64,000 nucleotides of DNA, from the NCBI GenBank assembly GCA_963835455.1, contig CAWIFT010000006.1:204503-268502 (forward strand). Reading direction: 5' to 3'. The notes beneath the pieces were generated by a model. It had not been told where the DNA came from. It ran no database searches and worked only from the letters and a program-made list of their open reading frames with translations. Both the position numbers and the translations under genes were made by a program. This document shows positions 1 through 64,000 of this stretch, piece by piece. This DNA comes from an uncultured Actinomycetes bacterium. Lineage in GTDB: Bacteria > Actinomycetota > Acidimicrobiia > IMCC26256 > PALSA-610. Within the stretch, counting starts at the first letter, position 1. Each line of letters starts with the position of its first letter.

Positions 1-530
1 GTCGCATCGTCGTCGACGAGCACGAGCTGCAGCAACGCATTCGCGAGCTGGGCAAAGAGGTCGCGGCCGACTACGACGACCACCCGCCGCTCCTCGTCGG
101 CATCCTCAAGGGCGCGTTCATGTTCATGGCCGACCTCGCCCACGCGATCGACCTGCCGGTCGAGTTCGACTTCATGGCGGTGTCGTCGTACGGATCGGCG
201 ACGCGCACCAGCGGAGTCGTGCGCATCATGAAGGACCTCGACCTCGATCTCACCGACCGGCACGTCCTGATCGTCGAGGACATCGTCGACTCGGGGCTCA
301 CGCTCGCGTACCTCAGCAAGAACCTGCGGGCGCGCGGCGCCGCCTCGCTCGAGGTGTGTGCGCTGCTCGTCAAAGAGGGTTTGCAGAAGGTCGAGACGGA
401 TCTGAAGTACGTGGGGTTCCGGATCCCGCCCGACTTCGTCATCGGCTACGGCCTCGACGTCGACGAGCGTTACCGCAATCTGCCGTTCATCGCCGAGTAC
501 ACGGGCCCGATGGAGCAGCGGTACACGTGA
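1..530 (+). CDS. hpt: hypoxanthine/guanine phosphoribosyltransferase, 5' end cut by window edge
   Basis: The frame is open from position 3 ([45 protein letters not shown]...). PRPP-binding motif [14 protein letters not shown] is present. Stop TGA at 528-530 overlaps the next start (GTGA). Confidence 0.9.
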
Positions 531-1123
531 CCGACATCGAACCGGGCGTCGACATCGACCGGCTGGAGAAGGCGGTGCGCGAGATCCTCCTCGCCATCGG
601 CGAGGATCCCGATCGCGACGGCCTGTTGCGCACACCCCATCGTGTCGCGGAGATGTACGCGGAGGTGTGCAGCGGGCTGCACGAAGACCCGTCGCAACAT
701 CTGATCGTCACGTTCGAGGCCAACCACGACGAGATGGTGCTCGTACGGGACATCGCGCTGTACTCGCTCTGCGAACATCACCTCGCGCCGTTCCACGGGC
801 GCGCGCACGTCGCGTACATCCCCGGCGACGACGGCCGCATCACCGGACTCTCGAAGCTCGCGCGTCTCGTCGACGGCTTCGCCAAGCGCCCCCAGGTGCA
901 GGAACGCCTCACGACGCAGATCGCCGACGCGATCGTGGAGGTCCTCCAGCCGCGCGGCGCGTTCGTGATGATCGAAGCCGAACACCTCTGCATGTCGATG
1001 CGGGGAGTGCGCAAGCCCGGGACGCTCACCCTCACGTCGGCCGTGCGCGGCCTCTTCAAGGACAGCGCCGCGACCCGAGCCGAGGTCATGTCGCTCATCG
1101 GCCCTTCCGTCGGCCGGTCCTGA
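527..1123 (+). CDS. folE: GTP cyclohydrolase I
   Basis: GTG at 527 lies in the frame of ORF 356..1123. The 198-aa product contains [19 protein letters not shown] and QVQERLT, typical of FolE. The part of the ORF upstream of 527 overlaps hpt and is not coding. Confidence 0.9.
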
Positions 1124-1144
1124 ATGGTTCGCTAACCTCCGGCC

Positions 1145-2003
1145 GTGGCCGCCGCACCCCTTCTCCTCGTCGCCGATCTGCCGCGGCGGGGCCTGATGGG
1201 GGTCGTCAACGTCACCCCGGACTCCTTCTCCGACGGCGGCGCCTATCTCGATCCCGGCGCCGCGATCGCCCACGCCCTCGAACTGGCGGCGGCCGGCGCG
1301 GCCGTGATCGACGTCGGCGGCGAGTCGACGCGTCCCGGTGCCGATCCGGTCGACGCCGACGAAGAGCTGCGCCGCGTCCTGCCGGTGGTCTCGGGGATCG
1401 TGGCGCAGTCGCCGGTTCCCGTCAGCATCGACACCACCAAGTCGGTCGTCGCCGCGCGCCGCACTCGACGCCGGTGCGCGGATGGTGAACGACATCTCCG
1501 GCGGCGCCGTCGACCCCGACATCATGCGTGTGGTCGCGGAGTCGGGCGCGGCGTATGTCGCGATGCACACGCGAGGAACGCCGCGCACGATGCAGGAGGA
1601 GGCCCACTACGACGACGTCGTGGGCGAGGTGGGCACCGAGCTCCGGACGCGCATCGAACTCGCGGTCGACACCGGTATCGATCCGCGCGCGATCTTCGCC
1701 GACCCCGGTATCGGCTTCGCCAAGACGATCGATCACAACCTCGCGTTGCTGCGCTCCCTCCCCGAGATCGCGGCCCGGGTCGGGTTGCCGCTGCTCGTCG
1801 GGACGTCGCGCAAGTCGTTCCTCGCGCGCGTCATCGGCGCCGACGATCGCGGGGCGCGCGACGACGCCACCCTCGCGATGACCGTGTGGTCCTTCGAACA
1901 GGGTGCCGCGCTCGTGCGCGTGCACGATGTCGCCGCATCGAAGCGCGCGGTCGAGCTGCTCGACGTGATCGAACGCGCGACTCCCGAAGGTATGGCGGCG
2001 TGA
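1145..2003 (+). pseudogene. folP: dihydropteroate synthase, frame-disrupted near 1457
   Basis: The N-terminal part (GVVNVTPDSFSDGG...VSIDTTKSVVAA) is in the frame of ORF 1145. The C-terminal part (AALDAGARMVNDISGG...GTSRKSF...VRVHDV) is in ORF 1338..2003. Skipping one base restores a canonical DHPS. Confidence 0.85.
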
Positions 2004-2518
2004 CGACCGGCGGACTGCGCGGTCGCTGGGCCCAGGGCCTGCAGCCGCGCTATTTCACGTGGGTGATCAAGGACCGCCTCGGCGCCGGGGAGCGGCCGGG
2101 AGGATTCGCGCGCAACCATCGCAAGGTCCGGCGCCAAGAAGAGCTGATCTGGCTCAATGTCAACGGCTTCACGCACGTGGTGTCGTTGCTCGACTCGCCC
2201 CACAACCTGCACGCGTACGACGAGGCGGGGGTGTCGTACATCCACACCCCGATCGGTCCGCACGACGAGCTCCCGATGCGGCTCTCGATGATCTACAACG
2301 CGATCTCCAAATTGCTCGACGATCCCGCCGAGCGCATCTACGTGCACAACGAGGAGTTCGGCGACAAGGTGCTCGGTGTCCTCGCGGGATACCTCCTGCA
2401 CGCGGGTCTCGTCGATCACGGCCCGCACGCGGTGTCGGTCGTCGAGAAGTTGACGTCCCGCAGCCTCGGAGCCGAGGGCCGCGAGATCGTCGCGATCACC
2501 CTCGACGACCACCTGTAG
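2000..2518 (+). CDS. dual-specificity-phosphatase-like protein with a degenerate active site
   Basis: GTG at 2000 overlaps the folP stop (GTGA). This is the in-frame 3' part of ORF 1145..2518, 172 aa. The P-loop region reads VHNEEFGDKVLGVLAGYLL where DSPs have VHCxxGxxRS, so Cys is Asn and Arg is Lys. Confidence 0.45.
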   Translation: MTTGGLRGRWAQGLQPRYFTWVIKDRLGAGERPGGFARNHRKVRRQEELIWLNVNGFTHVVSLLDSPHNLHAYDEAGVSYIHTPIGPHDELPMRLSMIYNAISKLLDDPAERIYVHNEEFGDKVLGVLAGYLLHAGLVDHGPHAVSVVEKLTSRSLGAEGREIVAITLDDHL

Positions 2519-2529
2519 ACGTCGAAAAA

Positions 2530-2591
2530 CCTCCCAACAGTTGTCGGAGTTCTCCGCGCATAGCGCCGATATCTCCGACAACTGTTGGTGG
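2530..2591 (-). repeat. palindromic intergenic element, copy 1 (reverse orientation); likely pyk terminator
   Basis: Arms CTCCCAACAGTTGTCGGAG and CTCCGACAACTGTTGGTGG flank a 23-nt loop. The element abuts the pyk stop at 2592-2594. Read on the pyk strand, the hairpin is followed by TTTTT (complement of 2525-2529). Copies 2 and 3 are at 19401 and 62311. Confidence 0.8.
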
Positions 2592-4004
2592 TCAGATGCG
2601 GACGATGCGGACGGTGTCGGTGGCGCCGGCGCGTTTGCCGGGCGACGCGGAGACGACCGCGATGAGGTCGCCTTTGCGCGCGACTCCGCTCTCGCGTGCG
2701 GCCTTCACCGCGCGCCGCGACCCGTCGTCGTCCTTGGTCGCCGGCGCCATGAGCGGTTCCACGCCCCACACCATGCACAGCCGACCGAGAACGTCGGCCT
2801 GCTCGGAGATGCCGGCGATCGGCACCGTGGGCCGGAAGGCGGCGACGCGACGCGCGGTGGTGCCGCTCTGCGTCGGGCACACGATCGCGGCGACACCGAG
2901 ATCCTCCGCGGCCTGAACCGACGCGTGCGCGACCGCCCACGCGACGCGATCGTCGTCGAGGGCGGCGGCCGCCCCTTGCGGGGTGGTGCGCGTGTGCGGC
3001 CACGCCTCCGCCGCTTCGGCCACGTCGCTCATCGTGCGCACCGTGTCGGCCGGGTACTCGCCGACCGCGGTCTCCTCCGACAGCATCAGCGCGTCGGTGC
3101 CGTCCAGGACCGCGTTGGCGACGTCGTTCACCTCGGCGCGGGTCGGAAGCGGAGAACGGGTCATCGACTCCAGCATCTGCGTCGCCGTGATCACCGGCTT
3201 GCCCGCCATGTTGCAGAACCGGATGATCTCCTTTTGGATCAGCGGCACGCGGCGCGCCGGGACCTGGATGCCGAGGTCGCCGCGCGCCACCATGACCACG
3301 TCGGCCGCGCCGACGATCCCGGGCAGATGATCGAGCGCGACCGCCGTCTCGATCTTCGCGACGAGCTGGGGCCGGTGCCCGCGCTTGGGCAACCGCGCCC
3401 GTACGGCGTCGATGTCCTCGGGGCGGCGCACGAACGACAAGCCGATGAAATCGGCCTTGATCCCGATCGCCATCCGCAGCGCGACCGCGTCCGCGTCCGT
3501 GAACGGCTCGACGTGGGCTTCGGCCCGCGGAACGTGCATCCCCTTGCGCGAACGAAGAACGCCGCCGCGTACGATCTCGCACACCACGTCGCCGTCGACG
3601 ATCTCGTCGACGCGCAGCACGATTGCGCCGTCGGCGAGGAAGATGTCGTCGCCCGGGCCGACCCAGCGCCCCAGTTCGGGGAGGGTCGTCGACACCTGCG
3701 TCGCGTCGCCCACGACCGGCGCCGACGTGAGGGTGATCCGGTGGCCGATCTCGAGCTGGATCTCGTCTTCGACGACCGGGCCGGTGCGCATCTTCGGGCC
3801 GGGCAGGTCGACGAGGACACCGACCGCGCGACCGAGTGCGGACGCGGTTTCGCGCGCGAGCGTGGCGCGTTCGGCGTGAACGTCGCCGGTGCCGTGCGCG
3901 GCGTTGAGGCGCACCACGTTGGCGCCCGCGGCGAGGATGGCGCGCATCGACTCGGGCCGCGACGTGGCCGGGCCGACCGTCGCAACGATCTTCGTCCGCC
4001 GCAT
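2592..4004 (-). CDS. pyk: pyruvate kinase
   Basis: 470-aa ORF starting MRRTKIVATVGPATSRPESMRAILAAGANVVRLNAAHG, with VLVDLPGPKMRTG and MVARGDLGIQVP. Confidence 0.93.
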   Translation of the reverse strand: MRRTKIVATVGPATSRPESMRAILAAGANVVRLNAAHGTGDVHAERATLARETASALGRAVGVLVDLPGPKMRTGPVVEDEIQLEIGHRITLTSAPVVGDATQVSTTLPELGRWVGPGDDIFLADGAIVLRVDEIVDGDVVCEIVRGGVLRSRKGMHVPRAEAHVEPFTDADAVALRMAIGIKADFIGLSFVRRPEDIDAVRARLPKRGHRPQLVAKIETAVALDHLPGIVGAADVVMVARGDLGIQVPARRVPLIQKEIIRFCNMAGKPVITATQMLESMTRSPLPTRAEVNDVANAVLDGTDALMLSEETAVGEYPADTVRTMSDVAEAAEAWPHTRTTPQGAAAALDDDRVAWAVAHASVQAAEDLGVAAIVCPTQSGTTARRVAAFRPTVPIAGISEQADVLGRLCMVWGVEPLMAPATKDDDGSRRAVKAARESGVARKGDLIAVVSASPGKRAGATDTVRIVRI

Positions 4005-4037
4005 ACCCAGGGACTATCACGCGACTAGCGTCGAACC

Positions 4038-4388
4038 GTGGACCGCATCGTCATCTCCGGGATTCGCGAGATGGGCGTGCACGGCGTTCTTCCCGAAGAG
4101 CAGGTGCGCCCGCAGCCGTTCCAGGTCGACGTCGAGTTGATCGTCGACGTCACGGCCGCCGGTGCGAGCGACGAGCTCGAGGACACGGTCGACTACTCCG
4201 CGGTGTGCGAAGCCGTGAGTCGGGTCGTGACCTCCGAGCAGTACCGCCTGCTCGAGCGGCTCGCGACCCGCATCGCCGAAGTGTGCCGCGCGGATCCGCG
4301 CGTCGTCGGCGTCGTGGTGGAGGTCCGCAAGCTGCACCCGCCGGTGCGGACGCAGCTCGACTACGTCGCGGTACGCGTCGAACGGTGA
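4038..4388 (+). CDS. folB: dihydroneopterin aldolase
   Basis: 116 aa: MDRIVISGIREMGVHGVLPEEQVRPQPFQVDVEL...DYSAV. Its position is directly upstream of folK. Confidence 0.85.
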   Translation: MDRIVISGIREMGVHGVLPEEQVRPQPFQVDVELIVDVTAAGASDELEDTVDYSAVCEAVSRVVTSEQYRLLERLATRIAEVCRADPRVVGVVVEVRKLHPPVRTQLDYVAVRVER

Positions 4389-4852
4389 GCCGCGCGTATC
4401 TCGCGCTCGGCTCGAACCTGGGCGACCGCCGCGCGCACCTGCAGGGCGCGATCGATGCACTCACCGCGGCGGACGCGGTCCGTGTGGTCGCGGTGTCGCG
4501 GGTCTACGAGACCGCGCCCGTCGGCGGTCCGCCGCAAGATGCGTTCCTGAACGCGGTCGTGATGATCGAAACCGATCTCGATCCGCATGCGCTCCTGGCG
4601 CTCGCCCAGCGGATCGAACTCGATGCCCGCCGCGTGCGCGCCGAGCGTTGGGGTCCCCGCACGCTCGACGTCGACGTGTTGCTGTTCGACGACCTGGTGC
4701 TCGACGACCCCGACCTCGTCATCCCGCATCCCCGCATGGCGGAGCGGGGGTTCGTCCTGGCCCCGCTACGCGACGTCGCGCCCGGTCTGGTCGACGCCGC
4801 GGCGACCTGGGAGGGGGTGCGGGAAGCGGCGGTAACCTTGCGCATTCGATGA
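4385..4852 (+). CDS. folK: 2-amino-4-hydroxy-6-hydroxymethyldihydropteridine diphosphokinase
   Basis: GTG at 4385 overlaps the folB stop. Contains AYLALGSNLGDR, WGPRTLDVDVLLF and IPHPRMAERGFVLAPL. Confidence 0.88.
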   Translation: MSRAYLALGSNLGDRRAHLQGAIDALTAADAVRVVAVSRVYETAPVGGPPQDAFLNAVVMIETDLDPHALLALAQRIELDARRVRAERWGPRTLDVDVLLFDDLVLDDPDLVIPHPRMAERGFVLAPLRDVAPGLVDAAATWEGVREAAVTLRIR

Positions 4853-5709
4853 CGGAACAGCTGCGGACCGTCGCGTTGATCGGCCCCGGGCGGGCGGGGA
4901 CGACGATCGCGCTCGGCCTGATGGACCAGGGTTGGACGGTGGTCGGCGTCGGAGGCCGCGCGCCGGACGCGCCGTCGACCACGTCCGCGGCCGCGTGCCT
5001 GGCGTCGAGGCCGGCGCTGGTGTCGGAGGTCGCGCGCGGTGCGGCGCTCGTGCTGATCGCCACCCCCGACCGGGCCATCGAACAGGTGCTGCTCGCGGCC
5101 GAGCCCGCGATCGAGCCGGGCGCGCTCGTCGTGCACCTCGCGGGGTCGCGCGGGCTCGACGTGTTCACGCCGCTGCTCGAGCTGCGCACCGGCCTCCGCG
5201 TCGGTGCGATGCATCCACTGCAGTCGTTTCCCTCGACGACCGCGGGGCTCGAGCGACTCGTCGGCGCGTGGGCCGCGGTCGCGGGTGATCCGGCGGTGGC
5301 CGACATCGCGCGCTCGCTCGGCCTGCGTCCCTTCGAGCTGGCCGACTCCGACCGCGGGCGCTACCACGCCGCCGCGGTCATCGCTTCGAACCATCTCGTC
5401 GCACTCCTCGGTCAGGTCGAGCGGCTGGCGACGAGCTGCGCGGTTCCGTTCGAGGCATTCGCACCGCTGGTGCTCGCGTCGGTGCAGAACTCCTTCGCGC
5501 TGGGTCCGGCCGAAGCGCTCACCGGACCGGTCGCCCGGGGCGACCTCGCCACGGTCGAACAACATCTCCGCGATCTCGATCCGGCCGAGCGCGATGCGTA
5601 CCGGGCCCTGGCGCGCGAAGCCGCCCGGCTCACCGGACGCCGTGACACCGGGCTCGACCGCCTGCTCGGTGATCTCCGCCAGCAGCCGGGCACCCCGGAC
5701 GAGGAATAG
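4849..5709 (+). CDS. Rossmann-fold / DUF2520-type protein (ketopantoate-reductase-like context)
   Basis: ATG at 4849 overlaps the folK stop (ATGA). The N-terminus VALIGPGRAGTTIALGL is a dinucleotide-binding fold. The C-terminus has TGPVARGD. It sits between folK and panC, as in other actinobacteria. Confidence 0.6.
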   Translation: MTEQLRTVALIGPGRAGTTIALGLMDQGWTVVGVGGRAPDAPSTTSAAACLASRPALVSEVARGAALVLIATPDRAIEQVLLAAEPAIEPGALVVHLAGSRGLDVFTPLLELRTGLRVGAMHPLQSFPSTTAGLERLVGAWAAVAGDPAVADIARSLGLRPFELADSDRGRYHAAAVIASNHLVALLGQVERLATSCAVPFEAFAPLVLASVQNSFALGPAEALTGPVARGDLATVEQHLRDLDPAERDAYRALAREAARLTGRRDTGLDRLLGDLRQQPGTPDEE

Positions 5710-5812
5710 CCGTTCCCCTCGCCTGGCGGGTGGTCGTTTTCCCCAACTACGATCGACAGGTCAGACCCGCCAGTCCGGACCGTGAACAGGCCGGAACCGA
5801 GCGAGGCCGAGG

Positions 5813-6742
5813 ATGCTGCACATCGAGACGATCGCCGACCTGCGCGCTGCCTGCGAGCGCGCGCGTTCGCAGGGCTTGCGGGTCGGGCTCGTGCCGACGA
5901 TGGGCTACCTGCACGAGGGCCACCGTTCGCTGATGCGGGCCGCACGGGAGACGTGCGACCTCGTCGTGGTCTCCATCTTCGTCAATCCGCTGCAGTTCGG
6001 CGCGGGCGAAGATCTCGACCGTTACCCCCGTGACCTCTCCGGTGATCTGGCGCAGTGCCTGGCCGAGGGTGTCGACGCGGTCTTCGCGCCGTCGGTCGCC
6101 GAGATGTATCCGAGCGGACGACCGCTCACGTCGGTGCACGTCGCCGGTCTCACCGACGATCTGTGCGGCGCAGCGCGCCCGACCCACTTCGACGGTGTCG
6201 CGACCGTCGTCACCAAACTCTTCGCGATCGTCGGGCCGTGCTCGGCGTTCTTCGGGCGCAAGGACGCGCAACAGCTCGCGGTGATCGGCCGGCTCGTCGA
6301 GGATCTCGACCTGCCGATCGAGGTCGTGGGTTGCCCGATCGTGCGCGAGCCCGACGGTCTCGCGTTGTCGAGCCGCAATGCGTACCTCTCGGCCGGCAGC
6401 CGACGCGCCGCGCTCGTGTTGTCGCGCGCGCTCGAAGCCGCGGCCGGCGCGGTGATCGAAGGCGAGCGCGACGCGTCCGCGGTGGTCGACCTCGTCCGCG
6501 GACTCGTTGCCACGGAGCCGGCGGTCACGCTCGAATACGTCGAGGCGCGCACCGCGGCCGACCTCGTTCCCGTCGCCGTTCTCGACGGCGACGTGCTGCT
6601 CGCGCTCGCGGCGCGGGTCGGCGAAACCCGTCTCATCGACAACGTCGTGCTCTCGGTGCGCGGCGCCGATGCCCATGTGGATCTCGGCAGCCGGTTGCAA
6701 CCTGCGAGTGGGCTCGACCCCGTGGCGCGAAGGAAGGCATAG
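5813..6742 (+). CDS. panC: pantoate--beta-alanine ligase
   Basis: 309 aa containing VPTMGYLHEGHRSLM, VSIFVNPLQFG and RPTHFDGVATVV. Confidence 0.93.
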   Translation: MLHIETIADLRAACERARSQGLRVGLVPTMGYLHEGHRSLMRAARETCDLVVVSIFVNPLQFGAGEDLDRYPRDLSGDLAQCLAEGVDAVFAPSVAEMYPSGRPLTSVHVAGLTDDLCGAARPTHFDGVATVVTKLFAIVGPCSAFFGRKDAQQLAVIGRLVEDLDLPIEVVGCPIVREPDGLALSSRNAYLSAGSRRAALVLSRALEAAAGAVIEGERDASAVVDLVRGLVATEPAVTLEYVEARTAADLVPVAVLDGDVLLALAARVGETRLIDNVVLSVRGADAHVDLGSRLQPASGLDPVARRKA

Positions 6743-7159
6743 ATGCATCGCACGATGATGAAATCGAAGATCCACCGGGCGACGATCACCGGTGCCAACT
6801 TGGAGTACGTCGGTTCGATCACGCTCGATCGCGACCTCATGGAGCTCGCCGACATCCGGGAGTTCGAGCAGGTCGCGATCCTCGACATCGACAACGGCGT
6901 TCGCTTCGAGACCTACGCGATGGAGGGCGGCCCGGGCGACGTGATCCTGAACGGCGCCGCCGCCCGCCTCGTGCAGCCCGGCGATCGCATCATCGTCATC
7001 ACGTACGCCGACTACGACGAGGCCGAGCTCGCGGCGTATGCGCCACGGATCGTGCACGTCGACGAAGCGAACCGGCCGATCGACGCGGACGAGGCGGTGC
7101 AGCGCGCCGGCTCGAACCTCGTCTGGATGCGCGACCATCCCACCCGCCACCTAGGCTGA
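6743..7159 (+). CDS. panD: aspartate 1-decarboxylase
   Basis: 138 aa starting [29 protein letters not shown], which includes the Gly-Ser self-cleavage site. It abuts the panC stop. Confidence 0.93.
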
Positions 7160-7165
7160 CTCTTC

Positions 7166-8794
7166 GTGTACGACGTCCTCGTGTTGGGGAGTGGCGTCGC
7201 GGGGCTGACGACTGCGCTCCACGCGGCGCGGCGGGGGTTGTCGGTGCTCGTCCTGACCAAGGGTGAGCTCTCGCACTCGGCCACCCGGTACGCGCAGGGC
7301 GGCGTCGCGGCCGCGCTCGCCGCGCCCGACACCCCCGATCTGCACCTCGTCGACACGCTGACCGCGGGCGCGGGCCTGTGTGACTCCGACGCGGTGCGCA
7401 TCCTCGTGACCGAAGGTCCCGACCGCGTGCGTGAGCTCGCGCGCCTCGGCGCGCACTTCGACACCGAGCCGTCGCCGGAGGGCCCGGAGCTGCTCTTGGC
7501 CCGCGAGGGCGGGCACTCGCTCGCGCGGGTGGTGCACGCGGGCGGCGACGCGACCGGCGCCGAGATCGAACGCGCGCTGGTCGAAGCGGTGAGCATCAGC
7601 GACTCGATCGAGGTGCGCGAGGGGTGGTTCGCGATCGAGCTGCTCGTCGAGCGCGATCGGTGCACGGGCGTGCTCGCGCTGCGCCCGGACGACCAGGTCG
7701 AGTTCGTGCGCGCCACCGACATCGTGCTCGCAACGGGTGGCGCGGGTCAGTGTTTCGCGGTCACGACCAATCCGACCCTGTCGACGGGTGACGGTGTGGC
7801 GCTCGCGCTGAAGGCCGGGGTCGCGTGCGCCGACCTGGAGTTCGTCCAGTTCCACCCCACCGCGTTGCACACGCCGTTGATGCCGCGCCCGTTGCTGTCC
7901 GAGGCGTTGCGCGGCGAGGGTGCCGTCCTGCGCGACTTCGAGGGCGTCGCGTTCATGACCGGGTTGCATCCGCTCGCCGACCTCGCGCCCCGCGACGTCG
8001 TGGCCCGCGCCGTATACGAGCGCATGCAGGAGACCGACGAGGATCACGTGTGGCTCGACGCCACGATGATCGACGACTTCCAACACCACTTCCCGACGAT
8101 CTGGTTCTCCTGCCTGCGCGCCGACCTCGACCCCACCGAGGAGTGGCTTCCGGTCGCGCCGGCCGCCCACTATCTCTCCGGCGGTGTCGTCGCCGATCTG
8201 GACGGGGCGACCACGCTCGACCATCTCTGGGCGTGCGGCGAGGCCGCGTGCAGTGGCGTGCACGGCGCGAACCGCCTTGCTTCCAATTCGTTGCTCGACG
8301 GGCTCGTGTTCGGCCGGCGCGTCGTCGAGGCGATCCTCGCGGGCAAGGAGACGGCCGACTCGACCGGCGCGATGACGGGGGTTCTCGATCTCGCGGACGA
8401 CATCGCACCCGAGGCCGACCCCGTCGTGTTGCCGAAGGAACGCGCGACCGATCCCGACGACGTGCGCGGCGCGTTGCAGCGCGTGATGTCGTCGGACTGC
8501 GGCGTCGTGCGCGACGCCGACGGCCTGCAGCTCGCGAGCGAGACGCTCGGCGATCTCGCAAAGCTCGCCGACGACCTCCCCGCGCGCAGCATCGCGAGCT
8601 ACGAGGTCATCGACCTGCTGCGGGTGTCGCGCGCGATCGTGGCGTCGGCGGCGTACCGCACCGAGTCGCGCGGTTCGCACACCCGCCGCGAGTTCCCCGA
8701 CCCGTCCGACGCGTTCCTCGGGCGATTCGTGTCACGCGGCGCCGCCGCGCCGGTGTTCGTGTCGCTGCCGGGCGTCGGCGCGCGAGGTCGATGA
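7166..8794 (+). CDS. nadB: L-aspartate oxidase
   Basis: 542 aa. FAD motif DVLVLGSGVAGL, plus YAQGGVAAAL and HGANRLASNSLLDGLVFG. Confidence 0.92.
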   Translation: MYDVLVLGSGVAGLTTALHAARRGLSVLVLTKGELSHSATRYAQGGVAAALAAPDTPDLHLVDTLTAGAGLCDSDAVRILVTEGPDRVRELARLGAHFDTEPSPEGPELLLAREGGHSLARVVHAGGDATGAEIERALVEAVSISDSIEVREGWFAIELLVERDRCTGVLALRPDDQVEFVRATDIVLATGGAGQCFAVTTNPTLSTGDGVALALKAGVACADLEFVQFHPTALHTPLMPRPLLSEALRGEGAVLRDFEGVAFMTGLHPLADLAPRDVVARAVYERMQETDEDHVWLDATMIDDFQHHFPTIWFSCLRADLDPTEEWLPVAPAAHYLSGGVVADLDGATTLDHLWACGEAACSGVHGANRLASNSLLDGLVFGRRVVEAILAGKETADSTGAMTGVLDLADDIAPEADPVVLPKERATDPDDVRGALQRVMSSDCGVVRDADGLQLASETLGDLAKLADDLPARSIASYEVIDLLRVSRAIVASAAYRTESRGSHTRREFPDPSDAFLGRFVSRGAAAPVFVSLPGVGARGR

Positions 8795-9633
8795 TGAGCG
8801 ATTTCGACCCGCCCCGCGCGGTCGTCCGCCGCCTCGTCGAAGACGCGCTCGCCGAAGACCTCGGTGTCCTCGGCGACATCACCTCGCTCGCGTGCGTCGA
8901 CGAAGATCAGCGGGCCGAGGCCGTGTTCGTCGCCCGCGACGAAGGCGTGCTGGCCGGGACCGCGCTCGCGGCCGAGACGTTCCGGCAGCTCGACGACCGG
9001 ATCGAGGTGCAGTGGAGCGCGCACGACGGCGACCCGATCGCGCCGGGTTCTCACCTCGGCCGCGTGACCGGACCGCTGCGCGCGATCCTCACCGGTGAGC
9101 GAACCGCGCTCAACTTCATGTGTCACTGTTCGGGTGTCGCCACCACGACGCACCGTTACGTCGTGGCCGCGCACGGCAAGGCGCGCGTGCTCGACACCCG
9201 CAAGACGCTGCCCGGGCTGCGTGCGATTCAGCGGGCGGCGGTGCGCGCGGGCGGTGGGTTCAACCACCGCGACTCGCTCAGCGACGCAGTGCTCATCAAG
9301 GACAACCACGTCGCGGCGACCGGTATCGCGAAATCGATCGAACGGGCGCGCTCGGCGTGGCCGGGACGGATGATCGCAGTCGAGTGCGACGACCTCGACC
9401 AGGTCGTGGAAGCCCGCGACGCGGCCGCGGATCGGGTGCTGCTCGACAACATGACTCCGGAACTGGTTCGCCGGGCGGTCGCGCTGCTCGAAGGGGTCGC
9501 GCAGATCGAGGTCTCGGGCGGTGTCACGCTCGAGACCATCGGCGTGTACGCGGATTCGGGCGCCGACTTCGTCTCGGTCGGCGCGCTCACACACTCGGTA
9601 CCGGTGTTCGACATCGGCTTGGACATCTTGTGA
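8791..9633 (+). CDS. nadC: nicotinate-nucleotide diphosphorylase (carboxylating)
   Basis: ATG at 8791 overlaps the nadB stop. Contains GERTALNFMCHCSGVAT, DTRKTLPGLR and LIKDNH. Confidence 0.9.
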   Translation: MMSDFDPPRAVVRRLVEDALAEDLGVLGDITSLACVDEDQRAEAVFVARDEGVLAGTALAAETFRQLDDRIEVQWSAHDGDPIAPGSHLGRVTGPLRAILTGERTALNFMCHCSGVATTTHRYVVAAHGKARVLDTRKTLPGLRAIQRAAVRAGGGFNHRDSLSDAVLIKDNHVAATGIAKSIERARSAWPGRMIAVECDDLDQVVEARDAAADRVLLDNMTPELVRRAVALLEGVAQIEVSGGVTLETIGVYADSGADFVSVGALTHSVPVFDIGLDIL

Positions 9634-9649
9634 AGGTGAGGGGCCGGCC

Positions 9650-10413
9650 ATGTTGTTGACGATCGACGCCGGAAACACCCAGACCGTGGTCGGACTGTTC
9701 CGCGATGCGGAGCTCGTCGATCACTGGCGGATCGCCACGGTGGCCGAGCGGACCTCCGACGAGCTCGCGCTCATGGTGCAGCAGTTCCTCGGCTTCCACG
9801 GCTTCTCGTTCGAGAACGCGATCACCGGTGTGGCGATCTCGTCCGGTGTCCCGCGCGTCACCGCCGAACTGCGGCAGATGACGGAGCGCTACTTCGGGTT
9901 TCCGGCGCTGGTGCTCGAACCCGGGGTGCGCACCGGGATGCCCATCCTCTACGACAACCCCAAAGAGGTCGGCGCCGACCGGATCGCGAACGCGGTCGGT
10001 GCGTACGACCTCTACGGCGGCCCGTCGATCGTCGCCGACTTCGGCACCGCCACCACGATCGAAGCCGTCAGCGCGAACGGTGAATACCTCGGAGGCGCGA
10101 TCTTCCCCGGTGTGGAGATCTCGATGGACGCGCTCTTCGGGCGCGCGGCCGGACTCCGGCGCGTCGAGCTCGTCGAGCCCAAGCACGTGATCGGGAAATC
10201 ATCGGCGGAGTCGATCCAGTCGGGCATGATCTACGGGTTCAGCGCGCAGGTCGACGGTCTCGTCGATCGTTTCGTCGCCGAGCTCGGTCCGTGTGAGGTC
10301 ATCGCAACCGGTGGTCTCGCCGAACCGATCATCCCGCATTCGCGTACCGTGCAGCACTACGAGCCGTGGCTCACGCTGTTCGGCCTGCGGATCATCTTCG
10401 AACGGAATCACTG

Positions 10414-10414
<1 letters not shown>
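9650..10414 (+). CDS. coaX: type III pantothenate kinase
   Basis: ATG at 9650. Contains MLLTIDAGNTQTVVGLF, DFGTATT and GGLA. Confidence 0.9.
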
Positions 10415-11891
<1,477 letters not shown>

Positions 11892-11895
<4 letters not shown>

Positions 11896-12863
11896 CCACC
11901 CGAGTGCTCGTGACGGGAATGGGCGGTGAGCTCGGTACCCGCGTCGCGCAGCTGATCGAGGCGCGCGAGTGGGCGACCGAGATCGTCGGCGTCGACTTCG
12001 TTCCGCCGCGTCGGCGGCTGCGCCGCGCCCAGTTCCGGCGGATCGACCCGCGCGACGGCGACCGGCTCGCCGCGTTCGTCGAGGAGTACGCGCCGCACGT
12101 CGTCGCGCACTTCGGTGTGTACGAACCTGCCTCCCGGATGACGCCGGCGTCGGCGCGCGAACGCACCGACTCCTGCACGTCCGCGACCCTCGCCGCGGCT
12201 TCGTGCACGGGTGCCCTCGAATACGTCGTGCTGCGCAGCGGGCTCGAGGTCTACGGACCGCCGAGCGCACGGGTCTCGGTTCCCGACGAGGACGCGGTGC
12301 CCGCCCCGACCACGCCGTACGGCCGCTCGTTGCTCTCCGTGGAGGCGGCCGCCAAAGGTGTCGCGCTGCGGTGCGGCGTACCGGTCGGCGCGCTCCGGTA
12401 CGCGCCGGTGCTCGGCTCGCACGTGCCGAGCCCGTTGGGCCGGCTGCTCCGCCTTCCGGTCGTTCCGGTGAGCGCGCTCTCCGATCCGCCGTTCTCCGTC
12501 CTGCACCCGGACGACGCCGCGCTCGCCATGGTCGTCGCGATCGAGAAGCGCCTCGACGGTCCGTGCAACGTCGTCGGTCCCGGGGCCGCGACCCCGTGGC
12601 AGGCCGCGCGGCTCGGCGGGCGCGTCCCGCTGCCCGTGCTTCCCGGTCTGTGGGGCGCGGTCGGGCGCGCGTCCGAAGTCGCCGGGGCCGCGCTGGCCGA
12701 GCACGTGGTGGATCTCATCCGCCACGGCTGCACGGGCGACGGCAGCCGGGCGCGCGACGAGCTCGGCCTCACCAGCCTCACGCCGACCCAGGACGTGCTG
12801 CGCGAGCTCTTCGATTGGGCCGACGTCGTCGCCATCGCGCGCGCCGGCGAGCAGGCCGCATGA
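11892..12863 (+). CDS. NAD-dependent epimerase/dehydratase family protein
   Basis: GTG at 11892 overlaps the lysS stop. VLVTGMGGELGTRV is a Rossmann motif. 323 aa. Confidence 0.6.
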
Positions 12864-13549
12864 CCGCCGAAGTCGCCCACGCCCATCGGCGCGAGGTGCT
12901 CGACGCCGACCGGGTCGTCGCGCCCGAGCCGATCTGGACCGCGCTGCGACGCCGGCTGTCGGGCCGGTATCCGGTCGATCCCTTCGGCCTCGACCCGCAG
13001 CTCGCCGATCTGTGCGTGCCCGCGTTCGAAGCCGCGATCCGCGTCCGGCTCGCCGGCGGCGAACACGTCCCGGTCACCGGTCCCACCGTCATCGTCTCGA
13101 ACCGTGGCTTCGGCGTGGCGGAGCCCGCGGCGCTCGGCGTCGCCGTGCAACGCGCGAGCGGTCGGCGTCTCCGCATCGTCGGCGCGCCCGATCTGCCGGT
13201 GCTGCGTACGGTGACGCGTCGCCTCGGTGCGATCTCGAGCAGCGGTCCCGATGTCGCGTCGGCGTTGCGCGCCGGCCACCTCGTCGGGATTCCGCTCGCG
13301 CCGACGTGGCTGCGCACGGGCGCGGGCGATGCTCCGCTCGAGGTTGCGCGCGCACTCACGCTGGCACCGATCGTCCCCGCCGCCGTCCGCGCCGTCGGCC
13401 GCTTCGGCGCCGTGCTCGGATCGTGGGAGGTCACGTTCGGGCCGATGGTCACGTTGCGCGACCCGTACGACCCGACGGACCCGCTGGCCGCAGCCCGCTT
13501 CACCGAAGCGATGCGGCGCGCGGTCGGTGCTCTCCTCGACGCGACCTGA
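12860..13549 (+). CDS. lysophospholipid acyltransferase-like protein (HX4D motif not evident)
   Basis: ATG at 12860 overlaps the previous stop. 229 aa. VIVSNRGFGVAEP sits where PlsC-type enzymes have NHxSxxD. The assignment is tentative. Confidence 0.4.
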   Translation: MTAEVAHAHRREVLDADRVVAPEPIWTALRRRLSGRYPVDPFGLDPQLADLCVPAFEAAIRVRLAGGEHVPVTGPTVIVSNRGFGVAEPAALGVAVQRASGRRLRIVGAPDLPVLRTVTRRLGAISSSGPDVASALRAGHLVGIPLAPTWLRTGAGDAPLEVARALTLAPIVPAAVRAVGRFGAVLGSWEVTFGPMVTLRDPYDPTDPLAAARFTEAMRRAVGALLDAT

Positions 13550-13568
13550 GCACCGGTAACCTCGAGCG

Positions 13569-14408
13569 ATGTCGGCGACGGTTACCGACGATGGCACCGA
13601 GATCGCGTACAGCGCGTGGGGTCGCCGCGACGGTTCGCCCGTCCTGATGATCCAGGGGCTCGGCGTGGATCATCGCGGCTGGGCCCTGCAACGCGGCGCA
13701 TTCGGTCGTCGTCACCGTTGCATCGCACCCGACAACCGCGGCACCGGGCACTCGGACGCGCCGCCGGGCCCGTACGACCTCGTCGCCATGGCGGCCGACG
13801 CCGTCGCGGTGCTGGACGCCGTGGGCATCGAGCGGGCGCACGTCGTCGGCGCGTCCATGGGCGGCGTGATCGCGCAGATCATCGGGGTGATGCATCCCGA
13901 TCGGGTGCGGTCGCTCACGCTCGCGTGCACCGCGTGTCAGCACCACGAGTGGCGCCGCGAGTTGCTCGCGGAATGGGCCGACGTGGTGAACCGCAAGGGG
14001 ATGCAGGGCCTCATGGACGATGCCATGCGGTGGATGATCGGTCCCCGCCTCCACCGCCGTTTCGGCGTGTTCGTGAACGTCCTGGCGCGGGTGCTCGTGC
14101 AGACGAAGCCGCACGCGTTCGTCGCGCAGGTCGAGGCGATTCTCAACCTCAGTGACGAGCTGCGTTTCGCGCTCCCGCAGGTCACCGCGCCGACGCTCGT
14201 CGTCACCGGCTCGCAGGACACGCTCACACCGCTCGGCGACGCCGAGGAGTTGGCGGAGCTGATCACCACGTCGCGGCTCTACGTCATGCGCGGCGCGGCG
14301 CACGGCCTGATGGCCGAAGCCCCGAACGCGTTCAACGACGTCGTGCTCACGTTCCTCGACGAGATCGACCGCGCCGCCCTGGGCGGCACGGCGCAGGAGT
14401 CGGCCTAG
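13569..14408 (+). CDS. alpha/beta hydrolase
   Basis: 279 aa with nucleophile elbow VVGASMGG, plus DNRGTGHSD and a late GAAHGL. Confidence 0.8.
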   Translation: MSATVTDDGTEIAYSAWGRRDGSPVLMIQGLGVDHRGWALQRGAFGRRHRCIAPDNRGTGHSDAPPGPYDLVAMAADAVAVLDAVGIERAHVVGASMGGVIAQIIGVMHPDRVRSLTLACTACQHHEWRRELLAEWADVVNRKGMQGLMDDAMRWMIGPRLHRRFGVFVNVLARVLVQTKPHAFVAQVEAILNLSDELRFALPQVTAPTLVVTGSQDTLTPLGDAEELAELITTSRLYVMRGAAHGLMAEAPNAFNDVVLTFLDEIDRAALGGTAQESA

Positions 14409-14420
14409 CCCACGCGTCCG

Positions 14421-14825
14421 TCAGGCGTCGACCGGCGCGGGTGGGCGCAGGTGGTGCTCGCGCCACCAGGTGATCTTGTCGGCGTGGAACGCGCACACCG
14501 ACAATCCGCGCCAGCCGAGCACGACGTCGTCGTCACGGCGGCGGGCCCGGATCGTCCAATCGGACAGCGCGACGTTCGCCCCGTCCACAGCGGCCTCCTC
14601 GAATGCGAGGTGGTGCACGTCGAACGCAACCGGTTCCGCCCACGCGAACCCGGCTTTCACCAACTTGCGGTAGCGGTCCTTGCCGACGATGCGGTCGGTC
14701 GGCAGCTCGATGACGAGATCGTCCGCCCAGCAGTCCATGTACGCGTCGAGGTCGGCGGCCAGCCACGTGTCGACCCGGTGCATGAACGCCGCCCGGAGCG
14801 ACTCGATCTCCGGACGGGACGCCAA
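14421..14825 (-). CDS. SnoaL-like / NTF2-fold protein
   Basis: 134-aa ORF with NTF2-like length and composition (FMHRVDTWLAADLDAYMDCWADDL). Assignment is by resemblance only. Confidence 0.45.
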   Translation of the reverse strand: MASRPEIESLRAAFMHRVDTWLAADLDAYMDCWADDLVIELPTDRIVGKDRYRKLVKAGFAWAEPVAFDVHHLAFEEAAVDGANVALSDWTIRARRRDDDVVLGWRGLSVCAFHADKITWWREHHLRPPAPVDA

Positions 14826-14829
14826 CGGC

Positions 14830-15807
14830 TCAGCTCGATCGCTGCACGAGCCCGTCGACGAGCGTGCGCAGACGATCGCACACCCCGGGATCGAGCTCGG
14901 TCGCGCCCGCGAGCGCCTCGGACGCCTTCGTCGCGTGCGTGCGGGCGACGGCCATCGACGCGTCGATGACGTCCGGGACGGCGATGAGCTCGACCGCCCG
15001 GGTGACCTGCGACCACTCGAGCTTGCGGCCGAGCAGCGCCGACAGCTCTTCGGACCGGGAGATCGCGTAGATCACGGGCAGCGTGTAGACGCCTTCGTGC
15101 ACGTCGTTGCCGGCCGGTTTGCCGAGCTCGGCCTCGGTGCCGGTGACGTCGAGGACGTCGTCGACCACCTGGAAGCACATGCCGAGGTGATGGCCGAACT
15201 GCGTGAGCGCGTCGAGGCTGTCCGCCGACACGTTGCTCACCATCGCCCCGATGTGGGATGCGGTCGCCATCAGCGACGCGGTCTTGCCTTCGATGGACGA
15301 GAGGTACGACTCCTCCGAGCGGGTGACGTCGAACAGGTGTTGGAGCTCCAACACCTGGCCGCGACACAGCTCACCGATCGTCGCCGCCAACAACGCGGCG
15401 ACGTCCGCGCCCAGCGAAGCCGCGAGCGACGACGCCTGGGCGAGCAGATAGTCGCCCGCGAGGATCGCGACGATGTTCGACCAGCGCGCGTTGACCGACG
15501 GCACACCGCGCCGGGTCTCGGCCTCGTCGATCACGTCGTCGTGATACAGCGAGCCCAGGTGGACCAACTCGACCGCGGCGCCCCCGGTGACGACCTCGGG
15601 TGTGGCCGGCCCGCCGCTGCCCGCCGCCGCGTATCCCGCGCACAGTGACAGCGTCGGCCGCAGTCGCTTTCCGCCCGCGGCCAACAGGTGTCCGGCGAGA
15701 TCGCCCAGGAACTGGTCGTCCGACCGGACGGCGTCGTTCAGCCGTTCTTCGACGCGTACGAGGTCGGCGGGGAGCGGGGCCAGCCCGACGTCATCGATCA
15801 GCGACAC
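14830..15807 (-). CDS. polyprenyl diphosphate synthase
   Basis: The GTG start at 15807 gives 325 aa. Both aspartate-rich motifs are present (LYHDDVIDE and QVVDDVLD). The rest of ORF 14830..16137 upstream of the GTG looks non-coding. Confidence 0.85.
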   Translation of the reverse strand: MSLIDDVGLAPLPADLVRVEERLNDAVRSDDQFLGDLAGHLLAAGGKRLRPTLSLCAGYAAAGSGGPATPEVVTGGAAVELVHLGSLYHDDVIDEAETRRGVPSVNARWSNIVAILAGDYLLAQASSLAASLGADVAALLAATIGELCRGQVLELQHLFDVTRSEESYLSSIEGKTASLMATASHIGAMVSNVSADSLDALTQFGHHLGMCFQVVDDVLDVTGTEAELGKPAGNDVHEGVYTLPVIYAISRSEELSALLGRKLEWSQVTRAVELIAVPDVIDASMAVARTHATKASEALAGATELDPGVCDRLRTLVDGLVQRSS

Positions 15808-16060
15808 GGGACGGAGGCTAGGACCGGCGCCGGGAGGCGGTCGATTCGTGACGGTTGGGAATGATCCGTGCTGCGCGGGCGTAGACAAGGGGCTACAACG
15901 AAGTTCACGGAGCCGACAGCACCGACAACAACCATCCGGAGCCCCACCCGGCGACGGAAACGTGTCTGAAACATCAGTGATCGACCCGTCCGGGCGCCAA
16001 AGAAGCGCCCGGATCGGCCGATAGAATGAGACAACCAGGCCCACCGAGAGGCGGTTCATT

Positions 16061-18575
<2,515 letters not shown>

Positions 18576-18615
18576 CGACTCGGACCCGCGTCTCAACCGC
18601 CGATCATCGACTGTT

Positions 18616-19400
18616 GTGACGCGGGTCCGGCGTCTGAGCGTTCTCGTCGGGCTGGTGATCGCGCTCGCGGGTTGCAACGTCAACGCGCGCTTCGACATCA
18701 CGATGCGCGAGGACGGCACGGGGACCGTCCGGACCACGATCACCGTGGACTCCGACGCCGTGCAACGTCTCGGTGGGCCGACCACGTTCGCGCAGACCAT
18801 TCCGCTCGACGACCTGCGCGCCGCGGGGTGGACCGTGTCGTCGTGGAAGCGCGGTGACGGCGGGACGGAGACGATCCAGCTGTCGCATCCGTTCGTGGAC
18901 CAGGCCGACCTCGGGCGCCGCATCGTCGACCTCGCGGGACCGAACGGCATCCTGCAAAAGCCCGCGCTGACCCATGATCGCGGTTGGTTCAGCTCGCGCT
19001 ACGCGCTCGGTCTGGTCGTCGACGTCCGCTCGCCGTCGGTCGACATCGTGCACGACGCCGCGCTCTCGAGCCGGCTCCGGGCCGCGGGCGTCGATCCCGC
19101 GTTGTTGCAGGCTCAGCTCGCGGTGGAGCTCAAGTCCGCGCTCCACGTCAGCGTGGTCGTGCATCTCCCGGGCGGGGCGACGCACACCTATGACGCGGCC
19201 ACGGGCACGGTGCAGACCTTCCGGGCGACGAGCGGCGGGACCAACTGGGATCACATCGTGAAGTTCGGTATCGGGTTGGCACTGGCGTTGCTCGCGGGCA
19301 TGTTCTTCCTCGCGGCCGGCGTCGGCGTGCGTCGCAACCGCCGGCGCGCCTCGGAACGGGTGGACCGCGCCCCCGACCCGAACGCACGCCCCTCATGTAA
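18616..19400 (+). pseudogene. LppM/DUF3153-like lipoprotein with C-terminal TM anchor; no in-frame stop
   Basis: Signal peptide and lipobox LVIALAGC. A C-terminal helix IVKFGIGLALALLAGMFFLAAGVGV is followed by RRNRRR. The frame then runs on to 20994 across radA. A TAA in the -1 frame at 19398-19400 abuts the repeat element. Confidence 0.6.
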
Positions 19401-19504
19401 CCCACCAACAGTTGGCGGAGTTATCACCGCCATGCGTTGTTTTCTCCGACAACAGTTGGTGGAGTTGTCGGCGCCATGCGTTGTTTTCTCCGACAACGTG
19501 GAGG
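19401..19504 (+). repeat. palindromic intergenic element, copy 2, with internal 44-bp tandem duplication
   Basis: Sequence is CCACCAACAGTTGGCGGAG-TTATCACCGCCATGCGTTGTTTT-CTCCGACAACAGTTGGTGGAG, then a second GTTGTCGGCGCCATGCGTTGTTTTCTCCGACAAC unit. Confidence 0.8.
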
Positions 19505-19543
19505 TGCCGCGCCGGTGTCACACGCCGCGGCTACGGTCTGGCC

Positions 19544-20914
19544 ATGACCCGAACATCTGTTCGACCGCCTGTGTACGTGTGCGCCACCTGCGGCTACGAG
19601 TCGGCCAAGTGGCTCGGGCGCTGCACCGAGTGCGGCACGTGGGGCTCGGTGGCGGAATCGGCGCCGGCGCTGCGGGCGGCGCCCGGAGGACGACGGTCGG
19701 TCTCGTTGCGGAGCGTGCCCACGCCGATCGCCCAGGTGGAGACGGCGGGGGCCTCGCATCTGTCGACGGAGGTTCCCGAGCTCGACCGGGTCCTGGGCGG
19801 GGGCCTGGTCGCGGGCTCGGTCACCCTCATCGGCGGCGAGCCCGGGATGGGCAAGAGCACGCTGTTGATGCAGGCGCTCGGGAGCATCGCGGCGCGCGGG
19901 GCCCGGTGCCTGTTGGTGTGCGCCGAGGAGTCGGCCGCGCAGGTGCGGATGCGGGCCGACCGGCTGGGCGCGCTCGCGCCCGAGTTGTACGTCGTGTCGG
20001 AAACGTCGCTGCCCGCGGTCGTCGCGTCCGTCGCCACGCTCGAGCCGGTCGTGCTCGCCATCGACTCGATCCAGGCGGTCCACGATCCGGATGCGCCGGG
20101 CGCGGCCGGTTCGGTCGCCCAGGTACGCGACGGCGCGCAGGAACTCGTCCGCATCGCGAAGGAGAACGACATCGCGACGGTGCTGGTCGGGCACGTCACC
20201 AAGGACGGCGGGCTGGCGGGGCCGCGGGCACTCGAGCACGTCGTCGACACGGTGCTCTCGTTCGAGGGCGATCGTCACCACGCGCTGCGGATGTTGCGCG
20301 CGTTGAAGCACCGCTTCGGCGCCACCGACGAGCTCGGGCTCATGGAGATGACCGCGGGTGGGCTGCTTCCGGTCTCCGACCCGAGCGCGCTGTTTCTCGC
20401 CGACCGGCGGGCGGGCGCGACGGGCTCGGTGGTCACCGCGGTCATGGAAGGGACGCGGCCGCTGTGTGTCGAGGTCCAGGCGCTCGTCGCGCCGACGGGC
20501 GCGCCGATCCCGCGGCGGACGGCGCAGGCCTTCGAGGGCAACCGCCTGGCGATGCTCGTCGCGGTCCTGCAGCAGCGCGCCCACATCGGCCTGGCGAGTC
20601 ACGACGTGTACGCGAGTGTCGCGGGCGGCGTGCGCGTCGCCGAACCGGCCGCCGACCTCGCGGTCGCGCTTGCGATCGCCGGCGCACAGAACGACTGGGC
20701 GATCGCGGCCGACACGATCGTGCTCGGCGAGATCGGACTGGGCGGCGAGATCCGTCAGGTCCCCCAGGCGGCGCGGCGGCTGACCGAAGCACTGCGGCTC
20801 GGCTTTCGGAACGCGATCGTGCCACTCTCCACGCCCGACGTCACGGGCGTCACGCTGCGGCGGGTCGCCGATCTCCGGGAGGCGCTGGCCGCGGCCACGT
20901 CCGGCGCGGGGTAG
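19544..20914 (+). CDS. radA: DNA repair protein RadA
   Basis: ATG at 19544. Zinc ribbon CATCGYESAKWLGRCTECGTWGS, Walker A GEPGMGKST, and a Lon-like C-terminal domain. Confidence 0.92.
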   Translation: MTRTSVRPPVYVCATCGYESAKWLGRCTECGTWGSVAESAPALRAAPGGRRSVSLRSVPTPIAQVETAGASHLSTEVPELDRVLGGGLVAGSVTLIGGEPGMGKSTLLMQALGSIAARGARCLLVCAEESAAQVRMRADRLGALAPELYVVSETSLPAVVASVATLEPVVLAIDSIQAVHDPDAPGAAGSVAQVRDGAQELVRIAKENDIATVLVGHVTKDGGLAGPRALEHVVDTVLSFEGDRHHALRMLRALKHRFGATDELGLMEMTAGGLLPVSDPSALFLADRRAGATGSVVTAVMEGTRPLCVEVQALVAPTGAPIPRRTAQAFEGNRLAMLVAVLQQRAHIGLASHDVYASVAGGVRVAEPAADLAVALAIAGAQNDWAIAADTIVLGEIGLGGEIRQVPQAARRLTEALRLGFRNAIVPLSTPDVTGVTLRRVADLREALAAATSGAG

Positions 20915-20945
20915 CCTCGGATTCGGTTCCGACCGGGAGGATCTG

Positions 20946-22016
20946 TTGGCGCAGGGCCGATCGGAAGTTCTCTACTCCGCGTTGCGACTCGTAGCGCCGG
21001 GTACCCCGTTGCGAGAAGGAATCGACCGCATCCTCCAGGCGAAGATGGGCGCGCTCATCGTCGTCGGCGACGGGCCCGCGGTCTTGAACATCTGCTCGGG
21101 CGGGTTCCTGCTCGACGCGGAGTTCACGCCCCAACGGCTGTCGGAGCTGGCCAAGATGGACGGCGCGATCATCCTCGCGTCGGACGGCACCCGGGTCGCG
21201 CGCGCGAACGTGCACCTCGTTCCCGATCCCGACATCCCGACGAACGAGACCGGGACGCGGCACCGCACCGCGGAGCGGGTCGCACGGCAGATCTCGGTCC
21301 CGGTCATCACCGTGTCCGAGGAGATGGGCGTGGTGTCGGTCCACTACCAGGGCAACAAGCAGACGCTCGACCGGATCCCCCGGGTCCTGGCCCGCGCCGA
21401 TCAGGCGTTGCAGATCCTCGGGCGTTACAAGTCGCGGCTCGACGGCGTGACCAGCGCGTTGTCCGCGCTCGAGGTCGAAGACCTCGTGACCGTGCGGGAC
21501 GTCGTCACGGTGCTGCAGCGCGCGGAGATGGTGCGCCGCATCGCGGAGGAGATCGAGGGCTACGTCGTGGAGCTCGGTCTCGACGGCCGGCTCGTCGAGC
21601 TGCAGCTCGAAGAGCTGACGGGTGGTGTGCTCGCCGATCTGCGCCTCGTCGGCAAGGACTACTTCGTCGAGTCGCCCGAGTGGATGCTCCTGCAGGTCAC
21701 GACGCGCCTCGCACACATCTCCGACGACGAGCTGCTCGACCTGCGCGTCGTCTCGTCCGTCCTGCACCTGCCGCCCGAGCTGGATCTCGACTCGTCGCTG
21801 CAGCCGCGCGGCTACCGGTTGCTCAGCAAGATTCCGAGACTTCCCGAAACGATCGCCGGTCATGTGATCGAGCGGTTCGGCACCTTGCCCAAGGTGATGC
21901 GCGCGAGCCTCTCCGATCTCGTCGAGGTCGAAGGTGTCGGCGAAGCGCGCGCCCGCGCGATCAAGGACGGGCTCTCGCGCGTCGCGGAGACGTCGATCCT
22001 CGATCGCTACGCGTGA
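20946..22016 (+). CDS. disA: DNA integrity scanning protein DisA (diadenylate cyclase)
   Basis: 356 aa. The DAC domain has GALIVVGD, DGAIIL and GTRHRTAERV. A C-terminal HhH region has LVEVEGVGEARARAI. Confidence 0.9.
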   Translation: MAQGRSEVLYSALRLVAPGTPLREGIDRILQAKMGALIVVGDGPAVLNICSGGFLLDAEFTPQRLSELAKMDGAIILASDGTRVARANVHLVPDPDIPTNETGTRHRTAERVARQISVPVITVSEEMGVVSVHYQGNKQTLDRIPRVLARADQALQILGRYKSRLDGVTSALSALEVEDLVTVRDVVTVLQRAEMVRRIAEEIEGYVVELGLDGRLVELQLEELTGGVLADLRLVGKDYFVESPEWMLLQVTTRLAHISDDELLDLRVVSSVLHLPPELDLDSSLQPRGYRLLSKIPRLPETIAGHVIERFGTLPKVMRASLSDLVEVEGVGEARARAIKDGLSRVAETSILDRYA

Positions 22017-22046
22017 CCCGTATCTCCCCGCGGTAGCTTCTGCCGC

Positions 22047-22784
22047 ATGGCAGCACTCCGCGAAGGTCCGGTCTACGACGTGTCGGTCGAGTCCAATCCG
22101 CTCGTCGTCGACGGGCTCGAGGTCGCGGCGTTCCACGCGCGCCCCGACGGGATGCCGACCGCGGGGCTGGTCCTGCATCCCGATATCGGCGGACTTCGCC
22201 CGTTGTTCGAGGACATGGCGCGCCGCCTCGCCACGCACGGCCTGGCCGTCTGCGCGATCGAACCGTTCGCGAGCCAGCCGCAGTCGGAGCTCGGCACGAT
22301 CGAGGCCCGCATGGCGCGGGTCGCCGACCTCGACGACTCGCAACAGATGGACATGCTGGCCGCCGCCGCAGACCTGCTGGTCGTCGAAGACGACGTCTCG
22401 CGCGTCTCGGTGCTCGGCTTCTGCATGGGCGGCCACTACGCGTTCAAGGCCGCGTCGATCGACCGCTTCGACGCCGCGGTCGCGTTCTACGGCATGGTGC
22501 GCGCCCCCGAGGCGTGGAACGGGCCCGGCCATCGCATCGAACCGTTGGAGGTCGCCGCCCAGATGGCGCCGACACTGGCGTTCTTCGGGTCGAACGATCC
22601 GTTCACACCCGCCGCCGACATCGACGCGCTGCGCTTCGCGTGGAGCGGTCGGAGCGATTGCGAGATCGTCGTCGTCGAAGACGCCGAACACGGCTTCGTC
22701 CACGACCCGGACCGGGACGCCCACAAGCCGGAAGCCGCAGCCGCGGCGTGGGAGCAGGCCCTGGAGTGGGTCGGCGGGAAGTAG
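22047..22784 (+). CDS. dienelactone hydrolase family protein
   Basis: 245 aa with the nucleophile context GFCMGG and a C-terminal EHGF. Confidence 0.7.
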   Translation: MAALREGPVYDVSVESNPLVVDGLEVAAFHARPDGMPTAGLVLHPDIGGLRPLFEDMARRLATHGLAVCAIEPFASQPQSELGTIEARMARVADLDDSQQMDMLAAAADLLVVEDDVSRVSVLGFCMGGHYAFKAASIDRFDAAVAFYGMVRAPEAWNGPGHRIEPLEVAAQMAPTLAFFGSNDPFTPAADIDALRFAWSGRSDCEIVVVEDAEHGFVHDPDRDAHKPEAAAAAWEQALEWVGGK

Positions 22785-22933
22785 AGAGCGCGCCGTACGC
22801 CGCGAGCCACCGGGCACGCCGCGGCGAAGGGAGCGGGCCCGAGGCCGCGAGATGCGGCGAGCAGCGCGAAGGGCGCAGCGCGAGCGAGCTCGCTCGCCGG
22901 AGTCAGGCTCGTTCTCGCAATCGCGAGCGAAGC

Positions 22934-23005
22934 GAGCCGTTCAGACGAGCCTGCGACCAAGAAAGCCGCGAGCCGCTCAGACGAGCCTGCGACCAAGAAA
23001 GATCA
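22934..23005. repeat. 36-bp direct repeat, 2 copies
   Basis: GAGCCG(T/C)TCAGACGAGCCTGCGACCAAGAAAG occurs at 22934 and 22970. The second copy runs into the crp stop codon. Confidence 0.85.
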
Positions 23006-23671
23006 AACAGTCGCGCGTATCTCGAGTTCTTCGCGGTTCACGATGCGGTACCGGCTGCGGCCGGAGATCTCGAGCCAGCCCAGCTTCACGAACAGGGCGA
23101 TCGCCTTGTTCACGCGTTCGCGTGAGGCACCGACCATGCCCGCCAGCTCCTCTTGGGTGAGGGGCATGCGGAAGTCGTCCTCGCCGTCGGCGAGCTCGAG
23201 GAGGCGCTTGGCCGTGCGCCCGGTCACGTCGAGGAACATCGCGTCGGAGAGCGCCTCGTCGGTGGCGCGGAGCCGCCGGGCGAGGATGCGCACCACGGCC
23301 CACAGCACCTCGGGCCGGCGGATGAGCACGTCGCGCACGTCGTCGAACTCGACCGCGATCAGGTGCACCGTCGTGAGCGCGCGGGCGTTCGCGGAGCGCA
23401 CACCACCGTCGAACATCGACATCTCGCCGAAGAGCGCACCCGGGCCGAGCACGGTCAGGACCGACTCGCGGTCGTCGGAGGCCTTGGCGACGATGGCGAT
23501 CCGGCCCGAGAACACCACGTAGAGGTGGGTGGCGGGATCGTCCTTCTGGAAGATCGTGTCGCCCCGGCGATAGCGCGCAAGGGCCGTTCGGCCTCGCAGC
23601 TGCTCGAGCAGCTCGGGAGGCAATGTTCCGAAAAGATCGGTCTTGTCGAGCACCGGCGTGCGTGCCGCCAT
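23003..23671 (-). CDS. crp: Crp/Fnr family transcriptional regulator
   Basis: 222 aa with a cNMP-binding domain (LGPGALFGEMSMFDG) and a C-terminal HTH (TQEELAGMVGASRERVNKAI). Confidence 0.85.
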   Translation of the reverse strand: MAARTPVLDKTDLFGTLPPELLEQLRGRTALARYRRGDTIFQKDDPATHLYVVFSGRIAIVAKASDDRESVLTVLGPGALFGEMSMFDGGVRSANARALTTVHLIAVEFDDVRDVLIRRPEVLWAVVRILARRLRATDEALSDAMFLDVTGRTAKRLLELADGEDDFRMPLTQEELAGMVGASRERVNKAIALFVKLGWLEISGRSRYRIVNREELEIRATV

Positions 23672-23870
23672 GTCTCCGAGTCCTGTCCTCGCGGGAGGCT
23701 ATCCGAGGCTTGTTCGGGCCGCCCGTGTGTTCTGGGTCACATTGGCATCGGCGCAAATGCGCCCCGGCCTGAGACCTTCCCCGACTCGGTGGACAGGTTG
23801 CCGCCGACGGTCCGTCAGGGTTCGGCGTGGCGCTGGTCAAGACGGCGGTTCCGCCGCCGATGAGACCGGG

Positions 23871-24909
23871 ATGTTCGTCGAGGGTGTTCGCCTGTTCGTC
23901 GTCGTTCTGGGCACCGCCGCGGGCTTTTGGGCGGCGCGCGCCTTTGGTACCGAGGCCCAGGGCCTCGGCGGCATGCTCGGCTGCCTGCTCGGCTACGTCA
24001 GCGGCGGAATCCTCGGCCGGGTCCTCGACAAGGCGTTGGGGGTGGTCGAGAAGCGGGTGGACCGCCGCTCGCCCGCCCGGTTCGTCGCCGGCACGCTCGG
24101 CGCGATCGCGGGTTCCACCCTCGCCCTCGTGCTCGTACTGCCGGCCGCGCTGTTGGTGCCCGTGCCGTTCGCGGTCTCGATGGTGGGCCTGGCGTCGTGG
24201 ATCTTCGGTTACGTCGGCTTCCGTATCGTCGCCCGGCAGAGCGAGGCGGTGCTCGAGTTGCTCGGACTCTCGACGCGACCGCTGGTGCGGGCCCAGGCGT
24301 TCGACGCCCGCGACGGCCTGTTGGTCGACTCGTCGGTGGTGATGGACGGCCAGTTGCTCCCGCTGACCCGCGCCGGCGTGTTGAGCGGCGACCTGATGGT
24401 TGCGCGCTTCGTGCTCGACGAGGTGCAGGGCTTCGCCGACGCCACCGACGACGTGAAGCGCCGCCGCGCCCGGCGCGGGCTCGAGACACTCGACCTGCTC
24501 CGCCAGGAAGGTCATGTGCGCCTGTTCGTGCTCGACGACGAGATCCCGGAGATCCCCGAGGTCGACGCGAAGCTCATCGCGCTCGCGCGTCGCCTCCAGC
24601 TTCGCCTGCTCACCAACGACGGTCCGCTCGCGCGCAACGCCCAGCTCCAGGGTGTCCCCACGACGAACCTCCGCAAGCTCGCGCAGGAACTGACGCCGAG
24701 CATCGGGCCCGGCGACTACGTGCGCGTCGCGCTGCACGCGTGAGGGCAAGGAAACCGGCCAGGGTGTCGGTCATCTCGACGACGGGTCCATGGTGGTCGT
24801 GAACGGCGGTCACGAGCTCGTCGGTGGTCCGGAAGTGATGTTGCAGGTGACCTCGGTCGTACCGACGGCCGCCGGGCGCTTGCTGTTCGCACGCCTCGAA
24901 GATGCCTAG
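23871..24909 (+). pseudogene. YacL-like membrane PIN + TRAM domain protein, frame-disrupted near 24738
   Basis: ATG at 23871, followed by TM helices and a PIN domain (LLVDSSVVMDG...LLTNDGPLARNA). The ORF stops at 24743 after GDYVRVALHA. The +1 frame continues REGKETGQGVGHLDDGSMVVVNGG...LLFARLEDA, a TRAM domain, to TAG at 24907-24909. Confidence 0.75.
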
Positions 24910-24933
24910 TAGGGGCGTCGGCCCCGCCTTGTT

Positions 24934-25602
24934 GTGGGCGGTCTGGGCCAGACTGTGCTCGTGGAGACCTGGGCGATCGTCGTCGCGGCCGGAGTCGGTG
25001 CGCGGTTCGGCGCCGCCAAGCAGTTCGCGCGTCTCGGCGATGTGACCGTCCTCGACCGCGCGGTCGGTGTGGCGCGCGAGTCGTGTGACGGGGTCGTCGT
25101 GGTGTTGCCCGCGGACAAGGAATGGCCGCCGCCGGAGGGTGTGCGCGTCGCCGTCGGCGGCGCAACGCGGTCCGCGTCCGTCCGGGCGGGCCTGGTGAGG
25201 ATTCCCGACGATGTCGACGTGGTGGTCGTGCACGACGCGGCGCGTCCGCTCGCGTCGCGCGCCCTGTTCGCCCGCGTCGTTGCCGCGGTGCGGGCCGGTG
25301 CGGACGCGGCGATACCCGGAGTGCCCGTGGCGGACACGGTGAAGCGGGTGCGCGACCACGTGGTCGTCGAGACGGTGCCGCGCGACGACCTCGTTGCCGT
25401 GCAGACGCCCCAGGCGTTTCGGCGCGGCGCACTGGAAGCCGCGCACGCGAACGACGGGGTCGGCACGGACGACGCCGCGCTCGTCGAAGCGGCCGGCGGA
25501 ACGGTGGTGGTCGTCGAGGGCGAGCCGCGCAACCTCAAGCTCACGACTGCCGCCGACCTCGAGCTCGCCGGGGCCTTGATCGAAGGGGCTCCGACGACAT
25601 GA
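24934..25602 (+). CDS. ispD: 2-C-methyl-D-erythritol 4-phosphate cytidylyltransferase
   Basis: Contains AIVVAAGVGARFG, VHDAARP and VQTPQAF. The true start may be the GTG at 24955 or 24961. Confidence 0.88.
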   Translation: MGGLGQTVLVETWAIVVAAGVGARFGAAKQFARLGDVTVLDRAVGVARESCDGVVVVLPADKEWPPPEGVRVAVGGATRSASVRAGLVRIPDDVDVVVVHDAARPLASRALFARVVAAVRAGADAAIPGVPVADTVKRVRDHVVVETVPRDDLVAVQTPQAFRRGALEAAHANDGVGTDDAALVEAAGGTVVVVEGEPRNLKLTTAADLELAGALIEGAPTT

Positions 25603-26099
25603 CGCGCAACCGCGTGGGGATGGGTTTCGACGTGCACCCGTTCGGCGCCGCGCCGCCCCTCGTACTCGGGGGCGTGACCATCGCGGAGGCGTCTCGGCTC
25701 GCCGGGCACTCGGACGGCGATGCGGTCGCGCACGCGGTCGCCGACGCGCTCCTCGGGCCGGTCGGCCTCCCCGATCTGGGCACGCTGTTCCCCGCCACGG
25801 ACGAGCAGTACCGCGGCGCCGATTCAATGCGGCTGCTCGCCGATGTCGCGCAACGCGTGGCGCAGCTGGGCTGGTGGCTCGAGAACGTCGACGTGACGAT
25901 CGCGGCGGAGACGCCCCGGCTCGCGCCCCATGTCGAAGCCATGGCTGCGAACCTGGTCGCCGCGCTGGCGCCCCTGCGCGAGCCGATGGGGCTGGGAATC
26001 GCGGTGTCGGTCCGGCCCAAACGCGGCGAAGGGTTGGGCGCGATCGGTCGCTCGGAGGGTGTCGCGGTCTGGGCCGCCGCGCTCCTCGCGCGCAGCTAG
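25599..26099 (+). CDS. ispF: 2-C-methyl-D-erythritol 2,4-cyclodiphosphate synthase
   Basis: ATG at 25599 overlaps the ispD stop. Contains GMGFDVHPF, GHSDGDAVAHA and TIAAETPRL. Confidence 0.9.
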   Translation: MTRNRVGMGFDVHPFGAAPPLVLGGVTIAEASRLAGHSDGDAVAHAVADALLGPVGLPDLGTLFPATDEQYRGADSMRLLADVAQRVAQLGWWLENVDVTIAAETPRLAPHVEAMAANLVAALAPLREPMGLGIAVSVRPKRGEGLGAIGRSEGVAVWAAALLARS

Positions 26100-26162
26100 C
26101 GCGCCTCTCGCACCCCGGAGAAACCGGGTCGGGCGCCGGCAGCCGCCGATTAGCCTCGACGA

Positions 26163-27527
26163 ATGCTGCGGCTCTACGACACTGCGAGACGGGCGAAGGT
26201 CGACTTCGTCCCGGCCGTCGAGGGACGGGTGTCGATGTACGTCTGCGGCCCGACTCCGTACGACGTGCCGCACCTCGGGCACGGTCGCAAGGAGATCGTG
26301 TTCGACACGATCCGCCGGTATCTCCTCTGGCGGGGGTACGCGGTGAGGTACGTGAGCAACGTCACCGACATCGAGGACAAGATCATCGCCCGGGCCGCGG
26401 AGGCGGGTACGACGGAATCCGAGCTCGTCGCCCGCTACGAGGGAACGTTTCGCGACGCGTTCGACCAGCTGAACATCCTCCTGCCCGACGACGAGCCGCG
26501 CGCCACCGAGTGGATCGCGGAGATGACCGACCTGATCGCGCAGCTCGTTTCCAACGGGCACGCCTACGTGATCGAGGGTGACGGCGTCTATTTCCAGGTC
26601 GAGACGCTCGCTGACTACGGCTCGCTCTCGCATCGCACGCTCGAGGAGTTGCTCGAGAGCGCGGGCGCACGCGTCGAAGTCGACGAGCGCAAGCGCGCGC
26701 CCGTCGACTTCGCCCTCTGGAAGCTCGCCAAGCCGGGGGAGCCGGCGTGGGAGTCGCCGTGGGGTCTCGGGCGGCCGGGTTGGCACATCGAGTGCTCGGC
26801 GATGTCGTTGAAGCTCCTCGGCGACGGCTTCGACATCCACGGCGGCGGGAGCGACCTCGTGTTCCCGCACCACGAGAACGAGATCGCGCAGGCGGTCGGG
26901 GCCGGGCACGAGTTCGCGCGCTATTGGCTGCACAACGGGATGCTGAACGTCGACGGCGAGAAGATGTCGAAGTCGCTCGGCAACTACGTCACGCTCGTCG
27001 ACATCCTCGACGAATACGACCCGCGCGCGTTGCGGCTCCTCGTGTTGCAGACGCAATACCGCCGGCAGATGGAGATCGGCGAGAAGGAGCTGTCCGACGC
27101 GGAGAAGGCCATCGGCCGCCTCGACGCGTTGGCGCGCCGGGCGCGAGCCGTTGGGCTTCCGAGCGCAGGCGTGCAGACCGCCGACGTCACCGCGTTCCGG
27201 GACGCGATGGACGACGACTTCAACACCCCCGCCGCCGTCGCCGAGATCTTCTCGCTCGTGAGCGACGCGAACCTCGCGCTGGACGAGGACCTCCCCGACA
27301 CTGCGGCCGCGGCGTTTGCGACGGTGCAAGAGCTCACCGGCGTGCTCGGCATCGAGCTGCATTCGGAGGCCGAGGTCGACACCGACATCGACGCACTGAT
27401 CGCGGCGCGCGAAGCCGCCCGCGCCGCCAAGGACTGGGCCGAGGCGGATCGCATCCGTGACGAGCTCTCCGCGCGCGGCATCGTGGTCGAAGACACGGCG
27501 CGAGGACCCGAGTGGCGCCGCGAGTGA
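26163..27527 (+). CDS. cysS: cysteine--tRNA ligase
   Basis: 454 aa with the HIGH-type motif PHLGHGR and KMSKS (EKMSKSLGN). Confidence 0.93.
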
Positions 27528-28267
27528 GCAAGGGCTCGGGCGAGCTCGGCGGAGATCAGATCGAAGGCCGACGCGCGGTACTCGAGCTGTTGCGCGCCGG
27601 CAAGCGTCGGCCGCGCGCCGTGTACCTGTCGAGCGCGGTGACTCGCGACGACACGGTGCAGGAGATCGTAGAGCGCGCCGGGGGTGCGTTGCGCGTGGTT
27701 GCGCCCGAACGCGTCGAGCAGATGGCGCGCAGCGACGTGCATCAGGGCGTCGTCGCGATGGTGCCGCCGTTGCGTACGGCCGATCTCGACGCGTTGCTCG
27801 CAGTGAAGAACGCATTTCTCGTCGCCGTCGACGGAGTGACCGATCCCCACAACCTCGGCGCGATCATGCGTTCGGCCGAGACCGCGGGGGCCACCGGCAT
27901 CGTCATGCCCCGCCACCGTTCCGCGAGCGTCACGCCCGTGGTGGCGAAGGCCGCGGCCGGCGCGATCGAGTATCTCCCGATCGCGCTCGTCGGCGGCATT
28001 CCCGCTGCCATCGACCGGGCGTCGCGTGCCGGATGCTGGTCGGTCGGTCTCGACGAGAGCGGCGATCGCAGCCTGTTCGAGCTCGATCTCGCCGACCAAC
28101 CGATCATGCTCGTGCTCGGGTCCGAGGGGAAGGGGCTCGCACGCCTGACCCGCGATCGGTGCGACGTGCTCGTGCGCATCCCGATGCAGGGGCATCTCGA
28201 TTCGCTCAACGTCTCCGCCGCGGCCGCGCTCGCCTGCCACGAGATCGCGCGTCGACGCAGCGGGTAG
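27512..28267 (+). CDS. rlmB: SpoU/TrmH-family 23S rRNA 2'-O-methyltransferase
   Basis: Contains DGVTDPHNLGAIMRSAE, LVLGSEGKGL and IPMQGHLDSLNVSAAAA. An alternative start is the GTG at 27524, overlapping the cysS stop. Confidence 0.8.
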   Translation: MAPRVSKGSGELGGDQIEGRRAVLELLRAGKRRPRAVYLSSAVTRDDTVQEIVERAGGALRVVAPERVEQMARSDVHQGVVAMVPPLRTADLDALLAVKNAFLVAVDGVTDPHNLGAIMRSAETAGATGIVMPRHRSASVTPVVAKAAAGAIEYLPIALVGGIPAAIDRASRAGCWSVGLDESGDRSLFELDLADQPIMLVLGSEGKGLARLTRDRCDVLVRIPMQGHLDSLNVSAAAALACHEIARRRSG

Positions 28268-28322
28268 GCGCGTCGACGCAACGGGTGGAGGCGTCGTCGC
28301 CACCAATAGAATCGCAGGCCAC

Positions 28323-28395
28323 GCCGGGTTAGCTCAGTCGGTAGAGCAGCTGATTTGTAATCAGCAGGTCGTCGGTTCGATCCCGACACCCGGCT
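28323..28395 (+). tRNA. tRNA-Thr (anticodon UGU)
   Basis: Acceptor stem GCCGGGT/ACCCGGC, D-arm AGCTCAGTCGGTAGAGC. Anticodon stem GCTGA/TCAGC with loop TTTGTAA. T-arm GGTTCGATCCC. 73 nt, with no encoded CCA. Confidence 0.9.
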
Positions 28396-28482
28396 CTGTC
28401 CCCGCCCGGCCGCGCAGGAGTCACCCTCACCCGTTCGGGGTATACAGAGTGTGTTGCTGGGTGGTGCTGTCGGGAGGAAGTC

Positions 28483-29490
28483 GTGAGCGAATCGGAAGCC
28501 GGGGCGCGGCCGCGGGTGCGGGTCGCGCTGGTGAACGACTACGAACTCGTGCTGCGCGGACTCGAGTCGATGCTGCAGCCGTTTCGTGACGTCATCGACG
28601 TCGTCGAGCTCGACGTCGATCGCAACCCGGACGAATGGGTCGATGTTGCACTGTTCGACACGTACGGTCATCCCCGGCTCGGCCTCGATCGCATCGCCAG
28701 TCTTGCGAACGATCCTCACGTCGGCGCGGTTGCCGTCTACACGTGGTCGTTCACTACCGAACAATTCGACGCCGCCCGGGCCACGGGCGCGCGTGGCGTG
28801 CTCGCGAAGTCGATGGCGGCCGAGGAGCTCGTGGATGCAATCCGACAGATCGCGCATGAACACGAGTTCGTCAGTGCGCATTTCGGGAGAAACGTGCGCC
28901 AACCGTGGCCGGGGCACGATCTCGGGTTGACACTGCGCGAAAGTGAGGTCGCCTTGTTTCTTGCGCAGGGATTGCGCAATCGCGACATCGCGAGCGCGCT
29001 CTGGGTCAGCGAGAACACCGTCAAGACGCACCTCAAGTCGATCTTCCAGAAGACCGCGGTGTCGTCGCGTGCGGAGGCGATCGTGCGCATCACCCACGAC
29101 GCGAGCTTCAGCCCGAAACGCTCGTCGGTGGGAACGCATCGTTCAGCGCGCCGTCGGACGGCAACGCGCCGGACCTCGGGGATGCTTGTATTTGGCGCGC
29201 GGAGCGAGCAGGATCGCGAGCCGATGAAAACATCAGAGCTGACCGCACACGAGCGCGCGTTGATCGATTTCGAGCGGGAGTGGTGGCAGCTCGGTTCGCG
29301 TAAAGATGTCGGTATCCGCGCTCGCTTCGACATCTCGGCGAGCAGCTACCGGCGGGCGTTGCACGGGTTGATCGACCGTCCCGAGGCGATGGACTACGAC
29401 TCGCTGACCGTGCTGCGGTTGCGTAAGCGGCGAGAGCAGGTACGACGCGACCGCATCGAAGGCCGGCGCGCCGATCCCGGCTCCCGGTGA
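28483..29490 (+). CDS. LuxR/NarL-type response-regulator-like protein read in-frame into a DUF3263 module
   Basis: One 335-aa ORF. It has a receiver-like N-terminus and a LuxR HTH (LTLRESEVALFLAQGLRNRDIASALWVSENTVKTHL). A 44-codon low-complexity basic linker follows. From ATG 29224 comes a typical DUF3263 sequence (HERALIDFEREWW...YRRALHGLIDRPEAM...RLRKRRE). Confidence 0.6.
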   Translation: MSESEAGARPRVRVALVNDYELVLRGLESMLQPFRDVIDVVELDVDRNPDEWVDVALFDTYGHPRLGLDRIASLANDPHVGAVAVYTWSFTTEQFDAARATGARGVLAKSMAAEELVDAIRQIAHEHEFVSAHFGRNVRQPWPGHDLGLTLRESEVALFLAQGLRNRDIASALWVSENTVKTHLKSIFQKTAVSSRAEAIVRITHDASFSPKRSSVGTHRSARRRTATRRTSGMLVFGARSEQDREPMKTSELTAHERALIDFEREWWQLGSRKDVGIRARFDISASSYRRALHGLIDRPEAMDYDSLTVLRLRKRREQVRRDRIEGRRADPGSR

Positions 29491-30050
29491 GCGCGAACGG
29501 CGGCGCGACCGGGCAGAATGGGGACATGAACCGTCCATCCGGGGGCAACGGCGAGTTCGCGCGGGGAGCAAGCGGCGCCGCACTGAAGGGCGCCGCACTG
29601 ATCGGTCTCGCAGTGATCGTGGGCGTCTTCCTCCTGCAGCGCGTCGACACGAGCAACGCCGGGTCCACGACGGCGCCGACCACGGCCAAGACCACCACCA
29701 CGGTCCACAGCTCGAAGCCGACCACAACGACCACGACGAAGCCGTTGACTCCGACCAAGACCCCCGACCAGTTGAAGGTGCTGGTGCTCAACGGTGGCGC
29801 GCCGACCGGCGCGGCCGCGCAGATGCGCACGAAGCTGCAACAGGTGGGCTACACGAACCAACCGCAGGCGAGTACGTGGACGGGCCACGCGCAGACGGGC
29901 CAGTCGGTGATGTGCCGCTCGGGCCTGGATCGCGAAGCGGTCGCACTGTCGCAACAGACCGCGCTGCAGGGCGCGAAGGTCGTCGCGTTCCCCACGCCTC
30001 CGCCACCTTCGAGCGAAGGTGTCGATTGCGTCGTCGTCGTCGGTAGCTAG
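29487..30050 (+). CDS. LytR_C-domain membrane protein
   Basis: GTG at 29487 overlaps the previous stop. It has one TM helix, a Thr/Pro-rich linker and a C-terminal LKVLVLNGGAPTGAAAQMRTKLQQVGY...VVVG. Confidence 0.65.
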   Translation: MSANGGATGQNGDMNRPSGGNGEFARGASGAALKGAALIGLAVIVGVFLLQRVDTSNAGSTTAPTTAKTTTTVHSSKPTTTTTTKPLTPTKTPDQLKVLVLNGGAPTGAAAQMRTKLQQVGYTNQPQASTWTGHAQTGQSVMCRSGLDREAVALSQQTALQGAKVVAFPTPPPPSSEGVDCVVVVGS

Positions 30051-31228
30051 GCCGATTTCCGCGCGCGCAACAGGCGGTCCCGCAGCGGACCGGTCGCAGC
30101 ATCGATGACGGTCCACGCCATCGCGAGCGCGCCCTCGCTCACCGCCCGGTCGGCGGACGGATTGATCGCGGCCTGGGTGAACTCGGGTTGATGGTTCACC
30201 GCGCCGCCCGTCTCGATCGCGAGGCACGGGTGGATCGACGGCACCACGAGGGAAACGTTGCCCATGTCGGTCGAGAACGTCGACACGCCGTCGTCGGACT
30301 CCGGTCGGCCGATGCTCGTCGCGTTGGCCCGGTACAGCTCGGCGAACTCGTGATCGTGGTCCATGTGCGCGTACACCGGGCACACGTCGGTGATGCTGAG
30401 GCTCGCACCCGTCGCCAGCGCGCCCGCCTCGAAGCAGTGACCCACGCGGGGGAGGAGCTGTTCGAGATCGTCGAGAGTGCGGGAGCGGGCCATCCACGTG
30501 CCTTCGGTGTGCGCGGGGATGACGTTCGTCGCGTCACCGCCGTGGGTGATGATGCCGTGGACCTGGTCGAACGGCCGCAGGTGCTGGCGCAACAGGCCGA
30601 TCGCCACCTGGGCGACCGTGAAGGCGTCGGCCGCGTTGATCCCGAGCTCGGGCGCGATCGCCGCGTGTGACTCGCGCCCGGTGTACTGCACGCGCATGTG
30701 TGCGACCGCGCTCACGCGCGGATAGAGGTCTTCTTTCGGGGTCGGGTGCACCATGAGCGCCGCGTGCACGCCCGCGAAGGCTCCGCGCTCGAGCATCAGG
30801 ATCTTGCCGCCGCCGCCCTCCTCGGCGGGCGTGCCGATCACCGACAGCGTGATGCCGAGCTCGTCCACGAGAGGAGCGAGCGCGAGCGCGGCGCCGACCG
30901 CACTCGAAGCGATGATGTTGTGTCCGCACGCGTGCCCGATGACGGGCAGCGCGTCGTACTCCGCGCAGATCGCGAAGTGCAGTGGTCCGTCGCCGATCCG
31001 GCTGCTGAAGGCGGTCGGCAGATCGCAGATCCCGAAGTCGACGGGGAGGCCGGCGTCCGCCAAGGCGCCGGCGGTCCACGCGCTCGATTGCTCCTCCTCG
31101 AATTTGAGTTCGGGGTGCGCGTGGATCCGATGACTGAGCGCGACGAGTTTTCCGCCCTCGCGGTCGACGGTGTTGCGGGCCGCGGACTTCATATCCGCGG
31201 ACCCGAGATCGGCGGTCTTCGCATCCAT
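30047..31228 (-). CDS. M20D-family amidohydrolase
   Basis: ATG at 31228 gives 393 aa. Contains IHAHPELKFEE, GHACGHN, GTPAEEGGGGK and a GGDATNVIP-type motif. Confidence 0.8.
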   Translation of the reverse strand: MDAKTADLGSADMKSAARNTVDREGGKLVALSHRIHAHPELKFEEEQSSAWTAGALADAGLPVDFGICDLPTAFSSRIGDGPLHFAICAEYDALPVIGHACGHNIIASSAVGAALALAPLVDELGITLSVIGTPAEEGGGGKILMLERGAFAGVHAALMVHPTPKEDLYPRVSAVAHMRVQYTGRESHAAIAPELGINAADAFTVAQVAIGLLRQHLRPFDQVHGIITHGGDATNVIPAHTEGTWMARSRTLDDLEQLLPRVGHCFEAGALATGASLSITDVCPVYAHMDHDHEFAELYRANATSIGRPESDDGVSTFSTDMGNVSLVVPSIHPCLAIETGGAVNHQPEFTQAAINPSADRAVSEGALAMAWTVIDAATGPLRDRLLRARKSA

Positions 31229-31245
31229 GCGGGTAGCGTCCCACC

Positions 31246-32040
31246 GTGGTCGATGCCGACGCAACGGTTGCCGCGCTGGGCGCGCACCCCGACCGCACCG
31301 CACTGTTGGTCGACTTCGACGGATCGCTCTCGCCGATCGTCGAGCGCCCGGAGGACGCGCGCCCGTTGCCGAACACGTTGGCGGTGCTCGAACGGCTCGC
31401 CGCCGGGCTCGGGCGCGTCGCGATCGTCAGCGGACGTCCTGTCGGCTTTCTGGCCCGCCACCTCCCGGTCGACGGGCTCGCGCTCGTCGGCCTCTACGGG
31501 ATGGAGCAGTTGATCGACGGCGCGTACTCGGTGGATCCGCGCGTCGAGCCGTATCTCGTCGCCGTGGCCGCGGCGACGGCCGAACTCGAAGCTCAGTTGC
31601 CCCGGGACGTGATCGAACCGAAGTCGGGAATCAGCGTCACGCTGCACTGGCGGCCCGTTCCCGACCAGGCCGAGCACATCGTGGAGGTCGCGCACGCGGT
31701 CGGCGCCAAGCACGGGCTCGGCGAGTTGCGCACCCGCATGGCGGTCGAGCTCCGCCCCCCGATCGACATCGACAAGTCGTTCGCCACGCGCGGTCTCATC
31801 GAGGGTTTCGACGTCGCCGCGTTCGCGGGCGACGACTACGGCGACCTCCCCGCGTTCGCGGAGTTGGGACGCGCGACCGAAGACGGCCGGCTGCGCACCG
31901 CGGTCCGGATCGGCGTGTTGTCGAGCGAGGCCCCGCCCGAGCTGACCGGCGCGGTCGACGTGGTCGTGAACGGTCCCGACGAATTGCTCGCGCTACTGAC
32001 CCGCCTCGCGGAGCAGATCGGCAAGCCAGTCGGCGGGTGA
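31246..32040 (+). CDS. otsB: trehalose-6-phosphate phosphatase (HAD-IIB)
   Basis: Contains LLVDFDGSLSPIV, IVSGRP and a late GDDYGD motif. 264 aa. Confidence 0.75.
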   Translation: MVDADATVAALGAHPDRTALLVDFDGSLSPIVERPEDARPLPNTLAVLERLAAGLGRVAIVSGRPVGFLARHLPVDGLALVGLYGMEQLIDGAYSVDPRVEPYLVAVAAATAELEAQLPRDVIEPKSGISVTLHWRPVPDQAEHIVEVAHAVGAKHGLGELRTRMAVELRPPIDIDKSFATRGLIEGFDVAAFAGDDYGDLPAFAELGRATEDGRLRTAVRIGVLSSEAPPELTGAVDVVVNGPDELLALLTRLAEQIGKPVGG

Positions 32041-33363
32041 GCGCTGAATCGCCAGCGCGCGCAGCTTCGCGGCCCGGGCGGCCCGTTCGTCGAGCGGCAT
32101 CGAGAGCGCATCGTCGAGCACACCCGCGCACTGTTCGAGGTCGTACGGGTGCACCGCGAGTGCCGCGGGCTTCAACTCGTCGAACGCGCCCGTCTCGGGG
32201 GAGAGGCACAACACGCCGTCGCGCCGATTGATGGCCGGGCCTTCCTTGGCGACGAGGTTGAGCCCGTCGCGTATCGAGTTGACGAGCAACACGTCGTAGC
32301 GCTCCATCCCCGCGACCGAGCGGGCGAAGTCGTCGCGGTCGTCGAGCAGGATCGGTACCCAATCGCGCGTCGCCCAGCGGTCGTTGACACGCGCCACGAC
32401 CTGTTCGACCTCGTTCTCGTAGGCCAGGTAGTCGGCCAGGCCCTGCCGGGACGGGTACACCATCGCGACGAACACGACCCGACCGCGCAGTCCCGGGCGG
32501 GCTTCGAGGAGCCGGTCGAAGGCGAGGAAGCCGCGGATGATGTTCTTGGAAGGATCGACGCGATCGGTCCGCACGACCACGAGGCGATCGCCGACCACGT
32601 CGGCCAGATAGCTCGCGGCGGCGCGCGCGTCCGGTGAGGCCGCGGTTTCCTCGAGCGCGGCGACGTCGGGTCCGAGGCTCGCGGCGAAGGGTGCCGTGAT
32701 GGTGGCGTGTCCGCCGAGCGCGGCGCGGGCCGAGAGCCGGTAGGACTCGCCCCAGCGCTTGGTGTGGAAGCCGGCCGGGCCCGACGCGAGCGCCGCGCAC
32801 AGATCGGCGCCGATGTCGGTGGGGAGCATCGAGAAGTCGTCGGGGCCGGCGAACGGCGTGTGGGTGAAGTGCACGACCCGCAGGTCGGGCCGCTGCGCGC
32901 GCAGCTGCCCCGCGACGAGGGTCAGCTGGAAATCCTGCACGAGGACGATGTCGTTCGCCGCGGCCGTCTCCACGACCGCGTCGGTGAAGCACTGGTTCAC
33001 CGCGACGAACGCGTTCCACGCGTCGCGGAACCGGAGATCGAACCGCGGCCGGCGGGCGTGGTCGAACATCCCGTGGTGCAGGAACCACAACACGCCGTTG
33101 GCGACGACGTCGTAGTGCATCCGGTGTTGTTCGTGATCGAGGTCGAGCAGCCGGACCTTGAGCTCGAGGCCCGCCGTGACGCCGGTGCGTTCGGCCTCGC
33201 AGTCGTCGTCCGACATTGCCGCCGCGATCCACGTCGCCTGCGGATTGTCGGTGAGCAGCGGCGACAGCGCGCTGACGATGCCGCCCGCGCCGCGGTGCGC
33301 GCCGAGATCGCCGTTCTCGTCGCGGCTGAATTGATACGGGCCCCGATGCGATACGACGATCAC
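31993..33363 (-). CDS. otsA: alpha,alpha-trehalose-phosphate synthase
   Basis: 456 aa with MIVVSHRGPY, NGVLWFLHH, VQDFQLTLV, RVDPSKNI and NSIRDGLNLVAKE. Confidence 0.88.
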   Translation of the reverse strand: MIVVSHRGPYQFSRDENGDLGAHRGAGGIVSALSPLLTDNPQATWIAAAMSDDDCEAERTGVTAGLELKVRLLDLDHEQHRMHYDVVANGVLWFLHHGMFDHARRPRFDLRFRDAWNAFVAVNQCFTDAVVETAAANDIVLVQDFQLTLVAGQLRAQRPDLRVVHFTHTPFAGPDDFSMLPTDIGADLCAALASGPAGFHTKRWGESYRLSARAALGGHATITAPFAASLGPDVAALEETAASPDARAAASYLADVVGDRLVVVRTDRVDPSKNIIRGFLAFDRLLEARPGLRGRVVFVAMVYPSRQGLADYLAYENEVEQVVARVNDRWATRDWVPILLDDRDDFARSVAGMERYDVLLVNSIRDGLNLVAKEGPAINRRDGVLCLSPETGAFDELKPAALAVHPYDLEQCAGVLDDALSMPLDERAARAAKLRALAIQRSPADWLADLLREAGQ

Positions 33364-33376
33364 CGGGATGCCGCCG

Positions 33377-34624
33377 TCATCGCAGCTCGGAGTAGATGCG
33401 CAGCCAGTCCTCGAGCTCGCGCGTCGAGAGGAACTTCTGGCGCACGATCTCGCGGCCCGCGGTGCCCATTGCGCTCGCCCGCTCCGGGTCGCGCAAGAGG
33501 TCCGCCGTCCGCTTGGCGGCCGTCTCGACGTCGTCGACGAGGAAGCCGTTCACGGCGTCTTCGATCTGCAAGGTGATGCCGCCGCAGCGCCCGCCGATGA
33601 CGGGCCGGCCCTTCCACAGGCCTTCGCTGACGGTGAGCCCGAAGCCCTCGCGTAGCGACTTCTGCAACACGACGTCGGCCGAGCGCTGGAACGCGTTGAT
33701 CTGCACGTTGCCGACCTGCTGGATGTTCGAGAGCAGGTGCACGTTCTCGTCGCCGTGGCGCGCTTCGTCGGCCAGTTCCCAATAGTGGAAGCCCTCCGGG
33801 TCGTCGGTCGCCATCGAACCCGCGAGCACGAGTTGGACGTTCGGGAACTCCTCGCGCACGATCCGGTACGCCTCGATCACGCCGATCGGGTCTTTCCACG
33901 GATCGAACCGGCTCACCTGGACGAGCAGCGGATCGTTCGGCCGCACGCCGTACTGCTTCACGATCTCCGTCATGAACGGGTCGGGAAGATCGAGGTTCTT
34001 CACCGAGAGCGGGTCGATGCAGGGCGGCGCAATGATGGTGCGGTCCTTCGGCATCGAGTCCGGGATGAACTGCGGCATCGTCCACACCGACGCGTCGTAC
34101 TGCTCGACGAACGGACGAAAGAACTCGAACACCTGCGGGTTCGCATCGGTGAGATCGATGTGACAACGCCAGATCCACTTCGTGCTCTCCGGCGCGACAC
34201 CGTGACCGCGCGCGTAGTCGCGCATCGCGGCCGGCTGCGGGTCGTGGATGACGACGAAGTCCCACTCGCCCTCGAGTTGCAACGCGTTGTCGAGCACACG
34301 TTCGAGGTAGATGTGCTCCATCTGTGGTGTCCACTCCACGTCGGCGCCCTGCAGCGCGTTGTGCACCGTCTTGGTCACCGCGAAGAACTCGTCGCTGCCG
34401 TGGATGACGTGCCATTCCGCGTCTATTCCCACGTCTCGCAGCAAGGCAACGTGGGTTGCGAGAAGCTCCGCGACGCCGCCGCCGTACGCGGTTGCGTTCA
34501 GGTGGAGCACCCGGGCGCCGCGCAACGGCTCGGCGAGAGCCCGGATCCGTTCGATGGTCCCGGGTTCGACCACGTCGGCGTAGTCGTCGAGGTGCTTGTC
34601 GAGCAGGGGCACGCGTTCGAGCAA
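33377..34624 (-). CDS. GT4 glycosyltransferase, trehalose synthase TreT-like
   Basis: A TTG start at 34624 gives 415 aa (alternative GTG at 34612). Contains LHLNATAYGGGVAELL and EGFGLTVSEGLWKGRPVI. It lies 13 bp upstream of otsA on the same strand. The rest of ORF 33377..35539 is antisense to the glycerate kinase gene. Confidence 0.6.
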   Translation of the reverse strand: MLERVPLLDKHLDDYADVVEPGTIERIRALAEPLRGARVLHLNATAYGGGVAELLATHVALLRDVGIDAEWHVIHGSDEFFAVTKTVHNALQGADVEWTPQMEHIYLERVLDNALQLEGEWDFVVIHDPQPAAMRDYARGHGVAPESTKWIWRCHIDLTDANPQVFEFFRPFVEQYDASVWTMPQFIPDSMPKDRTIIAPPCIDPLSVKNLDLPDPFMTEIVKQYGVRPNDPLLVQVSRFDPWKDPIGVIEAYRIVREEFPNVQLVLAGSMATDDPEGFHYWELADEARHGDENVHLLSNIQQVGNVQINAFQRSADVVLQKSLREGFGLTVSEGLWKGRPVIGGRCGGITLQIEDAVNGFLVDDVETAAKRTADLLRDPERASAMGTAGREIVRQKFLSTRELEDWLRIYSELR

Positions 34625-34676
34625 CTGGGCTCCCGGGGGGCGGCGCGGAGTGCGGACAGGCGACAATCTATTCGCT

Positions 34677-35729
34677 ATGCCCTTGGCCCCCCTGACCCGC
34701 GCTGTGGTCTGTCCCGACAAGTTCCGAGGATCACTCCGGGCGGACGAGGTCGCGAGCGCGATGGCCCAGGGCGTGCGCGGCGCGGGCTTCGACGAGGTCG
34801 TCGAGATGCCCCTTGCCGACGGCGGGGAGGGAACGCTCGACACGTTGCTCGCCGCGCGCGGCGGTTCGCGGCGCACGACCCGCGTCACCGGTCCGCTCGG
34901 CGAACCCGTTGACGCGCACTGGGGCGTGTTGACCGGCGGGCTCGCGATCATCGAGATGGCACAAGCCAGCGGACTCGCGTTGGTGCACGGCCAGAACGAT
35001 CCGTTGCGCGCCAGCACGCGCGGTACCGGCGAGTTGATCGCGGCCGTGCGCGCGCAGGGCTTCAACCGCGTCGTCGTCGCGGTCGGCGGGAGTGCGACGA
35101 CCGACGGCGGGCTCGCCGCGGTCGAGGCACTCGGTTGGTCGTTGCAGGGCATGAAGGTGACCGTCGCGTGCGACGTCGAAACGTCGTTCACGGACGCCGC
35201 GAGCGTGTACGGCCCGCAGAAGGGTGCGAGCGGCGCGCAGGTGGCGCTGCTCACGCGGCGGCTGCAGACGTTGTCCGAGCAGTACCGGTCGCGGACCGGC
35301 GTCGACGTGACCCAGCTCACGGGTGCGGGCGCGGCGGGCGGGCTCGCCGGTGGCCTCGCCGCGATCGGCGCGGAGCTCGCGCCGGGCTTCGAAGTCGTCG
35401 CGGAGGCGGTCGGGCTCGAAGCCGCGTTCGAAGGCGCCGACCTCGCGATCACCGGTGAGGGCAAGCTCGACGCGTCGAGCCTCGCGGGCAAGGTCGTCGG
35501 CGGTGTGCTCGCGTGGGCGGACGAGCTCGGCGTCGCCAATGTTGCGATCGTCGCCGGCCAGGCGACCGACGACGCACGCGCGGCCCTCGCGGAGCATGCG
35601 GGGGTTCAGGTGCTCGCGCTCACCGATCGCGTGTGGCAGTCGAGCGAGACGTACACGCGCACCGCGTTGCTCGTCGAGGAAGCCGCTATCGAGGCGGCGA
35701 GAAACGCGCTCGGTACGCCGGCACCGTGA
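34677..35729 (+). CDS. glycerate kinase
   Basis: ATG at 34677 gives 350 aa. Contains PDKFRGSL, PLADGGEGT, GGSATTDGG and TGEGKLDASSLAGKVV. Confidence 0.82.
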   Translation: MPLAPLTRAVVCPDKFRGSLRADEVASAMAQGVRGAGFDEVVEMPLADGGEGTLDTLLAARGGSRRTTRVTGPLGEPVDAHWGVLTGGLAIIEMAQASGLALVHGQNDPLRASTRGTGELIAAVRAQGFNRVVVAVGGSATTDGGLAAVEALGWSLQGMKVTVACDVETSFTDAASVYGPQKGASGAQVALLTRRLQTLSEQYRSRTGVDVTQLTGAGAAGGLAGGLAAIGAELAPGFEVVAEAVGLEAAFEGADLAITGEGKLDASSLAGKVVGGVLAWADELGVANVAIVAGQATDDARAALAEHAGVQVLALTDRVWQSSETYTRTALLVEEAAIEAARNALGTPAP

Positions 35730-36540
35730 CGATCGGTTCGCGCTCGCGCACCTCGACCGGCTCCGCGACAACCGTTCCGTCCGGTGACGCGCGCAGCAAC
35801 TCGACGAGCGGCGCCATCTCCTCGGGCAGGAGTCCCGAGCGGCGCAGCGCGATCGCCATGACCGCGAGCGCCTGAGGGCCCAGCTCGTCGAGAGGTCGGT
35901 TGCGGTGCTCGCGCACGTCGAGATCCACCTGCGCGACCGCGTCGCGCCCGAACCGCTCGACGAGGTCGATGAGCAGGCCGAGCTCCACGCCCCAACCTTC
36001 GACGAACGGGACGACTTCGAGCGCGCTGCGCCGCGCCGCGTATTCACCGCCGAGCGGTTGCACGATGTCGGCCAGCTTGGGGAAGAGCAGCGAGAGCAGT
36101 GGTCGCGCGACGAGCTCGGTGACGCGACCGCCGCCCGTCGGCGCGCCCTCGAACGAGCGCGTGGAGTACGCCTTGACGAACATCGTGTCGGGCTGAGCGA
36201 GCAGCGGCGCACACAGCCGCTCGACGTACTCACCGCGGAAGTTGCGCAGGTCGGCGTCGACCCAGCAGATGATGTCGCCGTTGCACGCGTACAACGACTT
36301 CCACATCGCGTTGCCCTTCCCCGACCCGGGCCCGGTCTCGGGCAGCACCGACGCCTCGCGGACGACGCGTGCCCCGGCCGCGCGTGCGACCGCGGCAGTG
36401 TCGTCGGTGGACCCGTCGTCGAGGACCACGACCTCGGACACGAGCTCGAGGCGCACCGCTTCGGCGACGATGGCGCCGATGGTCGCCGCTTCGTCACGCG
36501 CCGGCAGGCACACGGACACGCCGGAGGCGCCTATTGCCAT
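35686..36540 (-). CDS. gpgS: glucosyl-3-phosphoglycerate synthase (GT81)
   Basis: ATG at 36540 gives 284 aa. Contains VCLPARDEAATIG, VVLDDGSTDDT, GKGNAMW, WVDADL and GGEYAARR, resembling mycobacterial GpgS. Confidence 0.75.
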   Translation of the reverse strand: MAIGASGVSVCLPARDEAATIGAIVAEAVRLELVSEVVVLDDGSTDDTAAVARAAGARVVREASVLPETGPGSGKGNAMWKSLYACNGDIICWVDADLRNFRGEYVERLCAPLLAQPDTMFVKAYSTRSFEGAPTGGGRVTELVARPLLSLLFPKLADIVQPLGGEYAARRSALEVVPFVEGWGVELGLLIDLVERFGRDAVAQVDLDVREHRNRPLDELGPQALAVMAIALRRSGLLPEEMAPLVELLRASPDGTVVAEPVEVREREPIVTVPAYRARFSPPR

Positions 36541-36581
36541 GCGGGCAGAGTACGGGAATCTGTTATTCTCCCCGTCAACGC

Positions 36582-36690
36582 GCTCATCGAGAGCGGCCGA
36601 GGGACAGGCCCTTTGACGCCGCGGCAACCAGCGAAGACCCCGGGTACTGCCCGAAGGTCCGAGCCAGGTGCCAATGCCTGACCGATGAGC
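36582..36690 (+). promoter_or_regulatory. SAM-I (S-box) riboswitch aptamer
   Basis: P1 is GCTCATCG/CGATGAGC. Conserved core strings appear in the right order: ATCGAGAG-GG-GAGGGA-GGCCC-TGA-GCC-GGCAACC...GGTGCCAA-CC...GATGAG. It ends 78 nt upstream of the ThrC-like ATG. Confidence 0.85.
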
Positions 36691-36767
36691 AGCCAAAGAG
36701 CGGCCTCCAGATAGAGGACAGCCGCTCGAGGCGCTCGGAGCGCGTCGAGACAAAGGGAGACGCTCCG

Positions 36768-38003
36768 ATGGTTCATGTACAAGGCCTCCGCTGCCGAGAG
36801 TGCGGTCGCGAGTACGACGCGGCCCCGATCTTCACGTGCGAGTGGTGCTTCGGGCCGCTCGAGGTGGCATACGACTACGACGCGATCAAGGCGTCGGTCA
36901 CGCGCGAGAAGATCGCGGCGGGGCCGCTCAGCCTGTGGCGCTACTCCGACCTGTTGCCGGTGGAAGCCGACACTGCGGTCGACCTCGGCACGGGTTTCAC
37001 GCCGCTCGTGCGCGCCGACCGGCTCGCGGCCGAGCTCGGCCTCGGTGAGGTGTGGCTGAAGAACGACACCCGCAACCCGACGAACTCGTTCAAGGATCGC
37101 GTGGTGTCGGTCGCGCTGAGCAAGGCCCTCGAGTTCGGTTTCAAGGTCGCGGCCTGCGCGTCGACCGGCAACCTCGCGAACTCCGTTGCCGCGCACGCGG
37201 CGCGGGCCGGTCTGAAGAGTTACGTGTTCATCCCCGCCGATCTCGAGCAGGGGAAGATCGTCACGACCGCGGTGTACGGCGGCAACCTCGTTGCGATCAA
37301 GGGCAACTACGACGACGTCAACCGCCTGTGCGCGGAGCTCGCGGGCATCTACGAGTGGGCGTTCGTCAACGTCAACATGCGGCCGTACTACGCGGAAGGT
37401 TCGAAGACGCTCGCGTTCGAAACCGCGGAGCAGCTCGGCTGGAGCCTTCCGGACCACGTCGTCGTACCGGTCGCGAGCGGTTCGCTGCTGACGAAGATCC
37501 GCAAGGGCTTCGACGAGCTGTACAAGGTCGGGCTGCTCGACGCCGAGCCGCAGGTGCGCGTGTCGGGCGCGCAGGCACTCGGTTGCTCGCCGGTCGCGGA
37601 GGCGTTCATCGAGAAGGCCGACACGATCAAGCCCGTGAAGCCCGCCACGATCGCCAAGTCGCTCGCCATCGGCAATCCGGCCGACGGCTACTTCGCGCTC
37701 GACGTCGTGCGATCGACCGGCGGCGGGTTCGGCGCGGTCACCGACGACGAGATCGTCGACGGGATGCGCCTGCTCGCGCGTACCGAGGGGATCTTCGCCG
37801 AGACCGCGGGCGGTGTGACGATCGCGACGTTGAAGAAGCTCGCGGCCGACGGTGTGATCCGCCCCGACGAGCGCGTCGTCGTCTACATCACGGGGCACGG
37901 TCTGAAGACGCTCGAAGCGGTTTCCGGTCAGTGCGGACCCACCGCGACGATCGCACCCACTCTCGACGCGTTCCACGAAGCGTTCGACATCGAGGAGTCG
38001 TAA
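36768..38003 (+). CDS. threonine-synthase-family PLP enzyme with N-terminal Cys4 ribbon (MetM-like candidate)
   Basis: 411 aa. N-terminal ribbon is CRECG...CEWC. The PLP-lysine region is NPTNSFKDR. Also has GNLANSVAAHAA and SGSLL. It is preceded by the SAM riboswitch. Confidence 0.8.
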   Translation: MVHVQGLRCRECGREYDAAPIFTCEWCFGPLEVAYDYDAIKASVTREKIAAGPLSLWRYSDLLPVEADTAVDLGTGFTPLVRADRLAAELGLGEVWLKNDTRNPTNSFKDRVVSVALSKALEFGFKVAACASTGNLANSVAAHAARAGLKSYVFIPADLEQGKIVTTAVYGGNLVAIKGNYDDVNRLCAELAGIYEWAFVNVNMRPYYAEGSKTLAFETAEQLGWSLPDHVVVPVASGSLLTKIRKGFDELYKVGLLDAEPQVRVSGAQALGCSPVAEAFIEKADTIKPVKPATIAKSLAIGNPADGYFALDVVRSTGGGFGAVTDDEIVDGMRLLARTEGIFAETAGGVTIATLKKLAADGVIRPDERVVVYITGHGLKTLEAVSGQCGPTATIAPTLDAFHEAFDIEES

Positions 38004-38022
38004 ACACCATGATCGGGTTGGC

Positions 38023-38298
38023 ATGAGCGTCACCGTCCGCATCCCCACGCAGCTGCGCAGCCTCTCGGCCAACGAGTCCGAGGTCCAGGTCGAGGCCGGG
38101 ACCGTGGCCGAGGCGTTGAAGGCGCTCGAGGCCGCGCATCCCGGATTCTCGGAGCGGTTGTTCGACGAGACCGGCGGGCTGCGGCGTTTCGTCAACGTCT
38201 TTCTCGCCGACGAAGACATTCGCTTCCTGCAGGGCGTCGACTCGGTGGTCACCGACGGGCAGACGATCAGCATCGTTCCGGCCGTCGCCGGCGGCTGA
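38023..38298 (+). CDS. ThiS/MoaD/CysO-type sulfur-carrier protein
   Basis: A 91-aa ORF of beta-grasp-like size ending ...ISIVPAVAGG-stop. It starts 19 nt after the ThrC-like gene. Confidence 0.75.
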   Translation: MSVTVRIPTQLRSLSANESEVQVEAGTVAEALKALEAAHPGFSERLFDETGGLRRFVNVFLADEDIRFLQGVDSVVTDGQTISIVPAVAGG

Positions 38299-38812
38299 GT
38301 GGGCGGTTGCCCGACGCTCGAAACGGAACGGCTGATACTGCGGCCGTTCCGTGAGGACGACACGGACGCGTACGCCGCGTTGTTGCAAACCCCGCAAGTC
38401 CGCGCGGCGTTGCACCTGCCCGACGACATCGGTCGCTACGACGCGTGGCTCGGGTTGGCGAAGTGGCTCGGCCAGTGGGAGTTGCGCGACACCGGGCAGT
38501 GGGCGCTCGAGGAGAAGGCGTCGGGCGCGTTCGTCGGGACGCGCGGGTTCGCATTTTCCCGCGCGAGGACTGGCCCGGTATCGAGATCGGCTGGGCACTG
38601 CACCCCGACCACTGGGGCAAGGGTTACGCAACCGAAGCCGGCGCGACCGCAATCGAATACGTGTTCGCGCATCACGACGTCGACGCGGTCTACAGCGTGA
38701 TCCTGCCGGAGAACACCGCGTCGCAGGCGGTCGCCAAACGACTCGGCTTCACGTTGTACGAGACGCGCGCGCTTTCACACTTCCCGTCCATGGAGCACGG
38801 GATCTGGAAGCT

Positions 38813-38831
<19 letters not shown>
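38299..38831 (+). pseudogene. GNAT (RimJ/RimL-type) N-acetyltransferase, frame-disrupted near 38557
   Basis: ORF 38299..38700 carries LETERLILRPFREDD...WALEEKASGAFVGT. ORF 38445..38831 carries FPREDWPGIEIGWALHPDHWGKGYATEA. The junction falls at GCATTTTCCC. Confidence 0.75.
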
Positions 38832-41274
<2,443 letters not shown>

Positions 41275-41301
41275 GTCCGGCCCTCGGCTTCAGCACTCCT
41301 T

Positions 41302-41327
41302 GCGGGGCGCCCTTCGGGGCGCCCCGC
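41302..41327 (+). terminator. GC-rich hairpin after groEL
   Basis: GCGGGGCGCCC-TTCG-GGGCGCCCCGC gives an 11-bp stem with a UUCG loop, 28 nt after the stop codon. No clear U-tract follows. Confidence 0.5.
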
Positions 41328-41354
41328 TCGCGTCTCCGCCCAGTAACTGGCAAT

Positions 41355-41474
41355 TCTCACTCCTCCGGGTCGATTCCGAGCTCCGCTCCCGTGCGGTCGC
41401 TGCGCCCTCATCTCACTCCTCCGGGTCGATTCCGGGCTCCGCTCCCGTGCGGTCGCTGCGCCCTCATCTCACTC
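41355..41474. repeat. 56-bp tandem repeat, 2.1 copies
   Basis: The unit TCTCACTCCTCCGGGTCGATTCCG(A/G)GCTCCGCTCCCGTGCGGTCGCTGCGCCCTCA occurs at 41355 and 41411, with a partial third copy at 41467-41474. Confidence 0.9.
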
Positions 41475-41544
41475 TGAGTGACGCCCCGAGGCTCTTGGGC
41501 AGTACCATTGACCAGGGATTTTGGGTGGCCACGGAGGGGCGGGG

Positions 41545-42495
41545 ATGTTTGGTTCGCGGCGCGTGCTCGCGGCCGTCTGCATCGGTGTCGGTCTGTTCGG
41601 CGCGGGCTGCGGCGGCCGGGACTTCGCCCGCCGCTCGAGCCCGGCGAAGCCCGCGGCCGCCATCACCACCGCGCCGGTCCCGGTCGCGCACGACCCGCGT
41701 CTGCAGGCCGCGCTGTTGCATGCGGTGACCCTCACCACGGCGGTGCACACCGCGCGTACCTCGATCTCGGTGACGGTCACCGGCCGGGGGGACGAGGCGC
41801 TGGCGACCGGCGCGTTCAACATCGCCGGGAACGGCGTCGTCGATTTCGCCAACGGCAATACCGACCTCTCACTCAGCATCCCACTCTTCGATCGACTCGG
41901 TGGCGGTGGCGTCGTCGAACAGCGGGTCGTCGGCGGCGTCGTGTACACGAAGTTGCCGCCCGACGTGCTCCGGTTCGCGGGCATGCCGGCCGCGGTGCGT
42001 TGGGTCAGCCTCGATCCGCAGAAGGTCGGCTCCGATCTGTCGGCGCTGTCGCAGGCGCAGGCCGACCCCGCCGGCCAACTCGCGTTCCTGGCCGCGATCT
42101 CGACCGATGTCCGCCGGGTGGGATCCGCATCGGTGCGGAGTGTGCCGACGACGCACTACGCGGCGACGGTCGACCTCGGAGCCGACGACCGGAGTGCCCG
42201 CCGCGTCGCCGCCGTCGGCGCGAAGCTCGCCCAGTTCGGCGCGGTGATCGGTACCCACCGGCTCGCGGTCGACGTGTGGATCGACGGCGCCCGCCGGGCC
42301 CGCCGGGTCGTGGTCTCGGTGCCGCTTTCGGCCAATTCGGCCGCCCCGGCGATCAAGGCCCTCGGCTCCGACGCCACGATGAGGATTCAGAGCGACTACT
42401 TCTCCTTCGGTGCGCCCGTCCGGGTCGCGGCTCCTCCACACGCGGAGGTGCGCCCGTACGACGCGTTGCGGATCGACGCCGCCGGCAACGGCTGA
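41545..42495 (+). CDS. secreted lipoprotein, paralog A (LppX/LprAFG-like fold, tentative)
   Basis: ATG at 41545 with signal peptide and lipobox GLFGAGC. It shares blocks with the next gene (TAR..V..TG.G, VVG..VY.K, VR..TT.Y.ATVD, V.VW.D, FGAPV.V). Confidence 0.6.
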   Translation: MFGSRRVLAAVCIGVGLFGAGCGGRDFARRSSPAKPAAAITTAPVPVAHDPRLQAALLHAVTLTTAVHTARTSISVTVTGRGDEALATGAFNIAGNGVVDFANGNTDLSLSIPLFDRLGGGGVVEQRVVGGVVYTKLPPDVLRFAGMPAAVRWVSLDPQKVGSDLSALSQAQADPAGQLAFLAAISTDVRRVGSASVRSVPTTHYAATVDLGADDRSARRVAAVGAKLAQFGAVIGTHRLAVDVWIDGARRARRVVVSVPLSANSAAPAIKALGSDATMRIQSDYFSFGAPVRVAAPPHAEVRPYDALRIDAAGNG

Positions 42496-42544
42496 CCCGG
42501 CGCCGGCGCTCAGGCCCGGGCGCAGTCGCACCGATATCTCCGGG

Positions 42545-43744
42545 GTGACGAAGACGCGGTCCCTCGCGATTCCCGGTCTGGTGCTCGCGCTCTCGCTCGC
42601 GGCCGCCGGTTGCGGCGGTCAGCCGTTTCCGACCACCGCGCCGCGGCCGTCGGTCTCGCCGCCCGCGACGGCTCAGGCGCGTCTGCTCGCGGCGGTGAGG
42701 AACACCAACGCGGCGAAGACCGCGCGCTTTGCCGTCGACATGTCGATGACGGGCCTGGGCCGCGCGGCCGGCGCGCCGACGGGCTCCATCGCGGTCACCG
42801 GATCGGGTGTGATGGATCTCACGCAGCGGCGCTTCTCGATGCAAGTGGCGAGCAACGACCCGTCCCAGAAATCGATGGAGATTCGGGTCGTCGGGAACAC
42901 GGTGTACCTGAAGTCGGACGCGGGTTGGACGAGTCAGCCGGTCGGCGCGGCGAGCGCGTTCACGCCCGTGCCGACGAGCTATCTCGACTACTTGAAGGGC
43001 CTCGGCGGGACCATCCGCGTCGAAGGCCGCGAGACCGTGCGCGGCGCGGCCACCACGCGTTACCGCGCGACCATCGACTTCTCCCGCACGGCGGCGAGTC
43101 TCCGTTCCCCGACCAAAGGCGCCGTGGTCAAGGGCTTGCTCGACCTGATCGGACTCACGAAGATCCCGGTCACGGTGTGGCTCGACGATCTCGGTCGCAT
43201 GCGCAAGATGACGATGACGATGGATCTCAGCTCGCTCGGCAAGGGAATGAACGCGCCCGCCGACTTCGCGCCCAAGATGGTGCTCACGTTGGAGATGTAC
43301 GACTTCGGCGCGCCGGTGTCGGTCGAGGTTCCGAGCGGCGCGGTGAAGGCGAAGGCGAACTCCTCGTCCTCGACCGTCTGTCTCTCCGGTACCTGTCCCG
43401 GGGCGGACACCGGCCCGACGGCACACGACATCCAGTCCGACCTGCGCAACGCGCTCACGGCGGAGAAAGTGATCTACACGGATTCTTCCGCGTACAGCGA
43501 CGACATCGCGGCGATGAAACAGATCGAGCCGTCTCTCGACTGGGGTGGCCGGCTGAAGGTCGTCGCCGGCAACTCGTCGGTGGCGAGTCACGGGCTCGTG
43601 TGCCTGAGCGAAGCGTCGAACGGCTTGGTGTACTCGATCGGCGACGTCGCATCCGGTCCGAGAGCCGGCACCTACTTCGGCACGACGCCGTGCGGCTCGC
43701 CGGTCAGCGAAGGCTCGTTCGACCGGTACAAATCGAGCTGGTAG
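42545..43744 (+). CDS. secreted lipoprotein, paralog B, with about 130-aa pilin-like C-terminal extension
   Basis: GTG at 42545 with lipobox LAAAGC. It is homologous to paralog A up to FGAPVSVEVP. It then continues DIQSDLRNALTAEKVIYTDSSAYS..., resembling the globular part of type IV pilin-like proteins. Confidence 0.6.
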   Translation: MTKTRSLAIPGLVLALSLAAAGCGGQPFPTTAPRPSVSPPATAQARLLAAVRNTNAAKTARFAVDMSMTGLGRAAGAPTGSIAVTGSGVMDLTQRRFSMQVASNDPSQKSMEIRVVGNTVYLKSDAGWTSQPVGAASAFTPVPTSYLDYLKGLGGTIRVEGRETVRGAATTRYRATIDFSRTAASLRSPTKGAVVKGLLDLIGLTKIPVTVWLDDLGRMRKMTMTMDLSSLGKGMNAPADFAPKMVLTLEMYDFGAPVSVEVPSGAVKAKANSSSSTVCLSGTCPGADTGPTAHDIQSDLRNALTAEKVIYTDSSAYSDDIAAMKQIEPSLDWGGRLKVVAGNSSVASHGLVCLSEASNGLVYSIGDVASGPRAGTYFGTTPCGSPVSEGSFDRYKSSW

Positions 43745-43796
43745 CCGGGGCGGCTTCGATCACGTCGGAGAATCGCCCGCGGGTACGCTCGACCCC

Positions 43797-44591
43797 GTGC
43801 AACAGGTGATTCCGTCGGTCGGTTGGGGTGTTCTCCACCTCTACTACCGCGTCGACCGAGAGCGCGCCGAGCGCGACGCGAGCGCGGGGAAGCACGTGCG
43901 CGACGCGGTCGCGGCCCTCGAAGCCGACGGGCACCAGGCGTTGGTGCTGGCGATGCTCGGGCACAAGGCCGACCTCGGAGTGATCGCGCTCGGCCCCGAT
44001 CTCGCGCGGCTGCAGCGCTTCCAGAACGAACTGCTCGCGGCGCCGCTCGAGCCCGTGTACTCGTACGTTTCGCTCACCGAGCAGTCGGAATACGGCGCGA
44101 CCGAGGACGACGAGCGCGCGCGTCTCGCGCGTGAGGAGGGCGTCACAGGTGAAGAGCTCGAGGCCCGGCTTGCCGTGTGGCGCGACCGGATCGAGCACTA
44201 TCGCGAGAACCGCGTGCACCCGAATCTTCCGGCCAAGAAGAGCTGCTGCTTCTACCCCATGTCGAAGCGGCGCGCGACCGACGCGAACTGGTACGAGCTC
44301 CCGTTCGACGAGCGCAAGGATCTGATGGCCGGCCACGCACGCGTCGGCCGCACGTACGCGGGTCGCGTGTTGCAACTCATCACCGGCTCGACGGGCATCG
44401 ACGACTGGGAGTGGGGCGTCACGCTCTTGGCCGACGACCCGGCCGCGCTCAAGGAGATCGTGTACGAGATGCGCTTCGATCCGGTCTCGGCCCGCTACGC
44501 GGAGTTCGGTCCGTTCTTCACGGGCCTCGTGCTCGATCCGGCCGACGCGTGTGCTCGCGTCGGCTTGCGCAGCGGAGACGACGCTCGATGA
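43797..44591 (+). CDS. hemQ: chlorite-dismutase-family coproheme decarboxylase (HemQ/ChdC)
   Basis: 264 aa with CCFYPMSKRR, NWYELPFDERKDLMAGH, DDWEWGVTLLADD and EMRFDPVSARYAEFGPF. Confidence 0.8.
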   Translation: MQQVIPSVGWGVLHLYYRVDRERAERDASAGKHVRDAVAALEADGHQALVLAMLGHKADLGVIALGPDLARLQRFQNELLAAPLEPVYSYVSLTEQSEYGATEDDERARLAREEGVTGEELEARLAVWRDRIEHYRENRVHPNLPAKKSCCFYPMSKRRATDANWYELPFDERKDLMAGHARVGRTYAGRVLQLITGSTGIDDWEWGVTLLADDPAALKEIVYEMRFDPVSARYAEFGPFFTGLVLDPADACARVGLRSGDDAR

Positions 44592-44842
44592 CGCAGCGCA
44601 CGGACGCGATCCGGCTCTTCGTGTCGATCCCGGAAGCGCTCGTCGAGCGCCCGATCATCTACGAGATGATCAAACAGTTCGACGTCGTGCCGAGCATCCG
44701 GCGCGCGAACGTGGAAGCGCACTCCGCGTGGGTGATCCTCGAGCTCTCCGGTTCGGCGCAGGCGCGCGACGCGGCGGTCGCGTTTCTCCTCGGTCTCGGC
44801 TGCACGGTCAACAACATGGAAGGCGACGTCGTCGCCGGTTGA
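44588..44842 (+). CDS. stand-alone NIL-domain protein
   Basis: ATG at 44588 overlaps the hemQ stop (ATGA). The 84-aa sequence IRLFVSIPEALVERPIIYEMIKQFDVVPSIRRANVE...VILELSG...AVAFL resembles the MetN C-terminal NIL domain. Confidence 0.5.
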   Translation: MTQRTDAIRLFVSIPEALVERPIIYEMIKQFDVVPSIRRANVEAHSAWVILELSGSAQARDAAVAFLLGLGCTVNNMEGDVVAG

Positions 44843-44858
44843 CGCCCCGTCGTTGTCG

Positions 44859-45137
44859 TCAGGGGGCGACCATCTCCCACATCGCGAACGCGACGTACTC
44901 GACGCCGTCGTGCATCTCGGTTCGACCGGCCCGGCGGAGCTCGCCCATGCACGCCTTCGCGGCCTCGAAGCCGAGGATCCGCTTGAAGTCCGCGACCGCG
45001 ACGAGCAGCGGTCCGTCCGCGTCGCCCTCCCGCAGCAGTGCGTCGACCTCGAGTACGGGGTGCGCCGGATCACGCGGGTCGATGCACGCGCAGTGATAGA
45101 CGATCCGCTCGAAGACCGACAACGCCCGGAGTCGCAC
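44859..45137 (-). CDS. hypothetical small protein
   Basis: This is the C-terminal 93 codons of ORF 44859..45464, from GTG 45137 (VRLRALSVFERIVYHCACIDPRDP...VAFAMWEMVAP). It has protein-like composition. The upstream part of the ORF is Ala/Ser-rich and antisense to the next gene. Confidence 0.35.
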   Translation of the reverse strand: MRLRALSVFERIVYHCACIDPRDPAHPVLEVDALLREGDADGPLLVAVADFKRILGFEAAKACMGELRRAGRTEMHDGVEYVAFAMWEMVAP

Positions 45138-45153
45138 GCGACGATGTTGGCCG

Positions 45154-45666
45154 ATGCCGACCCCCGCTGACGACCACGCACCCGACCCGGCGGCCGATGC
45201 CGTCGCGGGCAACGCACTGATGGCGGAGGGCTCGGCGCGGTTGGTGGCGGGCGTGGAACAGCTCGGCGCGGCGTGGGTCGTCGGCGTGGTCACCGGCCTG
45301 ATCGACGCGTGGGGGAAGCTCGATCCGGCGGCGCGGGCCGGCGCCGTCGCGGCCGCGGCCGCCGCCGGCGAGCGGGCGGCGGCGCGCGTCGCATCCGAGC
45401 TCCGGGAGCTGTTCGAGCTCGACCCGGCCGCGCAACGCTCGACGCCGCTCGAGATCATCCGCACCCTGGCGCGCGAGGCGAGCGCCGTGCTCCGCGCCGC
45501 GGGGGTCCCCGAGGTCGTGCGTGATCCCTTCGAGGCGCGCGCCTTCCCCGACGACGTCTACGGCATCGTGCTGAAGACGCCCGCCGAGCTGGGCGACGAC
45601 GAGCTGGGGGGCGCGCTCCTCGCGTGGGGTATGGGCAAGGCGAAGGTCCTCCGGGCTCGTGCGTAG
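45154..45666 (+). CDS. hypothetical protein
   Basis: A 170-aa ORF with a globular-looking C-terminal half (TPLEIIRTLAREASAVLRAAGVPEVVRDPFEARAFPDDVYGIV). I recognise no family. Confidence 0.45.
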   Translation: MPTPADDHAPDPAADAVAGNALMAEGSARLVAGVEQLGAAWVVGVVTGLIDAWGKLDPAARAGAVAAAAAAGERAAARVASELRELFELDPAAQRSTPLEIIRTLAREASAVLRAAGVPEVVRDPFEARAFPDDVYGIVLKTPAELGDDELGGALLAWGMGKAKVLRARA

Positions 45667-45709
45667 ATGCCGACGACTCCCTGAAGTCGACTCGCGGTGA
45701 AAGACGGAT

Positions 45710-45747
45710 GTAACAATCGGGCCTTCGCTCGGTAACAGCTTTCCGTC
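45710..45747 (+). promoter_or_regulatory. candidate GlnR-type operator upstream of amtB
   Basis: Two GTAAC half-sites start at 45710 and 45732, exactly 22 bp apart. That is the a-site spacing of actinobacterial GlnR boxes (gTnAc-n6-GaAAc-n6-...). The b-sites (GCCTT, CCGTC) are poor. Confidence 0.3.
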
Positions 45748-45783
45748 AGGTTCGCTCGCGACGCACGTAAGGGTGGCAACAAC

Positions 45784-47025
45784 ATGAGCATCAATGCCGG
45801 AGACACCGCGTGGGTCCTCGCGTCGGCCGCACTCGTCATGTTCATGACGCCCGGTCTCGCGTTCTTCTACGGCGGCATGGTCCGGGCCCGGAACGTGCTG
45901 ACCATGCTCATGCAGAACTTCTTCTGCCTGGGTCTCGTGAGCGTGCTCTGGGCCGTCGTCGTGTACTCGGTGGCGTTCGGTGGCACCAACAAGTGGATCG
46001 GGAACTTCGAGTACGCGTGGATGGGGCACTTCAACACCGCACCGGCGGGGCTCTCCCTGTCGATACCGCCGTCGCTGTACATGGCGTTCCAGCTGATGTT
46101 TGCGGTGATCACTCCCGCGTTGATCACCGGTGCGATCGCGGATCGCGTCCGGTTCGGTGCGTGGGCGTGGTTCGCCGGGATCTGGGTGATCCTGGTGTAC
46201 GCCCCGGTGGCACATTGGGTCTTCGCGCCGTCGGGCTGGCTCTTCCAGCGCGGCGCGCTCGACTTCGCGGGCGGCACCGTCGTGCACATCAACGCCGGGA
46301 TCGCGGCGTTGGCGGTGGTGATGGTGATCGGCCGGCGACGCGGGTGGCCCCACTCGCCGATGCCTCCGCACTCGTTGCCGCTCACGCTGCTGGGAACGGG
46401 AATCCTGTGGTTCGGATGGTTCGGGTTCAACGCCGGTTCGGCGCTGGGCGCCAACGGCATCGCGGTACAGGCGCTGGTGAACACGCACATGGCCGCCGCC
46501 GCGGCCATGCTCGGATGGGTGGTCGTCGAGTTCTTCCACGGCGGCCGGGCCACGATTCTGGGCGCCGCGTCCGGCGCGGTTGCCGGCCTCGTCGCCATCA
46601 CCCCGTGCGCGGGATATGTCGGCGGTATGTCGCCGCTCGCGATCGGGGCGATCACCGGTGTCATCTGTTACGGCGCGGTGAACCTGAAGTTCAAATTTCA
46701 CCTCGACGACGCACTCGACGTGGTCGGCGTGCACCTCGTGGGCGGGATCGTCGGGTCGCTGCTGCTCGGCTTCTTCGCCGACAAGGCGGTCAATCCGGCC
46801 GGGCGTAACGGCGTGCTCGTACACGGAGGTGGCTTCGCCCTGCTCGGCGACCAGGTGGTCGCGGTGGGCGCCACGCTGGTGTACTCGTTCGTCGTGACCT
46901 TCGCGATCGCATGGGTGCTCCACAAGGTCCTGCCCGGTGGGCTCCGGGTCGACGAGGAAGCAGAAGATGTCGGCCTCGACCTGCGCGAACATGCGGAGGT
47001 CGGCTACTCGTTCGCCGAGCGTTGA
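45784..47025 (+). CDS. amtB: ammonium transporter
   Basis: 413 aa, multi-pass membrane protein with DTAWVLASAALVMFMTPGLAFFYGG, DFAGGTVVHINAG and GVHLVGGIVG. Confidence 0.93.
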   Translation: MSINAGDTAWVLASAALVMFMTPGLAFFYGGMVRARNVLTMLMQNFFCLGLVSVLWAVVVYSVAFGGTNKWIGNFEYAWMGHFNTAPAGLSLSIPPSLYMAFQLMFAVITPALITGAIADRVRFGAWAWFAGIWVILVYAPVAHWVFAPSGWLFQRGALDFAGGTVVHINAGIAALAVVMVIGRRRGWPHSPMPPHSLPLTLLGTGILWFGWFGFNAGSALGANGIAVQALVNTHMAAAAAMLGWVVVEFFHGGRATILGAASGAVAGLVAITPCAGYVGGMSPLAIGAITGVICYGAVNLKFKFHLDDALDVVGVHLVGGIVGSLLLGFFADKAVNPAGRNGVLVHGGGFALLGDQVVAVGATLVYSFVVTFAIAWVLHKVLPGGLRVDEEAEDVGLDLREHAEVGYSFAER

Positions 47026-47433
<408 letters not shown>

Positions 47434-47500
47434 CTCCGGACCGGAACTGATCTCGGCGCGTCTGCGCGACGCGCGCACGGCACTGATCGCCGACACCTCG

Positions 47501-49957
47501 TTGCGCGGACGCGCGTTCGGGGCCGCGATGGCGGATGCCGTCGATGTCGCGCTCGTCGAGGCCTTCGGCGACCTCGGCGCCGCGGGCGACGTCGCGCTGG
47601 TGGCGCTCGGGTCGTATGCACGCCGCGAGCTGTGTCCCGGCTCCGACGTCGACGTGCTCCTGGTGCACAACCTGCGCGGCCGGCGCACCGCCGAGACCGT
47701 TCGCTCGATGGCCGAGCAGCTGTGGTACCCGCTGTGGGACGCCGGCTTCGTGACGGGCCACGGTGCGCGCACGATCAAGGAGTCGATCGCGCTCGCCGAC
47801 GACGACATCGACGCGCTGACGTCGTTCCTCGACGTGAGGCTCCTCGCGGGCTCCGGCGACCTCGCGCTCGAGCTCGAACGGAAGGCGCGCGAGCTCGCGG
47901 AGCGTCGTCGTGGTCGCGTCCTGCCGGTGCTGGCCGATGCCGCCGACGTGCGGCGCCTCCGTCCGGGCGTGATCGCCGATCTCCTCGAACCCGACCTGAA
48001 GGAGGGGGCGGGAGGCCTGCGCGACCTGCAGTCCTTCGACTGGGGCGGCTGGGCGTTGGGTGCGCCCGGCGGTTGCGCGGCGATGGTCGAGCGCGGCCTG
48101 CTCACCGCGGCCGACCTCATCCGGGTCGAGGCCGGGCGCGAGCTCCTCCTCGACATCCGGGTCGCGTTGCAACGCGTGACCAACTCGCATTCCGACCGGC
48201 TCGCGTTGCAGGAGCAGGACGCAGTCGCCGCCCAGCTCGGGCTCGAGTCGGCCGACGCGCTCGTGCACGACCTCGCGAGCGCGGCGCGCGAGATCGCGTG
48301 GATCGCCGGCGACGTGTGGTCGGGGGTCCGCGACCTGCTCGACGGGCCGCGCGCGAAGGGCGCGCCCGCCGATCACGCGGTCGCCGAGGGCGTGTGGTTA
48401 CGCGACGGCCGTGTCCACATCGACACGCGCGCCGACGGTTCCATCCCGCCGCTGCGCACGCTCGAAGCCGCCTGCGCCGCGGCCGAGAACGCCGTGCCGT
48501 TCGATCGCGCGTCGTTGGCGCGTCTCGGCCGCACCGACGAGCCGACCTGGGACGTCTGGCAGCGCGCCGGTTTCGTTCGGCTCCTGCGTTCCGGCGAGCA
48601 GGCCGTTGCCGTGTTCGAAGCGCTCGATCACGAAGGCGTGCTCGCGCGACTCCTTCCCGAATGGGAGCACGTCCGGTCGCGTCCGCAACGCAACGCGTAC
48701 CACCGGTACACGGTCGACCGTCACCTTCTCGAAGCCGTGGCGCAGTGCGCGCGGCTCCTCGACGCGGGCGAGAAGCGCTACGAAGCCGGCCAGGAGGTCG
48801 ACGTCGAAGCCGTTGTCGCCCGGGCGTGTCGCCGACCCGAGCTCCTCCTGCTCGGCGCGCTGCTGCACGACATCAGCAAGGGCATGCCCGGCGATCATTC
48901 GGAGGTCGGGGAGCACACGGCCGAAAGCGTCGTGCGGCGCATGGGCTTCGACAGCGAAGCCCGCGAGATCCTGCCGTGGCTCGTGCGCAACCACCTCCTC
49001 ATGGCGGACGTGGCGACCAAGCGCGATCTTTCCGACGCGTCGGTCGCCGACAACGTCGCGGCCGCGTGCTCCGGCGACGCGGAGCGACTTCGCCTCCTGT
49101 ACCTGCTGACCATCGGCGATTCCAAGGCGACGGGGCCCGCGGCCTGGAATCCGTCGAAGGCCGCGCTGGTGCGCGACCTCTTCGTCAAGGCCGCCACCGC
49201 GATCGAACGGGGCGAGGCGAAGGCGGTCGCCAACGACCGGCGCGACGCCTTGCACGAGCGCCTGGGCGACGAGCGTGCGGGATCGTTCCTCGCGCGCCTC
49301 CCGGAGCAGTACGTACTCGCGTTCGACGTCGACACGATGTGCATGCACGAGGAGTTGCTGCGCGACGCGCCGACGGTCCGTTGTGAACGCGTCGCGGGTG
49401 GTCACGTGGTGATCACCGTCGTCGCCGACGACCGGCCCGGGTTGTTGGTCACGCTCGCGGGTGCGTTGACCGTTGCCGGACTCGATGTGTTGGAAGCCAG
49501 CCTGTTCGGTACGACCGACGGCCTGGCTCTCGACGTCTTCCACGGCGCCGACCCGTTCGGTCGCGTCGCCGACGACGGCGGCGCGCGCGTCACCGAGACG
49601 ATCGGGCGCGCGCTCGCGGGTGACATCGACCTCGCGGTGAAGGTCGACGAACGTCGCCGCGCCTACGCGCCGATCACGAAACCGTCGACGCCCGACGTGC
49701 ACGTCGACGTGCATTCGGACCAGTCCGAGACCGACACGCTCGTCGAGGTGCACGCCGACGACGACATCGGATTGCTGTACCGGCTCGCGTCGGCGTTCAC
49801 GGAGCTTTCACTCGACGTGCGGATCGCGAAGGTCGCCACCCTCGGCAAGCGCGTCGTCGACGTCTTCTACGTGCGCGACTCCCACGGCGGGAAGATCGAC
49901 GATCCCGACGCGGTCGTCCATTTGCGGGCCGTGCTCGTCGATCGCATGACTGGCTAG
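47501..49957 (+). CDS. glnD: [protein-PII] uridylyl/adenylyltransferase GlnD
   Basis: NTase motif GSYARRELCPGSDVDVLLV, HD domain LLHDISKG, and two C-terminal ACT-like domains. TTG at 47501 is the first canonical start. GlnD-like sequence (PELISARLRDARTALIADTS) extends upstream in frame, so the start is uncertain. Confidence 0.85.
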   Translation: MRGRAFGAAMADAVDVALVEAFGDLGAAGDVALVALGSYARRELCPGSDVDVLLVHNLRGRRTAETVRSMAEQLWYPLWDAGFVTGHGARTIKESIALADDDIDALTSFLDVRLLAGSGDLALELERKARELAERRRGRVLPVLADAADVRRLRPGVIADLLEPDLKEGAGGLRDLQSFDWGGWALGAPGGCAAMVERGLLTAADLIRVEAGRELLLDIRVALQRVTNSHSDRLALQEQDAVAAQLGLESADALVHDLASAAREIAWIAGDVWSGVRDLLDGPRAKGAPADHAVAEGVWLRDGRVHIDTRADGSIPPLRTLEAACAAAENAVPFDRASLARLGRTDEPTWDVWQRAGFVRLLRSGEQAVAVFEALDHEGVLARLLPEWEHVRSRPQRNAYHRYTVDRHLLEAVAQCARLLDAGEKRYEAGQEVDVEAVVARACRRPELLLLGALLHDISKGMPGDHSEVGEHTAESVVRRMGFDSEAREILPWLVRNHLLMADVATKRDLSDASVADNVAAACSGDAERLRLLYLLTIGDSKATGPAAWNPSKAALVRDLFVKAATAIERGEAKAVANDRRDALHERLGDERAGSFLARLPEQYVLAFDVDTMCMHEELLRDAPTVRCERVAGGHVVITVVADDRPGLLVTLAGALTVAGLDVLEASLFGTTDGLALDVFHGADPFGRVADDGGARVTETIGRALAGDIDLAVKVDERRRAYAPITKPSTPDVHVDVHSDQSETDTLVEVHADDDIGLLYRLASAFTELSLDVRIAKVATLGKRVVDVFYVRDSHGGKIDDPDAVVHLRAVLVDRMTG

Positions 49958-49969
49958 GGTCGGGCCTGC

Positions 49970-50656
49970 ATGGACAACTCGAACTTCGCCGATTCCGCGG
50001 CCGACCTCTTGCGGTGGGCGGAGACGTTGTCGGGGATCGCGCGGACCGGACTCGGGTTCACGCAGAGCCTCTACGAAAAGGAACGGTTCGAGGAGGTACT
50101 CAAGGTCGCGGCCGACATCCGCGCCGCGGCGATCGACGAAGCCGAGTCCGAGGTGCTCTTCGAGGAATGGTTGAGCACGGTCGGCGACGGAGTGGCGGGC
50201 TACGTCACCCCGAAGGTCGCGGTCGCGGCGGTGGTCGGCAACGAACGCGGCGAGATCCTGCTCACCCAGCGCGCGGATTCCGGTTGGTGGCTGTACCCGG
50301 TCGGTTGGGCCGACGTCGGCTACTCGCCGTCGGAGATCGCGATGAAGGAAGTGCTCGAAGAGACCGGCATCGAGTGCGAGCCGGTTTCGCTGATCGCGGT
50401 CCTCGACGGTCTGCGGCTCGGGTTCGCGCGCGTGCCGATGTACTCGATCGTCTTCCACTGTCGCATGACCGGGGGCGAGCTGAAGGGGCATCCGCTCGAG
50501 ACGAGCGCGGTCGGCTTCTTCGCCCGGGACGCGCTCCCGCAACCGTTGGCCGGCGCGCACCGCTGGCTCGATCTGGCGTTTCGCGCCATCGACGGTGAAG
50601 CCGTGGAGACCTGGTACGACCCGCCCCGCAATCCCACCTGGCGCGGGGACGCGTAA
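49970..50656 (+). CDS. NUDIX hydrolase with N-terminal helical extension
   Basis: 228 aa with a Nudix box around GWADVGYSPSEIAMKEVLEETGIE. Confidence 0.75.
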   Translation: MDNSNFADSAADLLRWAETLSGIARTGLGFTQSLYEKERFEEVLKVAADIRAAAIDEAESEVLFEEWLSTVGDGVAGYVTPKVAVAAVVGNERGEILLTQRADSGWWLYPVGWADVGYSPSEIAMKEVLEETGIECEPVSLIAVLDGLRLGFARVPMYSIVFHCRMTGGELKGHPLETSAVGFFARDALPQPLAGAHRWLDLAFRAIDGEAVETWYDPPRNPTWRGDA

Positions 50657-50660
50657 CCGA

Positions 50661-51200
50661 TCAGCTCGTGAGCTGATCGATGAGCAGCGCGATGATCGAG
50701 ACGTTGCCGTTCGCGCGCTCCCACGCGTCGCCGATGGCCTCGTGGTCGACGAGCCCACTGCGATCCGGCGCGAGCGCGAGTGTCGCCGTTGCGAGACCCC
50801 CGAGGCGCGCCGGTTCGATCTCGTCGCCGTAGGCGGGGAAGGCCTCGAGCCCGTCCCAGAGTCCCGCGAGCGGGCGCACCTCGTTGCCGAGCCGCAGCGC
50901 ATGCGGGTCGACGCCCTGCGTCAGCTGCGAGACGACGGCCTCCCAGATGTCGTAGTGCGAGCATCCGCTCGGCGGTTGGTAACCCGAGACGGGATGCAAC
51001 CGGAACTCGAGGATCAGCGCGGTCTCGGCGCCGGCGGCTTGGTCCTTGTCGGGTTCGTCGCCGACCAACCAGGTCTGGGAACCGTTCACGTAACTGTCGA
51101 CGGGCGGACCGAGATGCTCGTCGAGCGCGAGTATCAACTCGGGCGAGAGTCTCCATACGGCGGTCGGGACGAGGTCCACCCCGTAGACCGTAGCCAGCAC
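50661..51200 (-). CDS. hypothetical protein
   Basis: This is the 3' part of ORF 50661..52631, from GTG 51200 (or 51179). It has protein-like sequence (WRLSPELILALDEHLGPPVDSYVNGSQTWLV...HYDIWEAVVSQL). The rest of that ORF is antisense to the WS/DGAT gene. Confidence 0.4.
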   Translation of the reverse strand: MLATVYGVDLVPTAVWRLSPELILALDEHLGPPVDSYVNGSQTWLVGDEPDKDQAAGAETALILEFRLHPVSGYQPPSGCSHYDIWEAVVSQLTQGVDPHALRLGNEVRPLAGLWDGLEAFPAYGDEIEPARLGGLATATLALAPDRSGLVDHEAIGDAWERANGNVSIIALLIDQLTS

Positions 51201-51221
51201 GGGCCCTACGATCGGCCGGAG

Positions 51222-52634
51222 ATGGACCAGTACGACCGCCTCTCTTCGCTCGACGCGAGCTTCCTGCACCTGGAACGGCCCGAGTATCCGATGCACGTCG
51301 GCGCGGTGAGCGTGCTCGAGGGCGCGCCGTTCTTCAACGCCGAGGGGCGGTTCCGGATCGAGGAAGTGCGGGACCTCGTGCTTTCGCGCCTGCCGTTGCT
51401 GCCCCGGTTCCGGCGCAAGCTGATGTCGGTGCCGTACGACCAGGGGCGGCCGATCTGGGTCGACGACGATCGCTTCGACATCACCTACCACGTACGCCAC
51501 ACCGCGCTGCCCCGGCCCGGGTCGTGGGAACAACTCGTCGCGCTCACGACCCGGGTGCAGGAAGGGCTGCTCGACCGGGAGCACCCCCTCTGGGAGATCT
51601 GGTTGATCGAAGGGGTGGAGGGCGGGAACGTCGCGCTCCTGCAGAAGACGCACCACGCCCTCGTCGACGGCGTGTCGGGCGTCGACGTGGCGACGCTGCT
51701 CCTCGACATGAGTCCCCACTACGTGAAGCCGGTCGTCGCCGAGTGGACACCGGAGCCCGCGCCGAGCGCGTCGCAGCTCCTGCTCGACACGCTGCGGGAG
51801 CGGATGACCGAACCCGCGGAGATCGTGCGCTCGTTCCGATCGTTCATGCGCGGCCCGCGCCACGCGGTCGAACGCGTGCACGAGTTCCTGCGTTCGATGA
51901 GCACGCTGGTGACGCGCGACGCGATCGCACCCCGCACCTCGATCAACGCGCACACCGGTCGCCACCGTCGGCTCGCCGTGGTCCGGGTTCCGCTGAGCGA
52001 CGTCAAGGAGATCCGGCGCGGTCTCGGCGGCACCGTCAACGACGTGGTGCTCGCCGGCGTGTCCGGCGGGCTGCGCCGCCTGCTCCTGCACCGTGGCGAC
52101 GACACCGACGACCTGCACCTGCGCGCGCTCTGTCCGGTCTCGGTGCGGGCCGAACATCAACACGGCGCGCTCGGGAACAAGGTCTCGGCGATGTTCGTCA
52201 ACCTGCCCGTCGACAACCGGCCCGCGGTCGAGCGCCTTCACGCGATCTCCGCGCAGACCGCCGATCTGAAGGAACGCCGCCAGGCCGTCGGCGCCGAGAT
52301 GCTGCTCGGGATGACGGAGTACGTCGCGCCGACGCTCATGAGCCTGGCCGCGCGGGTCGTGCACCGCCAACCGTTCTTCAACCTGATCGTGACGAACGTC
52401 CCCGGCCCGCAGCAGCCGCTCTACATGATGGGCGCGCGGATGCTGGACGTGTTCCCGATCGTGCCGTTGACCCAGAACCTGTCCGTCGTCGTCGGCATCT
52501 TGTCGTACGACGGCACACTGCACTTCGGGCTGTGGGGTGACCGTGACGCGTGCGCCGACATCGAGGTGCTCGCCCGCGGCATCGAGGACGCGTTCACCGA
52601 ACTCGTGAAGATCGCACAGGAGCGGGGGCACTGA
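51222..52634 (+). CDS. wax ester synthase / diacylglycerol acyltransferase (WS/DGAT)
   Basis: ATG at 51222 gives 470 aa, with LSSLDASFLHLE and the catalytic motif HHALVDGVSG. Confidence 0.88.
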   Translation: MDQYDRLSSLDASFLHLERPEYPMHVGAVSVLEGAPFFNAEGRFRIEEVRDLVLSRLPLLPRFRRKLMSVPYDQGRPIWVDDDRFDITYHVRHTALPRPGSWEQLVALTTRVQEGLLDREHPLWEIWLIEGVEGGNVALLQKTHHALVDGVSGVDVATLLLDMSPHYVKPVVAEWTPEPAPSASQLLLDTLRERMTEPAEIVRSFRSFMRGPRHAVERVHEFLRSMSTLVTRDAIAPRTSINAHTGRHRRLAVVRVPLSDVKEIRRGLGGTVNDVVLAGVSGGLRRLLLHRGDDTDDLHLRALCPVSVRAEHQHGALGNKVSAMFVNLPVDNRPAVERLHAISAQTADLKERRQAVGAEMLLGMTEYVAPTLMSLAARVVHRQPFFNLIVTNVPGPQQPLYMMGARMLDVFPIVPLTQNLSVVVGILSYDGTLHFGLWGDRDACADIEVLARGIEDAFTELVKIAQERGH

Positions 52635-54058
52635 TGACCGAGATATGGGAACACGACGCGTGGGAACTCGCCGACGCGGTTCGACGCGGTGAGCAGCGCT
52701 CGACGGACCTGCTCGACGTGTTCGTCGAGCGGATCGAGAAGTTCAACCCGGAACTGAACGCGTTCTGCTTCCTCGACCTCGAGGGCGCGCGGGCGCGCGC
52801 CGCGGCCGTCGACGCCGCGGTCGTGCGCGGCGAGGACCCGGGACTCTGGGCCGGTGTGCCGATGGGCGTGAAGGAGCTCGTCGAGGTGGCGGGCTGGCCC
52901 GACACCCACGGATCGCTGCTCTTTCGCGATGCCGTCGGAGCGCGCGACGAGACCGAACCGACCCGGTTGAAGGCCGCGGGGGCGGTGCTGGTCGGTCTGA
53001 CGACGTCGCCCGAGTTCGGTTCGACCAACTGGACGCGCACCTACCTGCACGGCACGACGCGCAACCCGTGGAACCCGGAACGCACCCCCGGGGGCTCGTC
53101 CGGTGGTTCGGCGGCGGCGGTCGCCTCGGGAATGATGCCGATCTGCACCGGCAGCGACGGCGGCGGCTCGATCCGCATCCCGTCGTCGTACAGCGGACTC
53201 TTCGGCTTCAAGACCAGCTTCGGTCGGGTCGGCTACAGCGGCAACTTCGACAGCGCACTCACGTCGGTGCCCGGTCCGATGTGCCGCTCCGTTCGGGACG
53301 CGGCGCGTTACGTCGACGTGGTCGCGGGCCCGACGAACAACGACCCCACGTCGTTGCCCCGTCCGGCCCGTTCGTACGAAGAGGCGATCGTCTCCGGCGA
53401 CGCGATCGCGCAACTCCGGGGCAAGCGGGCGGCGTGGTCGTCGACCCTCGGGTTCGCGGTCTGCGATCCCGAGGTCGAAAAGCTCGCGTACGAAGGCGCG
53501 CTCGCGTTGTGCGCGGATGCCGGCATCGAGCTCGTCGACATCGACGTCAACCTGCCGCGCCCCGGGGGCGCGTGGGGCCTGATCTCGTCGCTCGACACCG
53601 CCGCCAACTATCTCGACGTCGCGCGGGACCGCTGGGACGACGTCACGCCGGTCTCGCGCGCGGGGTTGCAGGCCGTCGACCGCATCAACTCCGAGCAGCT
53701 GATGCGTTCGCTGCGCCGCCGGTTCGAGCTGCTCGAAGCCATCGGCGCCGTGTTCGACCAGGTCGATCTGTTGCTGACGCCGACCACCGCGACGACCGCG
53801 TTCGTCGCCGAAGGCCCGCCGCCGCTCGAGATCGGCGGGCAGAAGGTCGGCGGGATGGGCTCGGTGCCGTACACCGCGCCGTTCAACATCTCGGGCATGC
53901 CCGGCGTGAGCATTCCGGTCGGCCTCGCGTCCGACGGCCTGCCCGTCGGTCTGCAAGCGGTCGGCCGCCGCAACGACGAGGAAGCCGTCCTCGCGTGCGG
54001 CGCGATCGCCGAAGCCAACCGCCCCTGGCCCAAGTTCGCCCCCTTCGCCTACGCCTGA
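52634..54058 (+). CDS. amidase (amidase-signature family)
   Basis: ATG at 52634 overlaps the previous stop. Contains PGGSSGGSAAAVASG and GSDGGGSIRIPSS. Confidence 0.88.
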   Translation: MTEIWEHDAWELADAVRRGEQRSTDLLDVFVERIEKFNPELNAFCFLDLEGARARAAAVDAAVVRGEDPGLWAGVPMGVKELVEVAGWPDTHGSLLFRDAVGARDETEPTRLKAAGAVLVGLTTSPEFGSTNWTRTYLHGTTRNPWNPERTPGGSSGGSAAAVASGMMPICTGSDGGGSIRIPSSYSGLFGFKTSFGRVGYSGNFDSALTSVPGPMCRSVRDAARYVDVVAGPTNNDPTSLPRPARSYEEAIVSGDAIAQLRGKRAAWSSTLGFAVCDPEVEKLAYEGALALCADAGIELVDIDVNLPRPGGAWGLISSLDTAANYLDVARDRWDDVTPVSRAGLQAVDRINSEQLMRSLRRRFELLEAIGAVFDQVDLLLTPTTATTAFVAEGPPPLEIGGQKVGGMGSVPYTAPFNISGMPGVSIPVGLASDGLPVGLQAVGRRNDEEAVLACGAIAEANRPWPKFAPFAYA

Positions 54059-54186
54059 GCGCACGTCTGCGCGCACGGGCCGGCGGGAACCATCGTGAAC
54101 CGCCGGCGGGGCGTGCGTGCCTCGGTGTCGGTGACGCGCCCGAAATCACGAGACCGTCGTCGCAAGCGCGTCGCGTAATTCGCGGG

Positions 54187-54244
54187 CTACTACCGGTGGT
54201 AGCACGGGTGGTATCACCGGCGGTACCACCGGTAGTAGCACCGG
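54187..54244. repeat. four tandem 12-bp units with embedded 13-bp inverted repeat
   Basis: The units CGGTGGTAGCAC, GGGTGGTATCAC, CGGCGGTACCAC and CGGTAGTAGCAC span 54194-54241. CTACTACCGGTGG (54187-54199) is the reverse complement of CCACCGGTAGTAG (54226-54238). The array lies about 90 bp upstream of the MBL-fold gene. Confidence 0.85.
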
Positions 54245-54328
54245 AACAATGAGGGTGTGTTGCCGGCGCCTTCCCGAGCTGACCGCAGCCGATCCGGGCG
54301 TACCGGGGCGGGGGATACCCTGCCGGGC

Positions 54329-55504
54329 ATGACCGACACCCAGCCGCGGGCGCGTCCTCCGAGACAGGAGCAGGAGCCCGCGTCGGAGGAGGTCACCGAG
54401 GTCGCGCCGGGCGTGTTGCGCATGCAACTGCCGATCTGGATGCCCGGCCTCGGTCACGTAAACATGTACGGCCTCGTCGACGAGCGCGGGATCGCGGTGG
54501 TCGATCCCGGTCTCCCGGGCCCGCAGTCGTGGAAGGCGTTGAAACAGCGGCTCAAGACCGCGGGCTACAAGGTCAAGGACGTCCACACCGTCGTCGTGAC
54601 CCACTCGCACCCCGATCACTTCGGGGGTGCGGGCCGCATCGCGCGCGAGGCCGACGCGAAGTTGATCACGCACCACGCATTCTCGACGTGGACGGTGAAG
54701 GGTCCGACCCCGCAGCGCGCGCTCTCCGAAGGTGAAGCGCGCCGGCTCGAGATGGACGCGGCCGCGTACGCGCAGAGTGTCGACGTTCCGCCCGACGAGT
54801 TGCCGACCATCAACGATCCCGACGTCGTGCGCGACGACACCGAGGAGACCGAGGCGACGTCGAGCCCGTGGGGCGCGACGACGCCCTGGGGAACGACGAA
54901 TCAGGGCCCGCCGCTCAAGCGCCGCGTGATGATCAAGGCGATGCGGCTCCTGTTCACGCCGCCCGAGCCCACCGACCGCGTGCACCACGGCGAGAAGATC
55001 CGCCTCGGCAACCGTGAGTGGTTCGTCGTTCACACGCCCGGCCACACCGTCGACCACCTGTGCCTCTGGGATCCGGAGTCGGGGACGCTGCTCACCGGCG
55101 ATCACGTGCTCCCGTCGATCACGCCGCACGTCTCCGGCGTGCGCAAAGCCGATTCGTTGAAGTCGTACCTCTCCACGCTCGACCTCGTCGGCGCACTGCC
55201 GGGCGTCACGATGGGCCTGCCCGCGCATGGGCATCCCTTCCCCGACGTCAAGGGCCGGGTCGAGGCGATCAAGGAACATCACGCCGAGCGCATGGAGCAG
55301 TTGCGCGAGGTCGGGCTCGCGCTCGGGCCCGCGACGGTGGTGGCGCTGTCGCATGAGTTGTTCCCGAAGCGCCATTGGGGGACGATGGCGGAGAGCGAGA
55401 CGTTCGCGCACCTCGAACACCTGGCGCACGCGGGCGAGGCCGAACGATGGGAGGAGAACGGCATGCTCGTGTATCGGATGGAACCCACGTCGAGTCCGGC
55501 ATGA
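54329..55504 (+). CDS. MBL-fold metallo-hydrolase
   Basis: ATG at 54329 gives 391 aa. Contains THSHPDHFGG and HTPGHTVDH. An unusually long acidic insert separates these motifs. Confidence 0.8.
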   Translation: MTDTQPRARPPRQEQEPASEEVTEVAPGVLRMQLPIWMPGLGHVNMYGLVDERGIAVVDPGLPGPQSWKALKQRLKTAGYKVKDVHTVVVTHSHPDHFGGAGRIAREADAKLITHHAFSTWTVKGPTPQRALSEGEARRLEMDAAAYAQSVDVPPDELPTINDPDVVRDDTEETEATSSPWGATTPWGTTNQGPPLKRRVMIKAMRLLFTPPEPTDRVHHGEKIRLGNREWFVVHTPGHTVDHLCLWDPESGTLLTGDHVLPSITPHVSGVRKADSLKSYLSTLDLVGALPGVTMGLPAHGHPFPDVKGRVEAIKEHHAERMEQLREVGLALGPATVVALSHELFPKRHWGTMAESETFAHLEHLAHAGEAERWEENGMLVYRMEPTSSPA

Positions 55505-56844
55505 CCGCGACCGACACCGAGGTCGCGAACGAGTCCGTCGATCTCCTCTCACAACTGATCCGCAACGAGTGCGTCAACGACGGCACGCCCGAATCGGGAT
55601 TCGAGTCGCGCAGCGCGGATCTCCTGGCGCAGTACCTCGGTGACAGTGGCCTCGATCTCGAGCGCTACGTCGCGCAACCCGGACGCGAGAATCTCGTCGC
55701 GCGCATCGAAGGCAGCGACCCGACCGCGCCGACGTTGTTGCTCATGGGCCACACCGACGTCGTGCCCGCGAATCCCGACGGCTGGACCCGCGATCCGTTC
55801 GGGGGTGAGGTGATCGACGGCGAGGTGTGGGGGCGCGGCGCGGTCGACATGCTGAACCTCACCGCGACGATGGCGGTCGCGTTCCGCGGGCTCGCGCGTT
55901 CCGGGTTCCGGCCGCGCGGAACCCTCGTGTACCTCGCGGTGGCCGACGAGGAGAACCTCGGCACGTGGGGTGCGGAGCACCTGCTCGACAACGAACGCGA
56001 CTCGGTGCGCGCCGACTACGTCGTCACCGAAGCCGGCGGCTTCCAGATGCCGACCGCGCGGGGCCCTCGGCTCCCGGTGATCGTCGGCGAGAAGGGTTCG
56101 TACTGGTGCCGCATCACGGTGCGGGGAACGCCGGGCCACGCGTCGCAGCCGTTCCGTACCGACAACGCGCTCGTGACCGCGGCCGAGATCGTGAAGCGCC
56201 TCGCGGAGTACCGACCGCCCACGCAGATCCACGAAACGTGGCGCCGTTTCATCGAAGGCGTCGATTTCGGGAACGAGTGGAACGAACATCTGCTCGACGA
56301 GGCGACGCTCGCCGACTTCTGCGACGAGCTGCCGATCGGTCTGGCGCGTCAAGCCCACGCGTGCACGCACACGACGTTCGCGCCGACGGTCATCCACGGT
56401 GGCACCAAGACGAACGTCATCCCCGACGTCGTGCAGGTCGAGGTCGACATCCGCACGCTGCCGGGCCAACGCAGCACCGACATCCGCGCCATGCTCGAGG
56501 ACGCGCTCGGCGACCTGATGGCGTGCACGGAGATCACACCGTTCGACGAGAACGAGTCGACGTCGTCACCGGCCGACACCCCGCTGTGGGACGCGATGGG
56601 CCGGGTCTCGGCGAAGCTCGTCGAAGGTTCCGCGCTCGTGCCGTTCCTCACCGTCGGCGCCACGGACGCACGGTTCTTCCGGCGCAGCGGATCGGTGGCG
56701 TACGGCTTCGGATTGTTCAGCCGCAAGCTGTCGTTCGACGACTACGCATCGATGTTCCACGGCAACGACGAGCGCGTCGACATCGATTCGCTCGTCCTGT
56801 CGACCCGCCTCTGGGAGGGCCTCGCCCGCGACATCCTCGCGTGA
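55501..56844 (+). CDS. M20/M25/M40-family metallopeptidase
   Basis: ATG at 55501 overlaps the MBL stop. Contains LMGHTDVVP, GRGAVDMLN, ADEENLG and GTPGHAS. Confidence 0.85.
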   Translation: MTATDTEVANESVDLLSQLIRNECVNDGTPESGFESRSADLLAQYLGDSGLDLERYVAQPGRENLVARIEGSDPTAPTLLLMGHTDVVPANPDGWTRDPFGGEVIDGEVWGRGAVDMLNLTATMAVAFRGLARSGFRPRGTLVYLAVADEENLGTWGAEHLLDNERDSVRADYVVTEAGGFQMPTARGPRLPVIVGEKGSYWCRITVRGTPGHASQPFRTDNALVTAAEIVKRLAEYRPPTQIHETWRRFIEGVDFGNEWNEHLLDEATLADFCDELPIGLARQAHACTHTTFAPTVIHGGTKTNVIPDVVQVEVDIRTLPGQRSTDIRAMLEDALGDLMACTEITPFDENESTSSPADTPLWDAMGRVSAKLVEGSALVPFLTVGATDARFFRRSGSVAYGFGLFSRKLSFDDYASMFHGNDERVDIDSLVLSTRLWEGLARDILA

Positions 56845-56848
56845 GGAA

Positions 56849-57781
56849 CTACTCCTCGGGTTGGTCGCGGAGGTAGCGCTCGAAGTCTTCGGCGAGGGAT
56901 TCGCCCGACGGCAACTCGTCCTCGTCGAACCAGTCGTCCTCGTCATCATCATCGTCGTCTTCGACCGCGATCTCGTCGTCGGTCTCGAGCCAGCCCGGTC
57001 CGTCGTCCGCGGTGTCGTAACGGTGCTCGAGCCGTTCGACGTAGGAGCTCACGTCGGAGTCGCCCGCAACCACTTCCGAGACCGAGCGTTCCCACGCGCT
57101 CGACGCGATGTCGAGATCGGTGAGATCCAGCCCGAGATCGAGCAGCTCGCTCAACCGGTCGAGCAACGCGCGTGTTGCCTTCGGGTTGGGCGGGGTCGCG
57201 ACGTAGTGCGGCACCGGCGCCCAGATCGATGCCGACGCGAATCCGGCCCGGCGGACGGCATCGTGCAGCACGCCGACGATGCCGGTCGGGCCCTCGTAGC
57301 GGGACCGTTGCATCCCGAGCCGCGCCGCGAGCACCTCGTCGGTGGCCGAGCCGGTGCACTTGATCGGACGCGAGTGCGGCGTGTCGCCGAGCAGCGCACC
57401 GAGTGTCACGATCATCTCGCAGTTCGTCGTGCGCGCGACGCTGATGACGTCGTCGCAGAACGAGCGCCACTTCAGGTTCGGCTCGACGCCGAGGAGGAGT
57501 ACGAGGTCGCGCCCGCCCGCCGGCAGTGAACCGGCGGACAGCGCGAGCGACGGCCAGTTCACCGTCCGCACGATGCCGTCGACGAGCTCGACGGTGGGAC
57601 GCGCGGCCTGGAAGTCGAGATACTCCTCGATGTCGAGGGCCGCGAACGGGCGCGCGTTCGCCACCCGCGCCAGCCAGCGCACGGCATCCGAGGCCGAGTC
57701 GGCCGCGTCGTTCCAACCCGAGAACGCGGCGATCATCGCGGGCCGTCGCAACGTCGGTTCCGCGCTCCAGCGAACGGTCAC
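56849..57781 (-). CDS. PAC2-family (proteasome-assembly-chaperone-like) protein
   Basis: 310 aa with PAMIAAFSGWNDAADSAS, LLLGVEPNLKW, GPTGIVGVL and a highly acidic tail. Confidence 0.7.
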   Translation of the reverse strand: MTVRWSAEPTLRRPAMIAAFSGWNDAADSASDAVRWLARVANARPFAALDIEEYLDFQAARPTVELVDGIVRTVNWPSLALSAGSLPAGGRDLVLLLGVEPNLKWRSFCDDVISVARTTNCEMIVTLGALLGDTPHSRPIKCTGSATDEVLAARLGMQRSRYEGPTGIVGVLHDAVRRAGFASASIWAPVPHYVATPPNPKATRALLDRLSELLDLGLDLTDLDIASSAWERSVSEVVAGDSDVSSYVERLEHRYDTADDGPGWLETDDEIAVEDDDDDDEDDWFDEDELPSGESLAEDFERYLRDQPEE

Positions 57782-57821
57782 CCGCTCACCTTAGGGCCCG
57801 CTGTGCCGTCAACTCTCGCGT

Positions 57822-58481
57822 TCAACTCTCGTGTCGGATGACCGGATTGCTGAGGGTTCCGACGCCCTCGATCGTGATCTCGACGACGTCTCCGTCGACC
57901 AGCCATCTCGGCGGCGTACGCGCGGCCCCGACCCCGGCCGGGGTGCCGGTGAGGATGACGTCGCCGGGCTCGAGCGTGCAGCCCTGCGTGATCCACGCGA
58001 TCAGATACGGGATCGAGAACACGAGTTGCGAGGTATTCGAAGACTGGAGCACCTCGCCGCTGACCTTCGTCTCGATGGCCAGACCGCGCGCGAGGTCGAT
58101 CTCGTCGAGTGACACGACTTCGGGGCCGAGGGGGCAGAAGGTGTCGAACGACTTCGACCAGCTCCACTGACCGGTGGTGTATTGATGGTCGCGGGCCGAG
58201 ACGTCGTGGCCGATGGTCACGCCCGCGACGACGTCGAGCGCGTCGGCTTCGGGCACGTCGCGCGCCCGTTGTCCGATGACGACGGCGAGCTCGCCCTCGT
58301 AGTCGGGCATCGTGACGACGCGGGGGACGACGATCGGCTCACCCGGCGCGATCACCGCGCTCGGGGACTTCACGAACAACGTCGGCGCCTCGGGCAGCGG
58401 CCGGCCGGTCTCCTCCGCGTGATCGCGGTAGTTGAGGCCGACACCCCAGATGAGACGCGGCGCGGGGACGGGTGATCTCAT
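57822..58481 (-). CDS. fumarylacetoacetate hydrolase family protein
   Basis: 219 aa with GVGLNYRDHAEE, DYEGELAVVIG and GDVILTGTPAGVG. Confidence 0.88.
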   Translation of the reverse strand: MRSPVPAPRLIWGVGLNYRDHAEETGRPLPEAPTLFVKSPSAVIAPGEPIVVPRVVTMPDYEGELAVVIGQRARDVPEADALDVVAGVTIGHDVSARDHQYTTGQWSWSKSFDTFCPLGPEVVSLDEIDLARGLAIETKVSGEVLQSSNTSQLVFSIPYLIAWITQGCTLEPGDVILTGTPAGVGAARTPPRWLVDGDVVEITIEGVGTLSNPVIRHES

Positions 58482-59680
58482 GCCAACGCTCCCGATGCGT
58501 GCAGCCGGGCGATCTCGCTCGCGTCGACGCCGAGCTCGCGGAACACCTCGTCGGTGTGTTCACCGACCGCGGGCGCGGCGCGCCGGATCTCGAGGCCCTG
58601 ACCGTCGAACTGCATCGGCGACGACGACAGCCGGGCCTGCGGATGGTTCGGATGGTGCGGCATGTACCCGTTCGCGATCACCTGCGGGTCGTTGATGACC
58701 TCGACCGGGTTCGCGATGGAGGAGTAGATCGTGTCGTGCGCCGACAACCGCTCTTTCAACTCGGCGAGCGGCAACGACGCGATGCGCGCGACGAAGATCG
58801 GGTGCAGTTCCGGCGCGCGTTCCTGGCGTTGCGCCGACGTTGCGTAGTCGGGATTGTCGAGCAGCTCCTCGAGCCCGAGCGCGCGGCATGTCGGCTCCCA
58901 GTGCCGATCGGGGTCGAGCATGTTCAAGCTGATCCACCGTTCGTCCGCGGTGCGAAACGTTCCGACGAGCACACTGCTGAGGCTCTTCCCGGCGACGTGA
59001 CGCGGTGGTTCGACGCCGAGGATCGTGGTCGGGACGAGATCGTTCGACAACGTCCACACCGCCGCGCCGAGCAGCGACACGTCGACGACGGTCGGTTCGC
59101 CCGTGCGCTCGCGCTTGAACAGCGCGGCCGCGACCCCGCCCGCGAGGTACGCGCCGCTGGGCGCGTCGCCCAACGCGCCGCGCGGCTGCACGAGCTGGCC
59201 GCCCTGCGGAGTGAGCATGTGCGCAAGGCCGCCGCGCGCCCAGTAGGACACCGCGTCGAAGCCCCCCTGGTCGGCATCCGGCCCCTCCAGGCCCTGGCCC
59301 GACCCGATCGCGTACACGCACCGTGGGTTGACCGCCCAGATGTCGTCGGGGTCGAGGGCGAGCTTCGTGCGCGCCGACGGCAGGAAGTTCGTGATGAACA
59401 CGTCGGCCCATTCGATCAACCGGTCGAGCGCGGCCCGGCCGTCGGGATTGCGGAGGTCGATCGCGACGCCGCGTTTGTTGCGGTTGAACTGCTCGAACAA
59501 GAAGTTGAAGTCGCCGGTGTCGGTGACGAAGCCCATCGCCATGATCTGGCGCAGCGGATCGCCGGTCGGGCGTTCGACCTTGACCACGTCCGCGCCCCAC
59601 TCCGCGAGGATCGCGGCCGCCGACGGCACGAAGCCGTGCTCGGCCACTTCCAGCACCTTCACGCCGTCCAGCACACCCAT
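58478..59680 (-). CDS. CoA transferase, family III (CaiB/BaiF)
   Basis: 400 aa with GVKVLEVAEHGFVPSAAAILAEWGADVVKVE. Its stop overlaps the next gene's start. Confidence 0.85.
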   Translation of the reverse strand: MGVLDGVKVLEVAEHGFVPSAAAILAEWGADVVKVERPTGDPLRQIMAMGFVTDTGDFNFLFEQFNRNKRGVAIDLRNPDGRAALDRLIEWADVFITNFLPSARTKLALDPDDIWAVNPRCVYAIGSGQGLEGPDADQGGFDAVSYWARGGLAHMLTPQGGQLVQPRGALGDAPSGAYLAGGVAAALFKRERTGEPTVVDVSLLGAAVWTLSNDLVPTTILGVEPPRHVAGKSLSSVLVGTFRTADERWISLNMLDPDRHWEPTCRALGLEELLDNPDYATSAQRQERAPELHPIFVARIASLPLAELKERLSAHDTIYSSIANPVEVINDPQVIANGYMPHHPNHPQARLSSSPMQFDGQGLEIRRAAPAVGEHTDEVFRELGVDASEIARLHASGALA

Positions 59681-59692
59681 GGCGTACCCCTT

Positions 59693-60754
59693 TTAGTTTC
59701 GGAGCGCGGCGATCGACGAGCGCGAGCACTGGTCGAGCGCGCCCTGCACCATGATCTCGACGAGCGAGCCGATGTGGTCGAAGCCTTCCCCGACCGTCTT
59801 GCCCATCAGGTAGCGCGCGTGGATGCCCTCGAGGATGATCGCGAGCTTGTACGCCGCGAGTGCTTCGTAGAAGTCGAGCTGACTCACGTCGCGCCCCGAC
59901 TGCTGCGCGTAGCGCTCCACCACGGCGTCACGCGGCAGGAAGCCGGCATCCGACGAGATGGTCGCGCCGACGTTGCCCGTCTGCGCGTCGTCGCGCACGT
60001 AGTAGAGAAGGTAGAGACCGAGGTCGGCGAGTGGATCGCCGAGCGTCGCCATCTCCCAGTCGAGCACCGCGACGATCCGGCCCGGATCGTCGGGCGCGAG
60101 CATCGTGTTGTCGAGGCGGTAGTCGCCGTGGACGATCGTCGGCGGCGGTGATTTCGGGATCGCGGCGCGGAAACGGCGCGCGAGCTCGTCGACCGCGGGG
60201 AGCTCGCGGGTCTTCGAGCGCTCCCACTGTTCGCCCCAACGTCGGACCTGGCGTTCGACGTACCCGTCGGGATGGCCGAAGTCGGACAGCCCGACCGCGT
60301 GGTAATCGACCGCGTGGATCGCGACGAGCACGTCGATGAGCTCCTCGGAGCAACGCTTCGCCTCGTCGTGCGTCAACGCGGCGATGTCGGCGCCGGTGCG
60401 CAGGATGTTCCCTTCGACGAGCTCCATCACGTAGAAGGGCGCGTCGTTCACGGCCAGGTCGTCGCAGAACCCGATCGTCTTCGGGACCGGCACCGCGGTC
60501 GGGGAGAGCGCGGTGAGCACCTTGTACTCCCGGGCCATGTCGTGCGCCGTCGGCAGGACGTGCCCGAGGGGCGGGCGGCGTAGCACCCATGCGTTCGCGG
60601 CCCCGTCGTTCGCCTCGTGGATCGCGTAGGTGAGATTCGAGCGCCCACCCGAGATGAGCGACGCGGTGAGCGGACCCCCGCTCGCGCCGGAGACGTGCTG
60701 CGCGAACCACGGTTGCAATCGATCGAGGTCTACCCCGGGCGGCGTGTCGGTCAC
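59693..60754 (-). CDS. phosphotransferase (APH/choline-kinase fold)
   Basis: 353 aa with GGRSNLTY, the catalytic loop IVHGDYRLDN and LDWEMATLGDP. Confidence 0.8.
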   Translation of the reverse strand: MTDTPPGVDLDRLQPWFAQHVSGASGGPLTASLISGGRSNLTYAIHEANDGAANAWVLRRPPLGHVLPTAHDMAREYKVLTALSPTAVPVPKTIGFCDDLAVNDAPFYVMELVEGNILRTGADIAALTHDEAKRCSEELIDVLVAIHAVDYHAVGLSDFGHPDGYVERQVRRWGEQWERSKTRELPAVDELARRFRAAIPKSPPPTIVHGDYRLDNTMLAPDDPGRIVAVLDWEMATLGDPLADLGLYLLYYVRDDAQTGNVGATISSDAGFLPRDAVVERYAQQSGRDVSQLDFYEALAAYKLAIILEGIHARYLMGKTVGEGFDHIGSLVEIMVQGALDQCSRSSIAALRN

Positions 60755-60811
60755 GGCCGGGAGGTTACAGAGCCGATGTCAGCCGGGCGCGGGCCCGAAT
60801 GGAGGTGCAGC

Positions 60812-61159
60812 TCAGGCGATGCGGGACTCGCGCGGCGCAACGGGCTCGCCGTTGCCACGCGGGTAGCGGGCGACCCGGCCGACGGGCATGTCGACCCGGA
60901 ACCCCGCGGCGGCGCGCTCTTCCTCGGACTCGGCGCCCCAGAACCCGTACTCCCGATTCGAGCGGGCCCAGTCGCGGCACTCCTGGAGCGCGGGGCACGA
61001 CCGGCAGACCGAGCGGGCCTGCGACTCACGCACCACCCGCGCCTCCGGGCGCTCGCCGGCCGGCGCGAAGAACAGTCGCGTCTGACCCTGGCACGCAGCC
61101 TCGGCGGTCCACGTCAGCGGGCCGGTGAAGATGAAACTGGACATCATTTCGGCGGTCAC
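60812..61159 (-). CDS. WhiB-family transcriptional regulator
   Basis: The four-Cys pattern is AACQG...VCRSCPALQEC, followed by GFWGAESEEER. An internal ATG start is possible. Confidence 0.8.
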   Translation of the reverse strand: MTAEMMSSFIFTGPLTWTAEAACQGQTRLFFAPAGERPEARVVRESQARSVCRSCPALQECRDWARSNREYGFWGAESEEERAAAGFRVDMPVGRVARYPRGNGEPVAPRESRIA

Positions 61160-61399
61160 GAGCTCCCCTTCACGACCGAGGGCTTTCAGCGATAGACGGA
61201 GCTCGGGAGCCGGGCGGGGGGACGCCGGCTCCTCGAGCCCCTGTCGTACAGGTACTAGTGAAGCCGATCACAAGACCATCTGTCAAAGGCTTGGAAACGA
61301 TAGTATCGATCGGTCACGGCGATGGCTGCCGGGAACCGGCCAACCGGGCCGATCCCACCCGGATACGTGCCCTGACCAGGTTGTTTACGGGAGGTCGAC

Positions 61400-62308
61400 A
61401 TGGACGTACGCCAGCTCGAAGCGCTCCTCGCGGTGGCCGAGGCGGGCAGTTTCACCGAAGCCGCCGACCTGTTGCACACGGTCCAATCGAACGTTTCCGA
61501 GCACGTTCGCCAGCTGGAGGCCGAGCTCGGCGTGCAGCTGTTGGTGCGGGGTCGGCGGGGGACGGTCCCCACGGAATTCGGCGTGCGCGTCATCGAGCGG
61601 GCCCGCGCGATCCGCAGCGAGATCGAGGCGCTGCGCAAGGACCTGTCGATGTTGCAGGGGCTCGAGACCGGCCACGCGACGCTCGGTGTCGTCGGAACCG
61701 TCAGCCGTCTGCTCGTGCCGTTGGTGGTGGCCGAGATGCGCAGGAGCGCGCCCGGCCTCTCGCTGCGGCTCACCGAGGGTGCGTCGGAGCGCCTCGCGGG
61801 CGAGGTCGCCGATCGTCAGCTCGCGAGCGCGGTCGTCACCGAACCGGTGAGCGACACGCGGTTGCACGTCGAGCACCTCCGCGACGAAGCGCTCGTCGCG
61901 CTCGTCCCGTCGTTCCTGCGGCCCGACGCGGTGGAGCCGGTGCCGCTGTCCGACATCGCGAGCGAGACGTTGATCCTCCCGCCCGCGGGCAACCCTCTGC
62001 GCGACGAGGTGGAGACCGCGGCGCGCGCCGAGCGGGTCGAGCTACGCGTCCCGATCGAAGTCGAAGGTGTGCGACTCATCGCCGATCTCGTGAGCGCGGG
62101 GGTCGGGGTGTCGATCCTGCCCGAGACCGCGGTCGCACGCGATCACGTCGGCGTGCGCCAGTTGCTCATCGCGCGCATGCCGCCGCGCCGGCTCGCGCTC
62201 GTCACCGCGCGCGGCGTGCAGCTGTCGCTGGCCGATCAGGCCGTCCACGACGCGGTCCGCCGCCTCGTCCGCGACGAACCCCTCCCCCACGCGGTGCTCA
62301 CCGCATAA
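61400..62308 (+). CDS. LysR-family transcriptional regulator
   Basis: 302 aa with the N-terminal HTH MDVRQLEALLAVAEAGSFTEAADLLHTVQSNVSEHVRQLE. Confidence 0.9.
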   Translation: MDVRQLEALLAVAEAGSFTEAADLLHTVQSNVSEHVRQLEAELGVQLLVRGRRGTVPTEFGVRVIERARAIRSEIEALRKDLSMLQGLETGHATLGVVGTVSRLLVPLVVAEMRRSAPGLSLRLTEGASERLAGEVADRQLASAVVTEPVSDTRLHVEHLRDEALVALVPSFLRPDAVEPVPLSDIASETLILPPAGNPLRDEVETAARAERVELRVPIEVEGVRLIADLVSAGVGVSILPETAVARDHVGVRQLLIARMPPRRLALVTARGVQLSLADQAVHDAVRRLVRDEPLPHAVLTA

Positions 62309-62310
62309 GA

Positions 62311-62378
62311 AATCCACCAACAGTTGTCGGAGAAATCAACGCTCTGCGCTGAGAAGTCCGACAACAGTTGGTGGAGAT
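62311..62378 (+). repeat. palindromic intergenic element, copy 3
   Basis: Sequence is TCCACCAACAGTTGTCGGAG-AAATCAACGCTCTGCGCTGAGAAG-TCCGACAACAGTTGGTGGAG. It starts 4 nt after the lysR-type TAA, between convergent genes. Confidence 0.8.
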
Positions 62379-62387
62379 TTGCGGGGG

Positions 62388-63152
62388 TTATTTGTCGGTG
62401 GGGACGAAGCGGGTGCCGATGACGGTGCGCTCGGCGGCGAGACCGATCACCTCGAGGCGGTCGACGCCGGGGAGCGCGTCGGCATCGGTCTCCAACCGGA
62501 CGCGCGCGCCGCGCGGCCACACGAGGTCGGCCGAGGTGGGGGTCTCGTCCTCGACGTCGCCCTGCAGGATGCCGGCGAAGAAGCTCAACGCCGCCGGGAG
62601 TGACGGCGTGCGCAGCACGACGCGGCGCAACGTGCCGTGTCCGGTTGCGGGCGCGGGGTCGACCCACCAACGCGGGTGCATGTTGGGTCCGTGCGCGGCG
62701 ACGTAGTCGAGGAGCTCGGCGCGCGTCTCGGGATGACCGTGCGACTCCGCGAGCTGCACGACGGTGCCGTGCGCCTCCCGCGGCATGAGGAACGCTTCTT
62801 TCCACTCGGGATCGGAAACGTCGATGTTCACGGGATGGAAGCCCGCGCCGCGCACGCGGGCGACGGCCTCGGCGAGGTCGGGAACCTTGAACGTCATGTG
62901 GTGCGGCCCCGCGCCGTGGCGCGCGACGAAGCGGGCGAGGAAGTCGTTCTTCTCGACGGCCCACGGTTCGAGTAGCTCCACTGGCATCCCGTCGCCGGCG
63001 CGCGAACCCAACCACACTTGCATCGGCCGGAACCCGACGGCCTGACCGCCGAAGATGACGGTGCCACCGAGGTCGCCGGTCAGGAAACGCAGCGCGTCCG
63101 ACGTGTCGGGCGCGGCCAGCGCGACATGGTCGAGGTCGTAGCGGTCGGTCAC
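62388..63152 (-). CDS. VOC (glyoxalase/dioxygenase-fold) family protein
   Basis: 254 aa made of two beta-alpha-beta-beta-beta-like halves (LDHVALAAPD... and HHMTFKVPD...). Confidence 0.6.
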   Translation of the reverse strand: MTDRYDLDHVALAAPDTSDALRFLTGDLGGTVIFGGQAVGFRPMQVWLGSRAGDGMPVELLEPWAVEKNDFLARFVARHGAGPHHMTFKVPDLAEAVARVRGAGFHPVNIDVSDPEWKEAFLMPREAHGTVVQLAESHGHPETRAELLDYVAAHGPNMHPRWWVDPAPATGHGTLRRVVLRTPSLPAALSFFAGILQGDVEDETPTSADLVWPRGARVRLETDADALPGVDRLEVIGLAAERTVIGTRFVPTDK

Positions 63153-63164
63153 GAGCCGGGCAGG

Positions 63165-63974
63165 CTAGGCGACGGTGCCGGCGGGCGATTCACCGGGTCG
63201 GGCTCCGGGCTCGACGGGTGTGCCCCGCCCGGCCCTGGTGAACAGACCCGAGAGCACCCAAGCGATGCTGAAGACCAGCAGGCCGGCGACCGCGTCGACG
63301 ATGTAGTGGTTCGCGGTGACGATGATGACCACGAACGTGATGAACGGGTAGGCCCAGGCCAGCCCGGAGGCGATCGGGTTCTTGAGCCGGGGCCCCAGCG
63401 CGAACGCGCACCACGTGGCCCACGCAATGTGGACGCTCGGCATCGCCGCGTACTGGTTCGAGACGGTCTGCATCCCGCCGGAGTTGAACGACCAGAACGC
63501 GGGATCGTTCAAGAGCGTGTCAGTGAAGCCGGAGAACATACGCGGCGGCGCCAGCGGATACAGCGTGAACCCGATGAGCGCGATCGCAGTGGTGATCGCC
63601 ATCGCGTTGCGAAATCGTGGGTAGTCGTCCGAGAAGTTCCGGTAGAGAAAGATGCCGGCGAAGATCGTGACGACGAAGTGGAACGAGCCGTAGTAGTAGT
63701 TCGAGAAGAGGATGAGCGGACGGAAGTGCAACGCCCACTTCTGGATCGTCTGCTCGTGGAAGATGCCGAGGTGGTGTTCGAGCGACATGATCTGGCGCGC
63801 GTGATCGAACGCATGCGCGGGCGCCGCGGATCCACCGTGAAGGTTCCGGATCGCCGAGTACACGACGTAGAAGACCAGGATGCCGAGGAGCTCGACCCAC
63901 CAATAGAGGATGTGTCCGTCCGAGAGGATGCGGCCACCGCTGAAACGCGTCTCGCGTTTCACGTCCGTGCTCAC
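63165..63974 (-). CDS. PAP2-superfamily membrane protein (inositol-phosphorylceramide-synthase-like PAP2_3 type)
   Basis: 269 aa, multi-pass. The late motifs MPSVHIAWA and ANHYIVDAVAG match the PAP2 C2/C3 histidine/aspartate motifs. Confidence 0.65.
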   Translation of the reverse strand: MSTDVKRETRFSGGRILSDGHILYWWVELLGILVFYVVYSAIRNLHGGSAAPAHAFDHARQIMSLEHHLGIFHEQTIQKWALHFRPLILFSNYYYGSFHFVVTIFAGIFLYRNFSDDYPRFRNAMAITTAIALIGFTLYPLAPPRMFSGFTDTLLNDPAFWSFNSGGMQTVSNQYAAMPSVHIAWATWCAFALGPRLKNPIASGLAWAYPFITFVVIIVTANHYIVDAVAGLLVFSIAWVLSGLFTRAGRGTPVEPGARPGESPAGTVA

Positions 63975-64000
63975 ACGGGCTCCTTCGTCGCTGCCGACGA

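Follow-up and report, generated by a model that had tools for sequence, protein, structure and literature searches.

Three palindromes of approximately 62 nt are located immediately behind stop codons in a 64,000-nt stretch of DNA from an uncultured actinomycete (hereafter the window; G+C content, 69%). This study investigated whether these palindromes are unrelated terminators or members of one repeat family, how such a family is distributed and inherited, and what it may do at the ends of genes. The first-pass annotation had described them as a conserved element that keeps one orientation with respect to the gene ahead of it, and the three sequences that it quoted are present in the window exactly as given.

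Copies in the window and their neighboring genes

The 19-nt arm CCACCAACAGTTGTCGGAG was matched six times in the window with up to three mismatches, namely twice per copy in inverted orientation, and the arm pairs are located at 2531/2591, 19402/19462, and 62314/62374. Only 0.02 matches of this arm were expected by chance, and none of 100 shuffled sequences reached six. The core CCAACWGTTGK yielded seven exact matches in the window, compared with an expected 0.02. For copies 1 and 3, a repeat finder returned arms of 26–30 nt with just 3 nt between them; the pairing thus extends through the supposed loop, and each copy is therefore a long, near-perfect palindrome (Table 1).

Table 1. Positions of the three copies, of the parts of one example unit, and of the bordering genes in the window.
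Feature	Position	Strand	Remark
172-aa-type gene	stop 2516–2518	+	convergent with pyk; flanks copy 1
Copy 1	2531–2591 (62-nt version, 2530–2591)	.	single palindromic unit of 61–62 nt
Example arm CCAACAGTTGTCGGAG	2534–2549	+	contains CAACWGTTG; inverted partner at 2573–2588
Example spacers	2550–2553, 2569–2572		4 nt each, A/T-rich, unpaired
Example inner hairpin	2554–2568	.	variable, GC; approximately 6 bp and a 3-nt loop
pyk	stop TGA 2592–2594	-	0 nt from copy 1
Copy 2, full unit	19402–19462	.	2 nt past the lipoprotein-gene TAA (19397–19399)
Copy 2, second, partial 44-nt unit	19463–19496 (end approximate)	.	AG TTGTCGGCGCCATGCGTTGTTTT CTCCGACAAC
radA	start 19544		downstream of copy 2
LysR-family regulator	stop TAA 62306–62308	+	5 nt from copy 3
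Copy 3	62314–62374	.	between the convergent LysR-family regulator and glyoxalase-family gene
Glyoxalase-family gene	stop 62388–62390	-	13 nt from copy 3

The distances of 0, 2, and 5 nt between the stop codons and the copies were confirmed, as was the T5 tract (2525–2529) that follows copy 1 on the pyk strand. Pfam supported the assignments of the pyk, radA, LysR, and glyoxalase genes flanking the copies. No Pfam match was obtained for the lipoprotein upstream of copy 2, which leaves its earlier label of LppM-like without support. As sequenced, the lipoprotein reading frame contains no in-frame stop ahead of copy 2, and the TAA at this site had consequently been termed out of frame. The orthologues of this protein, at 86–95% identity, are 255–263 aa long and end in ...RPERTPLM*, which corresponds to frame 2 of the window; a DNA alignment revealed that the window is 1 nt short at a C-run approximately 30 nt upstream of the TAA. 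These two findings indicate that the TAA is the authentic lipoprotein stop, and copy 2, too, therefore starts 2 nt past a genuine stop codon. The apparent frame conflict reflects an indel in the window and is not a property of the element. Copy 2 comprises 1.5 units, extended to approximately 19496 by a 44-nt tandem duplication, and the right arm of its partial unit is shortened to CAAC|GTGG.

The fixed polarity relative to the gene was not borne out because the element is a nearly perfect palindrome. For single-unit copies, the covariance model scores of the opposite strands differed by 0–6 bits (80.8 and 79.1 bits for copy 1). Comparison of the central 23 nt revealed 18 identities between copy 1 on the minus strand and copy 3 on the plus strand, and 13 between copies 1 and 2 in both orientations. 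Copy 2 fits copy 3 better when reversed, with 17 identities in the opposite orientation but only 13 in the alignment originally proposed. Copies 1 and 3 are located between convergent genes, and the upstream gene can thus be on either strand. In a larger set of copies, limited by gene calls that were too uncertain to count on the far side of many metagenome copies, neither the loop triplet nor the type of spacer (T-rich or A-rich) tracked the direction of the adjacent gene.

Structure of the element

We aligned 23 nonredundant copies, namely the 3 of the window, 6 from metagenome-assembled genomes (MAGs), and 14 from metagenome contigs. According to this alignment, the unit comprises 3–4 variable outer bases (CCAC, CTCC, CCCC, or CTGC) and two arms in inverted orientation; these enclose a GC stem of approximately 6 bp with a 3-nt loop, which is set off from each arm by a spacer of four A/T-rich bases. 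The 16-nt arm CCAACWGTTGTCGGAG was invariant in the 23 copies, which represent at least eight genomes or metagenome populations; its inverted counterpart is CTCCGACAACWGTTGG. The family consensus is CCACCAACAGTTGTCGGAG...CTCCGACAACTGTTGGTGG, and CCAACWGTTGKCGGAG-N18-30-CTCCGMCAACWGTTGG can serve as a search pattern for the element. The inner 23 nt form the variable portion of the element, in which the loop triplet is often ATG/CAT or ATA/TAT. Of the two conserved parts originally reported, the arms of 17–20 bp were thus upheld by the alignment, but the loop core (ATC..CGC..TGCG) was not. Each arm also carries the 9-nt perfect palindrome CAACWGTTG, and these two palindromes are 44 nt apart; the arms are therefore direct as well as inverted repeats over 9 nt.

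The outer helix was paired in 93% of the alignment cells, and 11 of its 19 pairs never varied, indicating sequence conservation rather than covariation. The inner helix was paired in 86% of the cells, with exchanges among GC, AU, and CG at two pairs. Only 41% of the cells were paired in the spacers, where A.A or T.T oppositions predominated, which points to a conserved A/T internal loop. Both helices were recovered independently by RNAalifold, whose covariation term was negligible (-0.1), and 5 of 500 shuffles reached the observed covariation score. The covariation proposed as a check on the family is thus weak. Given this weakness, the pairing of the inner and outer helices could simply stem from the origin of the element as an inverted repeat. 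As a possible mark of the RNA strand, G.U and A.C mismatches were counted on arbitrary strands and were nearly balanced (approximately 9 versus 10); approximately 40% of the stem mismatches were of the wobble type, close to the level that transitions alone would give, and these counts do not single out a strand.

The predicted RNA folds of the window copies ranged from -38 to -45 kcal/mol on both strands, with z-scores of -4.3 to -8.7, and no shuffled sequence folded equally well. The values for the two strands were -44.8 and -43.0 kcal/mol (z-scores, -7.7 and -6.8) for copy 1 and -38.5 and -40.6 kcal/mol for copy 3. Counted over 8 nt, the 5' flanks of the element contained 2.9 A and the 3' flanks 2.5 T, compared with an expected 1.2. 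The U-tracts are just 3–5 nt long and are absent on some strands. Terminator-like flags were assigned to copy 1 with its T5 tract and to the inner hairpin of copy 2 with the following TTTT. The folds and these flags support the hairpin architecture, similar to that of a terminator, which had been proposed for these 3' gene ends. Canonical terminators were not in excess in a 20-kb scan (7 found versus 5.8 expected).

Distribution, insertion sites, and unit number

The hosts of the element are a group of uncultured soil and freshwater Actinomycetota/Acidimicrobiia. The best match of the window pyk was 93% identical, and the named matches were designated Acidimicrobiia bacterium, which places the window in an uncultured lineage of this class; a look-up of the exact window pyk yielded no record. 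Species-representative genomes were scanned with a 16-nt degenerate arm; among the matches listed, 7 of the 116 loci were real, none of them from the source genome, and the remainder were mostly single chance matches in unrelated phyla. Full elements were identified at at least six MAG loci (L020, L053, L054, L060, L078, and L107) in at least five Actinomycetota/Acidimicrobiia MAGs, and L040, from the same MAG as L053, carried a partial copy. A search with a two-arm pattern retrieved a further 16 metagenome contigs (L117–L132). The claim thus withstood the search for further copies that had been suggested for it, since more of them occur in other MAGs and metagenomes.

The DNA that the window shares with these loci consists of the elements only, except for two short gene matches, one of which is in L107. 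The conserved gene segment at 16132–16404 of the window was 71% identical to L107, whereas the element was 86–95% identical and its arm was identical. The arms are therefore much better conserved than the host genes. Identical arms at loci and in genomes with otherwise dissimilar flanks bear out the interpretation of the copies as a true family rather than as chance terminators.

No sign of a mobile vector was observed in viral contigs, phages, or plasmids: the viral-contig scan yielded 104 chance single-arm matches and no full element, and blastn searches against plasmids and phages returned no copy. An Rfam search by E-value with copy 1 yielded only subthreshold matches to generic miRNA hairpins (best score, 22.6 bits; gathering threshold, 58). 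A full-text literature search for the arm sequence found no article containing it, and a search for REP, RAYT, or REPIN together with Actinobacteria or Acidimicrobiia returned nothing relevant. These searches agree with the first-pass annotation, in which the element was not recognized as a named REP/MITE family, and the family is apparently undescribed so far.

The position of the element relative to genes was analyzed at 26 loci, at which gene ends were called through a crude ORF prediction based on GC3. At most of these loci, a stop codon was located 0–20 nt from the element; the exceptions were L020 (43 nt), L054 (51 nt), and the truncated L040 (35 nt). Convergent genes enclose many of the copies, and at the 26 loci none was clearly intragenic; two of the crude ORF calls run across the element. 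In intergenic regions that are divergent or on the promoter side, no copy was observed at these loci. The neighbors are unrelated metabolic genes encoding, for example, SDR, P450, acyl-CoA dehydrogenase, glycosidase, TetR, and ABC proteins, and an all-against-all comparison of the neighboring ORFs revealed no gene family that recurs next to the element. No RAYT or transposase gene was detected within 3 kb of 25 copies. None was detected among the window ORFs scanned either (the first 14 kb by synteny with annotated loci), in agreement with the first-pass annotation.

Orthologous sites in relatives were compared with the filled sites of the window. At the pyk site, L134–L137 and the P0001 contig, syntenic relatives at approximately 82% nucleotide identity, contain no element and have only 14–19 nt between the two stop codons; P0001 is the closest relative at this site (93%), and L134–L137 contain no copy across 57 kb. 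L245 and L246 lack the element at the LysR/glyoxalase site, and the two genes there are separated by 2 nt or overlap. Across all empty sites, the spacing from stop to stop ranged from an overlap to 19 nt. The empty sites available as DNA are only approximately 82% identical and are too divergent for insertion boundaries or target-site duplications to be read base by base. The empty orthologous sites indicate that the units are inserted DNA. Conversely, the copy at the radA site is common to L242 (94.5% nucleotide identity), L243, and L244, which are relatives of the window at 90–94.5% identity. Insertion polymorphism and vertical retention were thus shown directly.

The number of units also differs between relatives. 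The radA site of L242–L244 carries one unit, the right arm of which is shortened to CTCCGACAAC|GTGG, and that of the window carries exactly one extra 44-nt unit bounded by CAAC repeats. In the alignment, the partial unit at 19463–19496 is the ancestral one, which is shared with L242–L244, and the preceding unit is a tandem duplication; the radA-site copy is old. In total, the radA site carries one unit in L242–L244 versus 1.5–2 in the window, and the pyk site carries none in L134–L137, one in the window, and five in L133, a locus on a 3.7-Mb MAG contig. The five 44-nt units of L133 form an array of a different variant with the arms CCACCAACAGTCGGCAG and CTGCCAACAGTTGGAGG. L053 has three right arms, and L125 has two overlapping units. 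L246 contains the solo palindrome CACCAACTGTTGGTGG, which is what would remain if the 44 nt between the CAACWGTTG repeats were deleted. Slippage or unequal exchange involving these repeats would account for the observed gain and loss of 44-nt units.

Identity, possible role, and alternative explanations

The REP/BIME elements of Enterobacteria and Pseudomonas and the REPINs are mobilized by RAYT/TnpA_REP (PMC3333891, PMC3116915, PMC3337134), and REPs act as dual terminators and stabilizers in 3' untranslated regions (bioRxiv 10.64898/2026.03.23.713779). Like REP/BIME sequences, the element described here is a short, multicopy, extragenic imperfect palindrome. It is built like a REP doublet (BIME/REPIN), in which two inverted units joined by a short linker can form a single long hairpin, and each arm is itself partly palindromic, as in REPs. 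The likeness extends to the location, which is intergenic at 3' gene ends and in the gaps between convergent genes, to a presence that differs between relatives, and to the proposed roles as terminator and mRNA stabilizer. As in BIMEs, the number of tandem units per locus varies between strains, here at the radA and pyk sites.

The element nevertheless differs from REPs in several aspects. The tetranucleotide GTAG (or CGTC) 5' of the palindrome foot is required for the binding and cleavage of a REP by TnpA_REP (PMC3333891), whereas neither GTAG/CTAC nor CGTC/GACG occurs in the conserved arm columns of the 23-copy alignment; the sequence feature that defines a REP is therefore lacking. The arm measures 16–19 nt and includes a 9-nt perfect palindrome, but REPs are imperfect palindromes of 30–40 nt with a required stem mismatch. 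RAYT-associated REPs flank a single-copy RAYT/TnpA_REP gene of the Y1 HUH type (REPtron), and no RAYT was found in the window ORFs scanned or within 3 kb of the 25 copies. Another difference from REPs is that genomes which are rather divergent share a conserved arm sequence. Finally, the host class is Acidimicrobiia, and the REPIN/RAYT literature that we found mentions no Actinobacteria.

Miniature inverted-repeat elements offer a second comparison. The Correia/NEMIS elements of Neisseria are bacterial MITEs with terminal inverted repeats. The present element is likewise small, nonautonomous, and intergenic; its terminal inverted repeats are conserved, whereas the core between them varies, and hairpin RNAs of this type can affect transcript ends. 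It is shorter, however (62 nt versus typically 100–400 nt), and neither the window ORFs scanned nor the neighbors of the copies included a parent insertion sequence with matching ends.

In its biology, the element most resembles the Tuberculosis Rho-independent terminator (TRIT) of Mycobacterium, a judgment based on the published description of TRIT, for which Rfam contains no model. The portions of the RNIE report that describe TRIT (Gardner et al. 2011, PMC3152330) give 147 copies in M. tuberculosis and infer an unknown factor that recognizes the motif. According to those portions, TRIT shares with the present family an actinobacterial host with few canonical terminators, a multicopy motif with strong conservation of sequence and structure, a palindromic and hence bidirectional form, and a very narrow distribution of the distance to the nearest stop codon. 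They present TRIT as confined to Mycobacterium and centered at approximately -8, overlapping the coding end, whereas the present copies are hosted by Acidimicrobiia and start 0–20 nt past the stop. The insertion polymorphism and 44-nt arrays shown here are not described for TRIT in the same portions (PMC3152330).

We thus assign the element to a known class, that of interspersed extragenic palindromic repeats at 3' gene ends, which is hereby extended to Acidimicrobiia. With moderate confidence, we favor the reading that these are noncoding repeats similar to REP/BIME/REPIN or TRIT sequences, which have inserted and proliferated and act as putative terminators or stabilizers. The constancy of the arm together with the patchy distribution suggests that a specific enzyme or factor recognizes the element in trans, for which the recognition of REPs by TnpA_REP serves as a model. 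Such a sequence-specific enzyme would recognize the arm, either as a single-stranded hairpin or as duplex DNA, and thereby spread the element. The elements end up almost exclusively within a few bases behind stop codons, typically between convergent genes. After insertion, transcription from either strand would produce a hairpin with a folding energy of -38 to -45 kcal/mol, flanked by A-rich sequence at its 5' end and T-rich sequence at its 3' end, which could serve tightly packed convergent genes as a bidirectional terminator, as a block to 3' exonucleases, or as both.

By analogy with REPs and TRIT, the element probably functions as a bidirectional transcription stop or as an RNA-protecting hairpin at gene ends. 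Mycobacterial RNA polymerase does not terminate in vitro without a U-tract (PMC3993855). In view of this requirement and of U-tracts that span only 3–5 nt, the hairpin alone may not terminate transcription. We also considered a more specific, speculative version, which we regard as unlikely: the family would be a REPIN-like replicator outside Proteobacteria, and the arm CCAACWGTTGTCGGAG would be recognized by a vertically inherited enzyme other than RAYT or by a factor binding RNA or DNA hairpins. The unpaired A.A or T.T internal loop of the arm would then be deliberate and part of the recognition element. Either the element would be copied by this factor, or it would serve, in dependence on the factor, as a bidirectional terminator of specific sequence, the latter being the missing-factor idea raised for TRIT.

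The favored reading bears on several problems. REP/REPIN biology has been described almost wholly from Proteobacteria, and the family touches on the question of how transcripts are terminated in high-GC actinobacteria when canonical terminators are lacking. The filled and empty orthologous sites and the simple slippage of 44-nt units provide a concrete handle on such elements, and a comparison of element-bearing with element-free relatives could expose the enzyme or factor that recognizes the arm. If no such factor exists, the element is merely another small selfish repeat. It is also a candidate portable terminator or stabilizer part for high-GC hosts, and in MAGs it is a marker for assembly breakpoints and for polymorphisms at the strain level.

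A purely selfish MITE- or REPIN-like element without host function, for which the position behind a stop codon is the only harmless 62-nt slot in a compact genome, is rather doubtful as an explanation but accounts for part of the data. It agrees with the patchy presence among close relatives, the unstable unit number, and the weak covariation. Furthermore, the gaps at empty sites are so short, from an overlap to 19 nt, that any tolerated insertion there falls near a stop codon; the proximity to stops may thus reflect neither targeting nor function but simply which insertions survive in a compact genome. This explanation, however, would predict copies in divergent or promoter-side regions, which are longer and expected to tolerate insertions, and none were seen there. 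It also leaves unexplained the enrichment of A-rich 5' and T-rich 3' flanks and the retention of the radA-site copy, including its inner hairpin and TTTT, across relatives at 90–94.5% identity.

The element could instead be a duplex-DNA module to which a host protein binds as a dimer, for instance a nucleoid-associated or chromosome-organizing factor; the module would present CCAAC-W-GTTGG twice at a distance of 44 bp and could be extended in phase. Among all variants, the divergent form in L133 included, no part is better conserved than CCAACWGTTGG, and L246 carries a solo palindrome. The arm is invariant in sequence rather than covarying, and the array period is strictly 44 bp, or about four helical turns. 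We nonetheless consider this explanation improbable: the inner stem retains its pairing through compensatory changes that a duplex does not need, the location is strictly 3'-terminal, and patchy orthologous presence among close relatives would be unusual for an organizing signal of the host. No candidate protein was found, and we know of no protein-binding motif that matches CCAAC-W-GTTGG.

That intrinsic terminators evolved independently and became alike through convergence or chance would fit a hairpin-plus-T architecture at gene ends, but this explanation is refuted by a 16-nt arm that does not vary among 23 copies, which stem from eight or more genomes or metagenome populations, the chance expectation of 0.02 matches, and the empty orthologous sites, and it retains almost no probability. 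We attach an equally negligible probability to two known kinds of element, namely recombination sites of the integron attC type and repeat arrays similar to CRISPR. Integron attC sites have R''/L''-L'/R' sites of the form RYYYAAC...GTTRRRY and occur in cassette arrays with a nearby intI gene. The imperfect palindromes adjoining stop codons, the AAC...GTT motifs, and the arrays with a 44-nt period recall such elements; yet the arms, read directly from the sequence, misfit RYYYAAC/GTTRRRY, the neighbors are core housekeeping and regulatory genes (pyk, radA, LysR, and a folate operon) rather than cassettes, with no integrase nearby, and the supposed CRISPR spacers are near-identical hairpins instead of unique sequences. 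The attC identity was accordingly rejected.

As a separate observation on the window, an Rfam search of its whole length at the gathering threshold returned only a tRNA and a SAM riboswitch, both of which are located away from the copies.

Element variants and repeats at the arm ends

We found a divergent subfamily of the palindromic element at the pyk 3' site of L133, a relative with 86% pyk identity. Its arms read CCACCAACAGTCGGCAG and CTGCCAACAGTTGGAGG, and its array holds five 44-nt units that are almost identical to one another. In the gene calls for L133, the convergent gene starts within this array.

The locus L246, a relative with an empty LysR site, carries a solo 16-nt palindrome (CACCAACTGTTGGTGG) in an intergenic position 3' of a PAC2-family gene. 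This sequence corresponds to the outer ends of the element minus the internal 44 nt; it may be the scar of a deletion, or else a primordial site. Directly 5' of several element copies lie C/A-rich micro-repeats in which the outer arm end is reiterated (for example, three copies of CCCCACCAACACAA, or CCCACCAAACCCCCACCAACCCC), which suggests slippage at the arm boundary.

The metagenome contig L134, a relative with an empty pyk site, terminates at 11485, 72 nt past pyk and within the convergent gene, and the element-bearing metagenome contigs L120, L124, and L132 terminate at most a few hundred bases from a copy. These ends are compatible with assemblies breaking close to the repeat.

A possible frameshift in the lipoprotein gene at copy 2

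Compared with three orthologous loci (L242, L243, and L244, relatives that share the radA-site copy), the lipoprotein gene of the window lacks 1 nt. Because of this deletion, the open reading frame as sequenced bypasses its own TAA and extends to 20994, crossing the element and then radA out of frame. The missing nucleotide is due either to an assembly error in the homopolymer or to a genuine frameshift.

Other palindromes and features of the window

Of the inverted repeats in the window, the longest is built from four to five units of ~12 nt resembling CCGGTGGTAGCA and lies a short distance 5' of a metallo-beta-lactamase-fold gene; it bears no sequence relation to the element. The perfect palindrome matched the covariance model built from aligned element copies weakly (E = 0.12) and has GTTGGAG/CTCCAAC in common with the variant arm of L133, a resemblance that is probably due to chance. 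The shorter-armed inverted repeat spans the whole gap from the Clp-ATPase stop to the lipoprotein start, and is a further gene-end hairpin outside the element family.

At the thresholds applied, Pfam gave no match for four sizeable open reading frames of the window. The SAM riboswitch, located upstream of a PLP-dependent enzyme gene that is followed by a ThiS-family gene, and the single tRNA are ordinary features of the window.

Coordinates of the features described
Feature	Location	Detail
Divergent subfamily	L133 11420-11660	
Solo palindrome	L246 5357-5373	
C/A-rich micro-repeats	L054 4971-5021; L040 3729-3785; L243 1986-2000; L244 1166-1185	
Lipoprotein gene	window 18616-19399	1-nt deletion at C-run ~19369-19373 (region 19360-19399)
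Longest inverted repeat	window 54179-54246	32-nt arms, 81% complementary
Perfect palindrome	window 15327-15350	24 nt, CAGGTGTTGGAGCTCCAACACCTG; within polyprenyl synthetase gene
Shorter-armed inverted repeat	window 18581-18629	24-nt arms, 88% complementary; between Clp-ATPase and lipoprotein genes
SAM riboswitch	window 36581-36691	67.3 bits
tRNA	window 28323-28395	
ORFs without Pfam match	window 23574-24740, 41512-42492, 42383-43741, 45100-45663	high GC3

Follow-up and report, generated by a model that had tools for sequence, protein, structure and literature searches.

Organization of the locus

The window, a 64,000-nt stretch of DNA from an Acidimicrobiia metagenome-assembled genome, contains a SAM-I (S-box) aptamer without P4 (36581..36691, + strand) followed on the same strand by two closely spaced genes. 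The first (36768..38003; ATG at 36768, TAA at 38001-38003) encodes a 411-aa PLP enzyme of the threonine-synthase family, here called MetM-type. The second, a metO-type gene (38023..38298), starts 19 nt past the enzyme stop codon and encodes a 91-aa ThiS/MoaD/CysO-like sulfur carrier ending in PAVAGG-stop. The original prediction had correctly put the aptamer upstream of the 411-aa gene, but its gap of 78 nt has to be shortened, as 76 to 77 nt separate the aptamer end from the ATG.

A GNAT acetyltransferase gene (38299..38831, + strand; Pfam Acetyltransf_3 match) is probably co-transcribed with metO, because it directly abuts the metO stop codon. A frameshift near 38550-38562 interrupts it, and the intact 175-aa homolog from a related locus (L001) aligns to it in two frames (tblastn). 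A GNAT gene also lies 3' of metO in five close relatives. On the other side, a GT2 glycosyltransferase gene is divergently oriented (start codon at 36541-36539, minus strand). The 39-nt gap between this start codon and the aptamer holds a candidate −10 hexamer for the leader transcript, TATTCT (36564..36569, + strand), which was picked by eye with low confidence and was not among the results of a sigma-70 consensus scan.

A SAM-I aptamer without P4

The Rfam covariance model RF00162 matched positions 36581-36691 of the + strand with 67.3 bits (E 1.6e-13), above its gathering score (the curated cut-off) of 44.4 bits, and the alignment spanned the full model (positions 1-108). The S-box aptamer initially read from the letters at 36582-36690 was thus recovered by the model with nearly the same limits. 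P1 pairs 36582-36589 with 36683-36690 on the + strand, and 30 nt are inserted in P3. With P4 missing (17 model positions), the helices meet in a three-way junction instead of the four-way junction of P1 to P4. This P4-less form is common to the aptamers of all aligned close relatives. The alignment of 40 aptamers, with 36 invariant columns, revealed that the conserved core is kept, including the J1/2 AGA, the GAGGGA k-turn, GGCAACC, and GGUGCCAA. The loss of the four-way junction does not remove the element from the SAM-I class, since natural P4-less SAM-I aptamers are documented in Actinomycetota and can function (PMC12714719). As those do, the window aptamer retains P1, the k-turn stem P2, the pseudoknot partner, and the core but has no P4; the window leader is a further example with no notable difference.

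The enzyme belongs to the threonine-synthase family and lies outside the solved threonine synthases

The 411-aa protein matched Pfam PALP (244 bits) and scored above the curated cut-offs of two threonine-synthase models of NCBIfam, NF006050 (311.5 bits; cut-off 303) and TIGR00260 (293 bits). It carries an N-terminal Cys4 ribbon (residues 8-26, containing CRECGREYDAAPIFTCEWC) and the motif NPTNSFKDR, in which K109 is the PLP (Schiff-base) lysine; the open reading frame and the profile matches agree with the family, ribbon, and motif first proposed for it. The substrate-binding fold is shared with solved threonine synthases (E 1.5e-62 to 2zsj), and all named public copies, including near-identical ones, are labeled threonine synthase. 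Moreover, no second threonine-synthase-family gene or other Met-pathway PLP enzyme was found among the about 55 ORFs of the 64-kb window. These observations would be expected if the protein were a genuine threonine synthase, with SAM balancing how O-phosphohomoserine is divided between threonine and methionine and with the carrier gene as an unrelated neighbor.

The relationships of the enzyme argue against this reading. Its identity reaches 58 to 62% to Streptomyces copies, a range that holds across >10 Streptomyces or Kitasatospora species, and only 38 to 41% to structurally solved threonine synthases. In the phylogeny, the latter formed their own clade (bootstrap 84), and the window enzyme fell outside it, in the riboswitch-linked Streptomyces clade; the node joining it to Streptomyces had a bootstrap of 25, and the deep MetM-like nodes were poorly supported. 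The canonical class II threonine synthases (2zsj, 1uim, 2d1f, and 6cgq) share the fold and the PLP-lysine motif with the window enzyme, and their substrate, O-phosphohomoserine, is presumably also that of the window enzyme. However, they lack the N-terminal Cys4 ribbon, as the solved proteins begin after its position, whereas every member sampled from the riboswitch-linked clade has it, with the single exception of L049. In addition, 25 alignment positions are fixed differently between the MetM-like clade and canonical threonine synthases, among them FKDRVV versus FKDRGM and NxRPYY versus NPxR. Judged by sequence, N-terminal ribbon, and neighborhood, the window enzyme is an ortholog of the riboswitch- and carrier-linked Streptomyces genes, the comparison being with other Streptomyces species and not with the characterized S. 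albulus protein itself.

Other evidence points the same way. The carrier gene lies 19 nt downstream, in a linkage conserved among proteins down to about 60% identity, and the Streptomyces orthologs are of the characterized MetM type. In plants, threonine synthase is activated by SAM, and repression at high SAM would run opposite to that logic. According to the GapMind 2026 preprint, MetM frequently carries a wrong annotation as threonine synthase. We thus consider a genuine threonine synthase at this locus to be extremely improbable and retain the assignment to the MetM type.

The carrier is of the CysO type and ends in GG

The 91-aa product matched Pfam ThiS (PF02597) with 47.5 bits (cut-off 22.5), in agreement with the beta-grasp-like fold suggested from its size and AVAGG end. 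Among solved structures, it is closest to two CysO-type carriers that it matches over its full length, 4n6e_B (E 1.4e-19) and CysO of M. tuberculosis (3dwg_C; E 5.9e-19), and its identity to the Streptomyces equivalents is ~50%. An assignment to MoaD of a MoaD/MoaE molybdopterin synthase was rejected: the MoaD model TIGR01687 scored 41.4 bits, below its cut-off of 49.5, and Pfam scans of about 55 ORFs found no MoaE domain in the 64-kb window.

The PA(V/I)AGG end is strictly conserved, and 96 of 108 carrier homologs terminate exactly in GG. Six others end in GGC and would need trimming. The original prediction held that the free GG end makes a JAMM protease unnecessary. This is correct for C-terminal trimming and too broad beyond it, because the GG end spares the trimming of the tail only. 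The proteases of the CysO/Mec and HcyS/HcyD systems have the further task of freeing the amino acid from the carrier, and product release here may likewise call for a Mec-type hydrolase.

Riboswitch, enzyme, and carrier recur together

RF00162 was found 5' of the MetM homolog in 55 of the 62 metagenome loci whose upstream sequence was 250 nt or longer. The same held for each of the 11 named actinomycete genomes examined, among which were 5 Streptomyces and 1 Kitasatospora, so that the linkage was seen in 66/73 loci overall. A carrier homolog lies downstream in about 65/80 metagenome loci and in 43/80 genome loci. The arrangement of riboswitch, enzyme, and carrier recurs in dozens of independent loci and is not due to chance. 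The wider gene order is also shared, as otsA, GT2 glycosyltransferase, riboswitch, metM, metO, and groEL follow one another in the window, in L001, and in Streptomyces filamentosus (L160).

This conservation bears on the possibility that the pair makes another sulfur compound, such as cysteine from O-phosphoserine, cysteate, a thio-cofactor, or a natural-product intermediate. The carrier is equally close to CysO, to the Amycolatopsis carrier 4n6e, and to the Streptomyces MetO-type proteins, and the threonine-synthase family includes cysteate synthase, whose model matched the enzyme from residue 7. However, the match to cysteate synthase (75.9 bits; cut-off 324.9) and that to the CysK/CysM model TIGR01136 (47 bits; cut-off 344) are far under the cut-offs, the riboswitch linked to the enzyme in 66/73 loci senses SAM, and the neighborhood consists of housekeeping genes rather than a biosynthetic gene cluster. 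A product other than homocysteine is therefore very improbable.

The remaining 37 of the 80 actinomycete genome loci carry the riboswitch and the enzyme with no carrier gene within 6 kb, for which reason the carrier may not be obligatory or may be shared. Together with an activating E1 that is unlinked to the operon in every lineage surveyed, these loci could suggest that MetM uses free sulfide directly, like MetY-type sulfhydrylases, and that the carrier is dispensable or chiefly serves another pathway. Against this stand the 19-nt spacing, the adjacent carrier in most loci, and its strictly conserved end. In addition, actinomycetes normally have one MoeZ for several carriers. Finally, the GapMind 2026 preprint describes the enzyme as dependent on the MetO thiocarboxylate. 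Direct use of sulfide is accordingly a very unlikely alternative to a carrier-fed MetM.

The proteins that would activate the carrier are not encoded nearby. Pfam scans of about 55 ORFs detected no ThiF/MoeZ, rhodanese, or JAMM domain in the 64-kb window, as had been stated for the E1-like adenylyltransferase and the rhodanese, and neither hom nor thrB flanks the metM-type gene within it. When 844 neighboring ORFs of related loci were clustered and their representatives compared with Pfam, no E1, JAMM, or rhodanese was found near the operon either. Their absence from the window and, for E1 and rhodanese, from the recurrent neighbors fits an activation of the carrier encoded elsewhere.

A probable MetM/MetO route to homocysteine

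Taken together, the region is very likely a SAM-riboswitch-controlled metM-metO operon making homocysteine, the assignment resting on gene content and orthology. It is the thiocarboxylate route put forward in the original prediction, to which orthology by sequence, ribbon, and neighborhood and the published Streptomyces chemistry now lend support.

The corresponding pathway of S. albulus was reportedly described by Hasebe et al. in 2024 (Appl Environ Microbiol 90:e01247-24), with MetM and MetO forming homocysteine from O-phospho-L-homoserine and the carrier thiocarboxylate. According to PMC12172450, O-phosphohomoserine is turned into homocysteine by MetM/MetO of S. albulus, and a SAM riboswitch lies upstream of metM there; in the GapMind 2026 preprint, the steps of the pathway are MetO, Mec, MoeZ, and MetM. 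The system is therefore already known, and the window holds an Acidimicrobiia copy of it; with the pathway in print since 2024 and covered by GapMind, the discovery value is limited.

By analogy with the Streptomyces literature, from which the chemistry is taken, MetM, a PLP enzyme of fold type II that derives from threonine synthase, would take the normal substrate of that enzyme, O-phospho-L-homoserine, and eliminate phosphate. In place of water, the sulfur of the thiocarboxylate at the C terminus of MetO (…AVAGG-COSH) would be added. The homocysteine formed, whether free from the start or initially in an adduct with MetO, would lead to methionine and SAM. Adenylation and sulfuration of MetO are expected to depend on a MoeZ/ThiF-type E1 whose gene lies elsewhere in the genome; we infer the involvement of MoeZ and, possibly, of Mec.

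The S. albulus operon shows the same layout as the window, with a threonine-synthase homolog followed by a ThiS/MoaD-type carrier and a SAM riboswitch upstream, and the Streptomyces genes likewise lie beside groEL2. The differences concern the host (Streptomyces versus Acidimicrobiia), the aptamer, which keeps P4 in Streptomyces, the gene 3' of the carrier, a cold-shock gene there and the GNAT gene here, and the carrier end, since some Streptomyces and Kitasatospora carriers end in GGC and would need trimming by Mec, whereas that of the window ends in GG.

Two other systems use related chemistry. In M. tuberculosis, CysM, CysO, Mec, and MoeZ make cysteine from O-phosphoserine with the CysO thiocarboxylate. 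The logic is alike, with a phosphorylated hydroxy-amino acid, a fold-type-II PLP enzyme, and a carrier bearing a GG thiocarboxylate, but that enzyme belongs to the CysK/CysM family and the window enzyme to the ThrC family, and the window system is distinguished by its four-carbon substrate and its regulation by SAM. In Wolinella succinogenes, HcyS, HcyD, HcyF, and MetY synthesize homocysteine with a carrier thiocarboxylate as the sulfur donor, as proposed for the window. Unlike the window enzyme, MetY is a fold-type-I protein acting with O-acetylhomoserine. The W. succinogenes carrier, unlike the GG-ended one, requires trimming by a JAMM protease, and the E1 and protease genes are clustered with it, whereas none is linked to the carrier in the window.

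Because all named public copies carry the threonine synthase label, pathway reconstructions in Acidimicrobiia and many other lineages would miss this homocysteine route or wrongly predict methionine auxotrophy. A workable re-annotation rule combines the FKDRVV and NxRPYY signature residues with a SAM-I aptamer upstream of the enzyme gene and a carrier ending in PA(V/I)AGG downstream of it.

The leader and the mode of control

Between the aptamer and the ATG, the leader can form several hairpins on the + strand. Both hairpins initially described there, GAGCGGC/GCCGCTC (36698-36727) and GGAGCG/CGCTCC (36737-36742 with 36761-36766), are exact in position and sequence. The first, H1 (GAGCGGC/GCCGCUC, 36698..36727; arms 36698-36704 and 36721-36727), has in its loop CCUCC (36704-36708), a possible anti-Shine-Dalgarno sequence. 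Its helix is retained among relatives with loops of 4 to about 25 nt, and one relative carries the compensatory form GAACG/CGUUC. We considered whether H1 could be a relocated P4 similar to that of SAM-IV and dropped the idea: the variable P3 loops of the 40 aptamers hold no conserved complement, the window aptamer keeps the internal loop of P2, which is missing from SAM-I/IV variants, and P4-less SAM-I is a natural form already on record.

A second hairpin, H2 (CUCGAGGCGCUCGGAGCGCGUCGAG, 36725..36749), overlaps the 3' arm of H1 with its base and is nearly invariant in sequence. RNAalifold on 12 leaders gave an 11-pair consensus in which most pairs do not vary and one is compensatory. This hairpin is a possible new lead. 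The minimum-free-energy folds contain an alternative hairpin, CGGAGCG/CGCUCCG (36736..36767), which covers positions −7 to −1 relative to the start codon and has the Shine-Dalgarno sequence in its loop; this fold is confined to the closest relatives of the window (L003, L004, and L021). The Shine-Dalgarno sequence itself, GGGAG (36755..36759), lies 8 nt 5' of the ATG, and its equivalents in relatives read GGAGG or GGGAG.

When SAM is plentiful, its binding to the P4-less SAM-I aptamer would lower the expression of metM-metO; we infer this direction of control. The terminator scan found no intrinsic terminator (a hairpin with a U-tract) in the window leader, in line with the U-tract-free hairpin noted from the start. 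Since such a terminator is lacking and the ribosome-binding site lies inside a conserved stable structure, control would most likely act at translation initiation or via Rho. A simple thermodynamic switch is unsupported: in ViennaRNA folds of 18 leaders, the accessibility of the Shine-Dalgarno sequence was the same whether P1 was forced or its 5' strand was blocked (unpaired fraction of 0.23 to 0.60 in both states), with no consistent change with the state of P1. Several folds paired the P1-proximal linker with codons 6 to 11, which may merely reflect the conserved coding sequence.

A recurrent NIL-domain gene

In 32 related loci, metM/metO have a NIL-domain gene as a neighbor. This gene separates metM from metO in 7 of the 80 related metagenome loci and follows metO at a distance of no more than 150 nt in another 25. 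Such a protein could, tentatively, be an undescribed third component of the MetM/MetO system, for example, a sulfur-relay or methionine/homocysteine-binding partner. A role of this kind would parallel the unrelated DUF39 homocysteine pathway, which requires a NIL/ferredoxin protein. The recurrence of the gene offers another possible lead, for which the window provides a candidate accessory protein: a stand-alone NIL-domain ORF of 84 aa (44588..44842, + strand; Pfam PF09383, 40.6 bits) that lies outside the operon, 6.3 kb downstream of metM/metO, and shares 37% identity (E 7e-20) with the NIL ORF that locus L040 carries between metM and metO.

SAM-I aptamer and downstream enzyme gene

The S-box aptamer of the original prediction was recovered with the Rfam covariance model of the SAM-I riboswitch (RF00162), which matched positions 36581-36691 (+ strand) over the entire model span with 67.3 bits (E = 1.6e−13; gathering score, 44.4 bits). 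The only other Rfam match within the window was a tRNA gene (28323-28395, + strand, 72.9 bits), which follows cysS and rRNA-methyltransferase-like genes and is unrelated to metM-metO. The P4 helix is absent from the aptamer, as it is from those of loci L003-L029 of the same Acidimicrobiia clade, whereas Streptomyces aptamers located before the orthologous gene retain it. SAM-I aptamers devoid of P4 have been documented in a group of Actinomycetota and are able to function (PMC12714719).

The next ORF (+ strand) runs from the ATG at 36768 to the TAA at 38001-38003 and encodes a protein of 411 aa, with CRECGREYDAAPIFTCEWC close to its N terminus and an NPTNSFKDR motif containing the Schiff-base lysine K109. 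Its matches to Pfam PALP (244 bits), NCBIfam NF006050 "threonine synthase" (311.5 bits; cut-off, 303), and TIGR00260 (293 bits) agree with the predicted threonine-synthase family. Proteins 87-100% identical to it are encoded by metagenome-assembled genomes of Acidimicrobiia and Actinomycetota, and all the named copies among them are labelled "threonine synthase."

Several lines of evidence separate this protein from the solved threonine synthases (Aquifex, Thermus, Mycobacterium tuberculosis, and Bacillus subtilis). It is 58-62% identical to Streptomyces and Kitasatospora proteins and only 38-41% identical to the solved enzymes, whose alignment begins only at residue 55 and which therefore lack the Cys4 ribbon. 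Neighbor-joining analysis of the catalytic core put the solved enzymes into a separate clade (bootstrap, 84) and the window enzyme outside it, among riboswitch-linked actinomycete and metagenome sequences, with weakly supported branching inside this group. Moreover, 25 alignment positions are fixed differently between 20 riboswitch-linked sequences and the solved enzymes, including FKDRVV versus FKDRGM, NxRPYY versus NPxR, and T346 versus a proline.

Genomic context and conservation of the arrangement

The gene order of the window is shared with L001, a 94%-identical relative on a 1.86-Mb contig: otsB, otsA, a TreT-type glycosyltransferase, glycerate kinase, a divergent GT2 glycosyltransferase, the enzyme, the carrier, a GNAT acetyltransferase, an IdeR/DtxR-type repressor, and groEL. 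In Streptomyces filamentosus (locus L160, 3150-10199) the order is otsA, GT2, riboswitch, enzyme, carrier, a cold-shock gene, and groEL. The chromosomal slot, with otsA (trehalose-phosphate synthase) and the divergent GT2 gene upstream (31246-36541 in the window) and groEL downstream (39604-41274), is thus kept from Acidimicrobiia to Streptomyces. The GNAT gene (38299-38831, + strand) starts at the base following the metO stop codon. Comparison with the intact 175-aa homolog of L001 shows a frameshift near 38550-38562 that splits the gene, which is either a pseudogene or the product of an assembly error.

A metagenome scan yielded 80 loci whose products share 59-94% identity with the window enzyme. 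Of these, 62 extend 250 nt or more upstream of the gene, and 55 of the 62 have RF00162 just upstream; most of the loci also have a carrier homolog downstream. A second scan, run on genomes and seeded with a Micromonosporaceae representative, gave 80 loci from named actinomycetes. All 11 of those tested (five Streptomyces, Kitasatospora, Micromonospora, Asanoa, Blastococcus, Streptosporangium, and Nocardioides) had RF00162 directly upstream of the gene. The carrier gene was immediately downstream in 43 of these 80 loci, including all those of Streptomyces and Kitasatospora; the other 37, from Micromonosporaceae, Geodermatophilaceae, Jatrophihabitans, and others (L082-L112, L114, L119, L124, L130, L134, and L143), combined a SAM-I aptamer with a MetM-type gene and had no carrier gene within 6 kb. 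The riboswitch-enzyme-carrier arrangement is conserved rather than accidental.

Identity, placement in the tree, signature residues, and the common chromosomal slot together amount to orthology between the window enzyme and the riboswitch-linked enzymes of Streptomyces. According to the account of Hasebe et al. (2024) given in PMC12172450, the homocysteine synthase MetM and the sulfur carrier MetO were identified in Streptomyces albulus, where metM has a SAM riboswitch upstream. A 2026 GapMind preprint describes the thiocarboxylate pathway from O-phosphohomoserine to homocysteine, with the steps MetO, Mec, MoeZ, and MetM, and states that MetM "is often misannotated" as threonine synthase. The 33% identity between B. 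subtilis ThrC and MetM given in another paper is in line with the distances measured here. From this published knowledge of the family, the MetM/MetO pair cited in the original prediction was correct, as was its inference of the same homocysteine route here: the observation is confirmed and its main interpretation is supported. The system belongs to the kind described in 2024 and already included in a pathway-annotation tool, so its value is that of a useful re-annotation, not a discovery; only the invariant leader hairpin and the NIL-domain association described below might provide new leads.

Carrier gene and its maturation

The carrier ORF (38023-38298, + strand) was found as predicted, its ATG lying 19 nt past the enzyme stop, and encodes 91 aa ending in PAVAGG. 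It matched Pfam ThiS (47.5 bits) and scored slightly under the SAMP1 and archaeal MoaD cut-offs. It is about 50% identical to Streptomyces and Kitasatospora carriers, and its similarity to M. tuberculosis CysO (3dwg_C, E = 5.9e−19) and the Amycolatopsis carrier of 4n6e equals that to Streptomyces MetO-type proteins. Its assignment as MetO thus rests on its operon position rather than on sequence alone.

Among 108 carrier homologs across all loci (4 more matches end at contig edges), 96 end exactly in PA(V/I)AGG. Six end in GGC (L133, L145, L146, L147, L154, and L160, from Streptomyces, Kitasatospora, and Marmoricola), 4 have other short tails beyond GG (L010, L018, L019, and L050), and 2 have aberrant ends without the terminal GG (L002 and L144). 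The GGC tails of some Streptomyces, Kitasatospora, and Marmoricola copies explain the Mec maturation step of GapMind. Tails after GG imply a trimming step, which the GG-ended carrier of the window does not need; to this extent the prediction that no JAMM protease is required was right. In the CysO/Mec and HcyS/HcyD systems, however, the protease additionally detaches the amino acid from its adduct with the carrier, and a Mec-type enzyme encoded outside the window may therefore take part in releasing the product. A Pfam scan of the approximately 55 ORFs of the window revealed no JAMM, MoaE, ThiF/MoeZ, or rhodanese domain, in accordance with the predicted lack of E1-like and rhodanese genes, nor a second threonine-synthase-family gene or a MetX/MetY-type gene.

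Leader and expression platform

Both predicted leader hairpins were found at the coordinates given for them. The first, H1 (36698-36727, + strand), pairs GAGCGG with CCGCUC around a loop of variable length bearing CCUCC. The second brackets the Shine-Dalgarno sequence GGGAG (36755-36759, + strand): immediately 5′ of the start codon (ATG, 36768, + strand), CGCUCCG (36761-36767) is able to pair with CGGAGCG (36736-36742), a pairing that the closest relatives of the window share. A further hairpin of 25 nt, H2 (36725-36749, + strand), whose base overlaps the 3′ arm of H1, consists of CUCGAGGCGCUCG(A)GAGCGCGUCGAG and is nearly invariant in 12 leaders despite varying flanks and neighboring hairpins; the structure 3′ of H2 differs among relatives. 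The platform is structured and conserved. Multiple copies of the GAGAGCG motif and of its complement CGCUC are spread along the leader.

Repression of expression by SAM is assigned here because SAM-I leaders on methionine genes are known to behave in this way. Were CCUCC to pair with the Shine-Dalgarno sequence, translation would be switched off. No hairpin-plus-U-tract terminator was found in 36300-38500, and forcing or blocking P1 produced no consistent shift in predicted Shine-Dalgarno accessibility across 18 leaders. Repression may act on translation, through Rho, or both. A downstream hairpin arm overlapping the P1 3′ strand is the classic form of aptamer-platform coupling. Only in the related locus L022 (around 1835-1870) is it visible that closing the aptamer and folding the platform exclude each other; there, the 5′ GAGCGG arm of H1 overlaps a duplicated P1 3′ strand (GAUGAGCGG).

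NIL-domain genes

In 32 loci, among them the relatives L040 (copy at 5261-5500) and L046 (1922-2203), metM-metO is accompanied by a small gene for a stand-alone NIL domain (PF09383). Seven of these loci have it inserted between the two genes, and the other 25 have it no more than 150 nt past the end of metO. Another route to homocysteine, the unrelated DUF39 pathway, depends on NIL/ferredoxin proteins (PMC5764234), and this link to metM-metO may therefore be functional. The window homolog (44588-44842, + strand; 84 aa; PF09383, 40.6 bits) is 37% identical to the operon-encoded copy of L040 and is located 6.3 kb downstream of metM-metO, where the start of its reading frame overlaps the stop codon of a gene of the chlorite-dismutase family.
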